In this document: one piece after another, positions 1 to 64,000 of the stretch | Layout of the letters: every line of letters begins with the position of its first letter | Numbering within the stretch: position 1 is the stretch's first letter | Notes under the pieces: model-generated | The model's input: the letters and a program-made list of their open reading frames with translations, nothing else | Database searches by the model: none | Told to the model about the DNA's origin: nothing | Assembly (NCBI GenBank): GCA_950097015.1 | Contig: CATNEN010000007.1 | Location: 8,618,001 to 8,682,000, forward strand | Direction: 5' to 3' | From: Macrostomum hystrix | Taxonomy: Eukaryota; Animalia; Platyhelminthes | DNA: 64,000 nt | Program-made: the position numbers and the translations under genes

Positions 1-934
1 ATCGACACCGTGCAAGCCAGTCTTTCCTTCCCAGCCGACAAAGAAGAAAAACACCTGCCTCTCGCGGAGGAGCCTGTGCAAGTCTGAGCTGTAGAAGATG
101 CTCGGGCACCTCAGCCACGTGGCTTAAGATTTAAGAAAGTCACCACTAGGAAACATTATTTTTCACTAGTTGGTTGGAAATAGTTCTGAATATAATGACG
201 CCCACAGCGACCCTCTCTCCGATCAAAATATTAATTGAGAATGTGTGCAGCGCGCGATCCGTAAGCCCAATCGCATTTAAATGAATAACTCTTGCAGCGG
301 CGTTTCAAATAATAAAAAAATGTTTAATTTTTAATTAAATATTTCTGCACATATGAGTTTCTTCTTCACACCAGTTCGTTCTTATTCCTGACATAAAAGA
401 AATTATAGTTTGTTTAATCGCTACTACGAAATTCAAACTAGACAAGCAGATTGCAAGGCACATACATACATTTACACTGCCACAGAAGAAGGCAAAGAAA
501 AAGGGGGGAGCATGGGGCGAAAGAGAAAAATGGGGAAAGAAAGGGGAAAGAGAGCATGGCGGCAGTGTCAGAGCAAGGTCTTACGCAAGGCACATGCAAA
601 TCATTTAAAAGCGCTATATACACTAATTAATTCAACTATTGGCTTATTGATAGCTACCGTGTGCAAATTAATTTCTTTATGCTGATTCCACATTTATTAA
701 GTCTAATTATGCCCGTCGATAATATAATTTGCGAAATCAATCGCGTTCAGTGACGACGTGTATATAATAATACGTCCGCGTGCATTCACTGCACTAGCCT
801 GATGTTTCAATCGCGCGTCCAACAATATTATTAGTATACATGTTCACTCATTTTCGATTGATTAAAGGCAAAAAAGGTTTGCTGCAAAGCCTTATCTCTT
901 TCAAATTGCCACATCGCGGCATCCCTCGCTTCCG

Positions 935-1088
935 CAAGGTTGGGCCGAGATTGACTGCCCGACCTCGGCTTGCCGACCCAATGCCGAGTTTGGGCCGACG
1001 TCGGATATCCGACCCCAGACAAGCCGACAGAATGCCGAGTGGCCGACGTCGGCCCGAGCTCGGGCCGATATCGGCTTTCCCACTGGGA
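935..1088. repeat. Cluster of GC-rich palindromes ending in CCCACTGGG, possibly a DNA transposon subterminal region
   Basis: GCCGACGTCGGC, GTCGGATATCCGAC, GGCCCGAGCTCGGGCC and GCCGATATCGGC. Confidence 0.5.
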
Positions 1089-2646
1089 CCTGTGCACGGC
1101 CGCCCAGCACGGCCGGACTTTCCTGCGGCGCTGATTGAGCTCGTCAACAGCCTGGTGCATCCGTCACTTTCTTCTCTGCTAAAGGGGGTCATTGGTTCTC
1201 AGAATGTATTCGAGCTCAGACTTTTTTGTATTACTAGTGAGAATTCAAATTCTCGTTGAATCGCAATGACGTATATTCGCAATCAGGGAAATCCATACTG
1301 ACGAAATGAGTTTTCGTTTTTTGTTTACTTTCAGGTGTGTTTTGTCCTTCTGAGGTTTTTATCTGAACAGTAGTGCCCCCAAGGGGGTCTTAGTGTGTTA
1401 GTTAATTACTATTAGCTATTTCTACCTAACTTTAATAGACAGCAATACTTTTTTATATTGTTTTATCTGAATTCGTTAAAAAAATTTAATTAAAATTTAA
1501 TTATCGAAAGTCGTACAGTCGAAACGACTGAAAGTCGAAAATCATTTATTGAAAAATGATTTTCAATAAATGAAGCTTGTTAATCAACGCTAAAAAAGAA
1601 AACTGTTACCCTTTGAATGTCGATGTAATAAAGCGAAATAGTACTGATATATTTATTTATAAATTTAATAATTTATAGCGTTTATAACGACTATTCATGC
1701 TGTTGCTAACCAAGCAAATGGTTTTTTTCGAACTCAATCTTAATAGAAAATTTATATATATAATTTATATAATGCATAATCACATTACAATCTAAACTTA
1801 ACGCTATCGCTTATCATTTTCATGTGCCACGTTGCGGATGAAAAGCTGGATATAAAAGAAAAGAAGAAAATAAATATGAAAAAAAGAAATCGACAGACTG
1901 CGAGTGGCAGTCGTACTTATATATATGCTTTTCTTTTTGGATTATATTAACGACGACGACTACGAGTACAGACTTAATGTAGTGACTTCAATCTGGTTTG
2001 TAAGGCTCACATAACTCACATCAAAGCTCACGTCACGTTACTAGTTAGGTTCAATGGTATAAGGAAATTTAGTATAGTGAAAACAAAGAATAGTTTTTTA
2101 AGTATATTTTATCTCTTAAAAATTAATGCATTTACATTTGTTTGCTAAAATGAAAATGTTTATATAAATTCACTAACAATGTACAAGCTTTGCAGTTTCA
2201 AAAATTATTAAAATTAAATAATTTACAAATGTACAAAAACAAAGTCTTAAAAGAATGCCTATTGGTGGCTATACATTAAAATTATAGGCATTTTTCTAGT
2301 GGATTCCAACTGTATCAGATTCGATTGATAATTCTGTCAGAGTTTTTTCACTTTCTATTTACTATTGATAAAAAGTAATAAAATTACGTCTGAATGCTGT
2401 ATTCAGTTTTGATTTCGCTTCAAATAGAATAGAAACAAGTAAAATCGGTTTCTGTGTCTCTCTTGTAATAGCGAAAAAGTATTTTTATCTGAGTAGCAAA
2501 AACAATATTCAGTTGTTAACTATTTAGATTTTTTGTCTGGTCTGGAATCGCAATCAATGTAGCATCTCAATCAGCAGAGTCTAACTAATTTTAAGAAAAT
2601 CAATAGGCTTTAAAACAGCAGTCTGTAACTGTATTGCAGCCCCGCC

Positions 2647-4989
2647 ATGAGCCACGTGGTGGAGGACCTACTGGAGCGGCACAGTCTTCTCGACCGGCCG
2701 AAAAAGCCGCGAATGATCAATGGCGAGTCGGCTGTGGAGTATCGCTGGCGCGTGCTGCGCAACAGCATCAAGAGCGTGTCGGACGACATCATGAAGGAAG
2801 ACGCACTGAACCTGTTCGTGTCGCATGGTATTGTCCCGGGACGCAGCCTGAGCCACACGCAGCCAATCACAGACTTTCTGCTACTGCCGCAGTTGCCAAA
2901 CCCGCTCCTTACTCTGGATGGCGCCTTCCTAAGGTTCTACGACTCCGAGGGCCGCCTGGCCGACGTCATTGCCCCGCCAAAGCCGATTGGCCGCCTGGTT
3001 TGGGCCGGACACGTCGGCCAGTTCGTCGGCTGGTCGGAGGGCGGCCGAACACTCCTGAATCTGAGCGGCGAGTTGGCCGTGCTGACCGAGGCAGCAACCG
3101 AGGCGCCGCTGACGCAGGTTAGGTTGGCTGCTCTTCACAATGAGGCAGATCGAAAATCTGATTTAGCTGCGGGACTTTGGCCTGCAGAGGGCCTATCGAA
3201 ATTATATTTTTAGACTTATGAAAATCGGCTTTTAACCGTAGAAAGACTTCTTCTTTCTTTTCTGTATCTCCAACCATTTTCTGTTATTCAACCAAGCAAT
3301 CGCCATTAAAATCCAGAACAGAGGCTACAATTTTCCGTCGTCAGGGTGTCTGATGGCAAAAATCACAACAAGGCAAAAATTTTCTGCTCACAAAACTTGA
3401 TCACAGCAATCATTTCAGCTACCACAGCTACATAGTTGTGGACTATGTTGTATTGATAATATTGTTAATTTATACACTTTTGAACCAATATGGATTCGCC
3501 ATCTCAGAGAAATGGCGTGGTCTGTCTGCTGTCAACGAAAATAGGCAATTTGCTGAAAATTTCCATCGTGCCTAATTCTTCAACTCCCTGTCCAGGTGCT
3601 TTACAATGCCAACAAGGAGGAGGTGGTAAGCTTCGAGCCGGGACAGGCCACCAGCTGGGTTTTCCGCTTTGGCAACCGGCACCTCCTGCCGCGCCGGCGC
3701 CTACAGGCCGGCCTGCCGACTGACCGCGGCTTCAGCCTGGTGGCGCTGGAGGACACAGCGGCCAAGCGGCAGCGCGCCTTCTGCGCAATGGACCGCTCCG
3801 TGTATGTCCTGCTGCTGCAGCAGGGCGAGTGCACTGCCGTGCACCGGGATCTGCACTCGGACGCCATTAGCGCGGTGCACTTCTTCAACCCACTAAAGCT
3901 GCTCTGCACCGGCGCCAGAGACGGTAGCGTCAAGGCCTGGGCGGCCGACACCTTTCGAGTGCACTGCGTCTTTGTCGGGCACAATGGCGCCGTCACAGCG
4001 CTGCACTTTTATCCCACCGGCCCCATGCTGCTGTCCGCTTCGGAGGATCGAAGCGTCCGGGTCTGGCACCTGGAGCTGCGGGATCAGGTGCGCGAGCTTG
4101 TCTCATTTCAGCCAGCGAGGAGGCAAACACATTTGACCGCTCTGCCACTCACCCCCGCATTCAGATGGAAAGCATGTGGCGTTTGTTGACTGTACATGAG
4201 TGCGAACCAGCCGGCGGCAACAAGGAATGCCCTTCATTTGAACCTTCGCTAAACATCTCTCCCTCACTCCGTCGCCTCCCCAGGTGGACGAGGTGCGCCT
4301 GGACTCGGCTGGCTCGGATCCTTCGGAAGCCGCCGAGACGCCGCTCCGACTGGCCGCCCAGTTTGGCGCCGGGGCCTTCTACACCGCCGGCCAGCGCTCA
4401 GTCCGCACCTGGCGCGTCCAGGAGATTTACACGCACCGGACCAGCCTGTGCTCACCGGTGACGCGGCTGCAGGCCAGCCCGCCCAGGCCCGGCCACCCGG
4501 TGCGAGTGCTCGTCACCTGCCAGGACTCCAGCGTGCACATCGTGTCACCGGCCAGCGGCAACATCATCTCCTCGGCGCTGGCCGGAGGGTCCACGCTTAC
4601 GGGATCGCCGCAGGTGAGGCTTTCCCGATGGTTACTCTGTTAGCTACTCAGTCAGGGGGCTCGGTGGCAGAGCGTTTAACGCGTTTGCCTCTCGCACCAA
4701 GGTCCCTGAGCTCGATTTCGCGGCAAGGCCACATTTATTTGGGGCGCAGCCGCGGAGAGAAGGCTTGGGGCAATTCACGCTTTTGAGGGCCAACCTCCAT
4801 GGCACAGTGAGAGTGTACGCTGCCTGACAAGATGAGAAAGTCAGGGCAGAGTCAGGTCAGGTATCCGCGTCAGGTATCTGCATGGGTACGTGTGTGCTCA
4901 GGAGTCAGCGAAATGGGCAGAATTGCCTCCTCGCTGGCTGTGGGTCTAGTGTCACCAAATGATGTGCCACTGCCCGCAGCCCTCTTGCA

Positions 4990-5032
<43 letters not shown>

Positions 5033-8000
5033 TTGTCAGCAACTTAGTCCTGTCTTCCGAAATGCATGAATAGAAATGAAAAACTGCCTTGTATGGCCAG
5101 ATTTACACCATTAGACTGCTCCTTGACCCAATGTTCTGCCCCAGCACCCATTTTATATCTGGGTGAACTGATTGATTTGAAATCCATGCCGCTGCCATGC
5201 GAAAAGAACTATCGCATTACTCTACTTACAATAGTAGTGCATGCAGCAAATGGCCGCTGAATCTGCAGGTGGCCGCGGCAGCCTACTCACCGGACCCGCG
5301 GCGGCACCGGCTCTACTGTGCGCTGTCGGACGGCTCCCTTGCCGTGTGGAATCCGGACAGCCGGCCGGCCCGCCTGCTGCGCTGTTGGCCAAGCCCGGGG
5401 CCCGGCTGCGAGTGCCGCTGCCTGGCGCTGTACGAGTACGCCGCCGGCTCCGGAGCCAGCAAGTCGCTGCTGATCGCTGGTCGCGCCAACGGCAGCCTCT
5501 GTACCTACGGCGATGAGGGCCCGGACTACGCGGTGGACGGGCACGGTAGCAAGGGCGTCCTGGAGCTCGTGGCCAACCCCAGCCAGGACCAGGTGGTGTC
5601 GGCCGGCCAGGACAACATCATCCGGGTGTGGCGGGTGTTCCCGTTCGTGCGCGAGGCCCTGGCGCCGCTGATGCAGTTCTTCTGCGCGCACACGCCCGTG
5701 TGCATGAGCGCCCTGCGCTCTCTGCTCATGGTGGGCTTTCAGGTGAGGCTCCGAGGGGCAGGTTCCGTGCGCACTACTGCAAGTAATTACCAAGCACTCT
5801 CGATTCGTAGGCAATTCTTTAACAGTTGAAAGACTATGGGGGCATTTCGAATACCCACATTTTTATTTTTTCTGCATCTCCTTAAATATTCAACCAATCA
5901 CCATGAAAATCTAGCATTAAATCTCAGAATAAATTCTTTCCGCTTAGTCCGATGAAACAACTTCCAGAATCACAAAACATAGGCATCGTCGAGATATTCA
6001 ACGATTATCGTCGGGTGTCTGGTGGCAAAACAAGAAATATAGGCTTTTTCTGCTCAAAAAATTTCATCATTTCGGCTCTCAGTTTTAACTATTCTGGATT
6101 CATTAAATTTGTATTTTTTATTTATAAACCAATATGGATTCGCCATAGAGGTTCAGTTGTCCTTGTCACTAGTGTCTTCGACTAGAAACGCTGAATATCT
6201 CGGCTATGCTGACTCGGACGAGGGGCGAGTGGGTCAGCGCTAGCGTCGCTGCCTCGCACTCCAATGGACGCTAGTTCGATTCTCCCTTCAAGTCACGATT
6301 AATTTCGGGACTTGTTGGGGGGTTTGGACAGTAGCGACCGGCGGAGGTGCACCATATTTCGTGCAGTCAAAGCTTGAAATAATAGCTTCGCTCCTACCCT
6401 CTGTGTGCCTGTTCTGCGTTGTGTGAGTTGTGTGCGATGGCGCTGGGGCGTGAGGCCTTGCGGGGGTGGCTGGGGGCGGGTGTACACCGCCGCGCGCTTT
6501 CTGGATTTCCGTCAGCGCGATTGGATAAGTGTACACTCATCACCCCCCCTTGAGGACTGATTTCTTATCAGCCTTCCGCCCCGGCTTGGTCTGCTCTGTG
6601 CGTGTGGGGCTGGGGTGGGGGCACTGCTGCCTATTCTGGCTGCCTCCTGCCCTCCCCGGCAGGTCTGTGCTGCTGTGTGTGGTGCCTGCTCAGGGAAGGC
6701 GGCGCGATGGGCGCTAAGCGCCTAGTTCGCCGGTCTGGGGGCGTGCCGCTCCGTCGCTTGTGCGACAAGTGCCCCGGGCCCCCCTGCAAATAGATAGATA
6801 GAGACTCGCAAATAGATAGATAGAGACTCGCAAATAGATAGATAGAGACTCGCAAATAGATAGATAGAGACTCGCAAATAGATAGATAGAGACTCGCAAA
6901 TAGATAGATAGAGACTCGCAAATAGATAGATAGAGACTCGCAAATAGATAGATAGAGACTCGCAAATAGATAGATAGAGACTCGCAAATAGATAGATAGA
7001 GACTCACAAATAGATAGATAGAGACTCGCAAATAGATAGATAGAGACTCGCAAATAGATAGATAGAGACTCGCAAATAGATAGATAGAGACTCGCAAATA
7101 GATAGATAGAGACTCGCAAATAGATAGATAGAGACTCGCAAATAGATAGATAGAGACTCGCAAATAGATAGATAGAGACTCGCAAATAGATAGATAGAGA
7201 CTGGGGCGGCTTTGAAAGTTAGTTCATCGTAAAGGGCGGAAAATTTTGATCCATACAGTGGACGTGAACGAAAATCGGTCACTCGGTTTGGGAGCCATCG
7301 TGAAGTAGGCAGTGGGTATTTGAATAACCCCGAAGTCTTGCCCCAGGGGAAATAGCAGGGTCTGTCTGTAGTTAATGCCGATCTGAAATGCCGATGAAAT
7401 GCCGATCCGAAATGCTGATTTGAAAAAGCCTCGAAGCGATGAAATTGCATGCTCAAATTCGAAGCACAACTTGCAACTGCCCAGGTTCTTATCCTCAGCA
7501 AGTTCTCACACTGACTGCGCCTTGGAGTTCGGTCCTCCAAGGGCCTTCATCGCCGTAGGTGCAGAGTTCGTCATGTGTTGACGAACTCGCGCCCGGCCGC
7601 AGGAAATCAACCTAGAAATAAAAATTGACAGAACTTTTGCGCCCCGCAGGATCCGCAGTCCGCCACGTACAGCGTCGTGATGTACGACCTGGAGGACAAG
7701 AGCCGCCAGGACCACAGCCCTGAGGACGACCACCTCGACAAGCTGACTGGCGCCGCCGCCTGCCCCAAGCTGCGCCAGTTTGCCACCGTCAGCCAGGACG
7801 GCACCCTGCGAGTCTGGAGCAGCTCCAACCGCCTGCTGAAGGCCGTCCAGCTGCACGCCAGGCCGCAGGGCGTCGTCTTCTTCTCGGACACGGGCGACCT
7901 CCTGCTGGGCATCGGCGCCAGCCTCTACGCCATCGAGCACCGGCGCTACCTGCCCAAAATGCAGCGCCGGCGCATGGCAATGATGCACTTCCTGGAGACC

Positions 8001-11000
8001 GCAGAGGAGCCTCTCAGCGGCGACATGGACGACCAGCTGCTCGCCCAGCTGCCTTTCCCTGACAGGCAGCGCCTGCTCGCCTGCCGGCCCGCCCGCAACT
8101 TCGAGACCTTCGCGGATCCGGACCCGCTCGAGGAGGAGCCGGACGATGTCGAAGAGAGACTGGCTCGCGAGGCCGCCTTCGGCACCATCGCCAGCCGGGA
8201 GCGAGAGCTGCGGATGCTGCGAGACGGTGACATCAAGCCGAAGAGGCGACCCGCGGCCACCCCGGCCACCAAGGAGGAGGCCTTCAACAAGTGAGCAAAG
8301 CTCTGAACCTTCAACCAGAAGACCCAGAAGACTTCACCCAGAAGGCTTGACCCACACTGAAGGCTTGACCCAGACTGAAGGCTTAACCCAGAAGGCTTGA
8401 CCCAGACTGAACGCTTGACCCAGACTGAAGGCTTGTCCCACATTGAAGGCTTGACCAGAAGGCTTGACCCAGACTGAAGGCTTAACCCAGAAGGCTTGAC
8501 CCAGACTGAACGCTTGACCCAGACTGAAGGCTTAACCCAGAAGGCTTGACCCAGACTGAACGCTTGACCCAGAAGGCTTGACCCAGACTGAACGCTTGAC
8601 CCAGGCTGAACGCTTGACCAGAAGGCTTGACCTGGTTTTGGATTCATTTAATTTGTATTTTTTCATTTATAAACCAATATGGATTCGCCATAGAGGTTCA
8701 GTTGTCCTTGTCACCAGTGTCTTCGACTCACCCCTCACTGATTCACCCCTCACTGATTCACCCCTCACTGATTCACCCCTCACTGATTCACCCCTCACTG
8801 ATTCACCCCTCACTGATTCACCCCTCACTGATTCACCCCTCACTGATTCACCCCTCACTGATTCACCCCTCACTGATTCACCCCTCACTGATTCACCCCT
8901 CACTGATTCACCCCTCACTGATTCACCCCTCACTGATTCACCCCTCACTGATTCACCCCTCACTGATTCACCCCTCAATAATTTAATTCTGATCTCTTCT
9001 CGCTTTGCCTGAGCCGGCCCCAGCATAGCTGACCCCTCCTTAAGGCTGAAGGCTTAACCCAGAAGGCTTGACCCAGGCTGAATGCTTGACCAGAAGGCTT
9101 GACCCAGAAGGCTTGACCCAGAAGGCTTGACCAGAGGGCTTGACCCAGAAGGCTTGACCAGAGGGCTTGACCCAGAAGGCTTGACCAGAGGGCTTGACCC
9201 AGAAGGCTTGACCAGAGGGCTTAACCCAGAAGGCTTGACCCAGGCTGAAGGCTTGACCCAGAAGGCTTGACCCAGGCTGAAGGCTTGACCCAGAAGGCTT
9301 GACCCAGAAGGCTTGACCAGAGGGCTTGACCCAGAAGGCTTGACCAGAGGGCTTGACCCAGAAGGCAAGCCCAGAATGGAGGCTTGACCAAGAAGGCTTG
9401 ACCCAGATTGAAGGCTTGACCCAGACTGAAGGCTTGACCCAGGCTGAAGGCTTGACCCAGAAGGCTTGACCCAGAAGGCTTGACCAGAGGGCTTGACCCA
9501 GAAGGCTTGACCAGAGGGCTTGACCCAGAAGGCAAGCCCAGAATGGAGGCTTGACCAAGAAGGCTTGACCCAGATTGAAGGCTTGACCCAGACTGAAGGC
9601 TTGACCCACACTGAAGGCTTGACACGGATTGAAGGCTTGACCCACAGTCCAAACTTGCTCATGCATAAAGCCTCAAACCAGATAATGAAACTAAATTTTC
9701 CAGTTTCATCCTCCGTGAACTTTCGCGATGGTAAGGCCTGGCCTAGTCAAAATCACCTCATTCTCGAGAGTGCGTCACAATAACTAGTCGTAGAATTTCG
9801 ATAACTTTCAATGAAATAAGAGTAAACCAAAATCAAACTAAAAATTCCAGCACCAGTCATTCCGCAGCGGTTTTCACGCCTTTGTGCTGAATATAAAAGA
9901 AAATATCATTTAGCCAAGTACCATTTTCTATTGAGTCTGAGTTCTCAACAGACAGTTATCTGTCTGAGTTCCAAATGCAATGCAAATTTTTCCCTGGAAT
10001 TGTGGAACTAGCGCACTTCGAAACGAATCCGCGGCGAGGTCATTTGGGGCGCTTTGGGTCCTATCGTATAGTTTACGCCAATCAACGCCGAACCCTTAAG
10101 AACTCACTCAAAGCAATGAACTCACTCAAAGCAATGAACTCACTCAGAGAAATGAACTCACTCAGAGCAATGAACTCACTCAGAGCAATGAACTCACTCA
10201 AAGCAATGAACTCACTCAGAGAAATGAACTCACTCAGAGAAATGAACTCACTCAGAGCAATGAACTCACTCAGAGCAATGAACTCACTCAGAGCAATGAA
10301 CTCACTCAGAGCAATGAACTCACCCCAGATTCCTGTCGCTGGTGTCGGACCACCCTGTGCTGCCGCCGCCGCCCAAAGAATCGAACCTGGACGCCGTGGT
10401 AAAGGCCACGCTGGAGCCGCCCCAGCTGCCTCGGCCGAAGCAGGCCTACAGGCCCGACATCTGTCCCGGCTTCTTCCCCTCTCAACAGGCGGCCGTCCGG
10501 CCGCAGCCGGGCCTCGCCAAGATTCCGCGCGGCGGCTGCGTGCCGAACTCGGTGCTGGCCAAGCTGCTGTGGCCGGAGGAGGCCCTGCTGGAGCACGAGA
10601 AGTCCGCCACGCAGGCCTCCGCCCGCGGCTGGCGACCGCCGGACCTCAGCGAAGAGCAACTGCGCCAGCTCCGGCACCTGCGACGGCGCAGCTCCGAAGA
10701 GGAGGCCGACAGGCAGACGCTTTTGAAGAGCTGGGCCGACTCCCGCGATGCCGGCGGCAGCGACGGCGACGATGAGGACGGCGAGGAGGCCGGCGAACTG
10801 CTGTTCGAGCTGGAGGCTGACAGAAAGAAGCGCGAGCAGCAGGTCAGGCCACTGATTCACCCCTCACTGATTCATCCCTCACTGATTCACCCCTCACTGA
10901 TTCACCCCTCACTAATTCACCCCTCACTGATTCACCCCTCACTGATTCACCCATCACTCATTCACCCCTCACTGATTCACCCCTCACTGATTCACCCCTC

Positions 11001-13033
11001 ACTGATTCACCCCTCAGTGATTCACCTCTCAATAATTTAATTCTGATCTCTTCTCGCTTTGCCTGAGCCGGCCCCAGAAACTCACCCAACCCAACTCAAA
11101 GCCTCCCCACGCCGCACGCCGCAGGAGCAGGAGCAGCGGGAGCGGGAGCAGTCAGACTTCATGCGCCGAATGCAGCAGGCAATGGACGAAGCCGCGTCAG
11201 AGGTCGCAGCCGAAGCGGCCGAAGTTGAGGAGGAGCGAACCCGCGAGGCGTCCACGGTGTCAGCCGATTCTAAACGCCCGCCGACGCGACCAACTCGACG
11301 GGCGACGCAGGAGGAGCTGACGGCGGCGGCGCGATCGCGCAGCTCTCACTCGCTGGCCTCACCGAAGAAGCGGCCGCAGCCGAGACCACCCTCGGAGCAG
11401 CGCCGATCGATTGTGGCTGCCTCCCCAGCGACGGCCGCGGAGTCTCCGCCGAGCGTCTCCCGTCAGGCATCGGATGCGGCACTGGCAGGGGGTCAGCAGC
11501 AGCAGCTCCAGCAGCAGCAGCAGGTGAGGCTATTTTATAGGAAAGCAGGAAAAGTTTCTGCTTCAGCATATTCCGAACTTCTCTACCTGTCTACCTACCA
11601 ATCCCCTAAACTGACCAAGCAGGGCCCACCGCCGCCGCCGCCGCTGCCGAGCTACGTGACTCAGTTTGCTGACGAGGCCTGGTTCGATGCAGCCTTCCCG
11701 GAGCCGCGGCGGCGCAGCCTGCCCGACCCGCTGACTCCGGTGACCTTCGCCAGTCGGCTGCTGCGGCTGCTGCCCGGAGCTGCCTGGCCTGACAGGAACT
11801 CGGTGTGCCGAGCGCTGCAGCAGCTGCATTCGCAGGAGTCTCTGGGCCACCAGTGCCAGCAGGACGCCCGCCGGGTAGTCCTGGAGCTGCTGGAGCTGCC
11901 GCCGGACTGCAGCGTCTCTGAGCAGCGCGAGTTTGTGCGCCAGGGTTTGACGCTGCTCACTCAGGGCGGGCCGGACAAGCCGCTGCTGACGGAGCTGCTG
12001 CTGTGGTACTTCGAGGGAGACGAGCTCACGCAGAGCTTCGTGATGGAGGCGCTCAACTTTCTGGGGAGAAAGTGAGTTTAATGTGGGAACTCTTGGCTGA
12101 TTCAAAGCTAGCAGAACCAATCCTCGGCGCTTCTTCAGTCCCACCAATAACCAGTCCTCAGGGCGTGGCTTTTGGTTCTAAGCACATTTGGTTCCGCTAA
12201 AGCGCGTGCACGCCCATTCGCCACCCAGAGATGAGCACCACTGCCTGGAGCGCGAGCTGGACCAGTGGGACGTCTGGTCCGTGACGGAGCCCGGCCGGCG
12301 GCGTCCGCACCTCCGCCGCGCCATCTCAGACTGGCTGGAGCGCTGGCTTGCGAACTTCCGCGCGGCGTTGCGCCAGACGGCGGAGCGCCTGGCCCGCGGC
12401 GAGCCAATTCAGGGCCGGGTGCCGCAGGCCGCTGCCGGGACATCCTCCGGAAAGCCGCTGACCGTTACGTTCGAGTCGGCGCCGGATCCCTCAAAGCTGG
12501 CTGACAGCGGCACCTACATGGAGGCCGTCAACTACTTCTGCGAGACGCAGCTCAGCCAGCAGCTCGCGCGCCTGCGCTCCAAGAAGCGCTCCTCTGTGCG
12601 CGCCGGCCGTCCGACAGCGGCACGAGCGGCAGGCACCGGCGAGGCGGCGGTGGCGGACGCGGAGCCGGCGCGTAAGAACACCATCTTAGTGCTGCCCAGC
12701 CTGCCCCAGCGGACCTCGCTGATGCGGCTCGGTGAGTCCCATGGCGACTTCCAGCCGGCGAGGAGGCGCGACCCAGTCGGCGCAGCCGTGGCTGCCGCGG
12801 CTACCGACAGCAGCCAGCCGGCCGCCTGCCAGCCCGGCCGCGCCTACCAGCAGGTCATGAGCGGTGGCTTCGCGCCCTTCATGCACCTGCCGATGAAGCA
12901 GGTGCGGCTCAACCCGTTCCCCAGCCTGCTGGACGACCTGGACTGGGAGGCCGCCACCCAGCCGGTGCTGCTCACGCTCAAGTGCGCCGGCCGCATGTTC
13001 ATTCCCGCTCTGTCCCAGGTGCAACAGGACTGA
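2647..13033 (+). CDS. Multi-exon WD40-repeat protein, WDR97/WDR87-like
   Basis: Phase-consistent GT-AG exons: 2647-3117, 3596-4087, 4284-4613, 5269-5742, 7650-8290, 10329-10842, 11125-11523, 11623-12071, 12229-13033. WD repeats include [48 protein letters not shown] and [13 protein letters not shown]. The family assignment comes from architecture and recall, not a search. The 5' end may extend to an upstream exon (acceptor-like site at about 2639). Confidence 0.8.
3236..3545 (+). mobile_element. Partial MITE copy in WD40 gene intron 1
   Basis: TTAA-CCGTAGAAAGAC start and shared core AACCAATATGGATTCGCCAT. Confidence 0.55.
4655..5035 (+). mobile_element. Second tRNA-derived SINE-like element with (ATA)n/(TTA)n tail
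   Basis: GGGGCTCGGTGGCAGAGCG A-box-like head, degenerate B box and trinucleotide tail. Confidence 0.45.
5823..7371 (+). mobile_element. TTAA-flanked MITE copy interrupted by an insertion of about 1 kb (6221-7206)
   Basis: The family sequence breaks after GACTCGGACG at 6220 and resumes at CGGCTTTGAAAG at about 7207. Confidence 0.65.
6787..7202. repeat. 22-bp minisatellite CAAATAGATAGATAGAGACTCG
   Basis: About 19 near-perfect copies. Confidence 0.95.
8335..9645. repeat. GAAGGCTTGACCCA-based minisatellite in two blocks (8335-8632, 9045-9645), with a 15-bp GATTCACCCCTCACT array at 8725-8977 between them
   Basis: Direct reading. Confidence 0.95.
10099..10323. repeat. 18-bp minisatellite AATGAACTCACTCAGAGC
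   Basis: About 12 copies abutting the acceptor at 10328. Confidence 0.95.
10850..11030. repeat. 15-bp minisatellite GATTCACCCCTCACT
   Basis: About 12 copies, same unit as 8725-8977. Confidence 0.95.
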
Positions 13034-14130
13034 TGACTGCCATCTCCTTCCTATTCAGCGACATCTGAGATTATTCAACTCCGCCGTCTCCCCCTCTCCG
13101 CCATCTCCTCCTACCCGCCATCTCCCCCTCCCCGCATCTCCCCTCCCTCCATCCCCCCCTCGCCGCGATCGCCCCTCCCCGCCATCTTCCCCTATCCGCC
13201 ATCTCCCCTTCCCGCCATCACCCTCTCAGTTTCTGAGTCTCATCGTCTCTACCTTTTTCAGCATCCTTGATGATGAAAATGACTATTTTTCTAAGATATA
13301 TCTTCACCTAAAAATCGATAGACTTTTTGCATGTGCTGCGCGTGAAGCACCTTTATTTGCCTGTACATTTCTGTACTTTTACACAGAATACACTAATGTT
13401 TGTTTTGCTAACTTGCTATTTCTTTTTTTACTTACTTTCTTCTAGTTAACTTCGCAAGTAAACAGAACAGTCCCATTTCGCACTTCTGTTAAACTGCCTC
13501 TCACTGCAACCTCAAGCGACCCCAGGCAGTGTCTACCGAGTGAAAATGTCAGCAGTGAAAGGGGGCAGTCCTTCTGCTTGCAAACGAGTCAATGGCTTCA
13601 CCAGCCGCAATGGAAGAAGTGAATTCCATCAGCTAATTGATAAGCTGAACTGAATCATCACACAGTGCGTTGGCTGTGCAGCTACGGTTTATTTCTCTAT
13701 TAACAATGAGATCAGTTATAATACTATCGCACAAAAGATAAACAGAGAAATTTTTCAGGGAAAAGTTCACAGTAGAGTTTAATATCAGATTCGTGCAGAT
13801 CTGAGAGACTAGCTTCCCTTCAGCAGAATATGTACAGTCGAGGCAAAACAGCTCGCTCTGCGGTGACTACTGGCAGTAAACACACGGGCATTAATTGAAC
13901 TAATGGGGCGGGCGCACTGCACGCAAAAACCAATTAGGGAGGCGGCACGCACAGTGGGAGCTGCCGTGGCAGGATGAAGGATGAGTCATTGCAGGACTAG
14001 GCCAGCCTCTCTAAGTGCAAGCACCTTTCTCCAGTGCTATCTGGCTGGCACTTTTACGGCGCATGCAGCTGACGGACCAGCTGATGGAGAGTCATCGAAC
14101 AGAAGAAGCGCCCTCGATGCAGCGGATGCA

Positions 14131-16269
14131 CTCAGAGTTCGCCCCATGAACCGTCCAGGCGGCTGTCCGACACTCTGCAAGAATAAATGATTATTTTGCT
14201 TTGCTGCTTGTTCAACTGCGGAGTAGGAAAACAAGTCCTATCTCTACAAATACCCCAGTCCCATCTCTACAAAAAATCCCAGTCCCATTTTCACAAATAC
14301 CCCAGTCCCATTTCCACAAATACCCCAGTCCCATCTCCACAAATACCCCAGTCCCATCTCCACAAATACACCAGTCCCATCTCCACAAATACCCCAGTCC
14401 CATCTCCACAAATACCCCAGTCCCATTTCCACAAATACCCCAGTCCCATTTCCACAAATACCCCAGTCCCATCTCCACAAATACCCCAGTCCCATTTCCA
14501 CAAATACCCCAGTCCCATTTCCACAAATACACCAGTCCCATTTCCACAAATACCCCAGTCCCATTTCCACAAATACTATCACCAGAAGCTGTGATGCAGT
14601 ATTCAAGCACATCCTCACTTTCGCCTAGACAGGAACATCTTCCTGAAGGTCTCCTTCACTGTTGTCCTCGGCGACGACTTTCGACGCCTGCCGCTCCCCG
14701 CCGACGTCGTGGACTCTATGGTGGAAGACGTCGAAGCCGACGAGGCGGCGGCAGCCGAGGACGCAGCGTGGTGCACGGACGCCCTCCGGCGGACACCGCC
14801 GACAGAGATGACGTCACCAGCGGAGCGGCTGCGATCGCTGGGTCGGAGTCGGCGGGCAGTCTCTGGACTGATCTGCAAACCAGATGGCACTTTTACATGG
14901 TACAGGTAAGGTACAGGTACAAGTACATTTAAAGTTACAGGTAGGTACAGGCAAATGTACAGTTAGGCACAGGTACAGGTACGTTCAGGCACAGGTACAG
15001 GTAGGTGCAGGCACAGGCACAGGCACAGGTACAGCTAAGTAGGTGATACCTGCGGATCACTTGCGAAGAAGCCGCTTACCTGGAAGACGACCACTCTGCT
15101 TCTGCCGGCGCTGGCTTCCTCGGGTGGCACCGAGCGGCACCGCTGCTGCTGCTGTTGCTGCAGGGAGCTTGCCTGATCCTCTGGCCGCCGTTGCGCCCGC
15201 TTGAGATGGCGCGGCGAGTCCCACGGATGCGCTAGCGCCTCAGGTTGCGTTGAACGGCGGCGCTGCCGTGAGGACTGGCCGGCGATGAGGAAGTGCTGCT
15301 GCTGCTGTTGCTGCCGATCGCCTGAAGGCGCGACCTCCTCCTCCGGAACTGTCGCCGCCGAGTCGCCAGTCCAGGCGGTGGCCTCGGCCAGCGCGCCCTG
15401 GATGCTGCAATTGAGCTGGTCCAGGAGGCCCCGCAGCCGGTCGGTGGCGCTGGTCAGATGGCCGAGGTCCGGGTGGCGCGGGTCCGTGCGGTCGGCCAGC
15501 TGGCGCAGCAAAAGAAGATAGCGTGGCAGCCGCTGCACTGGCGTCAGGAGAAAGGCCGTGAGTTCGAGTCCTTCGCAGTCCGGATGCCGCTGCAGGGTCT
15601 GGAGGAGGTCGCGGAACTTTCTAGACCGTCGGCGGAGTCGGCGAACGCAGCGCATGGCGGCGCCGAACTGCGAGACGTAGCTGCGGTACAGCTGCAGCAG
15701 CTGCCGCTCCCGGCTCTGCAAGAAGCTCTGCACGGTCTTCGCCAGGCTGCACTGCGGCTGCCGTTGACTCGGCGCACTGCAGTCGTCCGAGTCCTCCAGG
15801 CTGGCGAGGAACTCCGCGTGAATGTCGTAGAGTCGGGGCAGCGTGTTCGGGAAGATCAGGCTGCGTTTTGGGGTAAATTTGTTGGGAAGAATGTAGTTTG
15901 AAATCTTAAGGAGAAACAATGCTCTAGATTGCTCATATCCGCTCATATCCGAAATTTGGAAATGGGATGTATGGTCACGTGACCCTCACCAGAGATCCCG
16001 GGTGCTGACGAAAGCGGCCGATCGGAGCGAGCCGCCAATCAGATCGATGAGAGTCCACAGGCAGGAGCAGTACTTGCGCTCCGTCTCCACGATCTCCTCA
16101 CACACTTTGCGGCGCTGGTCTGCAGGAGATGAGCACAGAATTGAGCACAACCTTCTTACAATTTCTTAGATTTCCTAATAAACTGATTAAACTCAACAAC
16201 CAAGGCCAACTTGAAGACGAAACTCACTTTCAATTATGAGTCTCTCATGTGGTGCCACACGCCTAGCCA

Positions 16270-16300
<31 letters not shown>

Positions 16301-19300
16301 ACTGCTTGAGTCCCAGCTATGGCATTGGTGCATTGCTGTGGCTTGGTGCTGGTGCTGGTGCTGGTGCTGGTGCTGGTGCTGGTGCTGGTGCTGGTGCTGA
16401 TGTTGAACCACCTGCATTCCATCTGCAGCAGTGCCAGCATCAGCCGAGTCAGCCACAACAGCCTGGGAGCTGCAGGTGCCGCAGCTGCCGCCATTGCTGA
16501 GTGGCGCCTGAAGTGGAAATTGGGACAATTTGGCAGCGATTTATCAAGGCCGCTCGAATCCCGCCTGAAATAACCTGGTGTCAGTCACGAGGACTAAGCA
16601 ATTGACTTCCTGATCCTTCCCGCCAGAAAAAGATCCCCTTCCATTTCACACCTGCGCAACTCATTTCTGAAGAGAAGAAATAAAGTTTTTTCTTCCAACG
16701 AACCGTGACCTAGTCCTGCAGCCCGTGTACTTTTAGCGCAGTGGACAGTGAATGAATTCATCCGTTGTGAATTCTGCTTGGAATGAATTTTATAATCTTC
16801 AACGTCATTCCCAAGAATTTCGGCTCTCGATTCGTGAATAATTAGTCATTTAGCAGTAGAAAGACCAAGCCAGGGTAGTTAAAATGCCCTCATTTCTCTT
16901 TTTTTTGTATCTCTCCTAAACTATTTAACGAATTGCCATGAATGTCCAGAACACGGGCTAAAGTTTTCTGCTCTAACTGATTAAACAATCATCAGAATCA
17001 CAAAAACACTGGCATCGTCCAGATATTCAACGATTCTCGACGGGGTTGCAAATGCCACAATATAGGAATAATTTTTCTGCTCACAAAACTTTATCCTGTA
17101 ACCAATATCGGCTATCATTGTTGCCTATGCTGTCTGGACTGGATTGCTGATTTTCACATCACTGAAACAAATTGAGTGCTTGCCACCAGGGTCTTCGACA
17201 AGAATCGCTGTACATCTCGACGATGCTGACTCGGACGGCTTTCAGATGGTGGACTTTCACAAAAACCGGTCACTCGGTTTGGGAGCTGTCATGAAGTAGG
17301 CAGTGGGTATTTGAAATATCCCCCCAGGTCTTTCCCCTGGGGGGAAATGGAGTGGTCTTTCTACCGTTAAGGCAGATTAAAAGCGTAAAGTGCATTGGGA
17401 GCTGGCTAATGCCAGTTTTTTAATGAGATTTAAGAGATCCAGGCCGCGACTTCATCGAGGCACTGACCGTCGCCTCCGTGGTGGCCTCCTCGTCCTCACT
17501 GCTGCTGTCCGCATGGGCGAACTGCTCCGCCAGCGCCAGGCTCAGCGTCAGACTGCGTCGCGCCGATTCGGCGCTGTCGCCGGCCCCGTCAACTGCGGCT
17601 CCGCCAGCTTTATTCATGACCGCCGACTTGGCCGACGCTGTGGCGCGGATTCTGGGCTCAGTCAGCTCCGGCTGCGAGGCTGCGGCCAGATCAGTTCCGA
17701 GGCACTGCGGACCTGAACAGCGAGGGGAGCGGGATCGAATGTTTATAGCCGGCAGCTTCCCACACAGGGCCGGGGGTGGTGAAGTGAGCGGGATAACCGC
17801 CAGTTTGCAGTCCCCCCAGCTTCCTCCGCATCTCGCTCCGCAGGGGCGGCCGGGCCGGGCGGGCTTGAAGTGCGCATCGGCAGGGAGGGGGGAAGGTGGG
17901 GCGCCGCCGGGATAACCAAGCGGGTCGGGACTGGAATGCGGATGGGGCCGGGGCGGGGGCGGCGGAGGCCGGATGGGAACAGGCAGAATCATTTGGCCAT
18001 GTTCCCCTCACTGGGACTTGGGATTTGGGATTCTGGACAGGGGGGTGGGGCAAATGATGCGGCGGTGGATAAGTTTTTAAATTAGCAACTAATACCTTTC
18101 TGGCCCCTCAATGCACATTCGTGCCTACCTATCAGTAGGCTGCCTCGGTTGCTCTTTCTAAATTTGTGTCTCATAAATATACTTTATAATAGCAAAGTAG
18201 ACTTTATTGTTATTGTGCCTGAAAAGAAATTTATGAAAATTGACTCAAAATTGACTCAAAACCTCGAGCTTGACTCTCCAGTGAAGAGGAAGCACTCTCC
18301 TCTTCTGCAGATCCCAGATCCCGTGACCGGCTCTGGCTTATTGGGATATCAATAATATAATGAGGCGGCTGTATTCATGCAAGGCCGAGGACAGGAAGGC
18401 CGGGTTGTTGTTGGGAATAATGGGAGGGGATTTTCGCCCCACCCCGGCCTCCCCTAAGCGGCAGTTGAACTCGTCTCTCAGCCAGCCACTTCGGTCTCTC
18501 CACGCCTCGGATTACGTAATGCAGCGGGGAGGGTTGACGAGAGGGTCGGGATTCGGCCCGATAAGCGAGACAGGCAGGCCGCAAGTTTATTTCTGCCAAC
18601 ACAGCCACCAGAGCTGGCACTGGACTGCACCCATTAGCATACGAATCAATCAAGGCTCTCTCTCTGTGTATGCTGCGACTGCGAGTGTTGGGGCTCGCGT
18701 CACAGTCCAACTCCTTGGGAGGAATTCGCCAATATTACTAGCAATAACTCGGCCGGCCCACTCAGTTTTATTGCCGATTCTTTATTTCCTTCGATGTCTC
18801 ATTCGCCCTCACTCCATTTCACCTCCGGCTCTCCGCACGAATTTCTGACCCTGCTCGTCAGCTGCAGCACAACTGCGCATCCGGGTCAAAGAACTGCTGA
18901 CAGCCTTGCAACAGCCTTGCAACAGCATTGCGACAGCCTTGCAACCGCATTGCAACAGCATTGCAACAGCCTTGGCTGCTAGTGCTGCGATTCTCTATCA
19001 GTGATTCTCCTGCTGTGATTTTCCTGCTGCGATTCTCCTGCTGCGATTCTCTTGAAGTGATTCTCCTGCTGCGATTCTCTTGAAGTGATTCTCCTGCTGT
19101 GATTTTTTTGTTGCGATTCTCCTGCTGTGATTCTCCTGCTGTGATTCTCCTGCTGCGATTCTCCTGCTGCGATTCTCTTGCTGCGATTCTTTTGCTGCAA
19201 TTCTCTTGAAGTGATTCTCCTGCTGTGATTCTCCTTCTGTGATTCTCCTGCTGTGATTCTCCTGCTGTGATTCTCCTGCTGTGATTCTCCTTCTGTGATT

Positions 19301-21424
19301 CTACTGCTGTGATTCACCTTCTGTGATTCTCCTGCTGTGATTCTCCTTCTGTGATTCTCCTGCTGTGATTCTCCTTCTGTGATTCTCATGCTGTGATTCT
19401 CCTTGTGATTCTCCTGCTGTGATTCTCCTTCTGTGATTCTCATGCTGTGATTCTCCTGCTGCGATTCTCCTGCTGTGATTCTCCTGCTGTGATTCTCCTT
19501 CTGTGATTCTCCTTCTGTGATTCTACTGCTGTGATTCACCTTCTGTGATTCTCCTGCTGTGATTCTCCTTCTGTGATTCTCCTGCTGTGATTCTCCTTCT
19601 GTGATTCTCATGCTGTGATTCTCCTTGTGATTCTCCTGCTGTGATTCTCCTTCTGTGATTCTCCTGCTGTGATTCTCCTGCTGCGATTCTCTTGAAGTGA
19701 TTGTCTTGCTGCGATTCTCTTGCTGCGATTCTCTTGCGGTGATTCCCAGCCCAGAGAAAATGTTCAAGTCATTGAAGTTTTACCCAGCTATAAAACTGTG
19801 TACTAGAATGGCTTGGGTAGAAACTCGGGAGACATCCCGTCCATGGACGGGAGGCTGGCTGTGACATGAGCTCCGGGTCGGAAGCCAAATGTCTGTTGCT
19901 GCCCTCCCACCGCCATCAATTCTGAGGCCGTGCGCGCATCGCGAGATCCCGTGGGAATTTTATAGCGGATGGGCCAGCAGCAAGTGAGCTAACTAGGTTT
20001 GGGAGTTGAGCTTGGCGGCTCCATGTTTTGGCCATTTTTGCTGCTTCTTGTTGCATCGGCTGAACAACGAACTTTTCATGACTGGTTGAGGCTGGGCAGA
20101 AGAGCAAAATTGTCTGCCGAGTTAATCGATTTCGCCGCTTCCAAATCTTCTCGACCAGTCACGGTTCTCTGATCTTATCCCTCGCTCCTAATCCCACTAA
20201 GCCTAAACCACGAGTTTATCTCATCGAAATCAAAATCCCAGACTGTGAAGTTCATCCCGAACTTTGAATACGATGTTATTCGACTATAGTTAAAGGGCAA
20301 TTTAATTTAATCCCAAACCTGGCTGAGTAATTTAGTCAACTGAATGATTCAGATGTTATCACCTACGAGTATATTCTATCCTACCTTCTCATTAATGCTG
20401 AGTCACTTCTGTAGGTCAGTCCTGGACGAGTAATCAATGAAAGCTGAGCTAACTCTCACCCGAATTGTTGCCGTGCGCAGTGCGGCTCAGCGGAGGCGGT
20501 GGCCACGAGTCTTCGTCGCTCCCATCGGCCCCGATCCCCGAGAGCGTCCCGGTCGAGTCCCACTGGCTGCAAGCAGTGAGGATTGAGACACGTCACGCCA
20601 CACGCAACACAATAATAATAATAATTTAATACACCTGCCCCAATCGACTGCTTCAGTTCCTCAACTGTTGAATGGGTACCAGCATGCTGAGGAACTGAAG
20701 CAATTCAATGCTAAGTGTCTAGCTAACGGACACAATTTTTTCCAGTAGAGTCGGGAATCGAACCTCCGACCTTTAAGTCGTGAGTCGGACACTCTAACTA
20801 CTGGGCTACAACCCTCTATCTACAATGTTGAAAGCAGACCTGTTTGAAGAAGAAGTGTCTGTGGTAAAAAGTGTACACTGGGCGTGTAAGGCTGGAAAGG
20901 CTGTCTGAGCTATGGCTAGCTTTGAGCTACGTTCTTTTTATTTCCCCCAGACGTCGGTGAGTTCTCTATGGTAAACGTTCCGTTTATCCTCCCTGGGCGA
21001 GCGGGAAATAAATCATTTATTTCCCGGGGCAAATAAATGAAATGCTTTAAGACATAGACTGCGTTGGCGGGCAAACGGGGGAATACATGCGAATATGCGA
21101 ATATGCGAATACATGCGACATAATCAGAGTAGATGCGATGCAGTTCACAAAGCTATTTTTCATGCTCATTCCACTGAGCCAGTGTGAGCAGGGGACTCAC
21201 CGGTACTCGGAGTCCAGCCGCGACTCCCCGCAGTCCGGCGCCTCGATCCTGGCCTGTTCAAAGGTGAAGCAGAGGAAGCTGATCAGGCGGTCCACAGTCA
21301 GCAAGAGGAGCTCAGCCAGCTTCGCCAGCATTAGCAGCGGCCACGAGAGCATGGCGATGAAGCCGCTGTCACAGTCTCCTGTCATGGCTGATTCTGGCGA
21401 TGTCTGAAGCTCATTCTGGCCCAT
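14131..21424 (-). CDS. Multi-exon Dbl-homology (RhoGEF) domain protein
   Basis: Phase-consistent exons: about 21405-21200, about 20567-20460, 17712-17468, 16507-16228, 16119-15990, 15860-15080, 14872-about 14618, and probably about 14175-14131. DH motifs: RRKVCEEIVETERKY, LYRSYVSQF, LTAFLLTPVQRLPRYLLLLRQL..T..HPD. Terminal exons are less certain than the DH core. Confidence 0.8.
14233..14576. repeat. 22-bp minisatellite CCCAGTCCCATTTCCACAAATA
   Basis: About 15 copies. Confidence 0.95.
16855..17366 (+). mobile_element. MITE with TIR CAGTAGAAAGACCA
   Basis: CAGTAGAAAGACCA ... TGGTCTTTCTACCG followed by TTAA. Internal homology to other copies. Confidence 0.75.
18985..19745. repeat. 14-bp minisatellite GATTCTCCTGCTGT
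   Basis: Many variant copies. Confidence 0.95.
20610..20815 (-). mobile_element. tRNA-derived SINE (same family)
   Basis: Minus strand reads GGGTTGTAGCCCAGTAGTTAGAG...GGTTCGATTCCC, with a (TTA)n tail. Confidence 0.65.
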
Positions 21425-22394
21425 GGGACTCAGTCTCAGCCCAGTTGCTGGCGGCTGACTTTGCAATGCCTGGCTTGGAAAGCCATATAAAGATTCCCAG
21501 ACAGAGCAAGGGAATATGAGGGCCGTGGGGGAAGGGGACAGAGGGAGACAACTGAAGGAAAGGAAGGCCATTGGCTTGGCAGCGTTCTGCCTGCAGTCAA
21601 TGTACACTTCGCTGGGTTGTGGGCGGAGTTTGTGCGGGCTGGTTTGGGGATGGCCTTGGGAAGATAATGTAAAAATCCCTCGCACTCTCTTCCCAGTTCT
21701 CCCACAGCAGGGCTGACGTCACCGCACAGAACTGCGTGGAGGGGTATTTGCCTCAGAGTCTCCCGAAACGACACCTCAAGTAGCGATTGGGGCGACTCGA
21801 TGCGACTCAATGCCCCCATCGTGCATTTTTGTCTCGCCCAGCCGCACCGCGAGTCACCCAAAGAAATCGATCCCGGGCCGTTGCGAGTAAGCTGGCGGGA
21901 AAGTGTGTGAATATTGGCATTTGCTTCATCAGCCCTCAAGTTCCACACGACACCCAGACTGTGAAGCCGGTTTGCGAATTTCAAGCATTGTTCTGAAGTA
22001 GCAAGGCTGGTCTTGGCCAGAAATTCTAAAGCCTTACATTTTATTTCGTGCATTTGTTTCATTAAAAAGCAAAATATTGTTTTACATTTCAGCCTGCCTA
22101 TTTTGGCTAGAGAGCTGTGCCTGAAGGATATTAGAGAAATTTAGCATTTATGTCTAGCAAAACACAACCTTAAAAAGTTGCGCTGCTCAAAGCATTTGCA
22201 TTGTTCGATTATACCACACAGAACTCGTAGCTGCTAACTTGTACGAGTAGAAAACATCACTGCCCAGCCAATTAACGCCTCAACTTTTGAAAATTTCGAC
22301 ATTTAGGAAAGGCTTCAGCATCGCAACATTTTTAGTCTAGGTCTGGAAGATGAAAATTTTGCTTTTCTTGAACTTCCTTAACTTAAGAAACTAA

Positions 22395-22896
22395 GTTAAC
22401 TACCCCCCCCCCCCCGATAGAAAGGCCACGGGGTATTTACCCAGCTCCCGAACCGAATAACCGATTCGCGTGCAAGTCCACCAGACTCGCCCTTTACGAT
22501 GAACTAAAGCACTTTCAAAGCCGTCTAACGTCAGCATCGTCGAGACATTCAGCGATTTTTGGCGAAGAACCTGGTGACAAGGACAACTGACATTGCTCAG
22601 TATAGACCTTCTGTGGCGAATTCATACTGGTCCAATAATCTAAATGGTTACGAGCTACATGATGAAATATTGTGAGCATGCCGAAATTGGTGGCTTTTGC
22701 CACTAGTCACCCCATCCACAGTCGTTGAATATCTCGACGATGCCAGTGTTTTTGTGATTCTGATGATTGTTTAATCAGATGGAGCGGAAGTTTTACGGCG
22801 GGTTCTGGATTTTCATGGCAATTGGTTGAATACTTTAGGAGATACAGAAAAAAGAAATGTGGGTATTTGAAATACCCTCCCCTGGTCTTTCTACTG
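22395..22896 (-). mobile_element. MITE copy (same family)
   Basis: Ends TGGTCTTTCTACTG. Internal GAATATCTCGACGATGCCAGTGTTTTTGTGATT is the reverse complement of the family core. Confidence 0.7.
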
Positions 22897-23257
22897 CTAA
22901 AGCACAGCCCACTAGTTCAAGCAGGTATTGGCAGCTTCAGCTGAGGTGTATATAACTCATTTCGCTTTCTAATGAAACAAATACTTTCTAAATCTGCTTC
23001 TTTAACTTTTGTTCAAGACAGGTGTGTACATCTGCCCTGACTTTCTCATCGTCAGGCAGTGTACATTCCACTGTGCCTAAGAGATTGGCCCTCAAGGGCG
23101 TAAATTGCACGCCAAGCCCCCAAGCCTTCCGCGGCTGCGCTACCAATGAATGTCGCCTCGCCGTGGAATCAAACTTAGGGACCGTGGTGCGAGAGGCAAA
23201 CGCGTTAACCGCTCTGCCACCGACCCCCTAGCTGGCGGCTTTGGTTACTGCTTAATT

Positions 23258-23772
23258 TGTGGTGGCCCAAATACTAATATCTGTGGTGGCCCAAATACTA
23301 ATATCTGTGGTGGCCCAAATACGAATATCTGTGGTGGCCCAAATACTAATATCTGTGGTGGCCCAAATACTAATATCTGTGGTGGCCCAAATACTAATAT
23401 CTGTGGTGGCCCAAATACTAATATCTGTGGTGGCCCAAATACTAATATCTGTGGTGGCCCAAATACTAATATCTGTGGTGGCCCAAATACTAATATCTGT
23501 GGTGGCCCAAATACTAATATCTGTGGTGGCCCAAATACTAATATCTGTGGTGGCCCAAATACTAATATCTGTGGTGGCCCAAATACTAATATCTGTGGTG
23601 GCCCAAATACTAATATCTGTGGTGGCCCAAATACTAATATCTGTGGTGGCCCAAATACTAATATCTGTGGTGGCCCAAATACTAATATCTGTGGTGGCCC
23701 AAATACTAATATCTGTGGTGGCCCAAATACTAATATCTGTGGTGGCCCAAATACTAATATCTGTGGTGGCCC
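23258..23772. repeat. 24-bp minisatellite TGTGGTGGCCCAAATACTAATATC
   Basis: About 21 near-perfect copies. Confidence 0.95.
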
Positions 23773-23989
23773 GCAGTGTTACTCACAATGTTGAGTATTC
23801 ACTTTGCGCTCAGTAAGTCAGCGTATAAACGGTCTCTCAGGAAATAAAGGCGAGACAAATTTCTGAAGCCTTCCAATAAATCATGGCTATTTTTTCCCAA
23901 AATATATCTTTCTCCTGCCAGTACGAATGCAGGTCCCACAAGACCCCACCAGCCTCACAAGTCCTCCCCTGACACTGCTTTTCCATTTT

Positions 23990-25800
23990 ACTGGCACTGG
24001 CACAGTTCCAGGACAGCTGCAATGCTAGCAAGCTGGCGAGCGAGCAAAGAAACTGCATCTGCAACATTTTCGATAACATTCAGGCGATAACTGTGGCCTC
24101 ACTGAAGGATCAGGGGATAACTGTGGCCTCACTGAAGGATCAGGGGATAACTGTGGCCTCACTGAAGGATTTGGGGATAACTGTGGCCTCACTGAAGGAT
24201 CAGGGGATAACTGTGGCCTCACTGAAGGATCAGGGGATAACTGTGGCCTCACTGAAGGATCAGGGGATAACTGTGGCCTCACTGAAGGATCAGGGGATAA
24301 CTATGGCCTCACTGAAGGATCAGGGGATAACTGTGGCCTCACTGAAGGATCAGGGGATAACTATGGCCTCACTGAAGGATCAGGGGATAACTATGGCCTC
24401 ACTGAAGGATCAGGGGATAACTGTGGCCTCACTGAAGGATCAGGGGATAACTGTGGCCTCACTGAAGGATCAGGGGATAACTGTGGCCTCACTGAAGGAT
24501 CAGGGGATAACTGTGGCCTCACTGAAGGATTTGGGGATAACTGTGGCCTCACTGAAGGATCAGGGGATAACTGTGGCCTCACTGAAGGATCAGGGGATAA
24601 CTGTGGCCTCACTGAAGGATCAGGGGATAACTGTGGCCTCACTCAAGGATTGGCGGATACCTGTGGCCTCACTGAAGGATTTGGGGATAACTGTGGCTTC
24701 ACTGAAGGATTTGGGGATAACTGTGGCCTCACTGAAGGATCAGGGGATAACTATGGCCTCACTGAAGGATCAGGGGATAACTATGGCCTCACTGAAGGAT
24801 CAGGGGATAACTGTGGCCTCACTGAAGGATCAGGGGATAACTATGGCCTCACTGAAGGATCAGGGGATAACTATGGCCTCACTGAAGGATCAGGGGATAA
24901 CTGTGGCCTCACTCAAGGATTGGCGGATACCTGTGGCCTCACTGAAGGATCAGGGGATAACTATGGCCTCACTGAAGGATCAGGGGATAACTGTGGCCTC
25001 ACTGAAGGATCAGGGGATAACTATGGCCTCACTGAAGGATCAGGGGATAACTGTGGCCTCACTGAAGGATCAGGGGATAACTGTGGCCTCACTGAAGGAT
25101 CAGGGGATAACTATGGCCTCACTGAAGGATCAGGGGATAACTGTGGCCTCACTCAAGGATTGGCGGATACCTGTGGCCTCACTGAAGGATCAGGGGATAA
25201 CTATGGCCTCACTGAAGGATCAGGGGATAACTGTGGCCTCACTCAAGGATTGGCGGATACCTGTGGCCTCACTGAAGGATTTGGGGATAACTGTGGCTTC
25301 ACTGAAGGATTTGGGGATAACTGTGGCCTCACTGAAGGATCAGGGGATAACTGTGGCCTCACTGAAGGATCAGGGCCAACTGCTCGCTCTCTGTGTACTA
25401 AGTAATGCCTCGAGTCGTTTTCCCGCAGAGGCCCAGCCACTGAGAGGTCTGCAGTGTCCGCGGCTCACCCTTATGTCCATCAGTGACAGCCGCAGGCTGT
25501 GCACCTGGCTGCAGATCCTGGCCCTGGCAGCTCGCAGGCCTGGCGTCTCCCGCTGAGAATCAGCCGCCCAGTCCAGGTGAAAGTTGCGCAATGAGCTCAG
25601 AGCACAGGCCAGCTGCACCTCGGCGGCCTCCATTTTCAGATTTTCGTTTATGGTCAAACCCTAGAATAGCATAGCTGGGTGCTGCCACTGCATATTTGCT
25701 TATTTTATAGCCTTGCAGCCACAGGGTGAGGGAAAGCAGTGAATAACTGGTCCATCTTTTCTGTCGTGTGCCTGCGGATCCGTGCTGCCCAGTCCATGGC
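23990..25800 (-). CDS. Possible small multi-exon gene of unknown function, with a 30-bp satellite in an intron
   Basis: Exon-like GC-rich segment at about 25660-25380 (KMEAAEVQLACALSSLRNF...LLSTQRAS) can splice in phase 1 to about 24058-23990 (NAVSLLARQLASIAAVLELCQCQ*). No recognisable domain. Confidence 0.3.
24086..25375. repeat. 30-bp minisatellite GATAACTGTGGCCTCACTGAAGGATCAGGG
   Basis: About 43 copies with recurrent variant units and no spacers. Confidence 0.95.
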
Positions 25801-26979
25801 TCCTCTCTCTCTTCTTCTATCTGCAGCATCACAGCCCACCAAACAGCACAGAGACGAGGTCTTGCCCAGCTTTCTTCAAAAATTCAGCTTTGCGTGGGCG
25901 GAGTTTTTGCCGGCCAGCTGGGGCGAGGGTGCAAATTGTTTATCATATGCGGAAAAAAGTTGATTGAACTGATGCGTACAGTTTTCAGATGATTAGCTGA
26001 TGTTTCGGATAAACAGATTTGGCGGCTCAAGAGTCAGGCGAGATCCTGCCGAGTAGCGCAGGCATCCGCAAAAAGTTCTTTAATAAAAAGGAGCTGTCTG
26101 CCTCAGTTAAATAATCCGGATTGTCCTATACTTCAGAGGAAAAAAAACTAAAAAAAATACAAAACGCACCAGGCCTACTAGAAGTAGCAACGATAGGGCA
26201 TTTGACTTTGTTTCCTTGATCCTGACTTTGATCCTTTGATGCGCTCAAATTCGAAATTCTCACTTGAGGTTTGGCTTCTGGCGTTCCGCCCCCATCCAGC
26301 TCCAGTTTAGAATTGAACTGTGCATGGGATTTCAGGCACGGGACTCGGTCCTCAATAAGAGAGAGCGCTGCGTTGTCACAGCAACAAGTGCTGCCCAGGT
26401 CTCTGATGCTAGAAAAAAACTTAATAGCAGTTGAGCGAGGCTGACATGCTTTAGAAAGCAGGAGCAGACAGAAGCTGCATCTCAACGCGGCGTGAGGCAC
26501 TGCGGAAATCAATACAACCAACAGCATGAAAACCGAGGAGAGGAAATTCTAGCAAATTGGCATTCATCCGGTTTGCAAACCATGAAACCACTCAGGAGCC
26601 CCTGCTGTTCAGCCGTGTCTTCATGAGTAAGCAGTCTATGCAAGCAGTCAGCAGCAAAAGTACAACCAGGAAGCGCTCAAACCATCTCACCTGGCATTCC
26701 CGCCATCCTCTGACTTGTTTCGCATGATAAAAAAGGCTGCGACCGAGTGGAGCTCGCATTGGCCAGAGCTCACGAACCAATGAAATGTCTGCATCATGGC
26801 AGTTGCGTGATTGTGTTAAAATACAACAAAATTGGAAGCAGCAATAGGATGATAGTCTAATAGTGAGTTGTTGAGACCTACTGACCTGCAGACCAACCTA
26901 TATTTCGTAAGAAAACGGCAGTATGTAAGTATTTTAGCCTCTGCAATTAGTAATTTTAATTCCGTCCTATGAAAAGGCA

Positions 26980-28223
26980 TTGCTATACGACCAGTTCTGC
27001 CTTAAATACGCCGATTTTCTCAGGCAAAATCTGTTTCCGTCGCTGCTGCTGCTGCTGCTTTCTGACTGGAGTCAGTCAGAAAAAGTCCGCATCGACTTTC
27101 GAACGGTCCGTGCCGCCCCGAAAGCTCTCGAGGCCGGCAACTCGCGACTGCTGGGACCGGTGAGCGGGCCAGCGAGCTGCCAGGTGGAGTGCGCGGCCGA
27201 CCCCGCATGCCAGGTGGTGCACCATGCCAACTCCACCTGCCGACTGGGAAACCGGACCGCCTGGACCGAAGGTTGGTCGGGTGAAGCCGGCGCGGTCAGC
27301 TATTTGAAGATGCCGAAACCGGAGCTGCTGGCGGGCCTGTCCAACTGCACGGAGCTGTTCGTGAGCTTCAACCCTTGGATGCCGCCGGTGGCCAGCCCGG
27401 GATCGGCAGTGATCACCAGGTGCAAATTATACCTAGTCGTGTGAAAGAAGGCCTCTTGGGCGGGAAGGCACTGCACCGATACATTCACTCAACAAAGAGC
27501 TGCCAAGCTGCCCTGCCCTGCCCTGTTCAGACGGAAGTTTGGCCCTCATGGGATTAAAATCACAAGAAGCAAGACCCAGTCCTTAAGGCTCTGCTGCTCA
27601 CGCATTCACTCCGCTTGATGCTCCCTATGTGAGACTCCCTCCAGCACTCTCCTGCTTCATCGAACAGGTCGCAAGTGACGGACGGCAGCCGCGGTCTCCG
27701 GTTCTTCGGCAACAGCACCTCCTATGTGAACATCGAGCCGGTGAACTTTCGCAACACCCTGTCCGGAAATGTGACCTTCTTTGTCAAGTTTATACGCAAT
27801 TTTACCACCACGACGACAGGAAACAAGGCTCTGTTCACAATGTTCAACTCCACACTTGGCCTTGACATTGATCGCGTCGGGTCACTGACCATAAACTCCG
27901 GCTTGCTCACTTTCTACTACCTGAACCAGGTGAAGTTTCGGCCAGCCTATCCGGTGCTGCCCATCGACGACAATCGGGAACACCTCGTCTCTTTGGCATT
28001 GGTTCTGAACATCGACGCCTGGAACGCCTCTTGCTTCGTTTCCGGAGTGCAACACGAGCTGCAGGCGTCGACCAAAGCGTTGCCAACCTACATTCCCGAC
28101 GCGATCAGGCTGGGCTACGCCGCGGTTGACAACAACCAGTTCGACGGCGAGTTCATCTGCTTCGCCATGTTCAGCAGGGCTCTCATTGCCGAGGAAGTGA
28201 TGGCGTTGGACACTCTCTGCTGA
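26980..28223 (+). CDS. Secreted protein with PAN/apple-like domain and LamG/concanavalin-A-like domain
   Basis: Hydrophobic signal (SLLLLLLS) and PAN-type Cys pattern CQVECAADPACQVVHHANSTCRL. Exon ends at 27419 (AG|gt) and joins 27668 in frame. LamG-like C-terminus IRLG...FDGEFICFAMFSRALIAEEV. Start codon not located. Confidence 0.65.
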
Positions 28224-29185
28224 ACCGACACGGTAGATAGAGGAAGCTGCGAGATCTAAAACTACATTTTTCTGCCTGGAAACTTTTGAACACGTATCCA
28301 CGAAGACTGACTTGGAGATTTGTTTAACCCGATGTCTTGAAAAATAAGAGTTTCCTATGAATCTGTTGCAGAAAGCTCCTAGAAGCACCTGGCGACAAAA
28401 AAAGTACAGTCGAAAATGTTTGATCCCAGAGCCTACTTGCAGATGAGTTTGGAAGCCATGCGGGAAGCCAGGATGACAAAAAGCATTGGCTAACAGACTG
28501 CAAACACTGAGGCAAATGGCAGGGCTGCACTGCTGTATGGGGCAGATGGCTAGATTCAGCTCACATGGGCCACACGCTGCAGACACTCAACTAGAATATG
28601 CATTGAAATTTTATAACAGAAGCGCCAAACCCCAACCAAATAGTCAATAAACATCTGTAGAGAATAGCAGTCAGTTATTGCCAGCTTAGCTTAGAATGAC
28701 GGCAATTTTAACTAATTGGAGGCTAAATGCAGTCTTCGGTAGATTGCTAAGAGACAAGTTTTGCATCCGTGAGATGGGTTGCTAATGATTGCCCGATCGC
28801 ATTCCCTCGGGTCTAAAGGCTGGACTAGGTTCCCTAGGTTCACTAACCCAATTGGGCCAGTTGGACCTCAGCTAATTAAACTGAAGGCAGAACCTTTATC
28901 ATAAAACACTCAATTCGGCTTAAATATACAACACGCAACAGAGTTTTTAACTATCTCGTTAAAAATTTTCGCAAAACATCATTTAATATTCAATGCTGCA
29001 AAAAGCTTCTTCCATGACAGGTAACGAATCTAGAGGTGCTTTTATTTCAAGATCTGAGACATTGTTGCGAGCGTATGGTGAATTTCCTGAACGTGAGTTT
29101 TCAGTAAATTCTTTCATCAAACAAAATATCAGAAAAGTAATTTAAATTTGTCCAGCTGAGTCTCATCCAATCCTCAATAAGCAGC

Positions 29186-29454
29186 TGCCTGCAGCGCTGA
29201 TAACATCCGGAGAGACTCAGGCAGCTATTGTCTGCGATACGAGAGGGACCCTTGCCTGCAGACAATAGCTGCCTGAGTCTATCCGGCTGTTATCAGCGCT
29301 GCAGGCAAGGGTCCCTCTCGTATCGCAGACAATAGCTGCCTGAGTCTATCCGGCTGTTATCAGCGCTGCAGGCAAGGGTCCCTCTCGTATCGCAGACAAT
29401 AGCTGCCTGAGTCTATCCGGCTGTTATCAGCGCTGCAGGCAAGGGTCCCTCTCG
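29186..29454. repeat. 67-bp unit: one inverted copy followed by about 3 tandem copies (fold-back)
   Basis: GACAATAGCT at 29261, 29328 and 29395. 29186-29260 is the reverse complement of the unit. Confidence 0.9.
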
Positions 29455-31539
29455 AGTAGCATGGGTTAGCAGAACCCTGCCGAACAGTGGAGAGATAGGA
29501 GCGCCCGCGGGTGGTGGGGCTAGCTCGAGGTTGACCGAGTGTGGGGCGTTGGCCGCACATGGGGTGGTGGGGGCCGGGGGAAGGATTGTAGAATCCTGCC
29601 GAACAGAGAGATAGGAGCGCCCGGGTGGCGGGGCTCGCAGAGCTGGATTGGGGTTGGGTTGGTTCATATTTTTACACTGGGACTGGCTAACACCGCAGTG
29701 ATAGGAGGAGAGGGCGGCTATCAAATTGCTGGTGTTGGGTGCTTTGGGGCGGTGTGGTGGAACTCTGCCGATCTCAGCAAAAAATGGAGCAGGCTGGAAG
29801 TGGGAATTGTGAATAACTTAAATCAGCGGTCATAATATTTAGGGGTGTGGCTGGGGTGGAGGTTTCGAAGGGCTTCAAAGAGGAGGAGCGCAGAGAGTTT
29901 TTTAAATCCATAGGGTAGAATTAATATGTGAATCAACTCTTAAGTTCCCATTAAAGTTTTGTTCGTTATGATTCCATTATTTTATGGCTGACACTAACCC
30001 CCATATTTTAATTTAGTGTACATGTACACTAGTGCAAGTGGGTCGGTTTGGGGTGGCGCGCAGTGAGGATTGGCTGGGGCAGCGAGTTGGGTTGGTTGTT
30101 ATGTCATGATCATGTACATGTAGCCTAGAGGGGATGGGGTTGTGTGTTGCGCCCAGCAGGAGCAACAGCAGCAGGCGCTTAACTTAACTTAACTTAAGCG
30201 ATTGGCGCTGGCGAGACGGAGCTGGTAGCTCACTCGGCGCCTCATGCCCCTACAACTACAACAGCAGCAGGCCAGCGCCGCCCCGGGGAGCAGCGCTGCC
30301 CAGCAGCAGCTGCCCGTTGAACAATTGGACGCTGAGTTGGACTCCCTTATTCGAGACATTGGTTTGGATGCTGCTGCAATGGTTGGCCTGCCCGCAGCTT
30401 CTGTGCCCGCCTCTATCCAGATTCCGGATCGAAGCGTCATTCAACTTGTGCTGCCACCGGTAACAGGTGCTGGATATATTGTAAAATCTGGTACTTTTGA
30501 GTTTGTCATCACGCCAATATAAGTCTTTTTTATGTTGTGCTAAAACTATTTCATAAAAGTGTAGTTTCAAAGTGAAATTAGAGGGATATTAAGAACACTT
30601 TTGGCATTTGCTTGAAAGTTAAAGCGTAGGTACAAAGCGAGCTGAGTAATCTAGGGTTACGAGCCGTATTGCAAAGTTCTGAAAAATTTAGGGGGGGGAC
30701 ACGCAGTATTCCAGCACATTGCTTTGAATACTCGTATTCGTACTATTAGAATTGTTTTAGGAATTTTGTCAAGTTTGATGCTGCTGCTGATGGAATTGCA
30801 CATTTTTATGTTCTTTTAAATAAAATGTTGTTGTGCGGAGCAATGCTTCCATTAGTTACTGGATAAATGCGTTTATAGTTTTTTTATTTTTCTAAAAAAA
30901 TTAGGTGAAAAGATATCAAATTTTGTGCGATAAGTAAATTCTTTTAAATTTATTGAAACTGAGAATTACATTTTTAAATTATAGAGGTAAAAAATTTCAG
31001 CTGGAGTCCTCAATTCCAAGTGAGGATCCCCAAGGTATGGATAGCTCAGCTAACTTAAGCGATCGCGAGTCATCAGACGAGAACTGGAGCAAGTCTGATG
31101 AAGCTGCCGGATGGAGTGAGTCGGGTGATTCAATGGAAAACTGGTCCGAGTCTGGCTCTGAAGTCCTACCCTCGGAAAGTGTCGAATCCGCATCAGAGTC
31201 AGCAAGTGCGGCTGGCAGTCAATTGGCACCATCTGGTGGAGGCAGCAGTGTCTCCAGCGTCAATAGCAACCGCAACAGCAAGCAACATTGCTGAACAACC
31301 TGGCGAGTTGAAGCTATTTGGGTTCAGGAAATATTTTATGCTAGTCGGTCATTATTATATTTATTTTTTCGAACATTTACAATCGACTTAATTGTTTCCA
31401 AATTAAAGCAAACCTCAAACAAAAATGGAATAAAATCAGTGATTTTTAATCAATATTCATTATATTCTCTCTCCAGCGTGCATATGTATATTTATATTGC
31501 ATCAAAAAACTAATTCGATTTATTTAATTACTTCCACAG

Positions 31540-34500
31540 GTACTCCTCAAGTTCAGGTCATCAGAGCTCACAATGGCATCCTTCAAGTTTTTCGTATGGC
31601 TCCCAGGCAGGAAGGACTCGAAGCACTCGCTTTCGTCAGATCATGCAAGGATCTAGTGAGGAAAACACTTTCTGATCAGCTAACTGACTCTAACCGGATA
31701 GTCCGCGCTCAGTTGCGTTTCAACGTGCAGATGAAGAGAATGAGAGCTGGTGAGGTGATTGCAGAAGAAGATAAGTGGATCAATAGCTGTCTTGAAGAAA
31801 TCAATTCGATTGAAGAGTTCGACGATTGGTGGGCTCGCCAAGTAGGCGCGTGTGAGCGAATGATCGACTGCCTAAACACCAATGGTAGTGGCTGGATTCT
31901 CGACGTTGCCAATTCTTTGGATGTGTGCATTGCTCAGCGAGACCGGATCCGATTTTACATTGGTCGAAGCCAAAACTTTGCCTTGCCCGAAGCGCTCAAG
32001 CGAAAGAAAGCAGTCATAAACCAAGTGAGTGAGACAACCGCTTTCCTTATGCCTGCCTCGCAGTTCTTCATCATGGTTCAGAGACGTTGCGCAAGTCCCC
32101 ATTTGTTGTCAACGTATGCACCTTGGCTAGATAAGCTCAATCTAGATGGGGTTTCCGAGCCGGTAACTCTAAACAATCTGGAGAATCAGAATCCGAACTT
32201 TTGTTTCACGGTACTAACGTGGCTAAGAGGGCGTGCGGAAGTATTGAGGCAACCGAAGGCCAAAGTTGTGGCAGGAAGGCGTGTCATTCCATTGATCTAT
32301 TCGTGCAGCAGCAACAATGCTGAAGAGGAGGATGATTGTCGGATGAGGAAGAAGTTGTCGCACCTCAAGCGCACTGGTGTGGTATTGTCAGTTTGAATCG
32401 ACTACTCAACAGCAAAGATGGTCTCCACCAGCGAAAGTGGTGCGAGCGCTGCCTGTCAGGATTTCGCTCTGAGGAGCGATTGGAAAAGCATAGACAGGAC
32501 TGCTATCAAAGTGTCGAGTGCACTGTTCGAGAGGTGATGCCCAGTGTCGAGAAGAACACACTCCAATTCAACAACTGGCAAAACACTATATCGCCTCCGT
32601 TTGTTGCCTATGCCGATTTTGAGGCTTTCAATTCTCCGTGCTCTGAAGCAGCAGTCTCAACAAGCTTGATTGATACCGCAATCGAAAACCCAGGTGCTTC
32701 ATCGCCAAAAAGTGGAATGGTTCACCTTACAGATTATCATCCCGCAGCCGCTGGCTACATCCTTCTCCAAAGGGGGGACACAATCGGTCCTCGATTGCGA
32801 GGCACGGACGCTTGTCTGAAGCTTTTTTGTGAGACTGATTCTGAGAGTTGCGTCGAAAAATTTCTGCGGTCGCTTGAAAAAGATGCTAGAGAAATCTATC
32901 TGTGGAATAAGACGTACAGCCACCAACCTAAGGCTTTAAGCGCTGAGAGTGAAAAGACATTCACCGATTCTACTGCTTGCTATCGCTGCGGAATGGCCTT
33001 TTCAGACTCTTCTCTGAAACACTGGGATCATGATCGTGAGAGATACAATTCAGACTACTGACAACAGTAGAAAAGCAAAGACTTGGCTGCAAAACTCTCA
33101 CATAACACTAAGAAAGTATCGCCATAAAAATGGCAAGCTTAAAAGAGACTTCTGTGCACACTAAGAGTGGTGGGAGAGGACGGCGTGTGGCTATGGCTGA
33201 CTGACGAAGGCAAACAAGCCAGAAACCGGTCTCGGTCTGCCAGCGCGAGGTTCGTTCCCCACTTTTAGTGTGCTACAATGATCATCTGACGGGCGAGTTC
33301 AAAGGGGCATCTGTGCTGATTGTAACATGAGAGCTCAACTCAAGCGTCGCTTTTTGCCTATTTTCTTTCACAACCTCGCTGGTTATGATGTACACCTAAT
33401 TTTTTCCACTGCTCTGAAGCGAAAGATAAATAGGAAACTATCTGTTGTTCCTCAGTCAATCGAACGCTACTTGTCTTTAAAAGCGGAATTTTTCGTCGAT
33501 ATTTTTGAAATTGATGAAAAGCAGAAGCCGATATCGTTCGTCCTGCAATTTCTTGATTCCCTACAGTTTCTAAACTGTAGCCTGGACAGCCTGATGCGGA
33601 ACATGGAGGCTAGTGAGTCTAGGAGGCTAGTGAGTCTAGGAGGCTAGGAGGCTAGGAGGCTAGTGAGTGTCACGTGACAATGCAAATGAGGAACATGTTT
33701 CCCAATGTCTCTGAGTCTTTTGTTACGATTTTCTGCAAGGCAGCGCCGACTTATTAGTCACGACGTTACCAGATCAGAAGGATTTTTTCAACACGCTGAC
33801 AAAGTCCGAGTGCAGTGACGCTGACTACAATCATGCTCAGCGAGCTTGGCACGAATTCGATTGCCAGAACCTTGCCGATTACATGAGGAGCTACTTAGAG
33901 CGAGACATTCGCCGATTGGCAGATGTTTTCGAGTCTTTTCGAAAATTGAGCCTTCAGGATGACGGGTTAGATCCCATCCATTATGTCACTACACCTGGAC
34001 TGTCATTCGATTCCGCTCTAAAGACAACTGGAACAAAATTGGTGCTCCTAACCGACGCGGACATGTACCGAATGTTCGAGCAAGGGATTCGAGGAGGCAT
34101 CACATTTGTCAACATTCATCAGGTCGATGCAAATTCCGGCAGTGATGATGCTGAAGATGAGAGCTATGCTCAGCAACATCAAGCTCCGAAGAGTGCCTTA
34201 ATTCCTCTTGACGTCAACACTTTGTATGGTGTTGCCCTCTAAATGTCGCTACCCGCAAGAGAATTTAGATGGGTTGAAAGTGAAATCATTGAAGATTGGA
34301 CTGCCGAGACATTCCTGTCTTTGAGCGAAGAATCAAGAACCGCCTATCTAGTCGAGCTGGATCTAATCTATCCTGATGCTATTCACCACAAGACAAAGGA
34401 GCTACCACTTGCACCAGAAAAGGGGCAAGTCGATTTTAACGAATTTCCGGATTTCATGAAGCAGCTCTGGAACCAACTTCAAGCGGAGGATGCTCCGCTT
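31540..34500 (+). pseudogene. Protein-primed family B DNA polymerase (Polinton pPolB), frameshifted and truncated
   Basis: Motifs GSGW, LPEALKRKKAVIN, CERC..H zinc finger, VAYADFE (ExoI), C..C..DHDHLTG (endonuclease VII-like), FHNLAGYD (ExoII), FLDS, YLERD..LADVFE (ExoIII), GIRGG, LDVNTLYG (motif A) and LPLAPE. Several frameshifts and stops. Motifs B and C are missing. Confidence 0.9.
33035..33277 (-). mobile_element. Solo LTR inserted in pPolB
   Basis: 243-bp insert flanked by ATGAT at 33030-33034 and 33278-33282. On the minus strand it starts TGTAG and ends CACG (one change from CACA). Removal restores D-H-D-H-L-T-G. Confidence 0.7.
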
Positions 34501-34512
34501 AAATATTGGTTT

Positions 34513-35180
34513 CTAAAACACTTTGCTCACGTAAGTGCCCCATTCAATGTCGGCTTTCATTCCAACAGTTCTCAGTAGGGAGCTCCAGTTGCAGTTCGTT
34601 GACTCGATAATACTGCAGTGCACATTGATCAGATTAGTGCTAGGGCATCCAATGCAATGGTGTGACACTTGACGACCTGGCTTGATTTTCACATCATGGA
34701 TTCCGAACCCCAGCCATTCCAGAATTTTATTGGAGGGAAGAAGCAGCTCTGCTCTGCTCGTGTTGTTCTGTACGACAGTTTTTGAGTTGCGAATCGAAAA
34801 ATGCATGCCAAGTTCTTTCGAGTTAACTCGCCCACTCAATCCAGACTCACCAGCCTCCATTTCAGACTCTCTATCACTCATGGCATCGAAGAACAGCGAC
34901 TCGATGAACTTGGCAAGAAGTTCATTTAGACGCTCCACCAGCTCCTCCTCTCTGGAAAACGTCCGGGTTGAAGAACCAGGGCCTCATGCTCTCTTCCATC
35001 TGTGATAGTGAAGCAGTAAGGCTCGTCAACATTGAACCATGCAGCAGGCAGATGGATTTCAACCAGACCTGCCTCATACTCCACATTTCGATCCAAGTAT
35101 ATAGGTGAAGGCAGGTGAAAATTAAACTCACTAGAAGTACCTTCAGCATTCTCGCTGGTAACGATATTTGTAATATACAA
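34513..35180 (-). pseudogene. Polinton minor capsid (penton)-like protein, frameshifted and 3' truncated
   Basis: N-terminal YIT..S..SEFNFHLPSPIYL...YEAGLVEIHLPAAWFNV and C-terminal LINVHCSIIES...LLRTV match recalled Polinton penton motifs. Split across ORFs 34926-35180 and 34513-34938. Confidence 0.7.
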
Positions 35181-35218
35181 TAATTTTTCCTGTAAGTCAT
35201 ACTTTTCTTAAGTCTTTC

Positions 35219-36243
35219 TCATCCACCCAGCCAGTTGAATCGTAGCCGGCCCACCGGATCTTTTCCCTTGCGCTTCTCTGTCTTGAGTATTTTCTCTATA
35301 ACATACAACCGCTGTGAGTCGGGAACAACCTGCAACTCGTGCTCATGAAATAGACCTCTGATATCTTCACCCTTCATGTCCCGAATCTTGTACATGTAGG
35401 GAAAATGTTTCGGAGCTCTGGACACCACGGTGTAGCTCGTACACCTCTTCACTCCAGTTGGCTTTATATCCTTTCCTGAACAACCAGGGCGCATTGGAAA
35501 TTCGCACTTTCCAAAAACTTTTGCTTCTTTAACTTCTCTATAGTCTCGATCGCTTTTCCATCATAAAGGTTCATCCAAACCTCAATCTCTTTACACACTT
35601 TTAGAGGGGACATTCGAATGCTTCTGAGGTAGGTATTGTTGTAGGACTTCACTAGCTTGGGTAGTGCATCAACCCAATGCAAAGTGCTTCTGTGTGTGAA
35701 GTATCGCCACATCTTATTCTTTAAGGTCCGGTTCCATCGCTCAATGACAGCCGCCTTCTGTCCGCTGTTGGTAGGAAAAGCCAAAATACCCCTGTCCATG
35801 CAGCACTTGCGAAAGGATGAGTTCAGGAACTCCTTTCCCTGGTCAGTGCGAACTGTGCGGGGCTGCCGCTTTGAGCTTCGCAATGTGCTCTCAAAGGCTG
35901 ACTTGACTTCCACAGCCGATTTGTTTTTCAATGCTCGGGCCCATGCGCATTTGGATAGGACATCAATACACGTTAGAATATATTTGTAGTCTTTGTTATA
36001 TTTTGAGAAAGGGATCATCTCCATCAGATCAAGCTCCCATTGATCATCAATGCTTCGAACTATTATTGGTGCCCGTGGATAACTTCTTCTAGCTGCCTTA
36101 TGCAACGTGTAGATTACCTGATTGCTAAGCCACTTTCTCACATCCTTCTCTTTCACGCGCATTCCCTGCCTACGAAGTTCATTAAGAAATTTGTTGCAAC
36201 CAGAGAAACTGGCTGGATTTTCAGGAAAAAAAATACTTTCCAT
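35219..36243 (-). pseudogene. Polinton retroviral-like integrase with C-terminal chromo-like domain, frameshifted
   Basis: PENPASFSG, LHK.ARR.YPR, QWELDL (D), IDVLSK, RTDQGKEF (D), IERWNRTLK (E). Downstream frame reads YKIRDMKGEDIRGLFHEHELQ..YVIEKIL. Confidence 0.9.
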
Positions 36244-36538
36244 TCTCCCCTGCTCTCACTAGAAAAAGCAAACAGCATTTTCTTAAGTTTAACAGAAAAT
36301 CATGCTGCGATATCAATAGTTATTGCTGCATTCGTTTTTTGTGTATTTTTCTTTTTTTTCTACGCCAGTAATCAAAGTGTCCAATCGGCGCTCGCTGATT
36401 GGGTGTAAACACCCACCCCAGGCACCCACCCCAGGCACCCACCCCTCCGCTTTTAGCTGGGTTGTATTTCAGCCGGCACCCCCGTGCTGCCCAGCCTTGT
36501 CTCTTCGCGCTGCGTGGTGTGAAATTTTTTCTACGGCA

Positions 36539-39500
36539 ATGGCTGAGCTTCCAATTGACCGGCTTACGGCTCGCCAGTTAAGAGACCGCCTGATTCAACT
36601 TGGCCTGCCTAGCAGCGGTCGCAAGCGTGAACTGCAAGTCAGACTGGAACAATCCAGTTTAGTCAGCCGAACCACACGCCGCGTGCAGCAAAGGTCAAAC
36701 GCTTCGGCCCAAGTCGAGGACGACGGCAGCACCTGCAGCGAAGAGGACGGCGAGGCGAACCCGGACCAGGCGAGTGATCTGGGAGGCGGCGACGACCTGG
36801 ACCAGAGGATCGCCAGACAAGAGAAGCTGCTCCGCCTGAGAACGCTTCAGCGCCAAACAGCGGAGATTGAAGCCGAGCTTGGAAAGGACGGCCAGCGCAT
36901 ACAGAGTGGTAAGTCGACTAGCCCGATGCTGCTTAACCAAACCCTCAGTGCCCACGAGCCGGAGCAGCATCTGCCAGTGCCAGACTGGGAACTCCCCGGC
37001 AGCTACACTAAGCCAGCTGCCACCTCGAGGCCTCTGCTGGTGAGAGACTTCATCGATCGTGACTTCGAGGAGCCTGCGCCCCAATTAGCGAAGACTAGAG
37101 CCCGAACTGAGAACATCACGGCCGGTCAGTGGGTTGCAGGCAGCGGCCGCATCCTGCTGAGACTGCTTGACGACGGTGCCCTAGTCACAATGAGAAACGG
37201 CACCATGGATTTGAGTGAGCTGAAAGCCTATGTGCGGTACTGCGTACAGTTCGGCGAGTTCATGCATCAGGGCTTCAGCCAGGCCGCCCTTAACGACTAC
37301 GACGAAGACTTCAGGATCCTGCAGCACCAGACCAGCGGCAGCTGGGAGCGGGAGTCGTTGCAGCTGCTGTCCAAGCACATTCTGGCACCTAAACCCAATC
37401 CTGCTGGCAGTTCGACCTATTCGCGGCCTGGCTTCAAGTTCAGCAAAATGAGAAACCAGACAAGCGGCTTGGTCGGCCCAACCGACGCTGAAGGTCGGGA
37501 GCTGTGCGTCAAATTCAACCGAAACAGCTGCCACAGACGCGACTGCAAGTTCAGACACGCGTGCTCTGCCTGCTACGCGGCGCACCCGCGCCAGCTCTGC
37601 ACGTCAAAAAAACTAGATTGCGGCCGGCCGGGGGACTTGATCGACGGCCCAGCTGCACCGGCCGATTCTGACAATGTCGATCACCCGCTCCCCCCTGGCC
37701 GGCCTCAAGCTAAGCCCATCGAGTCCGTTGCCTTCTCTTCTGACCTTATCACCGCCGCCTGGGATGCCGAGCTGCTCGGCGATCCCGATCGTGACTTCCT
37801 GCTGAACGGTGTCCGCAACGGCTTCCGCCTCACCTGCCCCAGCGCCCCTGACAATCAGCCTAATAGCACTTTCTCTCAGAACTACTTCTCCGCTGACAGT
37901 AATCGGCTACTGGTCGAGCAGCAGGTGCGGGAAGAAGTGGCCAACGGCCGTTACGTGAAAGTTAGCAACAAGCCGGACGTCATCAGCGCCCTTGGTGCCA
38001 TCCCGAAAGGAAACAACAAGATCCGGCTGATCCACGACTGCTCGCAACCTCCGGACCTCTCGCTGAACAGCCGTTTCTCCTCTGACTACCAGATCAAGTT
38101 TGAGACCGTCAGCCAGTTCACTGCCAAGCTGCAGCCAGGTTGGTTCATGGCGAAGGTCGACTTGGCCAATGCTTACCGCAGTGTCGGAATCAGTCCCCAC
38201 GACTTCCGCTACACTGGTCTACAGTGGAAGTTCAGCGATCAACCGAGCCCGACGTACCTGTGCGACACGCGCCTGCCATTCGGCGCGGCAGCTTCAGTGG
38301 AAGTCTTCCACCGCCTCAGCCAGTCCATCAAGCGCATGATGCAGCGACGCGGCTTCAGCAATATCGGGAGTTACCTCGATGACTTTGCCGTGGCGGCAGA
38401 AACTGAGATCGCCTGCCAGCAAGCTCTGGACACTCTACTTCATCTGCTGCGGCGTCTAGGCTTCTCCATCAACTGGAGCAAAGTAGCTCTGCCGTGCACT
38501 AGGCTGGTGTACCTGGGCGTCATGATTGACACCAACAGCGGCCTGCTAGAGCTCCCAAAGGACAAGCTCGAGGTCACGAAAGCGCAGCTGCAATCCGCAC
38601 TCTCGCACAAGCGCATCACCAAGCGCCAGCTCCAATCTCTCTGTGGCCGCATCTACTGGGTTTGCCAGGTCGTCCGTATCGGGAGGTGTTTCCTGAGGCC
38701 GCTCCTGCTGGAACTCAATAAGTTAAAGCAGCACTGCCACAAACTGCGCATGCACAACGATCTCCGCGAGACCATCCTCTGGTGGGTGGCCTGCCTGGCC
38801 AAGACCCCCAGCTGCCGCATCTGGAGGACCGCCGGGCCAGCCTGGGCAATCGAGTCGGACGCATCCAATTGGGGAGGCTGCGGCATCATCCGCGGCCCAG
38901 GCGTCACTAACTGGCTCATCATCGACTGGCAACGCGATAGTCCGGAGCTCGAAACTCTGCACATCAATTTTAAGGAGAGCCTCGCGCCCGTGTTCACGGC
39001 TCTGCACTTTCAACAAAAGCTGCAACCAGGAAGCAACCTGGTGATCTACTCGGACAGCACGGCCGCTGTCGGCGCCATCAACAAGGGCTCCTCGCCGAAC
39101 CCGATTGTCAACACAGCCCTGCAGCAGCTCGCGCTTCTCGCCGCTCACCGCGATCTCGTTATCCAAGCCTTCCACGTGCCTGGGACGTTCCAGATCTTTG
39201 CGGACAGCGGCAGTCGCGCAGATGACACCAGCGAGCTGGCAAATTTTCTGCTCCGGCTCTACGGCACAGTGGACATTGAAACTGACAACCTTCATGAGCA
39301 CACCCTTTCGTCCGCCGCCCGCCAATTCCTTTCTTTGCAGATCGCTCGCCTACGGTCCCGGGTTCGCACCTCAGCCGCCGCTACCACGAGCTCTGCAGCC
39401 TGGCCTTCGCAGGCACGACAGCGCGCTCCTACCGCTGCCAGATTGCCTCCTGGCAACGCTTCTGTAAGCGAACGCGCATTGACAGCACCAGACCGTCAGC

Positions 39501-40090
39501 ACAGCAGGTCGCGCACTACGTCATCGTGCTGGCCGACCGCCTCACATCGCATGCCAGCATTGGCGCATACCTTAACGCCGCCGACCTGTACTGCAAGCTG
39601 CAGACTGGCCGCGGCCTCCCAAGCGACCCTCGCATCGACCTGCTCCTCCGCGGCGTGCGACGCAAGCTGGCCAGGCCACCCGCGCGCAAGGCTCCAATCA
39701 AGCCAAACCACCTGCTCAAAATGCGGGGAGTACTGCAGCTGCATATTCCGGAGGACGCAGCCTTCTGGGCGGCTGTCCTGGTCGGATTCTGGGGCCTGCT
39801 GCGCCGCGCAAACCTGTGCTGCCCGACCCCAATGCCGCCACCGGGAGAGGCCATCATCGTTGAAGACCTACGGCTGGGCTCGGACCTGGCAATCCTGCAT
39901 GTCCGTAAGTCCAAGACCAATCAGTTCCGTGAGCGAGTGCACCGCGTGGTCCTGCCACGCCTTCGACGCGAGGCGCAGCACCCGCTCTGTCCGGTGGCAG
40001 CGCTGCGACACCACCTGCACGCCAACCAGCCCGTCCCTGCTTCAGCCCATCTCTTCGCCTTCCGCCATTGCGGTGGTCTCGTGCCAATGA
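36539..40090 (+). CDS. Ngaro Gag-Pol: SAP domain, Cys/His zinc finger, reverse transcriptase, RNase H
   Basis: SAP LTARQLRDRLIQLGLPSSGRKRELQVRL. Zinc finger CVKFNRNSC....CKFRHACSAC...H....C. RT motifs KVDLANAY, RLPFG, YLDD. RNase H motifs ESDAS, HINFKE, YSDS, ADSGSR. Confidence 0.9.
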   Translation: MAELPIDRLTARQLRDRLIQLGLPSSGRKRELQVRLEQSSLVSRTTRRVQQRSNASAQVEDDGSTCSEEDGEANPDQASDLGGGDDLDQRIARQEKLLRLRTLQRQTAEIEAELGKDGQRIQSGKSTSPMLLNQTLSAHEPEQHLPVPDWELPGSYTKPAATSRPLLVRDFIDRDFEEPAPQLAKTRARTENITAGQWVAGSGRILLRLLDDGALVTMRNGTMDLSELKAYVRYCVQFGEFMHQGFSQAALNDYDEDFRILQHQTSGSWERESLQLLSKHILAPKPNPAGSSTYSRPGFKFSKMRNQTSGLVGPTDAEGRELCVKFNRNSCHRRDCKFRHACSACYAAHPRQLCTSKKLDCGRPGDLIDGPAAPADSDNVDHPLPPGRPQAKPIESVAFSSDLITAAWDAELLGDPDRDFLLNGVRNGFRLTCPSAPDNQPNSTFSQNYFSADSNRLLVEQQVREEVANGRYVKVSNKPDVISALGAIPKGNNKIRLIHDCSQPPDLSLNSRFSSDYQIKFETVSQFTAKLQPGWFMAKVDLANAYRSVGISPHDFRYTGLQWKFSDQPSPTYLCDTRLPFGAAASVEVFHRLSQSIKRMMQRRGFSNIGSYLDDFAVAAETEIACQQALDTLLHLLRRLGFSINWSKVALPCTRLVYLGVMIDTNSGLLELPKDKLEVTKAQLQSALSHKRITKRQLQSLCGRIYWVCQVVRIGRCFLRPLLLELNKLKQHCHKLRMHNDLRETILWWVACLAKTPSCRIWRTAGPAWAIESDASNWGGCGIIRGPGVTNWLIIDWQRDSPELETLHINFKESLAPVFTALHFQQKLQPGSNLVIYSDSTAAVGAINKGSSPNPIVNTALQQLALLAAHRDLVIQAFHVPGTFQIFADSGSRADDTSELANFLLRLYGTVDIETDNLHEHTLSSAARQFLSLQIARLRSRVRTSAAATTSSAAWPSQARQRAPTAARLPPGNASVSERALTAPDRQHSRSRTTSSCWPTASHRMPALAHTLTPPTCTASCRLAAASQATLASTCSSAACDASWPGHPRARLQSSQTTCSKCGEYCSCIFRRTQPSGRLSWSDSGACCAAQTCAARPQCRHRERPSSLKTYGWARTWQSCMSVSPRPISSVSECTAWSCHAFDARRSTRSVRWQRCDTTCTPTSPSLLQPISSPSAIAVVSCQ

Positions 40091-40335
40091 CCGCCACCCG
40101 GTTCTGCCGCCTGTTTCGCCGCGCAGTCAACCTCGCCGGCCTGGGAGGTCTATCGCTCTCACCGCACAGCCTCCGTCGCGGTGGTGCCTCCCTAGCTTTT
40201 CGGGAAGGCATCCCGCTGCCCGTCGTCAAGGCGCTGGGAGACTGGCGGAGCTCGGCGGTGGAGGCGTACCTTGGGTTGGAGTCGGGCCTCGACCTGCAAC
40301 TGGCTGCTGCTCAAAAACTATCAGCGTGCGTTTGA
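39341..40335 (+). CDS. Tyrosine recombinase of the Ngaro element (overlaps pol in another frame)
   Basis: Catalytic residues LLRRAN (R), KSKTNQ (K), HSLRRGG (HxxR), LGDW and EAY (Y). Frame is open from 39298 and includes the N-terminal TARSY..W.RFC core-binding segment. Confidence 0.9.
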
Positions 40336-41109
40336 CCCTTGATCTGTCGCTCAAACATTCTTTGTGACCTCTTTCTTTTGTACTCGCTGTGGACCAAGTG
40401 CCGGCGGCTTCTGTCTTCTGTATTTTTTTTGCTTCACGTTTAGTTGTTGTGCTGCGCTCGCTGGTCTTGCTTGTAACTTCTTTACGCTTTCAACCATTTT
40501 GTGTTTTATGTTTTAGCTCTGTTTTAAGTGCGTACCGGCGTCACCCTATTTTGCATTTTATGTTGCGTGCCTCCCCCCCCCCTTCCTCTTCCTTTTTTTG
40601 GGTTTGGGCCATAGACGGTGCCCTTCCCTCGTTCGCTCTCTGCTGTGTCGCATCTGCTGTCTCTGTCTGCCTTCGTGCCTGGGAGTGTGGTGTTTAGTGT
40701 CCAATCGGCGCTCGCTGATTGGGTGTAAACACCCACCCCAGGCACCCACCCCAGGCACCCACCCCTCCGCTTTTAGCTGGGTTGTATTTCAGCCGGCACC
40801 CCCGTGCTGCCCAGCCTTGTCTCTTCGCGCTGCGTGGTGTGAAATTTTTTTCTTTTTCCTTGCTTCCTTTTTTCTTTCTTGCTTTTGCCTTTTTGTGTGC
40901 ATTTTGAATACTTCCTTTGAAACAATTTATCTGCAAATATATCGTATGTGGGCCATAGACGGTGCCCTTCCCTCGTTCGCTCTCTGCTGTGTCGCATCTG
41001 CTGTCTCTGTCTGCCTTCGTGCCTGGGAGTGTGGTGTTTAGATGATTAAAAGCAATTTGGATAGCAATGAATGCTAACTAAGTCCATAGAAGGTTAAATA
41101 AGCAGTAAT

Positions 41110-41489
41110 TCATTCAGCCCCGCCATCATCATTATCATAGGTCAGCTTGGGCAGCTTGATCGTGTCGCTCCTGCGCAAGGGCCATGGCAGCTTTCGTTTC
41201 TGACTTCCACCGCTGCTAAGCCCTGAAGCAGCACGAAACTTGTACCAGAGCGGATCACGGGACAGGTCGCTGTCCTGCTGTGGTATGTTGCCAACTGAAG
41301 ACGCCACAGGTTCGCTGGTGCCGCTGCTTGACTGAGCGATTCGGAGCGTCTGCTCATCTCCAGAATGCAAAGCCTCTTGATGCTCAATGCCGAATTCGGT
41401 GTTTTGCTTCATCCAGCTCATACTCGCTCTCTGGTGACTCAGCTTGCAATTCCGCGTCAATCTTATCGGCCTTTTCCACAGCTCACTCC
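41110..41489 (-). pseudogene. 3' part of the Polinton PC4 gene and downstream small ORF
   Basis: In frame with the PC4 ORF once the LINE and one TSD copy are removed. Confidence 0.55.
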
Positions 41490-41603
41490 TTGACTTACTT
41501 TGACTTATCTGCAGGGCGGTCTGACGGACGCAGCGGGGAGGCGGGAGTCGCCCATTCCGCTAATCCCTGAAAGACCCGCAATCGGCCGATGGCGCGGGGC
41601 CAG

Positions 41604-44600
41604 TCAGGGAGGTCCGTGTTCGGTCCTTCCTGCAGCTTGTTCCTCGCTGGGGAAGAAAGAGGCTCGTCTGGTAGCCCTTAGGAACCGGACGAGCCGCGGG
41701 ATGTTCTCGGATCTGCAAACATCGTCCATGGATGGGTTTGGTCCGAGGTGATTAAGCCTCTCTCTGGTGAAGAAAGGGCAGTGGCAGACGAAGTGCAGGG
41801 CATCCTCGTCCTCAAGGTTGCAGAAAGGGCACAGCTCACTCCGGAGGTCTCCACGGAGGAAACAGTGTCTGGCGTAGCAGCCATGGCCCGTGAGGGTCAT
41901 GGTGAGGGCCCGGATGTCCTTCCGGGTCTGGTTCAGAAGGACCTTCCGGAGCCGAGCGGATGGCACTGGAACTGCCGCTTTGGATTGGCGGCAGTTAGTG
42001 GTGCTTCTCCACCGGGTAAGATGGAGGTTGGCGGTCCAATCATTAATCTGACGATAAATGACGGTGCTCGGAATCGGAGCCGGGGGGGAGGGGCCCGGCG
42101 CAGAGCTGGCTCCTCCCTGCTTGGCCAGGTGGTCAGCAAGCTCGTTACCAGGGAAACCAGCGTGCCCTGGTATCCACTGAAGTCTGACGGTATTCTTACC
42201 GGCCAGGTTATTGAGCTGCCGGACACAGTCGGAGACTGTCCGGGAGGTTGTGGTGGTGTGACAGAGGGCTTGCAGAGCAGCCTGACTGTCCGAGTGAAAG
42301 ATGATAGTCCTGCCTGAGATGTTTTTCTCATTCAACTCCGCAGCGCAGGAGCTGATGGCCAGGACCTCGTTCTGGAAAACGCTCGAGGATTTTCCAGTGT
42401 GTTGGGCGTGTGTGGCGACAACACGTCCGTTGATAAGGATACAGACCCCGAAGCCAGCGGAGCCATCCTTCATGGATCCGTCCGTGTAGCAGTGGACCTC
42501 CTGGGTGTTCCAGTGGTCGCTAACTTGGTCCCTGGTGGGGATGAGAGCCTTAAAGCGCTGAAGGAGGTTGAGCGAGCACGGTTCACCGTCCGTAAGGACA
42601 TTGATTCCGTTGCTCGCACCCAAGTCTCTCAGGCAAAGGTCCGTGTGCGGCAGGAGCTTTCGCTTCGCTGCCGCTCGTTGGGGGACGAAGCGCACACCGG
42701 CATCAAGGAGACGCCGGGCGGTTTTTGCCGCCTCCCCGCGGATAAAGATATCGAGCGGGAGGATGTTCAAGAAGGCGTTGAGGCCATCGAAGGGGGCGGA
42801 TGGCGGGGCGCTCATGATCGTCCGACATGCGCGACCTTGCACTCTCCGAAGAGTCTCATGGCAGGTCTTAAGCTGCAGGGCACTAGCCCAGATCAGTCCG
42901 GCGTACGAGACAGCCGGCCTGACCATAGCAGTGTAGATCCACCATAGGCGTTTGGGGGTGAGACCCCACGTGTTGCCCACCGCCCTGCGCAGCTGCGCCA
43001 GGATCGCAAAGGCCTTTTTGGCTTTGGCATGGACATGAGGAGTCCAGCTGAGCCTGTGATCGAGCGTTATGCCCAGGCATTTAGTTTGCTTCTGGAAGGT
43101 GATGTCCTTTCCATACAGCTGCAGGGGGCGAATATGCCATTTGTTTTTGCTGGTGAACATGATCGCCGCTGTCTTAGACTCGGAGAGCTTCAGACCGCAG
43201 CGAGTTGCCCATCTTTCGGCGTTGTTGATAAAGTTTTGCAGAAGGTCTCGGAGGGCCTCTGGTACCGGGCCAGATGCCACTGCCGTAACATCATCCGCAT
43301 AGCCGACCTTTAGGATGGGGTCTGGCTGAGAGTCTCGTAAGAGCTCGTCGATAACCATGTTCCAGAGAACTGGTGAGAGGACGCCGCCTTGTGGGCAACC
43401 TTTGCAGACAGTGACCGTCCGCTGGTGTCCAAGAAGGTGTGCCGTAGCAGTGCGGTGGCGGACCATGTACATGATCCACCTCCTAAGATGCGAATGCGTG
43501 TGCCGCATACGTAGGGCCCTGTCAAACGCCTCGAAGAGAACGTTGTCGAAGGCCCCGTCAATATCCAGGAAGATGCTCAGGGCAAAGCCGTTCCCGAGGA
43601 CGGCCTTTTCCAGAGCGTCCACCAGAGCGTGGAGAGCGCTTTCGGTGGAACGTCCCGACCGAAAGGCGTGTTGATTGCCGCTTAGTGGCATATTTTTCAG
43701 CTCCACAGAGAGGAGGCGCCAGAGCACCAATCTCTCCATCAGTTTGACCATGGTGGAGGTTAGGCTAATTGGCCGAAACGATTTAATGGAATGGTAGTCC
43801 GGGCGGCCTGGCTTGGGGATAAAAACCACCCTCGCCTCGGTCCATGCCTTCGGAACATACCCAAGCACAATGCAAGCCTCAAGGAGCTTGCAAAGATTTG
43901 TGAGGAAGCCATGGCATTTTACCGCCTCGCGGATGAAGGCTGGTATAATGCCGTCCGGCCCCGGGGATTTGAAGGGTTTGAAAGACTGGGCTGCCTTGGT
44001 AACCCGGTCTTCAGTAATGATGGACGTCGCAAGGATATGACCTCCCTCGGTGTGATCCGGGGGGTCTGTCCCTGCTGGCACGCTGGGGAAAAAGGCTGTG
44101 AGCATAGTGTCGAGCGTTTCCCCAGGGTTCTCGGTGGGTCGGCCATCGGCCTTCCTCACCGTCGAAAGCTTGGACATTTTGTCCAGCGTGAGGGCTTTGA
44201 CAATTCTGGAGGTGGGGCGAGTGCCCTCAAGCTCCTCACAGTATTGCCGCCACTTGCTGTTTTTGGCGTTTCTGACTTCCTTCTTGAAGCTATGGATGGC
44301 TTCGAGATACGCAGCCTGATCAGCCGGGTTTTTTGTCTTCGTGGCCCTGCGGTGCAGCCGCTTCGCCGTTCGACGGAGCTCGCCGAGCTGCGGATTCCAC
44401 CATGGGGCCGAAGTTTTGCCTCTGTAAGCTTTGAGGGGGCAGGAGGCCTCGAAGGCGGTGGTCAGCGAGTTGGTGAGAAACTCAGCTAGCTCATCCGCTT
44501 CATCGCAGGTGTTGGCGGGGGGGCTGAGGTTCCGTTGGGTTCCTTCGAGGTTATACCTGAAGGCTTCCCAATCGGTATTCCTAGCGTTCCTTTTCCAAGT

Positions 44601-45305
44601 GATCTGGTTAGTGCAGCGTGCACCCGCCAGTTGGAAAGAGATGTATTTGTGATCGGAGAGGGAGGTCTCCGGCAGAACCTGCCACTCCCTAAGGCTCTGG
44701 TAGAGCCCAGGTGTGGCTAGAGTGGCGTCGATGACCTCAGACCACCGTCCATTGTCAAATGTCGGGGTGCTCCCTGTGTTGCAGAACTCCAGAGGCGTGG
44801 TTAGGATGTAGGCAAGGAGGTCCTCGCCTCTCGAGTTAATGTCAGAGCTCCCCCAGTGGGTGTGGTGGGCGTTTATATCGCCAGCCACCATGAGCTCATA
44901 GTTTTTGGTAGCGCAGGTTTCAGTCAGAGAGATCAGCTCCTCAGGGACTGCCGGCCTGTCGCCCGGTAAATAAACCGATGCGATTAAGACGGTTTTGCCT
45001 GGGAGGATGCTCTCCGTCTGGATGACACAGGTGTCCCGATCAGAAAGGTCGGGTCTGTACCAGGCGTTGAGGGAGTCTCTCACGAGGATGCACGCCCTGG
45101 GATTTTGGTTCTCCCGGTGACGGCTGTTGTAGAAGCAGTGATACCCATTGGGTACATTTTGAGGCTTACCTTTATGAGTCCACGGCTCCTGGACGAGGAT
45201 GAGACCCGGCGTGTTGAGCTCGACATAGCGCATCAGGTTGACGGATGCAGCTATGCAGTGTTGCAGGTTGACCTGCAGGCAGGTAGTCCCAGTCTGGCCG
45301 ATCAT
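41604..45305 (-). CDS. LINE ORF2: AP endonuclease, reverse transcriptase, RNase H, C-terminal zinc knuckle
   Basis: QVNLQH, LVQEP, GDINAHH, SDH (APE). PGPDG, FRPISL, FLDIDGAFD, PQGGVLSP, YADD (RT). YTDGS, NEV, SDSQ, WIPGH..GNELAD (RNase H). CPFC..EDALHFVCHC. Confidence 0.95.
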   Translation of the reverse strand: MIGQTGTTCLQVNLQHCIAASVNLMRYVELNTPGLILVQEPWTHKGKPQNVPNGYHCFYNSRHRENQNPRACILVRDSLNAWYRPDLSDRDTCVIQTESILPGKTVLIASVYLPGDRPAVPEELISLTETCATKNYELMVAGDINAHHTHWGSSDINSRGEDLLAYILTTPLEFCNTGSTPTFDNGRWSEVIDATLATPGLYQSLREWQVLPETSLSDHKYISFQLAGARCTNQITWKRNARNTDWEAFRYNLEGTQRNLSPPANTCDEADELAEFLTNSLTTAFEASCPLKAYRGKTSAPWWNPQLGELRRTAKRLHRRATKTKNPADQAAYLEAIHSFKKEVRNAKNSKWRQYCEELEGTRPTSRIVKALTLDKMSKLSTVRKADGRPTENPGETLDTMLTAFFPSVPAGTDPPDHTEGGHILATSIITEDRVTKAAQSFKPFKSPGPDGIIPAFIREAVKCHGFLTNLCKLLEACIVLGYVPKAWTEARVVFIPKPGRPDYHSIKSFRPISLTSTMVKLMERLVLWRLLSVELKNMPLSGNQHAFRSGRSTESALHALVDALEKAVLGNGFALSIFLDIDGAFDNVLFEAFDRALRMRHTHSHLRRWIMYMVRHRTATAHLLGHQRTVTVCKGCPQGGVLSPVLWNMVIDELLRDSQPDPILKVGYADDVTAVASGPVPEALRDLLQNFINNAERWATRCGLKLSESKTAAIMFTSKNKWHIRPLQLYGKDITFQKQTKCLGITLDHRLSWTPHVHAKAKKAFAILAQLRRAVGNTWGLTPKRLWWIYTAMVRPAVSYAGLIWASALQLKTCHETLRRVQGRACRTIMSAPPSAPFDGLNAFLNILPLDIFIRGEAAKTARRLLDAGVRFVPQRAAAKRKLLPHTDLCLRDLGASNGINVLTDGEPCSLNLLQRFKALIPTRDQVSDHWNTQEVHCYTDGSMKDGSAGFGVCILINGRVVATHAQHTGKSSSVFQNEVLAISSCAAELNEKNISGRTIIFHSDSQAALQALCHTTTTSRTVSDCVRQLNNLAGKNTVRLQWIPGHAGFPGNELADHLAKQGGASSAPGPSPPAPIPSTVIYRQINDWTANLHLTRWRSTTNCRQSKAAVPVPSARLRKVLLNQTRKDIRALTMTLTGHGCYARHCFLRGDLRSELCPFCNLEDEDALHFVCHCPFFTRERLNHLGPNPSMDDVCRSENIPRLVRFLRATRRASFFPSEEQAAGRTEHGPP

Positions 45306-46882
45306 GGTCCAGCGGGAGACTCCTTGAGCAGCTCGTCCTCCTCAGACGGGGTCGGGCTGCAGACCTCCATGAGTAGCGGCGCGCCCGCATCCGCTGTGGA
45401 GGGAACGGCGGGAATCGCTGCGGAGAGCTGCTGCTCTGACCGCTGCGTGTCCCGGCCGCTCCACCCAACAACGGTGCAGTCGCTGCCATCACTCGACGCC
45501 TCGCCCTCGGGGGTCGGGTCCGTGTGGATGGCAGCCTCCTTCCGGTGAGGGAGATCCTCAGACCAGTCGGTGGCCACCGCTCCGTGGGTCCCGGCACTCT
45601 GCGGCTGGCTAGGGGGGGAGGAGGTTTGCGCTTTTGCAGCGCGGGAGCGCTCCAGGTGCTCTTTGAGCGCCCGGGCTTCGCTGAGCGCCCGCAAGACCAG
45701 GCCCGATTTGCGGTTGTTGCGGGCTGGTCTACGATCTCGGGGGCCGGATTCGGCGACGCGGATATTTTTGCCCGGGCGGGGGTCCACGGACGTCGCATGC
45801 CGCTTAGCTGGCGGAGCTTTCGCCCCAGGGCCAGGAGCGGCCCGCTTGTTTTCCGGTCCCTCCCCGGCCTTCCTCTCCTGACAATCCAGGATGGTCAGCG
45901 GGTAGAGTCCCGGTTTGATCACGCTCTTGTGAGGGATCCTTTTGGACCAGGCTTCGGAGAAGCCGTAGATCGCCGTGAAACCCTCCGCTCCTTTGCGGAC
46001 GGTCTCGTGGCAGATCAGCCCGGAGGCTGGGAGGTCCGGGTTCATCTTCAGCAGCAGCTGCCGAAGTTGGTCCCCGGACCGGATTGAGCAGGCGTCGGGG
46101 ACCCAGACGCGATGGCGTCGGGTCCGTGGACGCTCAGACTCGGTGGTGCACCTCAGTCTTCCGACATCGGTGCTCCACTTGAAATCTTTAATCCGATCGC
46201 GCAGTAGACGGCTATCCCCGGCCGATTTGCACCAGAGGAGGACAGCCCCCTCCTGCGCTTCAGACCTGACAACGCTGACTGGTGTCCCTGCCAGTGCCAG
46301 GTCCGTGAGGCCCTCGTCGATGGTTTTGAGCATGCTCTTGAGCTGCTCGTCTGAGAGGTCCTGTTCCTCGCCGACAACAATGATGGCCGGCTGGGCAGGC
46401 TCCCGCTTGGCTTTGGAGGCGTAAGTCTCCTTGGCCTTGCTGGCGTTGGACGTGCCAGCCTTGTGAGCGGTGGTGGCCGTGATGGCGCTGGGGGCGGCGG
46501 CTCCAGATGGCCCTTCTGCGCCTTCCACGCTCTTCCCGTCGGCGTCGGTGCCGGCCTCGGAGATGGTGATGGCCGGCGCGGCGGTGAGGGCGGCGGATCC
46601 AGGTGGCCCGGCCGCATTTTTCGCACCCGCCTCCTGTGCAGGTGTCGGGCGCCCACCAGTCGCAGCCGCCGCAGCATTGCGGCGGCGTTCGTTGCGCTTC
46701 TGGTTGCGCCTAGCACGCGCTTCCTCCGAGCGTTTGCGGCTCGGGTTGCGCTTATTTTGGTCGACGATTCCGGTGGCGGGATTCTCAGACCCACCGGCTA
46801 CACCGAGGACGTGGGACCTGCCAGTGGCAGCGTCCGGAGCGGCCGAGTTTTCGGTTTCGATAGAAGAAATGGGCGAGGCCAT
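45302..46882 (-). CDS. LINE ORF1 (gag-like nucleic-acid chaperone)
   Basis: Long ORF directly upstream of ORF2 with ATGA stop/start overlap. Basic N-terminus, low-complexity linker and central globular region. First ATG (MASPISS) at about 46882. Confidence 0.85.
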   Translation of the reverse strand: MASPISSIETENSAAPDAATGRSHVLGVAGGSENPATGIVDQNKRNPSRKRSEEARARRNQKRNERRRNAAAAATGGRPTPAQEAGAKNAAGPPGSAALTAAPAITISEAGTDADGKSVEGAEGPSGAAAPSAITATTAHKAGTSNASKAKETYASKAKREPAQPAIIVVGEEQDLSDEQLKSMLKTIDEGLTDLALAGTPVSVVRSEAQEGAVLLWCKSAGDSRLLRDRIKDFKWSTDVGRLRCTTESERPRTRRHRVWVPDACSIRSGDQLRQLLLKMNPDLPASGLICHETVRKGAEGFTAIYGFSEAWSKRIPHKSVIKPGLYPLTILDCQERKAGEGPENKRAAPGPGAKAPPAKRHATSVDPRPGKNIRVAESGPRDRRPARNNRKSGLVLRALSEARALKEHLERSRAAKAQTSSPPSQPQSAGTHGAVATDWSEDLPHRKEAAIHTDPTPEGEASSDGSDCTVVGWSGRDTQRSEQQLSAAIPAVPSTADAGAPLLMEVCSPTPSEEDELLKESPAGP

Positions 46883-47094
46883 GGCTGAAAAGCGGGTGGG
46901 GGGCTGCTCGTAACACGAGTGAGAAAAGCCCGACTGGCCGACACCCCAAGCCAGCCGGGAGCAACAGAGAGAGTGAAACACCGTTAGCGGCTGGAATACT
47001 CCCCAGCCAAAGCGCGGACCAAGGTCCGGCAAACGCCCAACAGCACGGATGCACTGGGGACATTAGAGGGCACCAGATGGCCGGAAACCGGGGC

Positions 47095-47460
47095 CTGCGG
47101 AGCTGGCCGCATACCCTGTTAAGGTCGAAGGGTGACACCTTTCCCTCAGAGCCGTAGCCAGAGGTACCTGATCACGCACAGGTGCACGAAACGCTGCGGA
47201 CTGGCCGCATACCCTGTTAAGGTCGAAGGGTGACACCTTTCCCTCAGAGCCGTAGCCAGAGGTACCTGATCACGCACAGGTGCACGAACGCTGCGGACTG
47301 GCCGCATACCCTGTTAAGGTCGAAGGGTGACACCTTTCCCTCAGAGCCGTAGCCAGAGGTACCTGATCACGCACAGGTGCACGAACGCTGCGGACTGGCC
47401 GCATACCCTGTTAAGGTCAGAGGGTGACACCTTTCCCTCCAGCCGGGGCTAGAGGTACCC
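47095..47460 (-). repeat. About 97-bp tandem monomers (3.7 copies) in the LINE 5' UTR
   Basis: CTGGCCGCATACCCTGTTAAGG recurs at 47103, 47201, 47298 and 47395. Confidence 0.9.
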
Positions 47461-47753
47461 AGTTTGGCCAGAGACCCTGGATGGGTCATCCAGCGCTGTT
47501 GCCCATTCTGTCCGGCAGCCCTAGGGTCAGCCTTGAACACTCGCGGGACGTGTACCCATGGGTCAGCTGACGGGACAGCGTGGAGGGATTCCTGCACCCG
47601 AAGGCACAGGGCTCCTTCCTGCCAGGCCTGCTCAAAAAGCGACTGCAGGTGTGAGGCATCGCAGACCTTAGCCCGTGGGCCTGGTCTGACTCATACCTCA
47701 CAGGCGCTGTGTCCCGCCGGTGCGAGCTAGAGAGCTACCACTCCTAGAGAAGG

Positions 47754-48089
47754 CAGCTCACTCCACAGGCGGGGAGTCAGAGCCACTGAGTTTCGCCTCA
47801 GAAATTCTTCAGCGCAATCCTCCGGCAGCCGCTTGAGCCAGATCGTGCCTCTGTTGACCACAGCAAGTTTGTCAAACCCGAGCTTGATGCTGACGTTGTT
47901 CCTGTTGAGAGCAGAGTGCACGAGTTGGCGTCTCAGCTGCTTCAGCTTATCCCACTGGTAGGCATTGAGGTTGAAGCCTGGGATGCCCGCCTTGAGCTCG
48001 CCATCAGTCGAGAAGAAGTGCCGGATAGCAATGAAGCGATGTCCTTCGTATTCTTGAACTTGAATTTTGAAGCCATCACAGAGCTCCAT
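47754..48089 (-). pseudogene. PC4-like ssDNA-binding protein (two tandem domains), 5' part, interrupted by the LINE
   Basis: IQVQEYEGHRFIAIRHFF.DGELKAGIPGFNLNAYQWDKLK matches the PC4/Sub1 pattern. A second degenerate copy ends VALTPRLWSEL and continues beyond the TSD at 41479. Confidence 0.75.
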
Positions 48090-49248
48090 TATTCGATATT
48101 TTTTACCTAACGCTCAAAACAATTTAAGTTTGAAAATCAATCTACTCGACGTCATCAACTCAAAATCTAAAACTCTCCTCTTTTATACTATCAAGGCGGA
48201 GGGGGTGGGTGTTCAAGAATTGCTGTTGCCGTATAGACAGATCCTCGAAATGAGCGCTCTCGATTTTTCAGTGCTCCAATATCTACTCAGGGATCACCAT
48301 AGTGCGCTTAATACTGTACCTTTAATATTATTGAGTGCACGCAATCTTCCAGTGCTCAAACATAAAAACGAAAAAGTAAGTGTCTCAAGCTGGAATTCTA
48401 CAAGGACGAAACCAAAGAAAGCTTCTTGGGCACGTGGGAGTCGCAGCTTCTCTCAAAGGATAAGCTGTGCCTGTGTACATGTAAATACAGGGATTACAAC
48501 AAGATAAATGTAACGATGAAAGCATTTCCATTTCTTCCATCGCTACTCAGTTTCTCTCTCGCTCTGCTCATCAGCTCCATCTCAAATTCGTAAAGTCGTC
48601 ATCATGGCGTCGGCAACTCAAAATTGAGTTGGCGCAGGACTGCTCTCAGTTCTGAGTGCGACATCTGATGCTCAGCCGATGCTCCTCATGCAGCTAGATT
48701 TCGCGATGGAAATCAATAGACCCGCATCACAAGAGGTTCCTAGAGCTTTTGAGCAAGGGGCTCGCATTGTTTCTAATGAGTGATGAAAATCTACTTCCAA
48801 CGATGAAAATGATGAAAATCGCTTCAGCTGGTAGAGGTGCAACTGTGCAGCGAGCAAGCAGGTTCATTGACAGAGATGCAGAACTGATCTGCTCGAAGGC
48901 ACTGATTTTGCTTTGCTTGCTCACGGATGACAATAGAGGTTTCTTTTTTAAAGCGTGCCTCTTTAAATTCTGTTTATTGTAGTTTAGTTCTCTGCGCTCC
49001 TGCGATTCTTTCTGCTCTTAAATTGCTCAGACCCCATAACAATGCGCCCAGATGTTGATAGAAACTCAAGCAGGAATGCACGTCGGACTAATAACAGCTC
49101 TTGCAAAGGTACTAGACAAAGAAGAATTCAGTAAATTATGAGGGAGAAAGTTTTTAGAGACATTAGGTTTTCTTTAACTTTAACATCGCCGCGGTAACCA
49201 TGTCAGGCGAAATAGCAGCCAGCATTTGCACGCAGCTGATTGGCCAGC

Positions 49249-50125
49249 TCAAATGAAGCCGTAGGCGATCACCTCACAAATGGTCAGTTTTTGATTGAAT
49301 TGGCTGGTCACTCGCAGCCTCTGACCCCATTGTTTGCAGGTGAAGTTTCGCACAGAGAAGGCGGTCTCAGTGATGAAGTTAACGCAGGTGACGCCGTCCA
49401 TTTCAATGGTAAAGTTGTTCAGTCGCTCAGGGCAGCACTCAACCCGATTGTAGAGCGCCACCTTCGTGACAAATGCCTCTTTGTCCGTGTCGGATTCCCA
49501 CCACTGCTTCGGGCCGACGTCAGTGCTGAAGCAGTCATCGTGCACTTGACTTAAGTTGCCGTCGATGGCCTTGCCGCACATGTTTTTGAGCGAAAATGCG
49601 GTGCTCTGACGGCAATCGGACAGGTGGAGCTGCGTCATGCCTTTCACGTTTCATAAAGAGGACAACGTTTCATGTTAAGTTTAGTTGTAAATGTGGCATC
49701 AATTTCTGCATGGACCCAAACTGCAGCCTATTAATTATTAATTAAACTTGCACTCAGACTTCACCAGTAGTAGCTGAGTATCCAGTCAATACTCGCCATA
49801 CAGTGGCACTGGAAATCTAATCCTGGCTGTTCTCACCTGCAAAGCCCAGCTTTGTGAGGACCACAGCAGCAGACGGCGCTGCCTCATCATCGGGCAGCAG
49901 CAGGAGGCACTCTGAGCCCGTGAAACGAGCTCCCATGCACCACTTTCTTGTTGTGCACAGGGACAGGCAGTGCGACAAGTGACCGCTACTCATCGTCTGC
50001 TCAACAGCAACGTGGAATTCTGCTGTCTCCAGTTGGAACATGGAGATCAGGGATGCGCACAGCACCGCTGATGGGAGCTGCAGCAGGAGCAGTCGGAAGT
50101 ACAGCTGGGTAGAAAAGCGTTTCAT
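49249..50125 (-). CDS. Secreted PAN-like + F-type lectin (fucolectin) domain protein, paralog 1
   Basis: Exons 50125-49837 and 49640-49249 (phase 1). Signal peptide, C..C...WC..ARF.G..C pattern, then QST, AIDGN, QWW, YNR.ECCPERL and LTICEV. Confidence 0.85.
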
Positions 50126-50299
50126 TTCGTCTTTAGCAAAATAGCTTCTATAAATTATTGTATGCGCAGGTAGCAGTGATCACTGCTGATATAAATAAAA
50201 ATATTGAAATTGCTCATTTCGATAGCTTGTAATTGGTCGAGAACCCCTTGGCCAATTATTCAGTGAGTGGCACTGCGAGCTACTTACGTAGAAATGGTT

Positions 50300-50530
50300 G
50301 GGGTTGTAGCCTAGTGGTTAGAGCAGCGGACTCACGACTTGAAGGTCAGGGGTTCGATTCTTGACTCCACTGGAACAATGTGTGTCATTTAGCAAGACAC
50401 TTAACTCTGCAGTGCTCCAGCTCACCCAGCTGTTAAATGGGTAACAGCATCAGCTGGGGAAATTAATGGTGGGTGTGGCTTCCGCCGAGTCCATGGACTG
50501 AACAGCCGTACGCAGCCTTCAGATGCGCCG
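50300..50530 (+). mobile_element. tRNA-derived SINE
   Basis: A box TAGCCTAGTGG and B box GGTTCGATTC. Body shared with 20640-20815 (-) and 60030-60165 (+). Confidence 0.7.
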
Positions 50531-53249
50531 CACAATAGCTGCGGATGTGCTGTCGGCTACATATCTGACCCAATTAGTCCTAGTGCAACCAATTAGTTAT
50601 TAGTATAATTATAATATGGAGCATATGGAATGGATAGCCAGTCTGGGAGCTATTCGATTAAACGATACCAAATAGGGCTGACCAAAAACCCTCTCCAGGG
50701 CAAATTTTGGAAATAAGCCCTCTTAGAGGTTTTGGTCGCAAAAGCCTTCTCCGGTGTAATGTTAACAAAAATTCCTCTCGGGGCTAATGCTCGCAAAAAG
50801 TGTTGTCTTAAAGATTACAATTTTCGATGGTAGAGTAAACTATTTTTAACCCGTCATCCAGGACACTCTCCTGATGACCATTCGAAAATGAATATAAAAT
50901 CAATCTTGCCTAGTGCTTACTGTTAGTTCTCGCGAATTTCAAACTTTTTTTGTGATTCTAAAACGCTTCTGGGGTGGGTGATTTCACATTGACGAAATTA
51001 AACTATTAAATTAAACGGATTTAATGACTCCACGTGTGCACTGTTCTTGCAGCTTATTCCTTTCCTACAAATATGGTACTATAAGGACGTACCACTAGAA
51101 GCAGAAGGGAATCGGAAATTGTTGAAAAAACTCACTAAAATTAAAACTTCGAGTCAAACGCGCTTCAACAACGCGTCAGATACGCTCCAGCGATAGCCCA
51201 ATTCAAACGATTCAAGTGCGAGTCAAAACGCTAAAACGTGTCACCTGAATCGTTTTTGACACGTTTCCGCAAAACGCTTTAATAAAGTGAACTCAGAAAT
51301 GCTTCAAAAACGCGTCTTTTACGACGTGTAAGACGTGGACGTGTACGGTTTTGAATCACACAGAATTACTTTCCCTCCACTCCCCCAGTACAACTCCAAA
51401 ACGCTTCAATTCAAGGCCACAGTCACGTTTTCATCGGGAGCGAGGGTCAGAGGAGACCAAACTATTGGGGTTACTGAGACGAGCTAAAGGAAGCGTTAAT
51501 ACGAACATACGTATAAGTTTGAGCTGCATAATCATCTGAAAATTGAACCTTCTAAACCTTATAAAAATAACCGAATTTCATCTGGAACCGAGCCCAGTCA
51601 GTGCAGTCCCATTTCTGCCCGATTTCCCTCACTTTATAACGGCTTAATCGGAGCCGAAAAACTAGCTCGGATCCACATGGAAGCAAACCAGCTTGAGTGA
51701 TTTCTGATTTTCAGAGCTTTACTTGTCAAAAGATGGCGCTTGTCGAACAGATTCAGTTAGCAACGCTGCAATAACGATTCGCTGACCAAATCAAGATATC
51801 GATAAGGCGGCAGCTTTGATCTTTGATGGCAAACTTGAGTTGTCAGAGATTCAACTGTGAACAGTATTTTGCTTCGCATGGAGAAATTTTCGCTTGAAAG
51901 CATCGCATTCGGGATAACAATTGGCATTTCCTCAATTCAATCTCCAACTAGCTTGTCCTTGTCTTTGCAGTAAAGGAAGGTATTTCAGAATTGTGTTTGG
52001 CACAGGACTGCCGAATGGACGGACTAATAATAGCCTTAAAATATTTTGAGGCTTTATTAGTATTATTATTATTGTTATTATTATTATCATTATTATATTT
52101 TTCATTAGTTATTCAATTAAGTTAAATGACATAAGAATATAGCGACTGTAAAGTTGTAAAAAAAACTTTAATCGGATGGATTGAAATAATTCATCTTGGA
52201 AATGCATAGATGGTAGAAATAAATTATGCGGAAAAACCATCTTGGCGCGCATATTTTATTGTGATGTTGTTAGGCATACGAGCGTATACTCGTAAAAACA
52301 CGTTTCTTTACTTTTTTCTAGGGCAGCTGCAGTCTCGCAATCGCTGTTATGTTTTCAATGTACTTTGCAAGCTCTCCTGTTACCTCCTGAATTTTCTTGC
52401 ACCATTTAGAAAAGGATTTTGTCTTCTGCTGTGAGACTACGAAATTTCTTCACTATGGATGAAATGTCTCCAACGAAATTTCCCTTACCGCCTTGTAAGG
52501 ATCCCAGTTGCTCCGGAAAAGAAAATGTACTTCGTTTTCAACCCCGACTTCGTATTTCGGGCAAATTCTGTTTTCAAGATGGATTTTCGGGCGAACAGAA
52601 CGCATCGTTTCGCCTGTGATTTCCTAAACGAAAATTTGACACTATGCGCCTGTGTTCCAGGTTTGATATCTATTTTTCACGACAGAAATCTCTCTTGAAA
52701 CTGCAGTAGAAATGGCTAAGCTGTGCAGAATTTTGCACCCTCTGTCTCCAGTGTTCTAGGAAATCAATTTGAAAGTTTTCCCTGTGAATTTTAACTGACT
52801 TTGCCTTTGAGTTCAGACAACAGTTTTGCATAAAAACACTACTCATTTTTGTTGCTATGCCTACTTCGCTGTATTCCGGGTCCCGTATAAGCTTAGATAT
52901 AATGGAGTCTGGGCGATGAGACAGGGATGACCGGAACTGGAAGCTTCTCTTCTGTATATCATACAATAGGGGCAGTCTACCGAGTTCTGACCGGGCCTGT
53001 CAGTTGCTGTCAGTTGCTGTCAGTATTTGGACTGAGTTGTAGTATTAATAGTGCTTTTCAGTTCCTAAAGTTAATTCTCTCTATTAAGCCTCGATCCCAA
53101 GGCTTGGGTCCCAAGTTCCAGGAAACAAAGGTGTCCCAGGCCTCTGAGGCATGCAGGACTATGCTTTCTATCACGGCTGTGCAGAACAGCTGCTTTAAGT
53201 TGACGGTTCGGAATCCTGCCAATTTCCTAAGAAACACCATTGTGTAGCC

Positions 53250-54633
53250 ACACTTTTTGCTAACTTCTATGGCGTGGGTATCGACTGCCTCTTCGAGTTC
53301 ATGCGGAATCCCAGGTATTTCCACTCTTGAACTGGTTCCACCAGTCGACCTTGCAATATCAAATTATTCGCCCTGTTTGCTGGGGAATTACACTGTAAAA
53401 GCTTTGTTTTTTTATATATTTATATCAAGTTTATTTTCTAAGCAAAAATCTGCTAGGTCTTGTTAAGACCCTTATATAGTTCTGTTAGATCTTCGCCGAA
53501 AAAGACTGTCATCACAATAGAGTAGGTTGTTGATTTCTTCATTCATTATATTGGTGTTGCTGTGGAATGACTCATTTAATTTAGCAGAGGCAAACTTGAG
53601 TTGTCAGAGATTCTACTGTGAAAACAGTATTTATGTTGTGAATGACCTATGTGCACATTTGCTCATAGTGTACTTATGTAATCAATGTACATGTGAGGTT
53701 CAATAATATATTTACACGGCTCTCGCTACGCGAGAGAGCACCCTCACCCTTGGTTAACTGGACTTGGTCTCGCCTCGCTTATTTGGCTAGCAGCCACAAC
53801 ACTGGCATCGCAAGCAGGGGTTAGAGCAACCCCCCAAACCAGCGCAGTCCAGCCAATCAACTCACGGCAGCCAGGCCCACTAAGCGACTTTCGCACTCAT
53901 ACGGCACTCACAACTGCAAGTCAGCCAGTTGAGCCAATCGGAAATGGGTAGCACTGAGAATGCCACAGCGCCAGCGCTACGCCTGAACCTCAGCGAACCT
54001 CCACCATTTCTGGACAACCCAGGAACACCTGCAGTTTCGTGGGAAATCTGGGCCGCTGAGTTTGACACCTACCTGCTAGCATCCGGAATCGACAGCCTGC
54101 AAGAAGCCAGGAAGATTGCGCTGCTCACCCACTGCCTTGGGCGCGAAGGAGTACGAATCTACCGGACCCTCTCGGCTGACCAGGAAACGGCTCCGACAAC
54201 ACTAGCAGCGGCATGCGATCTCCTGAAGCAGCACTTCCACTTTTTTTCACACTTTTTGCTAACTTCTATGGCGTGGGTATCGACTGCCCCTTCGAGTTCA
54301 TGCGGAATCCCAGGTATTTCCACTCTTGAACTGGTTCCACCAGTCGACCTTGCAATATCAAATTATTCGCCCTGTTTGCTGGGGAATTACACTGTAAAAG
54401 CTTTGTTTTTTTATATATTTATATCAAGTTTATTTTCTAAGCAAAAATCTGCTAGGTCTTGTTAAGACCCTTATATAGTTCTGTTAGATCTTCGCCGAAA
54501 AAGACTGTCATCACAATAGAGTAGGTTGTTGATTTCTTCATTCATTATATTGGTGTTGCTGTGGAATGACTCATTTAATTTAGCAGAGGCAAACTTGAGT
54601 TGTCAGAGATTCTACTGTGAAAACAGTATTTAG
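53250..54633. repeat. About 380-bp direct repeat (53250-53633 and 54250-54633) flanking the Gypsy fragment
   Basis: Near-identical sequence from ACACTTTTTGCTAAC to AAACAGTATTTA. Confidence 0.9.
53634..54240 (+). mobile_element. Truncated Ty3/Gypsy element: 5' LTR, PBS and gag start
   Basis: LTR 53634-53801 is bounded by TGTTGTG...CACAACA. PBS-like TGGCATCGCAAGCAGG at 53803. Gag reads PPPFLDNPG.P.VSW..W...F..YL.A...RKIALL.HCLG.EG..IY. Confidence 0.85.
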
Positions 54634-54954
54634 TCCTCAGGCTAGCAGACATGCACTTGCTTAAGAATAGGGCAAGATTGTCCGAGAAATGGAGCTGACA
54701 GACCCTGACCAGGAATCGCCTGCCAAAAAACTCCTGGGTCAAAAAATGCTGTACTTGCATGATTCCGCTGCCAGACTGACAGTTCGCGAGATCGCAGGAC
54801 GTGCTCGGCAGTCCGATGTCCATAGCTGATTGCACAATGAAAAACAATCAGAAGTAATGTTGATGATTTCTTTTGTTACTTGGTGTCACGGACATTTTGT
54901 TATAGTGCATCAGCAAGCAGTAGATATGTTGTCTGCGTCTGTTTTTATAGGTAT

Positions 54955-54990
54955 GACAACAACAAAAACACCACCACCACCAACAACAGC

Positions 54991-55034
<44 letters not shown>

Positions 55035-55375
55035 AAACAAAAACAACACCACCAACAACAACAACAAAAAACACCAACACCACCACCACCAACAACAACA
55101 GCAAAAACAACAACAACAACAACAACAAAGAAACGACCTCAAAGAGTCACACCCACCAGCTTGGTCCGGGGCGCAAGCATTAGAGCAGAAGCCGGTCAGG
55201 AAATCTCGCCTCGCCAGCGCGGTTCCTGCAGCTTGAGCAGCAGCACTTCATGTAGGGCTCAGGGCAGCGGGCCTCCAACCGGATGACGTCCGCGCAGCAG
55301 GTCAGAACGCCTCGTCAGGCGCGCCCTTGTGTAGAGCGCGGCATTGGTCTCGCAGGCATGACATCCGTATGACTG
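54955..55375 (-). mobile_element. RTE-like LINE 3' fragment with (TTG)n tail
   Basis: Degenerate minus-strand translation TNAALY..A.L..SDLLR..VIR.E..CPEPL.EVLLL, followed by a trinucleotide repeat at 54955-55130. Confidence 0.45.
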
Positions 55376-56112
55376 AATATAGCCATTTTTTCCTGTGCAC
55401 TTTTTTTATCTGTCAGTCAGAATATTTCTGAACCTACGAAAACAGTAACGAGGCCTTTTGGGATATCTCTATTGCCAAGTCTTTCTCAATAATATTAGCT
55501 TCGTAATTTAGCTTTATCTAAATATTTAGTCAACTCTGCTTCCATCGTACCACGTACGATGGAGACTACTGAAAGTAGCAATACATGGCAAAAACAGCTT
55601 TGAGTATATCAAGTTTCAGTTGAGGTACATTAAACAGATATCGGGCAGATGATGGACAGGCTAAATGTATTAGCCTGTCTTCTAACCGGGTAATAAAGAA
55701 TTCGGGTGCTTGAACTTATTAATTGTACAAATTATCGGCTCCTATTGGTATTTCGTGACAGAATAATTGGAATCGGTCAGTTACCTAAAGCATGCTCGAA
55801 AAGTTGATCTCTGATGCGTTTGAGCTGAAAATATCCCAAAGTCATGGGAACAAAGCTCCCCAATTAGAGCCCTGAGACCATTTTTCGAGAACTTTGGGAC
55901 TTTGCTCATGTGATGAGCAAACACCAAAGTTCTCAGCTTCGTTGCAGACTAACAATGCATCTGTAGCCTCTCATAGCTGACAATTTAGCGCACATGATTG
56001 GAGACACATGGGAACCAATGTGAGAATGAGTGATGCTGCTTATATTTCCAGCATGAAATGCAATATCATGAGTAGCACTCTGGTAAAGAATTTGTTGGCA
56101 AAGAGGCTGATA

Positions 56113-57014
56113 ATGCGGGGCTTGCTGCACCATTCATCAAGGCGAGTGTTTTTCCTGCTGCTGCTGCTGCTGCTGCTACATTTGCTAAATTTTCACGGCG
56201 CCCAAGGAGACTCGGAATTAAGCAAGCTTTGGCTCGAGGTAGATGGATACAGCTCTACTGCTGAGCAGTCTTTGAGCAGTCAGTACCTTGTGGAATGCTT
56301 GCTCATGTGCGCTGCCAGGAACTGGTGCGCCAGCGCTCGGTTCGCGGGCTCCGTGTGCCACCTGCTGCCTGATGAGCTGTTTGCACCTGCTGTTGCTGAG
56401 CCCACCCACACTGTGTACAAGAAGCTGCTATTCGCGAGTGAGTTTTGTGAAAGCAATGCATAACAGTAATTTTTCTTCTGTCAAATTCACTGGGCCGGGA
56501 TCATACTCACACAGTTCTCATGCATTAAACCACAAACCTTTTCATGCCTGATCGAATCGCCTATACTGCAATATTTATTTTCTGATTTGCCTTGTCCATA
56601 TACTTATTGAACCTAGGACGACAAAGGCTGTCACTCTCCGACTGCGCCCAGAGCACATTTTATTCTACTACAAGCTACCTGTGCGGCAAGGCTATGGACG
56701 GCAACGTAGCGCAGTCATTTTCCACCTGCTTCTGCACCGCCTCTGGCCCCGGCCAGTGGTGGGAGGCTGGCACAACGAGCGACGCCTTGATCACAGCTGT
56801 GACTCTGTACAACCGCGGCGACTGCTGCCCCGAGCGACTTAACAGCTTCCTCATTACGGTGGATGGCGTCACCTGCGTTAACTTCACCACCTCGACTGCG
56901 TTCTCTGTGAAGAGCTTCGCGTGCAACCTGCATGGCCGGAGGCTCCGAGTGACCAACCAGCTTAACACCCACCTCACTTTCTGCGAGATTACCGTGTATG
57001 GCAGTTATGTTTAA
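56113..57014 (+). CDS. Secreted PAN-like + F-type lectin domain protein, paralog 2
   Basis: Exons 56113-56437 and 56617-57014 (phase 1). Leu-rich signal peptide, AMDGN, YNRGDCCPERL and LTFCEI. Confidence 0.85.
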
Positions 57015-59101
57015 ATCGCACTATTGGACTCTTTCTGGATTTATGGAGAACTTTGGTATCAATCGGCAAAGCGATATAACAAACTGATCGACTCGCAAAT
57101 AATCCGGTCACAGATACTTTGTCTAAATAACTGACTTTTTATTAAACAACTAAACAACTAGACAACTACCGAAAAGTTTCAGATTTTTTTACTTTCATAA
57201 CCAGTCGCAGATTTTAACAGAAATCTTCAGAGAGCACTTCTTAGTAAAATTGCTTGGGCCAGTCATGAATTTAACATCCTTGCGTATTATACCACTAACT
57301 AACAAAACATAACAACTCTTGAAACTCTAAATTCCCACGGAATGCTTAATCAATCAGGACGGGAAATGGGCCAAATCATGGCAAAAAAAGTAGAAGGCTC
57401 GTTTGTCTTGATTTAGCTCGTTTCCTGTCCTGATTGATTAAGTTGTCCTTTGATAATACCTCAATAATTAGGTTTTTTCTATGACTTTTTACCATAGATA
57501 TTGACTGCAGGCGCGATAGCGGGCGCGAAATGAAGTCAATACATAAAAATGAAGGCAATTTAGCCATAGACAGTTGTAGCGGCTGCCTAGTTTTATTTCG
57601 TACCAACTGCTGCGGGCTGGCTCGGTTATGGAATAATAACAAATCACGCCTCGATGCCGCCTATCCATATAGGTATAATGTGTTCTGTATAGGTATAATG
57701 TGTTCTGTTTGCAATTTTCTGCTGTCTATGGCCTTATTCTGGCAACATGTGGTGTTCTCTTAGCAAACTTTGACCATAAAAACATTTTTTGGGAGATTCG
57801 TGCATCTCATCGGCCAGAAGACGGCGTGATCGCACGGCATCTAGATTGTGAATTCGAACTTCAAATCTTAGTGCCCCAGTTTCCCCACTGTCAAGCCCAC
57901 CTGACCCGTCGCAGGCAGGCACACATGCACAATTAAGCTGTCTGCGGCATCTGCACCGTTTTAGTACTTTATGGCGAGACAGCATTGTTCATCGCATGCC
58001 GAAGACCTGGATCGGTTCCTTAACTCTAAGCTGCAGCAGCAGGATGCTCGCTGCATGGGGCTTCCAAAAGATAGAGGACTGAAATAGCTCAGCCATGCAA
58101 AACATGTTTACTTTGCGATCGCTTTTTCAGATTTTTTTGCCGTTTCACTCTCATTTTGGATTTGGAGAAACTTTTTTCTCGACACGTTTCCTCAGAGCTA
58201 AACCTCAGAAAAAATAATTTCCTAAATCGACTTTATATATTCAACTCAAGTTAGCCTTCAAATGAGAATTTCTCTTCGATTCCATTGCGAATTCATCCTC
58301 ACTTAGAGAGATTGCTAAAATGTATTTTGTCTAATAAAAATTAAGCGCTGTCACTTTAGCACAGAGACCCATACTCTACATGACTACTACCTTTGGCGTA
58401 ACATTTTGGCGTAGCTTTCAGGTATGGAGAAGTCGCTCAGAAATCTATTTATCTCTTACTTTAGTTGGTTTGCAAGACTTTCAGAAAACTTAAAGAAAAT
58501 GCCTGCCCAAAACCTAACTCCAGAAGGATTTCTCGCAAATGAAGATCAGGCCAACTCCTGTCAAATTTTGTCAAGTTCACAGAAATTCTTTTCGCTTCAA
58601 TCCACAATCCACTGACTCATCTCCTGCAGCCAGTTTAGGGAAAACCTGAGTTCGAAGGCAAGAAAGTTTTATGCATTGTCTATCTTTTAAACAAGAGAGT
58701 TTTGCATAAAATCCATGGGGTTTCAGTAGAAGTCACAACCCTGTCCCAGCTGACGATCCACGGGTCGTCAAACTTTCGCATTTCCATCGGAAAAAGATGA
58801 GTTAAGAGCCATTGTGTTGAGCAGATAAAAGAACGTAAGAAGCAGATGTAAAACAAGACGAATCCTTCTTCGTGTATATTTGTGGAGACCCGCTTGGACT
58901 AAGGGCAAGCAGCAGCTTTCTCGCTGAAACTCTACATTTTTTACATCAACTTGCGCCGTAGCAGAAAAATGAGCAGAAGATGAACGGATGAGCCTTGGTC
59001 AAATTTGGCAAGAAAATTTCATGTGTGCACTGTTCTACTTTAAAATTTACAAACGCCGCTACTTTGATCGTAGCTCCAGTGTCAGTCAAAGTCACTTTTT
59101 A

Positions 59102-59667
59102 CAGTAGAAAGACCACGGATTACCAATTACCAACTTTTTTCTGTGTCTACCAAAATATTCAATCAATCGGCATGAAAACCCGGAAAATTGGCTCAAATTT
59201 TCCGCTCCATCCGATGAAAACAACTTCGAGAATCACAAAACATCGGCATCGACGAGATATTCAACGATTCTTGTCGGGTGTCTGGTGGCAAAAAACACCA
59301 ATATAGGCATAATTATTCTGCTCACAAAAGTTCATCCTATAACCATTTCGGCTATCATTGTTGATTATATGGGTTATTATATTATGTAATATATACTTAT
59401 ATAATTATAAATTTTTTAACCAATATGGATTCGCCAAACAGATATACACAGAGCAATGTCAATTGTCCTTGTCAACTGGCTATTCAACCAGAATCGCTGA
59501 ATATCTCGACGATGGTGACGTTGGATGGCTTTGAAAGCTAGTTCATGGAGAAAGGCGGAAATTTGCTATCTGTACGGTGGAATTTTACGAAAATCGGTCA
59601 TTCTGTTCGGGAGCTATACTGTGAAGGTGGTCTTTCCCCAAGGGGAAAAAGCATTGTCTTTCTACTG
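59102..59667 (+). mobile_element. MITE copy (same family)
   Basis: CAGTAGAAAGACCA ... TGTCTTTCTACTG. Confidence 0.75.
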
Positions 59668-61099
59668 ATAAACCACTGGGCCATTGCTGACGTGCGACGG
59701 CACAAGGCAAAAGAAAAAAACTCGTTCTAGATAAGTAACTGCAAATTTGGCACCAAGAATCGGAAGTAGAGCCATATATACGTGGGAGTACATAGTACCA
59801 TAGTACCTAAGGTCGTTGTTAGACAGTCTCAGGTGTTTTAGTGAAGTCTCCCCTCACGCGCCGCCTCAGTCAACAGGCCTGATCCACCCAACAAAGCCAT
59901 TAGTTGCGGATGTGAGCTTATCTGTCTCAAAACCTCCGTAGAAAATACACGGGAAGCGCTGGCTCATGCATTTTATGCTCGCAAATGGCTCGTACGAGTA
60001 AAGGCAAATGCGTTCGTAATATACCCAAACATGTGTCCTTTAGCAAGACCCTTAATTTGCATTGCTTCAGTTCACCCAGCTGCTAAATGGGTACCAGCAT
60101 CAGCTTAATAATGAGTGTGGCGGCCCCCCAGTCCATGGACTGAACAGCCGTACGCAGCCGCAGCATTGTGAGAACAAACCCTAAAGGCCACAGAATCGCC
60201 CGATTGTTAGCTGCGCGTCGACTGTTGCCAGAAGTTTCTGTCAGTGCATCAACAGGCCTCATGCAATGTATTTTTCTTATTTCACGTCGTCTAACTACTG
60301 ACTAAATTACTCGCGTTAAAAACGTGCTTTTTTCATGGAGTACCAAAAGTCCCTGGTCACAGCGAAAAGTTACATTCCTACGTGCATCCGTTTAGAAGTA
60401 AAATCACTTCAAATGGTGGCCTCTAAAGCTTTTTTTCATAGATTTTGAGTACTTTAGAAGTCATTGGACCGCTAAATGAATTCAAAGCCGACATTAGTCC
60501 TAGATGCTAGTCTTCTGAATATCTGCCGTGGCTCCCCTTGTTAATAATCTCCTTATTGCACCAATCTAACACTCGACTAAGAGCTGCCTTTTCAGGGAAG
60601 CCTAAACAGTGAGTCCGAAGGTCTTGCAGGTCAGGTGTCATGCTTACCTGGACTCAAAAGAGGAAATCACTGGTCTAGATGGCTTACCTGGATTAGGCGT
60701 ACTGGTTAGTACATGGGCCGGGCCCAGCTTGAACTGCAAGTTTCTTGCCAGGTGTGTGCCAGATTTGTTTACTGTGGCGCTCAGTTTCATTTATTTAAAT
60801 AGAAGAGACCTGTAAACTGCACTGCATTTCACACACACTTTTTATCTTACCACGCCCTCATTCCCCTTACTACTAAAAGTAGTCTCGTGTTAACTGACTT
60901 GTCTCCGACTCGGATTTTCAAGTAAGAAAGACAAAAAGAACTTCGCTCTACCGAAGGTAAACTGAAAGATATTTTCAGAGCCAATCAGCGTCTAAACGGT
61001 GCAAAAAGGCTGGACTCAGTGGCACAGCTCTACAGCTGCGTATGTTTGTCGCTGCCTGTGTACTGCCAGCCTCTTTGAAGCTTTAAACGTACAAACACC

Positions 61100-61661
61100 A
61101 CGTGAGTACTTCAAGTGCCCACAGTTCATTTTTCAGTATCTCCTAAACTATTCAACCAATCACCATGAAAATTCAGAACCCTGGCTAAACTTTTCAGCTC
61201 TAACAGATGAAACCATTTTCTAAATCACAAAACACTGGCATCGTCAAGATATTCAACGATTTTCGTCGGGGCGTACGGTGCCAAAAGCCACCAATGTAGG
61301 CATTATCTGCTCGCAAACTTTTGTCATGCAACCATGGCAACCATGTCGGCTATTCTTTTTTACTTTATCGCTAATAATACTGTTATTTATAATCGAACCA
61401 ATATTTATTAGCCATAGAGGTTGATACAGCACAATGTTAGTTGTCCTTGTCAACTGGGTCTTCGACAAGAATCGCTGGATATGTCAACGATGCTGACGTT
61501 GGACGGCTTTGAAAGTTCATCGAAAAGGGCGGGAAATTTTAATACACATGGTGCACTTTCATGGTCATTCGTTTTGGGAGCTATCGCGAAGTAGGCGGTG
61601 GGTATTTGAAATACCCCCTTGGTATTGCTCCGGGGGGGAAGATAGCATTGTCTTTCTACTG
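61100..61661 (+). mobile_element. MITE copy (same family, left end eroded)
   Basis: Family core present. Right end TGTCTTTCTACTG followed by TTAA. Confidence 0.7.
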
Positions 61662-62196
61662 TTAAAGTACATCTTCTGAACTAGAAAAGGATGCATAAAG
61701 AATAATATGTTCCTGATATTTCAAAATCTCTCTCTCAAGCTGGGCTACATTCTTTCACAATATTTAATCCCGCATTTCTGCAATATTTGAAAATAGTCTA
61801 ATGGCAACCGGCGATTGATTGAAGCGATTAAAACAATCATCGAAAGTCAATGGCAATTACAGACAGGTAGTGAGAGACACCAGCTGCTGCTGTAGAACTT
61901 GAGCTTGTTTGCTCGTGCTTCAGAAACACTATAAGGATTTTTCACATCTCGGAAACGGAAGGGATAGCTGCATTGGCAATCCACATTGACGAGTTTACGG
62001 TGATGGTCTTCTACTTAAGCTCATGCATTTATAACGGGGTGCTTAATTGCTCAAGAAATCGCGATCAATATATCAATAAATATTGATAGACTCTCGTACT
62101 TTGCAAGATTAATAAAAATTTTGTCAATAAAATCAAATAACAATAATCTGATTTCTATGTAGATTCATATTAAGCCGAGGAAAGGCAGAATGTGCA

Positions 62197-62960
62197 TCAC
62201 AGAAAGCCGAAAGCGATCAGCTCGCAGAAGGTGAGATATCCGATAAGCCGATTGGTCACTCGGAGCCTCCGGCCGCGCCGGTTGCAGCTGAAGTTCCGCG
62301 CAGAGAAGGCAGTCGCCGTGGTGAAGTCAACGCAGGTGACGCCGTCCACAGCGATGGTGAAGCTGTTGAGCCGCTCCGGACAGCAGTCGCCTCGGTTGTA
62401 AACTGCCACCTGCGTGATGAAGGTCTCATCGGATGTGCCAGCCTCCCACCACTGACTGTCATCATATTCGGAGCAGAAACAACTCGAAAACGACCGTGAC
62501 AGGTTGCCATCAATGGCTTCGTCCCAAAGATTGCTTCTATTCAAACTTTTGGAACTCTGCGCACAGCTGGAAAGGTGCAGCTTTCGTTCACCTGAGGATT
62601 GATGTTGATAGCAAATAATGATCTTCGGATCTGTCCCCCTAATTTTCAACTACAACTATTTCCACCATGACTTTGTGGTGAGTGGCGCCTTCTCCAAACT
62701 GACCGCGTACTTGGAAGTCCAGCTTTCTGTGCACTGCCTTAGCGGGCCCAGTCGCAGAGGTTGCGACCTTGTCGGGCAGCAGCAGGTGGCACTCGGAGCC
62801 CGTGAACCGAGCGCTGGCGCACCAGCCCCTGGCGGCGGCTGCTCAGCTGCAGCTCCGCAGCGATGCTGGATCCTGCTGTCTCGAGCCAGAGTGAGCCCAC
62901 GTATTGGCTCAGGACACCCCACAGAGGCAGCGCCAGGATGACAAGCAGCTTCGGTGACAT
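62197..62960 (-). pseudogene. PAN-like + F-type lectin paralog 3, frameshifted in exon 1
   Basis: Exons 62960-62704 and 62591-62197. Exon 1 lacks the QYLVECLLMC segment of paralog 2 and changes frame at about 62837. Exon 2 is intact. Confidence 0.75.
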
Positions 62961-63527
62961 CCTGCTGAGCAGCATTTGAGAACAGATTGTTTGCTTCAGT
63001 TGGCTTTGTCAATGCGTGAAGCAAGACCCACGTATAATTGGGTCATCTCTCATCCAAAAAATTAATCGTGGTCTTTTGCAAGGCGTGAACTCTTCCCTGA
63101 TTGGCTGGTCCCGTTGCCCAGTTGCTTGTTCTTGAGAAGAAGAAGACACCTTTCGTGCTTTCTAGTAACTTAGAAACGAAAATATCTAGAATCTGTATAT
63201 GGTTCTGGTATTATTGATGAGAAATAAAATATTAATTGGATTGGATTTAAAAAGGTTAAAATGCATTCATCGTGTGTTCTTTTATTCAAAACTGTCTGCA
63301 AGCCAAAAGATTACACCAAAGCTTTGAGCACCGCTGTTAGCTCGTATTTAAGCTTAAAAGTAACATCTCCGTGCATTTCTTGCTTGAGAAAATTATACAG
63401 TGAGTGACAATGCACTTGAGATAAAATAGCATAACAACAATTTAAATTGATTTTTCAATACTTTGCATACGCTCGTACTCTCCGCTGCATGATATGCTAC
63501 TATCGGAATAGTAGCTTACGCGTTTAA

Positions 63528-63991
63528 CAGTAGAAATACCACGCCATTTTCCCCCCTGGGGAAAGAACGCAGGGGTATACCCACTGCCCAATTCACAATA
63601 GCTCCCACCACGAGATTTTCGGCGATTCTAGTCGAAGACCCGAGTGACAAGGACAACTGACATTTCTCTGTATAAACTTATTTCGCAAATCCATATCGGT
63701 TTAAAAGTGTATAAATTAACAATATAATCAATACAATATAGTCACAGTAGCCGACATGATTAAATGATAAAACTTTGTGGGCAGAAAATTTTTGCCTACT
63801 TTTGTGGTTCTTGCCACCGATACCCGACGAGAATCCTTGAATATCTCGACAATGCCGATGTTTTGTGATTTATCGTTCTTTCATGGAATAGCGCCGAAAC
63901 TTCTAGCCCGTGTTCTGGATTTTCAAAGCGATTGAATATCTTACGAGATACAGAAAACTGAGGGTTTTGTAATTCCCCTTTGGTCTTTCTA
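63528..63991 (-). mobile_element. MITE copy (same family)
   Basis: TTAA-CAGTAGAAATACCA ... TGGTCTTTCTA, with the core in reverse orientation. Confidence 0.7.
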
Positions 63992-64000
63992 ATTTTTATT

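Follow-up and report, generated by a model that had tools for sequence, protein, structure and literature searches.

Our analysis indicates that the tyrosine recombinase (YR) of a Ngaro-like retrotransposon located in the window, the stretch of 64,000 nucleotides studied here, is probably expressed by splicing. A predicted phase-1 junction from 36908/36909 to 39340/39341 would fuse the N-terminus of Gag to the recombinase in a protein of 454 aa. This predicted fusion, with reverse transcriptase (RT) as well as RNase H (RH) cut out as an intron, has good support from the strength of the two sites, their phase, the domain boundaries at the junction and traces found in distant relatives.

An intact Ngaro-like retrotransposon

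Repeat comparison in the window delimits an intact Ngaro-like element with split direct repeats at 36376-41041; all features given here are on the forward strand. Its A1 repeat (155 nt, 36376..36530), the presumed promoter region, is 100% identical to A2 (40696..40850), and B1 (93 nt, 40605..40697), which has an AG in common with A2, is 100% identical to B2 (40949..41041), the right end of the element. This order, A1 ... B1 A2 B2, is the split-direct-repeat layout that defines Ngaro-like elements in section 11 of PMC8547959. According to Pfam and the list of open reading frames, the coding regions follow the order gag-like, RT/RH and YR, with Gag assigned by position (the Atlas gave only leads below 0.9), and the YR contains H-x-x-R and the catalytic tyrosine. 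Pfam matched no methyltransferase domain in the 1183-aa frame (E up to 0.1) or in the 249-aa tail, and the consulted part of PMC13465315 defines Ngaro-like elements as being without one; a point of difference from known Ngaro-like elements is that an SGNH hydrolase ORF was not found from the YR to B1. The element thus has in common with Ngaro-like tyrosine-recombinase retrotransposons (order DIRS), as defined in the consulted parts of PMC13465315, PMC8547959, PMC6681497 and bioRxiv 10.1101/2021.08.05.455354, the repeat order, the overlapping frames, the lack of a methyltransferase match and a Cre-like YR.

Three other affiliations were rejected. A DIRS-like element would carry inverted terminal repeats together with a complementary region inside it, and a single internal inverted pair of 25 nt with 80% identity was all that could be found. 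VIPER-like elements have split repeats with the YR placed before RT/RH, and here the YR is the last frame. Their order is given as Gag-like, YR, RT/RH in the consulted part of PMC6681497. PAT-like elements combine direct repeats with a methylase domain (PMC7192593); direct repeats are present here, but Pfam gave no methylase match. Contigs from public sequencing runs contain further insertion flanks of the element, and one contig of run X1 joins 36351 to 41041 as an empty site. The present copy sits in a decayed Polinton- or virophage-like element.

In the window copy, a single frame of 1256 codons from stop to stop covers both gag and pol, owing to seven As in the run at 37606-37612, one more than in the public runs. 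Those compared as contigs were X1, X2, X5 and X6 (4 of the 14 listed, with 40 of 210 variants listed), and in all four the gag/pol boundary (37606..37616: A-run, C and TAG) has six As, so that it reads as an A AAA AAC heptamer followed by the gag stop TAG. The stem-loop that comes after it (37622..37700, -36.5 kcal/mol) is a weak candidate for a frameshift stimulator (z -2.1, with 4/200 shuffles as good). Gag-Pol would most likely be made by -1 frameshifting at the A AAA AAC heptamer, masked here by the extra A. Further downstream, the RT core occupies 38003..38527 (Pfam RVT_1, E 3e-14) and an RNase H-like region has its approximate ends at 38850..39220; the latter had no Pfam match, its motifs were identified by eye, and BLASTP to the RT/RH of relatives extends through aa 882-898.

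A start-less recombinase frame and its predicted splice sites

The YR frame opens after a TGA at 39295-39297, as reported in a preliminary description of this DNA, and extends over 39298-40335. Predicted exon 2 (39341..40335) codes for a tyrosine recombinase, as indicated by its invariant columns, an AF2 model with pLDDT 88, a Pfam Phage_integrase match and top Foldseek matches to Cre/Tre (E 1.4e-10). The catalytic residues R169, K206, H290, R293, W316 and Y324 are intact and invariant in 26/26 alignment rows, and the core-binding helices correspond to aa 24-124 of the frame. The two-domain fold of Cre (PDB 5u91, 1ma7 and 3crx) is common to all of exon 2 (TM about 0.7); Cre is, however, a stand-alone phage enzyme with 17-19% identity to exon 2, unlike the predicted Gag fusion.

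This frame is devoid of a usable start codon. Its ATGs are found at 39721 (aa 142), 39832 and 40087, and at the first of them the contigs that cover it in X1, X5 and X6 have CTG (the A is kept in X2), so that in these three of the four public runs the first YR ATG comes after the catalytic Arg169. Since a start at M142 would drop five core-binding helices of the AF2 model, M142 is CTG in most runs and M179 is downstream of Arg169, no alternative ATG is left. Production of the YR without any Gag part, from an internal promoter or by leaky scanning, reinitiation or a near-cognate codon, such as the ACG at 39352 upstream of the first helix, appears quite unlikely. Besides the loss of the core-binding domain from M142, it would leave unexplained a top-ranked donor and a top-ranked acceptor that match in phase.

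As originally described, the donor GTG|GTAAGT lies at 36908/36909, the acceptor TTCCTTTCTTTGCAG ends at 39340, and both are in phase 1. Their joining in frame with the YR yields an open 454-aa product with one terminal stop, from exons of 370 and 995 nt, after removal of a predicted intron of 2432 nt (36909..39340) that contains the core of Gag along with RT and RNase H. Predicted exon 1 (36539..36908), the N-terminus of Gag, has 123 codons plus 1 nt and starts at the element's first ATG, with a purine at -3 and G at +4. Scored over 36539-40335 with our own generic metazoan weight matrix, the GTAAGT donor (36909..36914, score 9.8) ranks first among 148 GT, and the polypyrimidine tract with its CAG acceptor (39326..39340) first among 250 AG, with 12.7 versus 8.1 for the runner-up and no AG in the 40 nt upstream. 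In unspliced Gag, the donor codons read G-K. Among 1000 dinucleotide shuffles, 45 had an equal donor in gag, none an equal acceptor in its zone and none both in matching phase. No structural unit is cut by the junction, which lies at the end of a Gag helix and nine residues ahead of the first recombinase helix. In the comparison of copies that the preliminary description had suggested, the donor is unchanged in bridging contigs of X5 and X6, where 11/11 and 7/7 differences fall outside it, and the acceptor is identical in an X1 contig (38913-39386). All four runs have a variant at 36900, nine bases upstream of the donor. No 36908-39341 joint is listed for any of the four runs, whose contigs are continuous over the donor and over the acceptor; since these runs are not recorded as RNA and rare forms are lost in contigs, this speaks neither for nor against splicing.

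A real acceptor might also be served by another donor located within pol or RNase H; alternatively, frameshifting from the pol frame might lead into the YR, in both cases giving a Pol-YR polyprotein. The pol frame is indeed open past the acceptor, to 40090, and the consulted part of PMC3783388 describes a fungal Ngaro YR that can be in frame with RT-RH. However, an X XXY YYZ heptamer is absent from the pol frame over 39298-39420, and the other phase-1 donors within the top eight score 6.1 and 5.9, versus 9.8 for that at 36909. We therefore consider such a polyprotein unlikely. Leader trans-splicing is known in several invertebrate phyla, and some invertebrate leaders end in AUG. A leader joined to the acceptor would make the gag donor incidental, as its frequency in shuffles (45/1000) would allow, but a leader ending in AUG would join in phase 0 and lead into the 249-aa pol tail, which has no Pfam match, and not into the YR. 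In addition, the models of relatives use gag donors, and this explanation seems very unlikely. Finally, the sites might be due to chance or vestigial, in a family with an unexpressed YR that another family supplies. The A-run differs from that of other copies, and the present copy is perhaps defective or mis-assembled, but its 100% identical repeats, its six intact catalytic residues, the other insertion flanks and empty site, and the failure of all 1000 shuffles to equal the sites make this scarcely credible.

Traces of the predicted junction in distant relatives

The predicted splicing of the Gag N-terminus to the YR can be compared with the layout of related proteins. From 150 representatives, we retained as test set the 48 that had at least 25 residues before the conserved Thr and at most 370 aa. 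A phase-1 acceptor trace of at least 5 bits, read from protein and not DNA with our own matrix, occurred 19-28 aa before this Thr in 20/48 of them, with 3/48 for phase 0 and 3/48 for phase 2; controls gave 125/1890 body windows and 0/10 bacterial integrases. This zone had been set after an initial look, and the repeat used proteins unseen at that choice: the trace was found in 18/42 held-out proteins (other phases, 3/42), compared with 111/1627 body windows and 260/2100 composition shuffles (p 8e-7). If the recombinase were made by frameshifting from pol, no selection would be expected across relatives for a YAG that is rich in T and kept in one phase. The preliminary description had suggested testing conservation in related families; the trace is below 5 bits in 24/42 held-out relatives (28/48 in the test set), and in 72/120 short relatives, the upstream sequence is too little for scoring. 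Many relatives have a called start right at the N-terminus of the YR, 21-23 aa ahead of the anchor, so that some lineages may use an ATG of their own, with a recombinase made without Gag. Nevertheless, some of these called starts may correspond to GTG or TTG in the pyrimidine tract.

Among 16 long database matches, seven join a Gag N-terminus to the full YR and skip RT. All are RefSeq models, that is, predictions and not RNA proof, from lancelets and hemichordates (Branchiostoma, Glandiceps and Ptychodera: XP_078682739.1, XP_078682969.1, XP_078660129.1, XP_019639177.1, XP_035659582.1, XP_070571119.1 and XP_077986280.1). P0196 and P0281 were excluded from this count for their unclear junction, although P0281 is labelled as a fusion in the tree. 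P0198, a 503-aa model that recurs at 4 loci, corresponds to aa 1-174 and 1037-1366 of the full-element model P0210, and P0217 to aa 1-212 and 1099-1436 of P0207; the unspliced Gag of both P0210 and P0207 reads G-K at the junction, like that of the window. Phase also agrees between P0275 (a read-through) and P0143 and between P0200 and P0280. In five measured models, the junction is 22-24 aa before the conserved Thr, compared with 26 in the window element. The fusion models differ from the latter in being without SAP, in their YR identity of about 25-32% and in belonging to a separate clade; their database names are uncharacterised or xerD-like proteins, which name no expression strategy. In the YR tree, the window YR forms a long branch (no more than 32% identity with any of the 39 other rows), separate from six bacterial integrases and outside the starred clade that includes all the fusion models. 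Eight of the 16 long matches, five of them from RefSeq, link the recombinase to pieces of RT or RNase H, as a Pol-YR polyprotein would; annotators thus join the acceptor to whatever is upstream. A metagenome scan for related DNA gave a single locus, a false match in ABC-transporter-like DNA, and a scan of viral sequences gave no loci.

A proposed Gag module on the recombinase

The Gag N-terminus contains a SAP domain (aa 7-38, 36557..36652; Pfam PF02037, E 3.3e-07, above cut-off) and, at aa 85-122 (36791..36904), a long amphipathic helix that ends at the donor. This helix was modelled by AF2 from the single sequence, with pLDDT about 86 over aa 91-110 in a Gag model poor overall (pLDDT 43), and its heptad score, a crude measure of our own, was matched in 21/100 shuffles and is not significant. 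Pfam detected SAP in 0/7 fusion models of relatives, whose N-termini are either basic or resemble Cys/His knuckles, and a heptad-like helix is present in 6/7, the fusion isoform P0200 being without it. SAP may be a guiding module in the window element, but it is not a family-wide one. No Gag homologue was matched among 7998 candidates, and we did not find a SAP domain at the N-terminus of a Ngaro Gag described in the literature. According to section 11 of PMC8547959, the target preference of Ngaro elements appears to be set by ORF1.

Gag-to-YR splicing was likewise not found described, in a literature search without the founding Ngaro papers, Repbase reports and supplements. The Ngaro definitions in the consulted parts of PMC13465315, PMC8547959, PMC6681497 and 10.1101/2021.08.05.455354 refer to three overlapping or frameshifted ORFs and are silent on it. 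How YR retrotransposons express a recombinase frame that overlaps and has no start is left unaddressed in the literature consulted, and splicing would give this question a precise answer. The protein-level trace suggests that the layout holds well beyond the window family. It is conceivable, though we advance it tentatively, that animal Ngaro share an ancient rule whereby splicing places the recombinase, as a second exon, after an exchangeable N-terminal part of Gag that acts as a targeting and packaging device. If so, an exchangeable module (a coiled helix with SAP, a Cys/His knuckle or a basic patch) would be bolted onto a Cre-like enzyme, which would explain the control of Ngaro target preference by ORF1, including insertion into Polinton- or virophage-like DNA, and offer a mechanism for the dependence reported in the consulted part of PMC8547959. 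The real recombinase would be redefined as a Gag fusion, which matters for enzyme expression and element annotation.

We propose that a single transcript from A1 would have three fates. Unspliced RNA would be translated into Gag and also serve as template, the -1 frameshift at A AAA AAC would give Gag-Pol, and spliced RNA would code for the Gag-N-YR fusion. The earlier claim that one promoter yields all three products fits this scheme, except that Gag-Pol most likely needs the -1 frameshift hidden in the present copy. More speculatively, the shared N-terminal helix might allow the recombinase to co-assemble with Gag and cDNA, and the variable nucleic-acid-binding module at its N-terminus (SAP in the window element, and in its relatives a basic or Cys/His knuckle-like part) might bias target choice. 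In retroviral env splicing and in the spliced pol of foamy viruses, a spliced subgenomic RNA serves the 3' gene. The proposed scheme has in common with them a single promoter, an unspliced RNA that is both genome and Gag message, and a spliced subgenomic RNA for the 3' gene. By contrast, the element described here is not a retrovirus and is without protease or DDE integrase, and its spliced gene would be the integrating enzyme itself, with 123 Gag residues.

Predicted splice sites and start codon of the recombinase

The Ngaro-like element at 36376-41041 probably expresses its tyrosine recombinase (YR) as a spliced fusion to the N-terminal part of Gag, through a predicted junction between a donor in gag (36908/36909) and an acceptor at 39340/39341 that would remove a 2432-nt intron and yield a product of 454 aa. 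The positions assigned to donor, acceptor and YR frame (39298-40335) in the preliminary description were all correct on re-examination, as was phase 1 for both sites. It had also called both sites strong; within the coding span, our own generic weight matrix ranks the donor first of 148 GT and the acceptor first of 250 AG. A donor and an acceptor this good, in matching phase, occurred in none of 1000 shuffles, and no AG lies within the 40 nt preceding the acceptor. According to the structure models, the junction sits between structural units, since the long Gag helix terminates at aa 122 (the remainder of the Gag model being poor) and the first recombinase helix starts nine residues past the acceptor. 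The absence of a usable early ATG held as well: translation from the first ATG of the YR frame, at 39721 (M142), would lose five core-binding helices of the modeled fold. In contigs from public sequencing runs this codon is CTG in X1, X5, and X6 and ATG in X2, and the following ATG of the frame falls beyond Arg169.

Traces of the predicted junction in related elements

In relatives, the acceptor was read from protein sequences, not DNA, as the signature expected of phase 1 in the YR frame, namely pyrimidine-coded residues followed by S/P/T/A or L/I/V and a G-initial codon, scored as a sum over possible codons with a threshold of 5 bits. Among 150 representatives, 136 had the conserved anchor Thr of YR; a length limit of 370 aa left 120, and 48 of those had enough upstream sequence. 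Phase 1 reached at least 5 bits in 20 of the 48, phases 0 and 2 in three each, body windows in 125 of 1890, and bacterial integrases in none of ten. Because an initial inspection of the data had guided the choice of scoring zone, the test was repeated on 42 unseen proteins, in which phases 0 and 2 gave no signal and shuffled N-termini reached the threshold in 260 of 2100 cases. The preliminary description had suggested checking related Ngaro families for conservation of the acceptor; here the phase-1 trace appeared in 18 of these 42 proteins versus 111 of 1627 body windows (p = 8e-7), the rest staying under the threshold. More than half of the tested relatives fall below 5 bits, and in some lineages YR may have a start codon of its own. 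Trace-bearing proteins occur in several regions of the YR tree, to both sides of the long branch of the window's element. In one group of relatives (P0139, P0230, P0247, P0249, P0260, P0006, and P0007) the called start coincides with the YR N-terminus; this lineage may begin YR at an ATG of its own, or GTG/TTG codons inside the acceptor tract may have been called as starts.

The donor side is visible among the 16 of 150 representatives longer than 370 aa. Seven of these combine a Gag-like N-terminus with a full YR and no reverse transcriptase (RT); each is a RefSeq model, and the source genera are Branchiostoma, Glandiceps, and Ptychodera. Near-identical full-element models exist for two of them: P0198 equals P0210 at aa 1-174 plus 1037-1366, and P0217 equals P0207 at aa 1-212 plus 1099-1436. 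In both pairs the unspliced Gag has G-K where the fusion has A, the change that, judging from the proteins, a G|GTAAG phase-1 donor would produce; the window's Gag likewise has G-K at its donor. The same phase fits the internal repeat of P0159, P0275 with P0143, and P0200 with P0280. However, gene finders can join this acceptor to any upstream frame, and the fusion models are predictions; in eight of the 16 long models (five RefSeq) YR is instead fused to parts of RT or RNase H, which counts against the Gag-N/YR models as proof of splicing. The junction of the remaining one, P0196, is unclear. The homolog search found no Gag relatives of the window's own family.

We found no description of gag-to-YR splicing in the literature searched, which included PMC7192593, PMC6681497, PMC4157794, bioRxiv 10.1101/2021.08.05.455354, PMC3783388, PMC2632668, PMC4495291, PMC12477816, PMC13465315, PMC9341512, PMC5633606, and PMC8547959; the founding Ngaro paper and a 2015 review may mention it. 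The probable expression of the recombinase as a spliced Gag-N fusion, of which distant relatives in other animals carry traces, would be new for an element of an otherwise known kind.

Possible roles of Gag and synthesis of Gag-Pol

Pfam detects a SAP domain in none of the seven Gag-N/YR fusions of relatives, whose N-terminal motif, read by eye, is Cys/His knuckle-like in three and basic in three. A heptad-like helix occurs in six, with no more than 2 of 100 shuffles equalling it, and is lacking in P0200; on the same crude score the window's Gag helix is not significant (21 of 100 shuffles match it). The likeliest common role of the Gag part would be co-assembly with Gag via the helix, the variable N-terminal tip most likely being a candidate nucleic-acid-binding module. 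According to section 11 of PMC8547959, ORF1-less Ngaro copies of Cafeteria lie in host DNA and full copies favor virophage DNA, and its authors take ORF1 as the apparent determinant of target specificity. A Gag-N/YR fusion, if true, would directly account for this ORF1-dependent targeting.

In the window copy, gag and pol form a single frame. All four runs (X1, X2, X5, and X6) contain a form one A shorter at 37606. Its gag ends at a stop codon close behind the heptamer A AAA AAC, with a modest stem-loop (z -2.1) downstream, so that the family's Gag-Pol is most likely made by -1 frameshifting. The seven-A form of the window would be either an allele or an assembly slip. Where it overlaps the YR frame, the pol frame continues without a stop for 249 codons (39341-40090, + strand); this extension has no Pfam match and is possibly a mere effect of the 61% GC content.

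Class, mobility, and surroundings of the element

Split direct repeats delimit the element, A1 (36376-36530) being 100% identical to A2 (40696-40850) and B1 (40605-40697) to B2 (40949-41041). Pfam identifies a SAP domain (Gag aa 7-38), RT, and a phage-integrase-family recombinase, which keeps the catalytic R169, K206, H290, R293, W316, and Y324, none of which varies among the 26 aligned rows; its confident structure model (pLDDT 88) has Cre as best match. Repeat order and the absence of a methylase hit agree with the Ngaro-like definition in section 11 of PMC8547959 and in PMC13465315, and on these sequence features it is an ordinary member. Public contigs contain other flanks at the element ends and one empty site, indicating a multi-copy, recently mobile family. 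The A and B repeats share an overlapping AG (36376-36377, 40696-40697, 41040-41041), and the same AG occurs at both flanks in the window; loose ends of other insertions have C after position 41040, so the crossover core common to both repeats may be a single base. The A repeat holds 2.8 copies of a 13-nt C-rich unit (36410-36445 and 40730-40765). Deleted or recombinant copies are represented by internal joints in X1, X5, and X6 contigs (regions 38357-38490, 38942-40242, and 40062-40320); one X6 contig departs from the element at 38357, and differences in X5 contigs cluster at 38380-38437.

The insertion site of the copy lies upstream of an rve integrase frame (35464-36255, - strand; Pfam E 7.9e-13), at a distance of about 120 nt. 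Near it are fragments resembling B-family polymerases, interrupted by stops and changes of frame (around 31500-34500, + strand), whose DNA_pol_B_2 match is weak and below the cut-off (E 0.013). We take this combination to be a Polinton/Maverick-like layout, and the region looks like a decayed element of that type; a single insertion beside it is no proof of target preference. About 560 nt from the right end lies a non-LTR retrotransposon (41604-47062, - strand) with both frames open, ORF1 (586 aa) having a weak DUF4780 match and ORF2 (1245 aa) endonuclease, RT, and RNase H. A 97-nt tandem array occupies 47095-47459, and a host-gene exon encoding a RhoGEF domain (15035-15985, - strand; Pfam E 2.7e-27) lies in a tandem-repeat-rich region.
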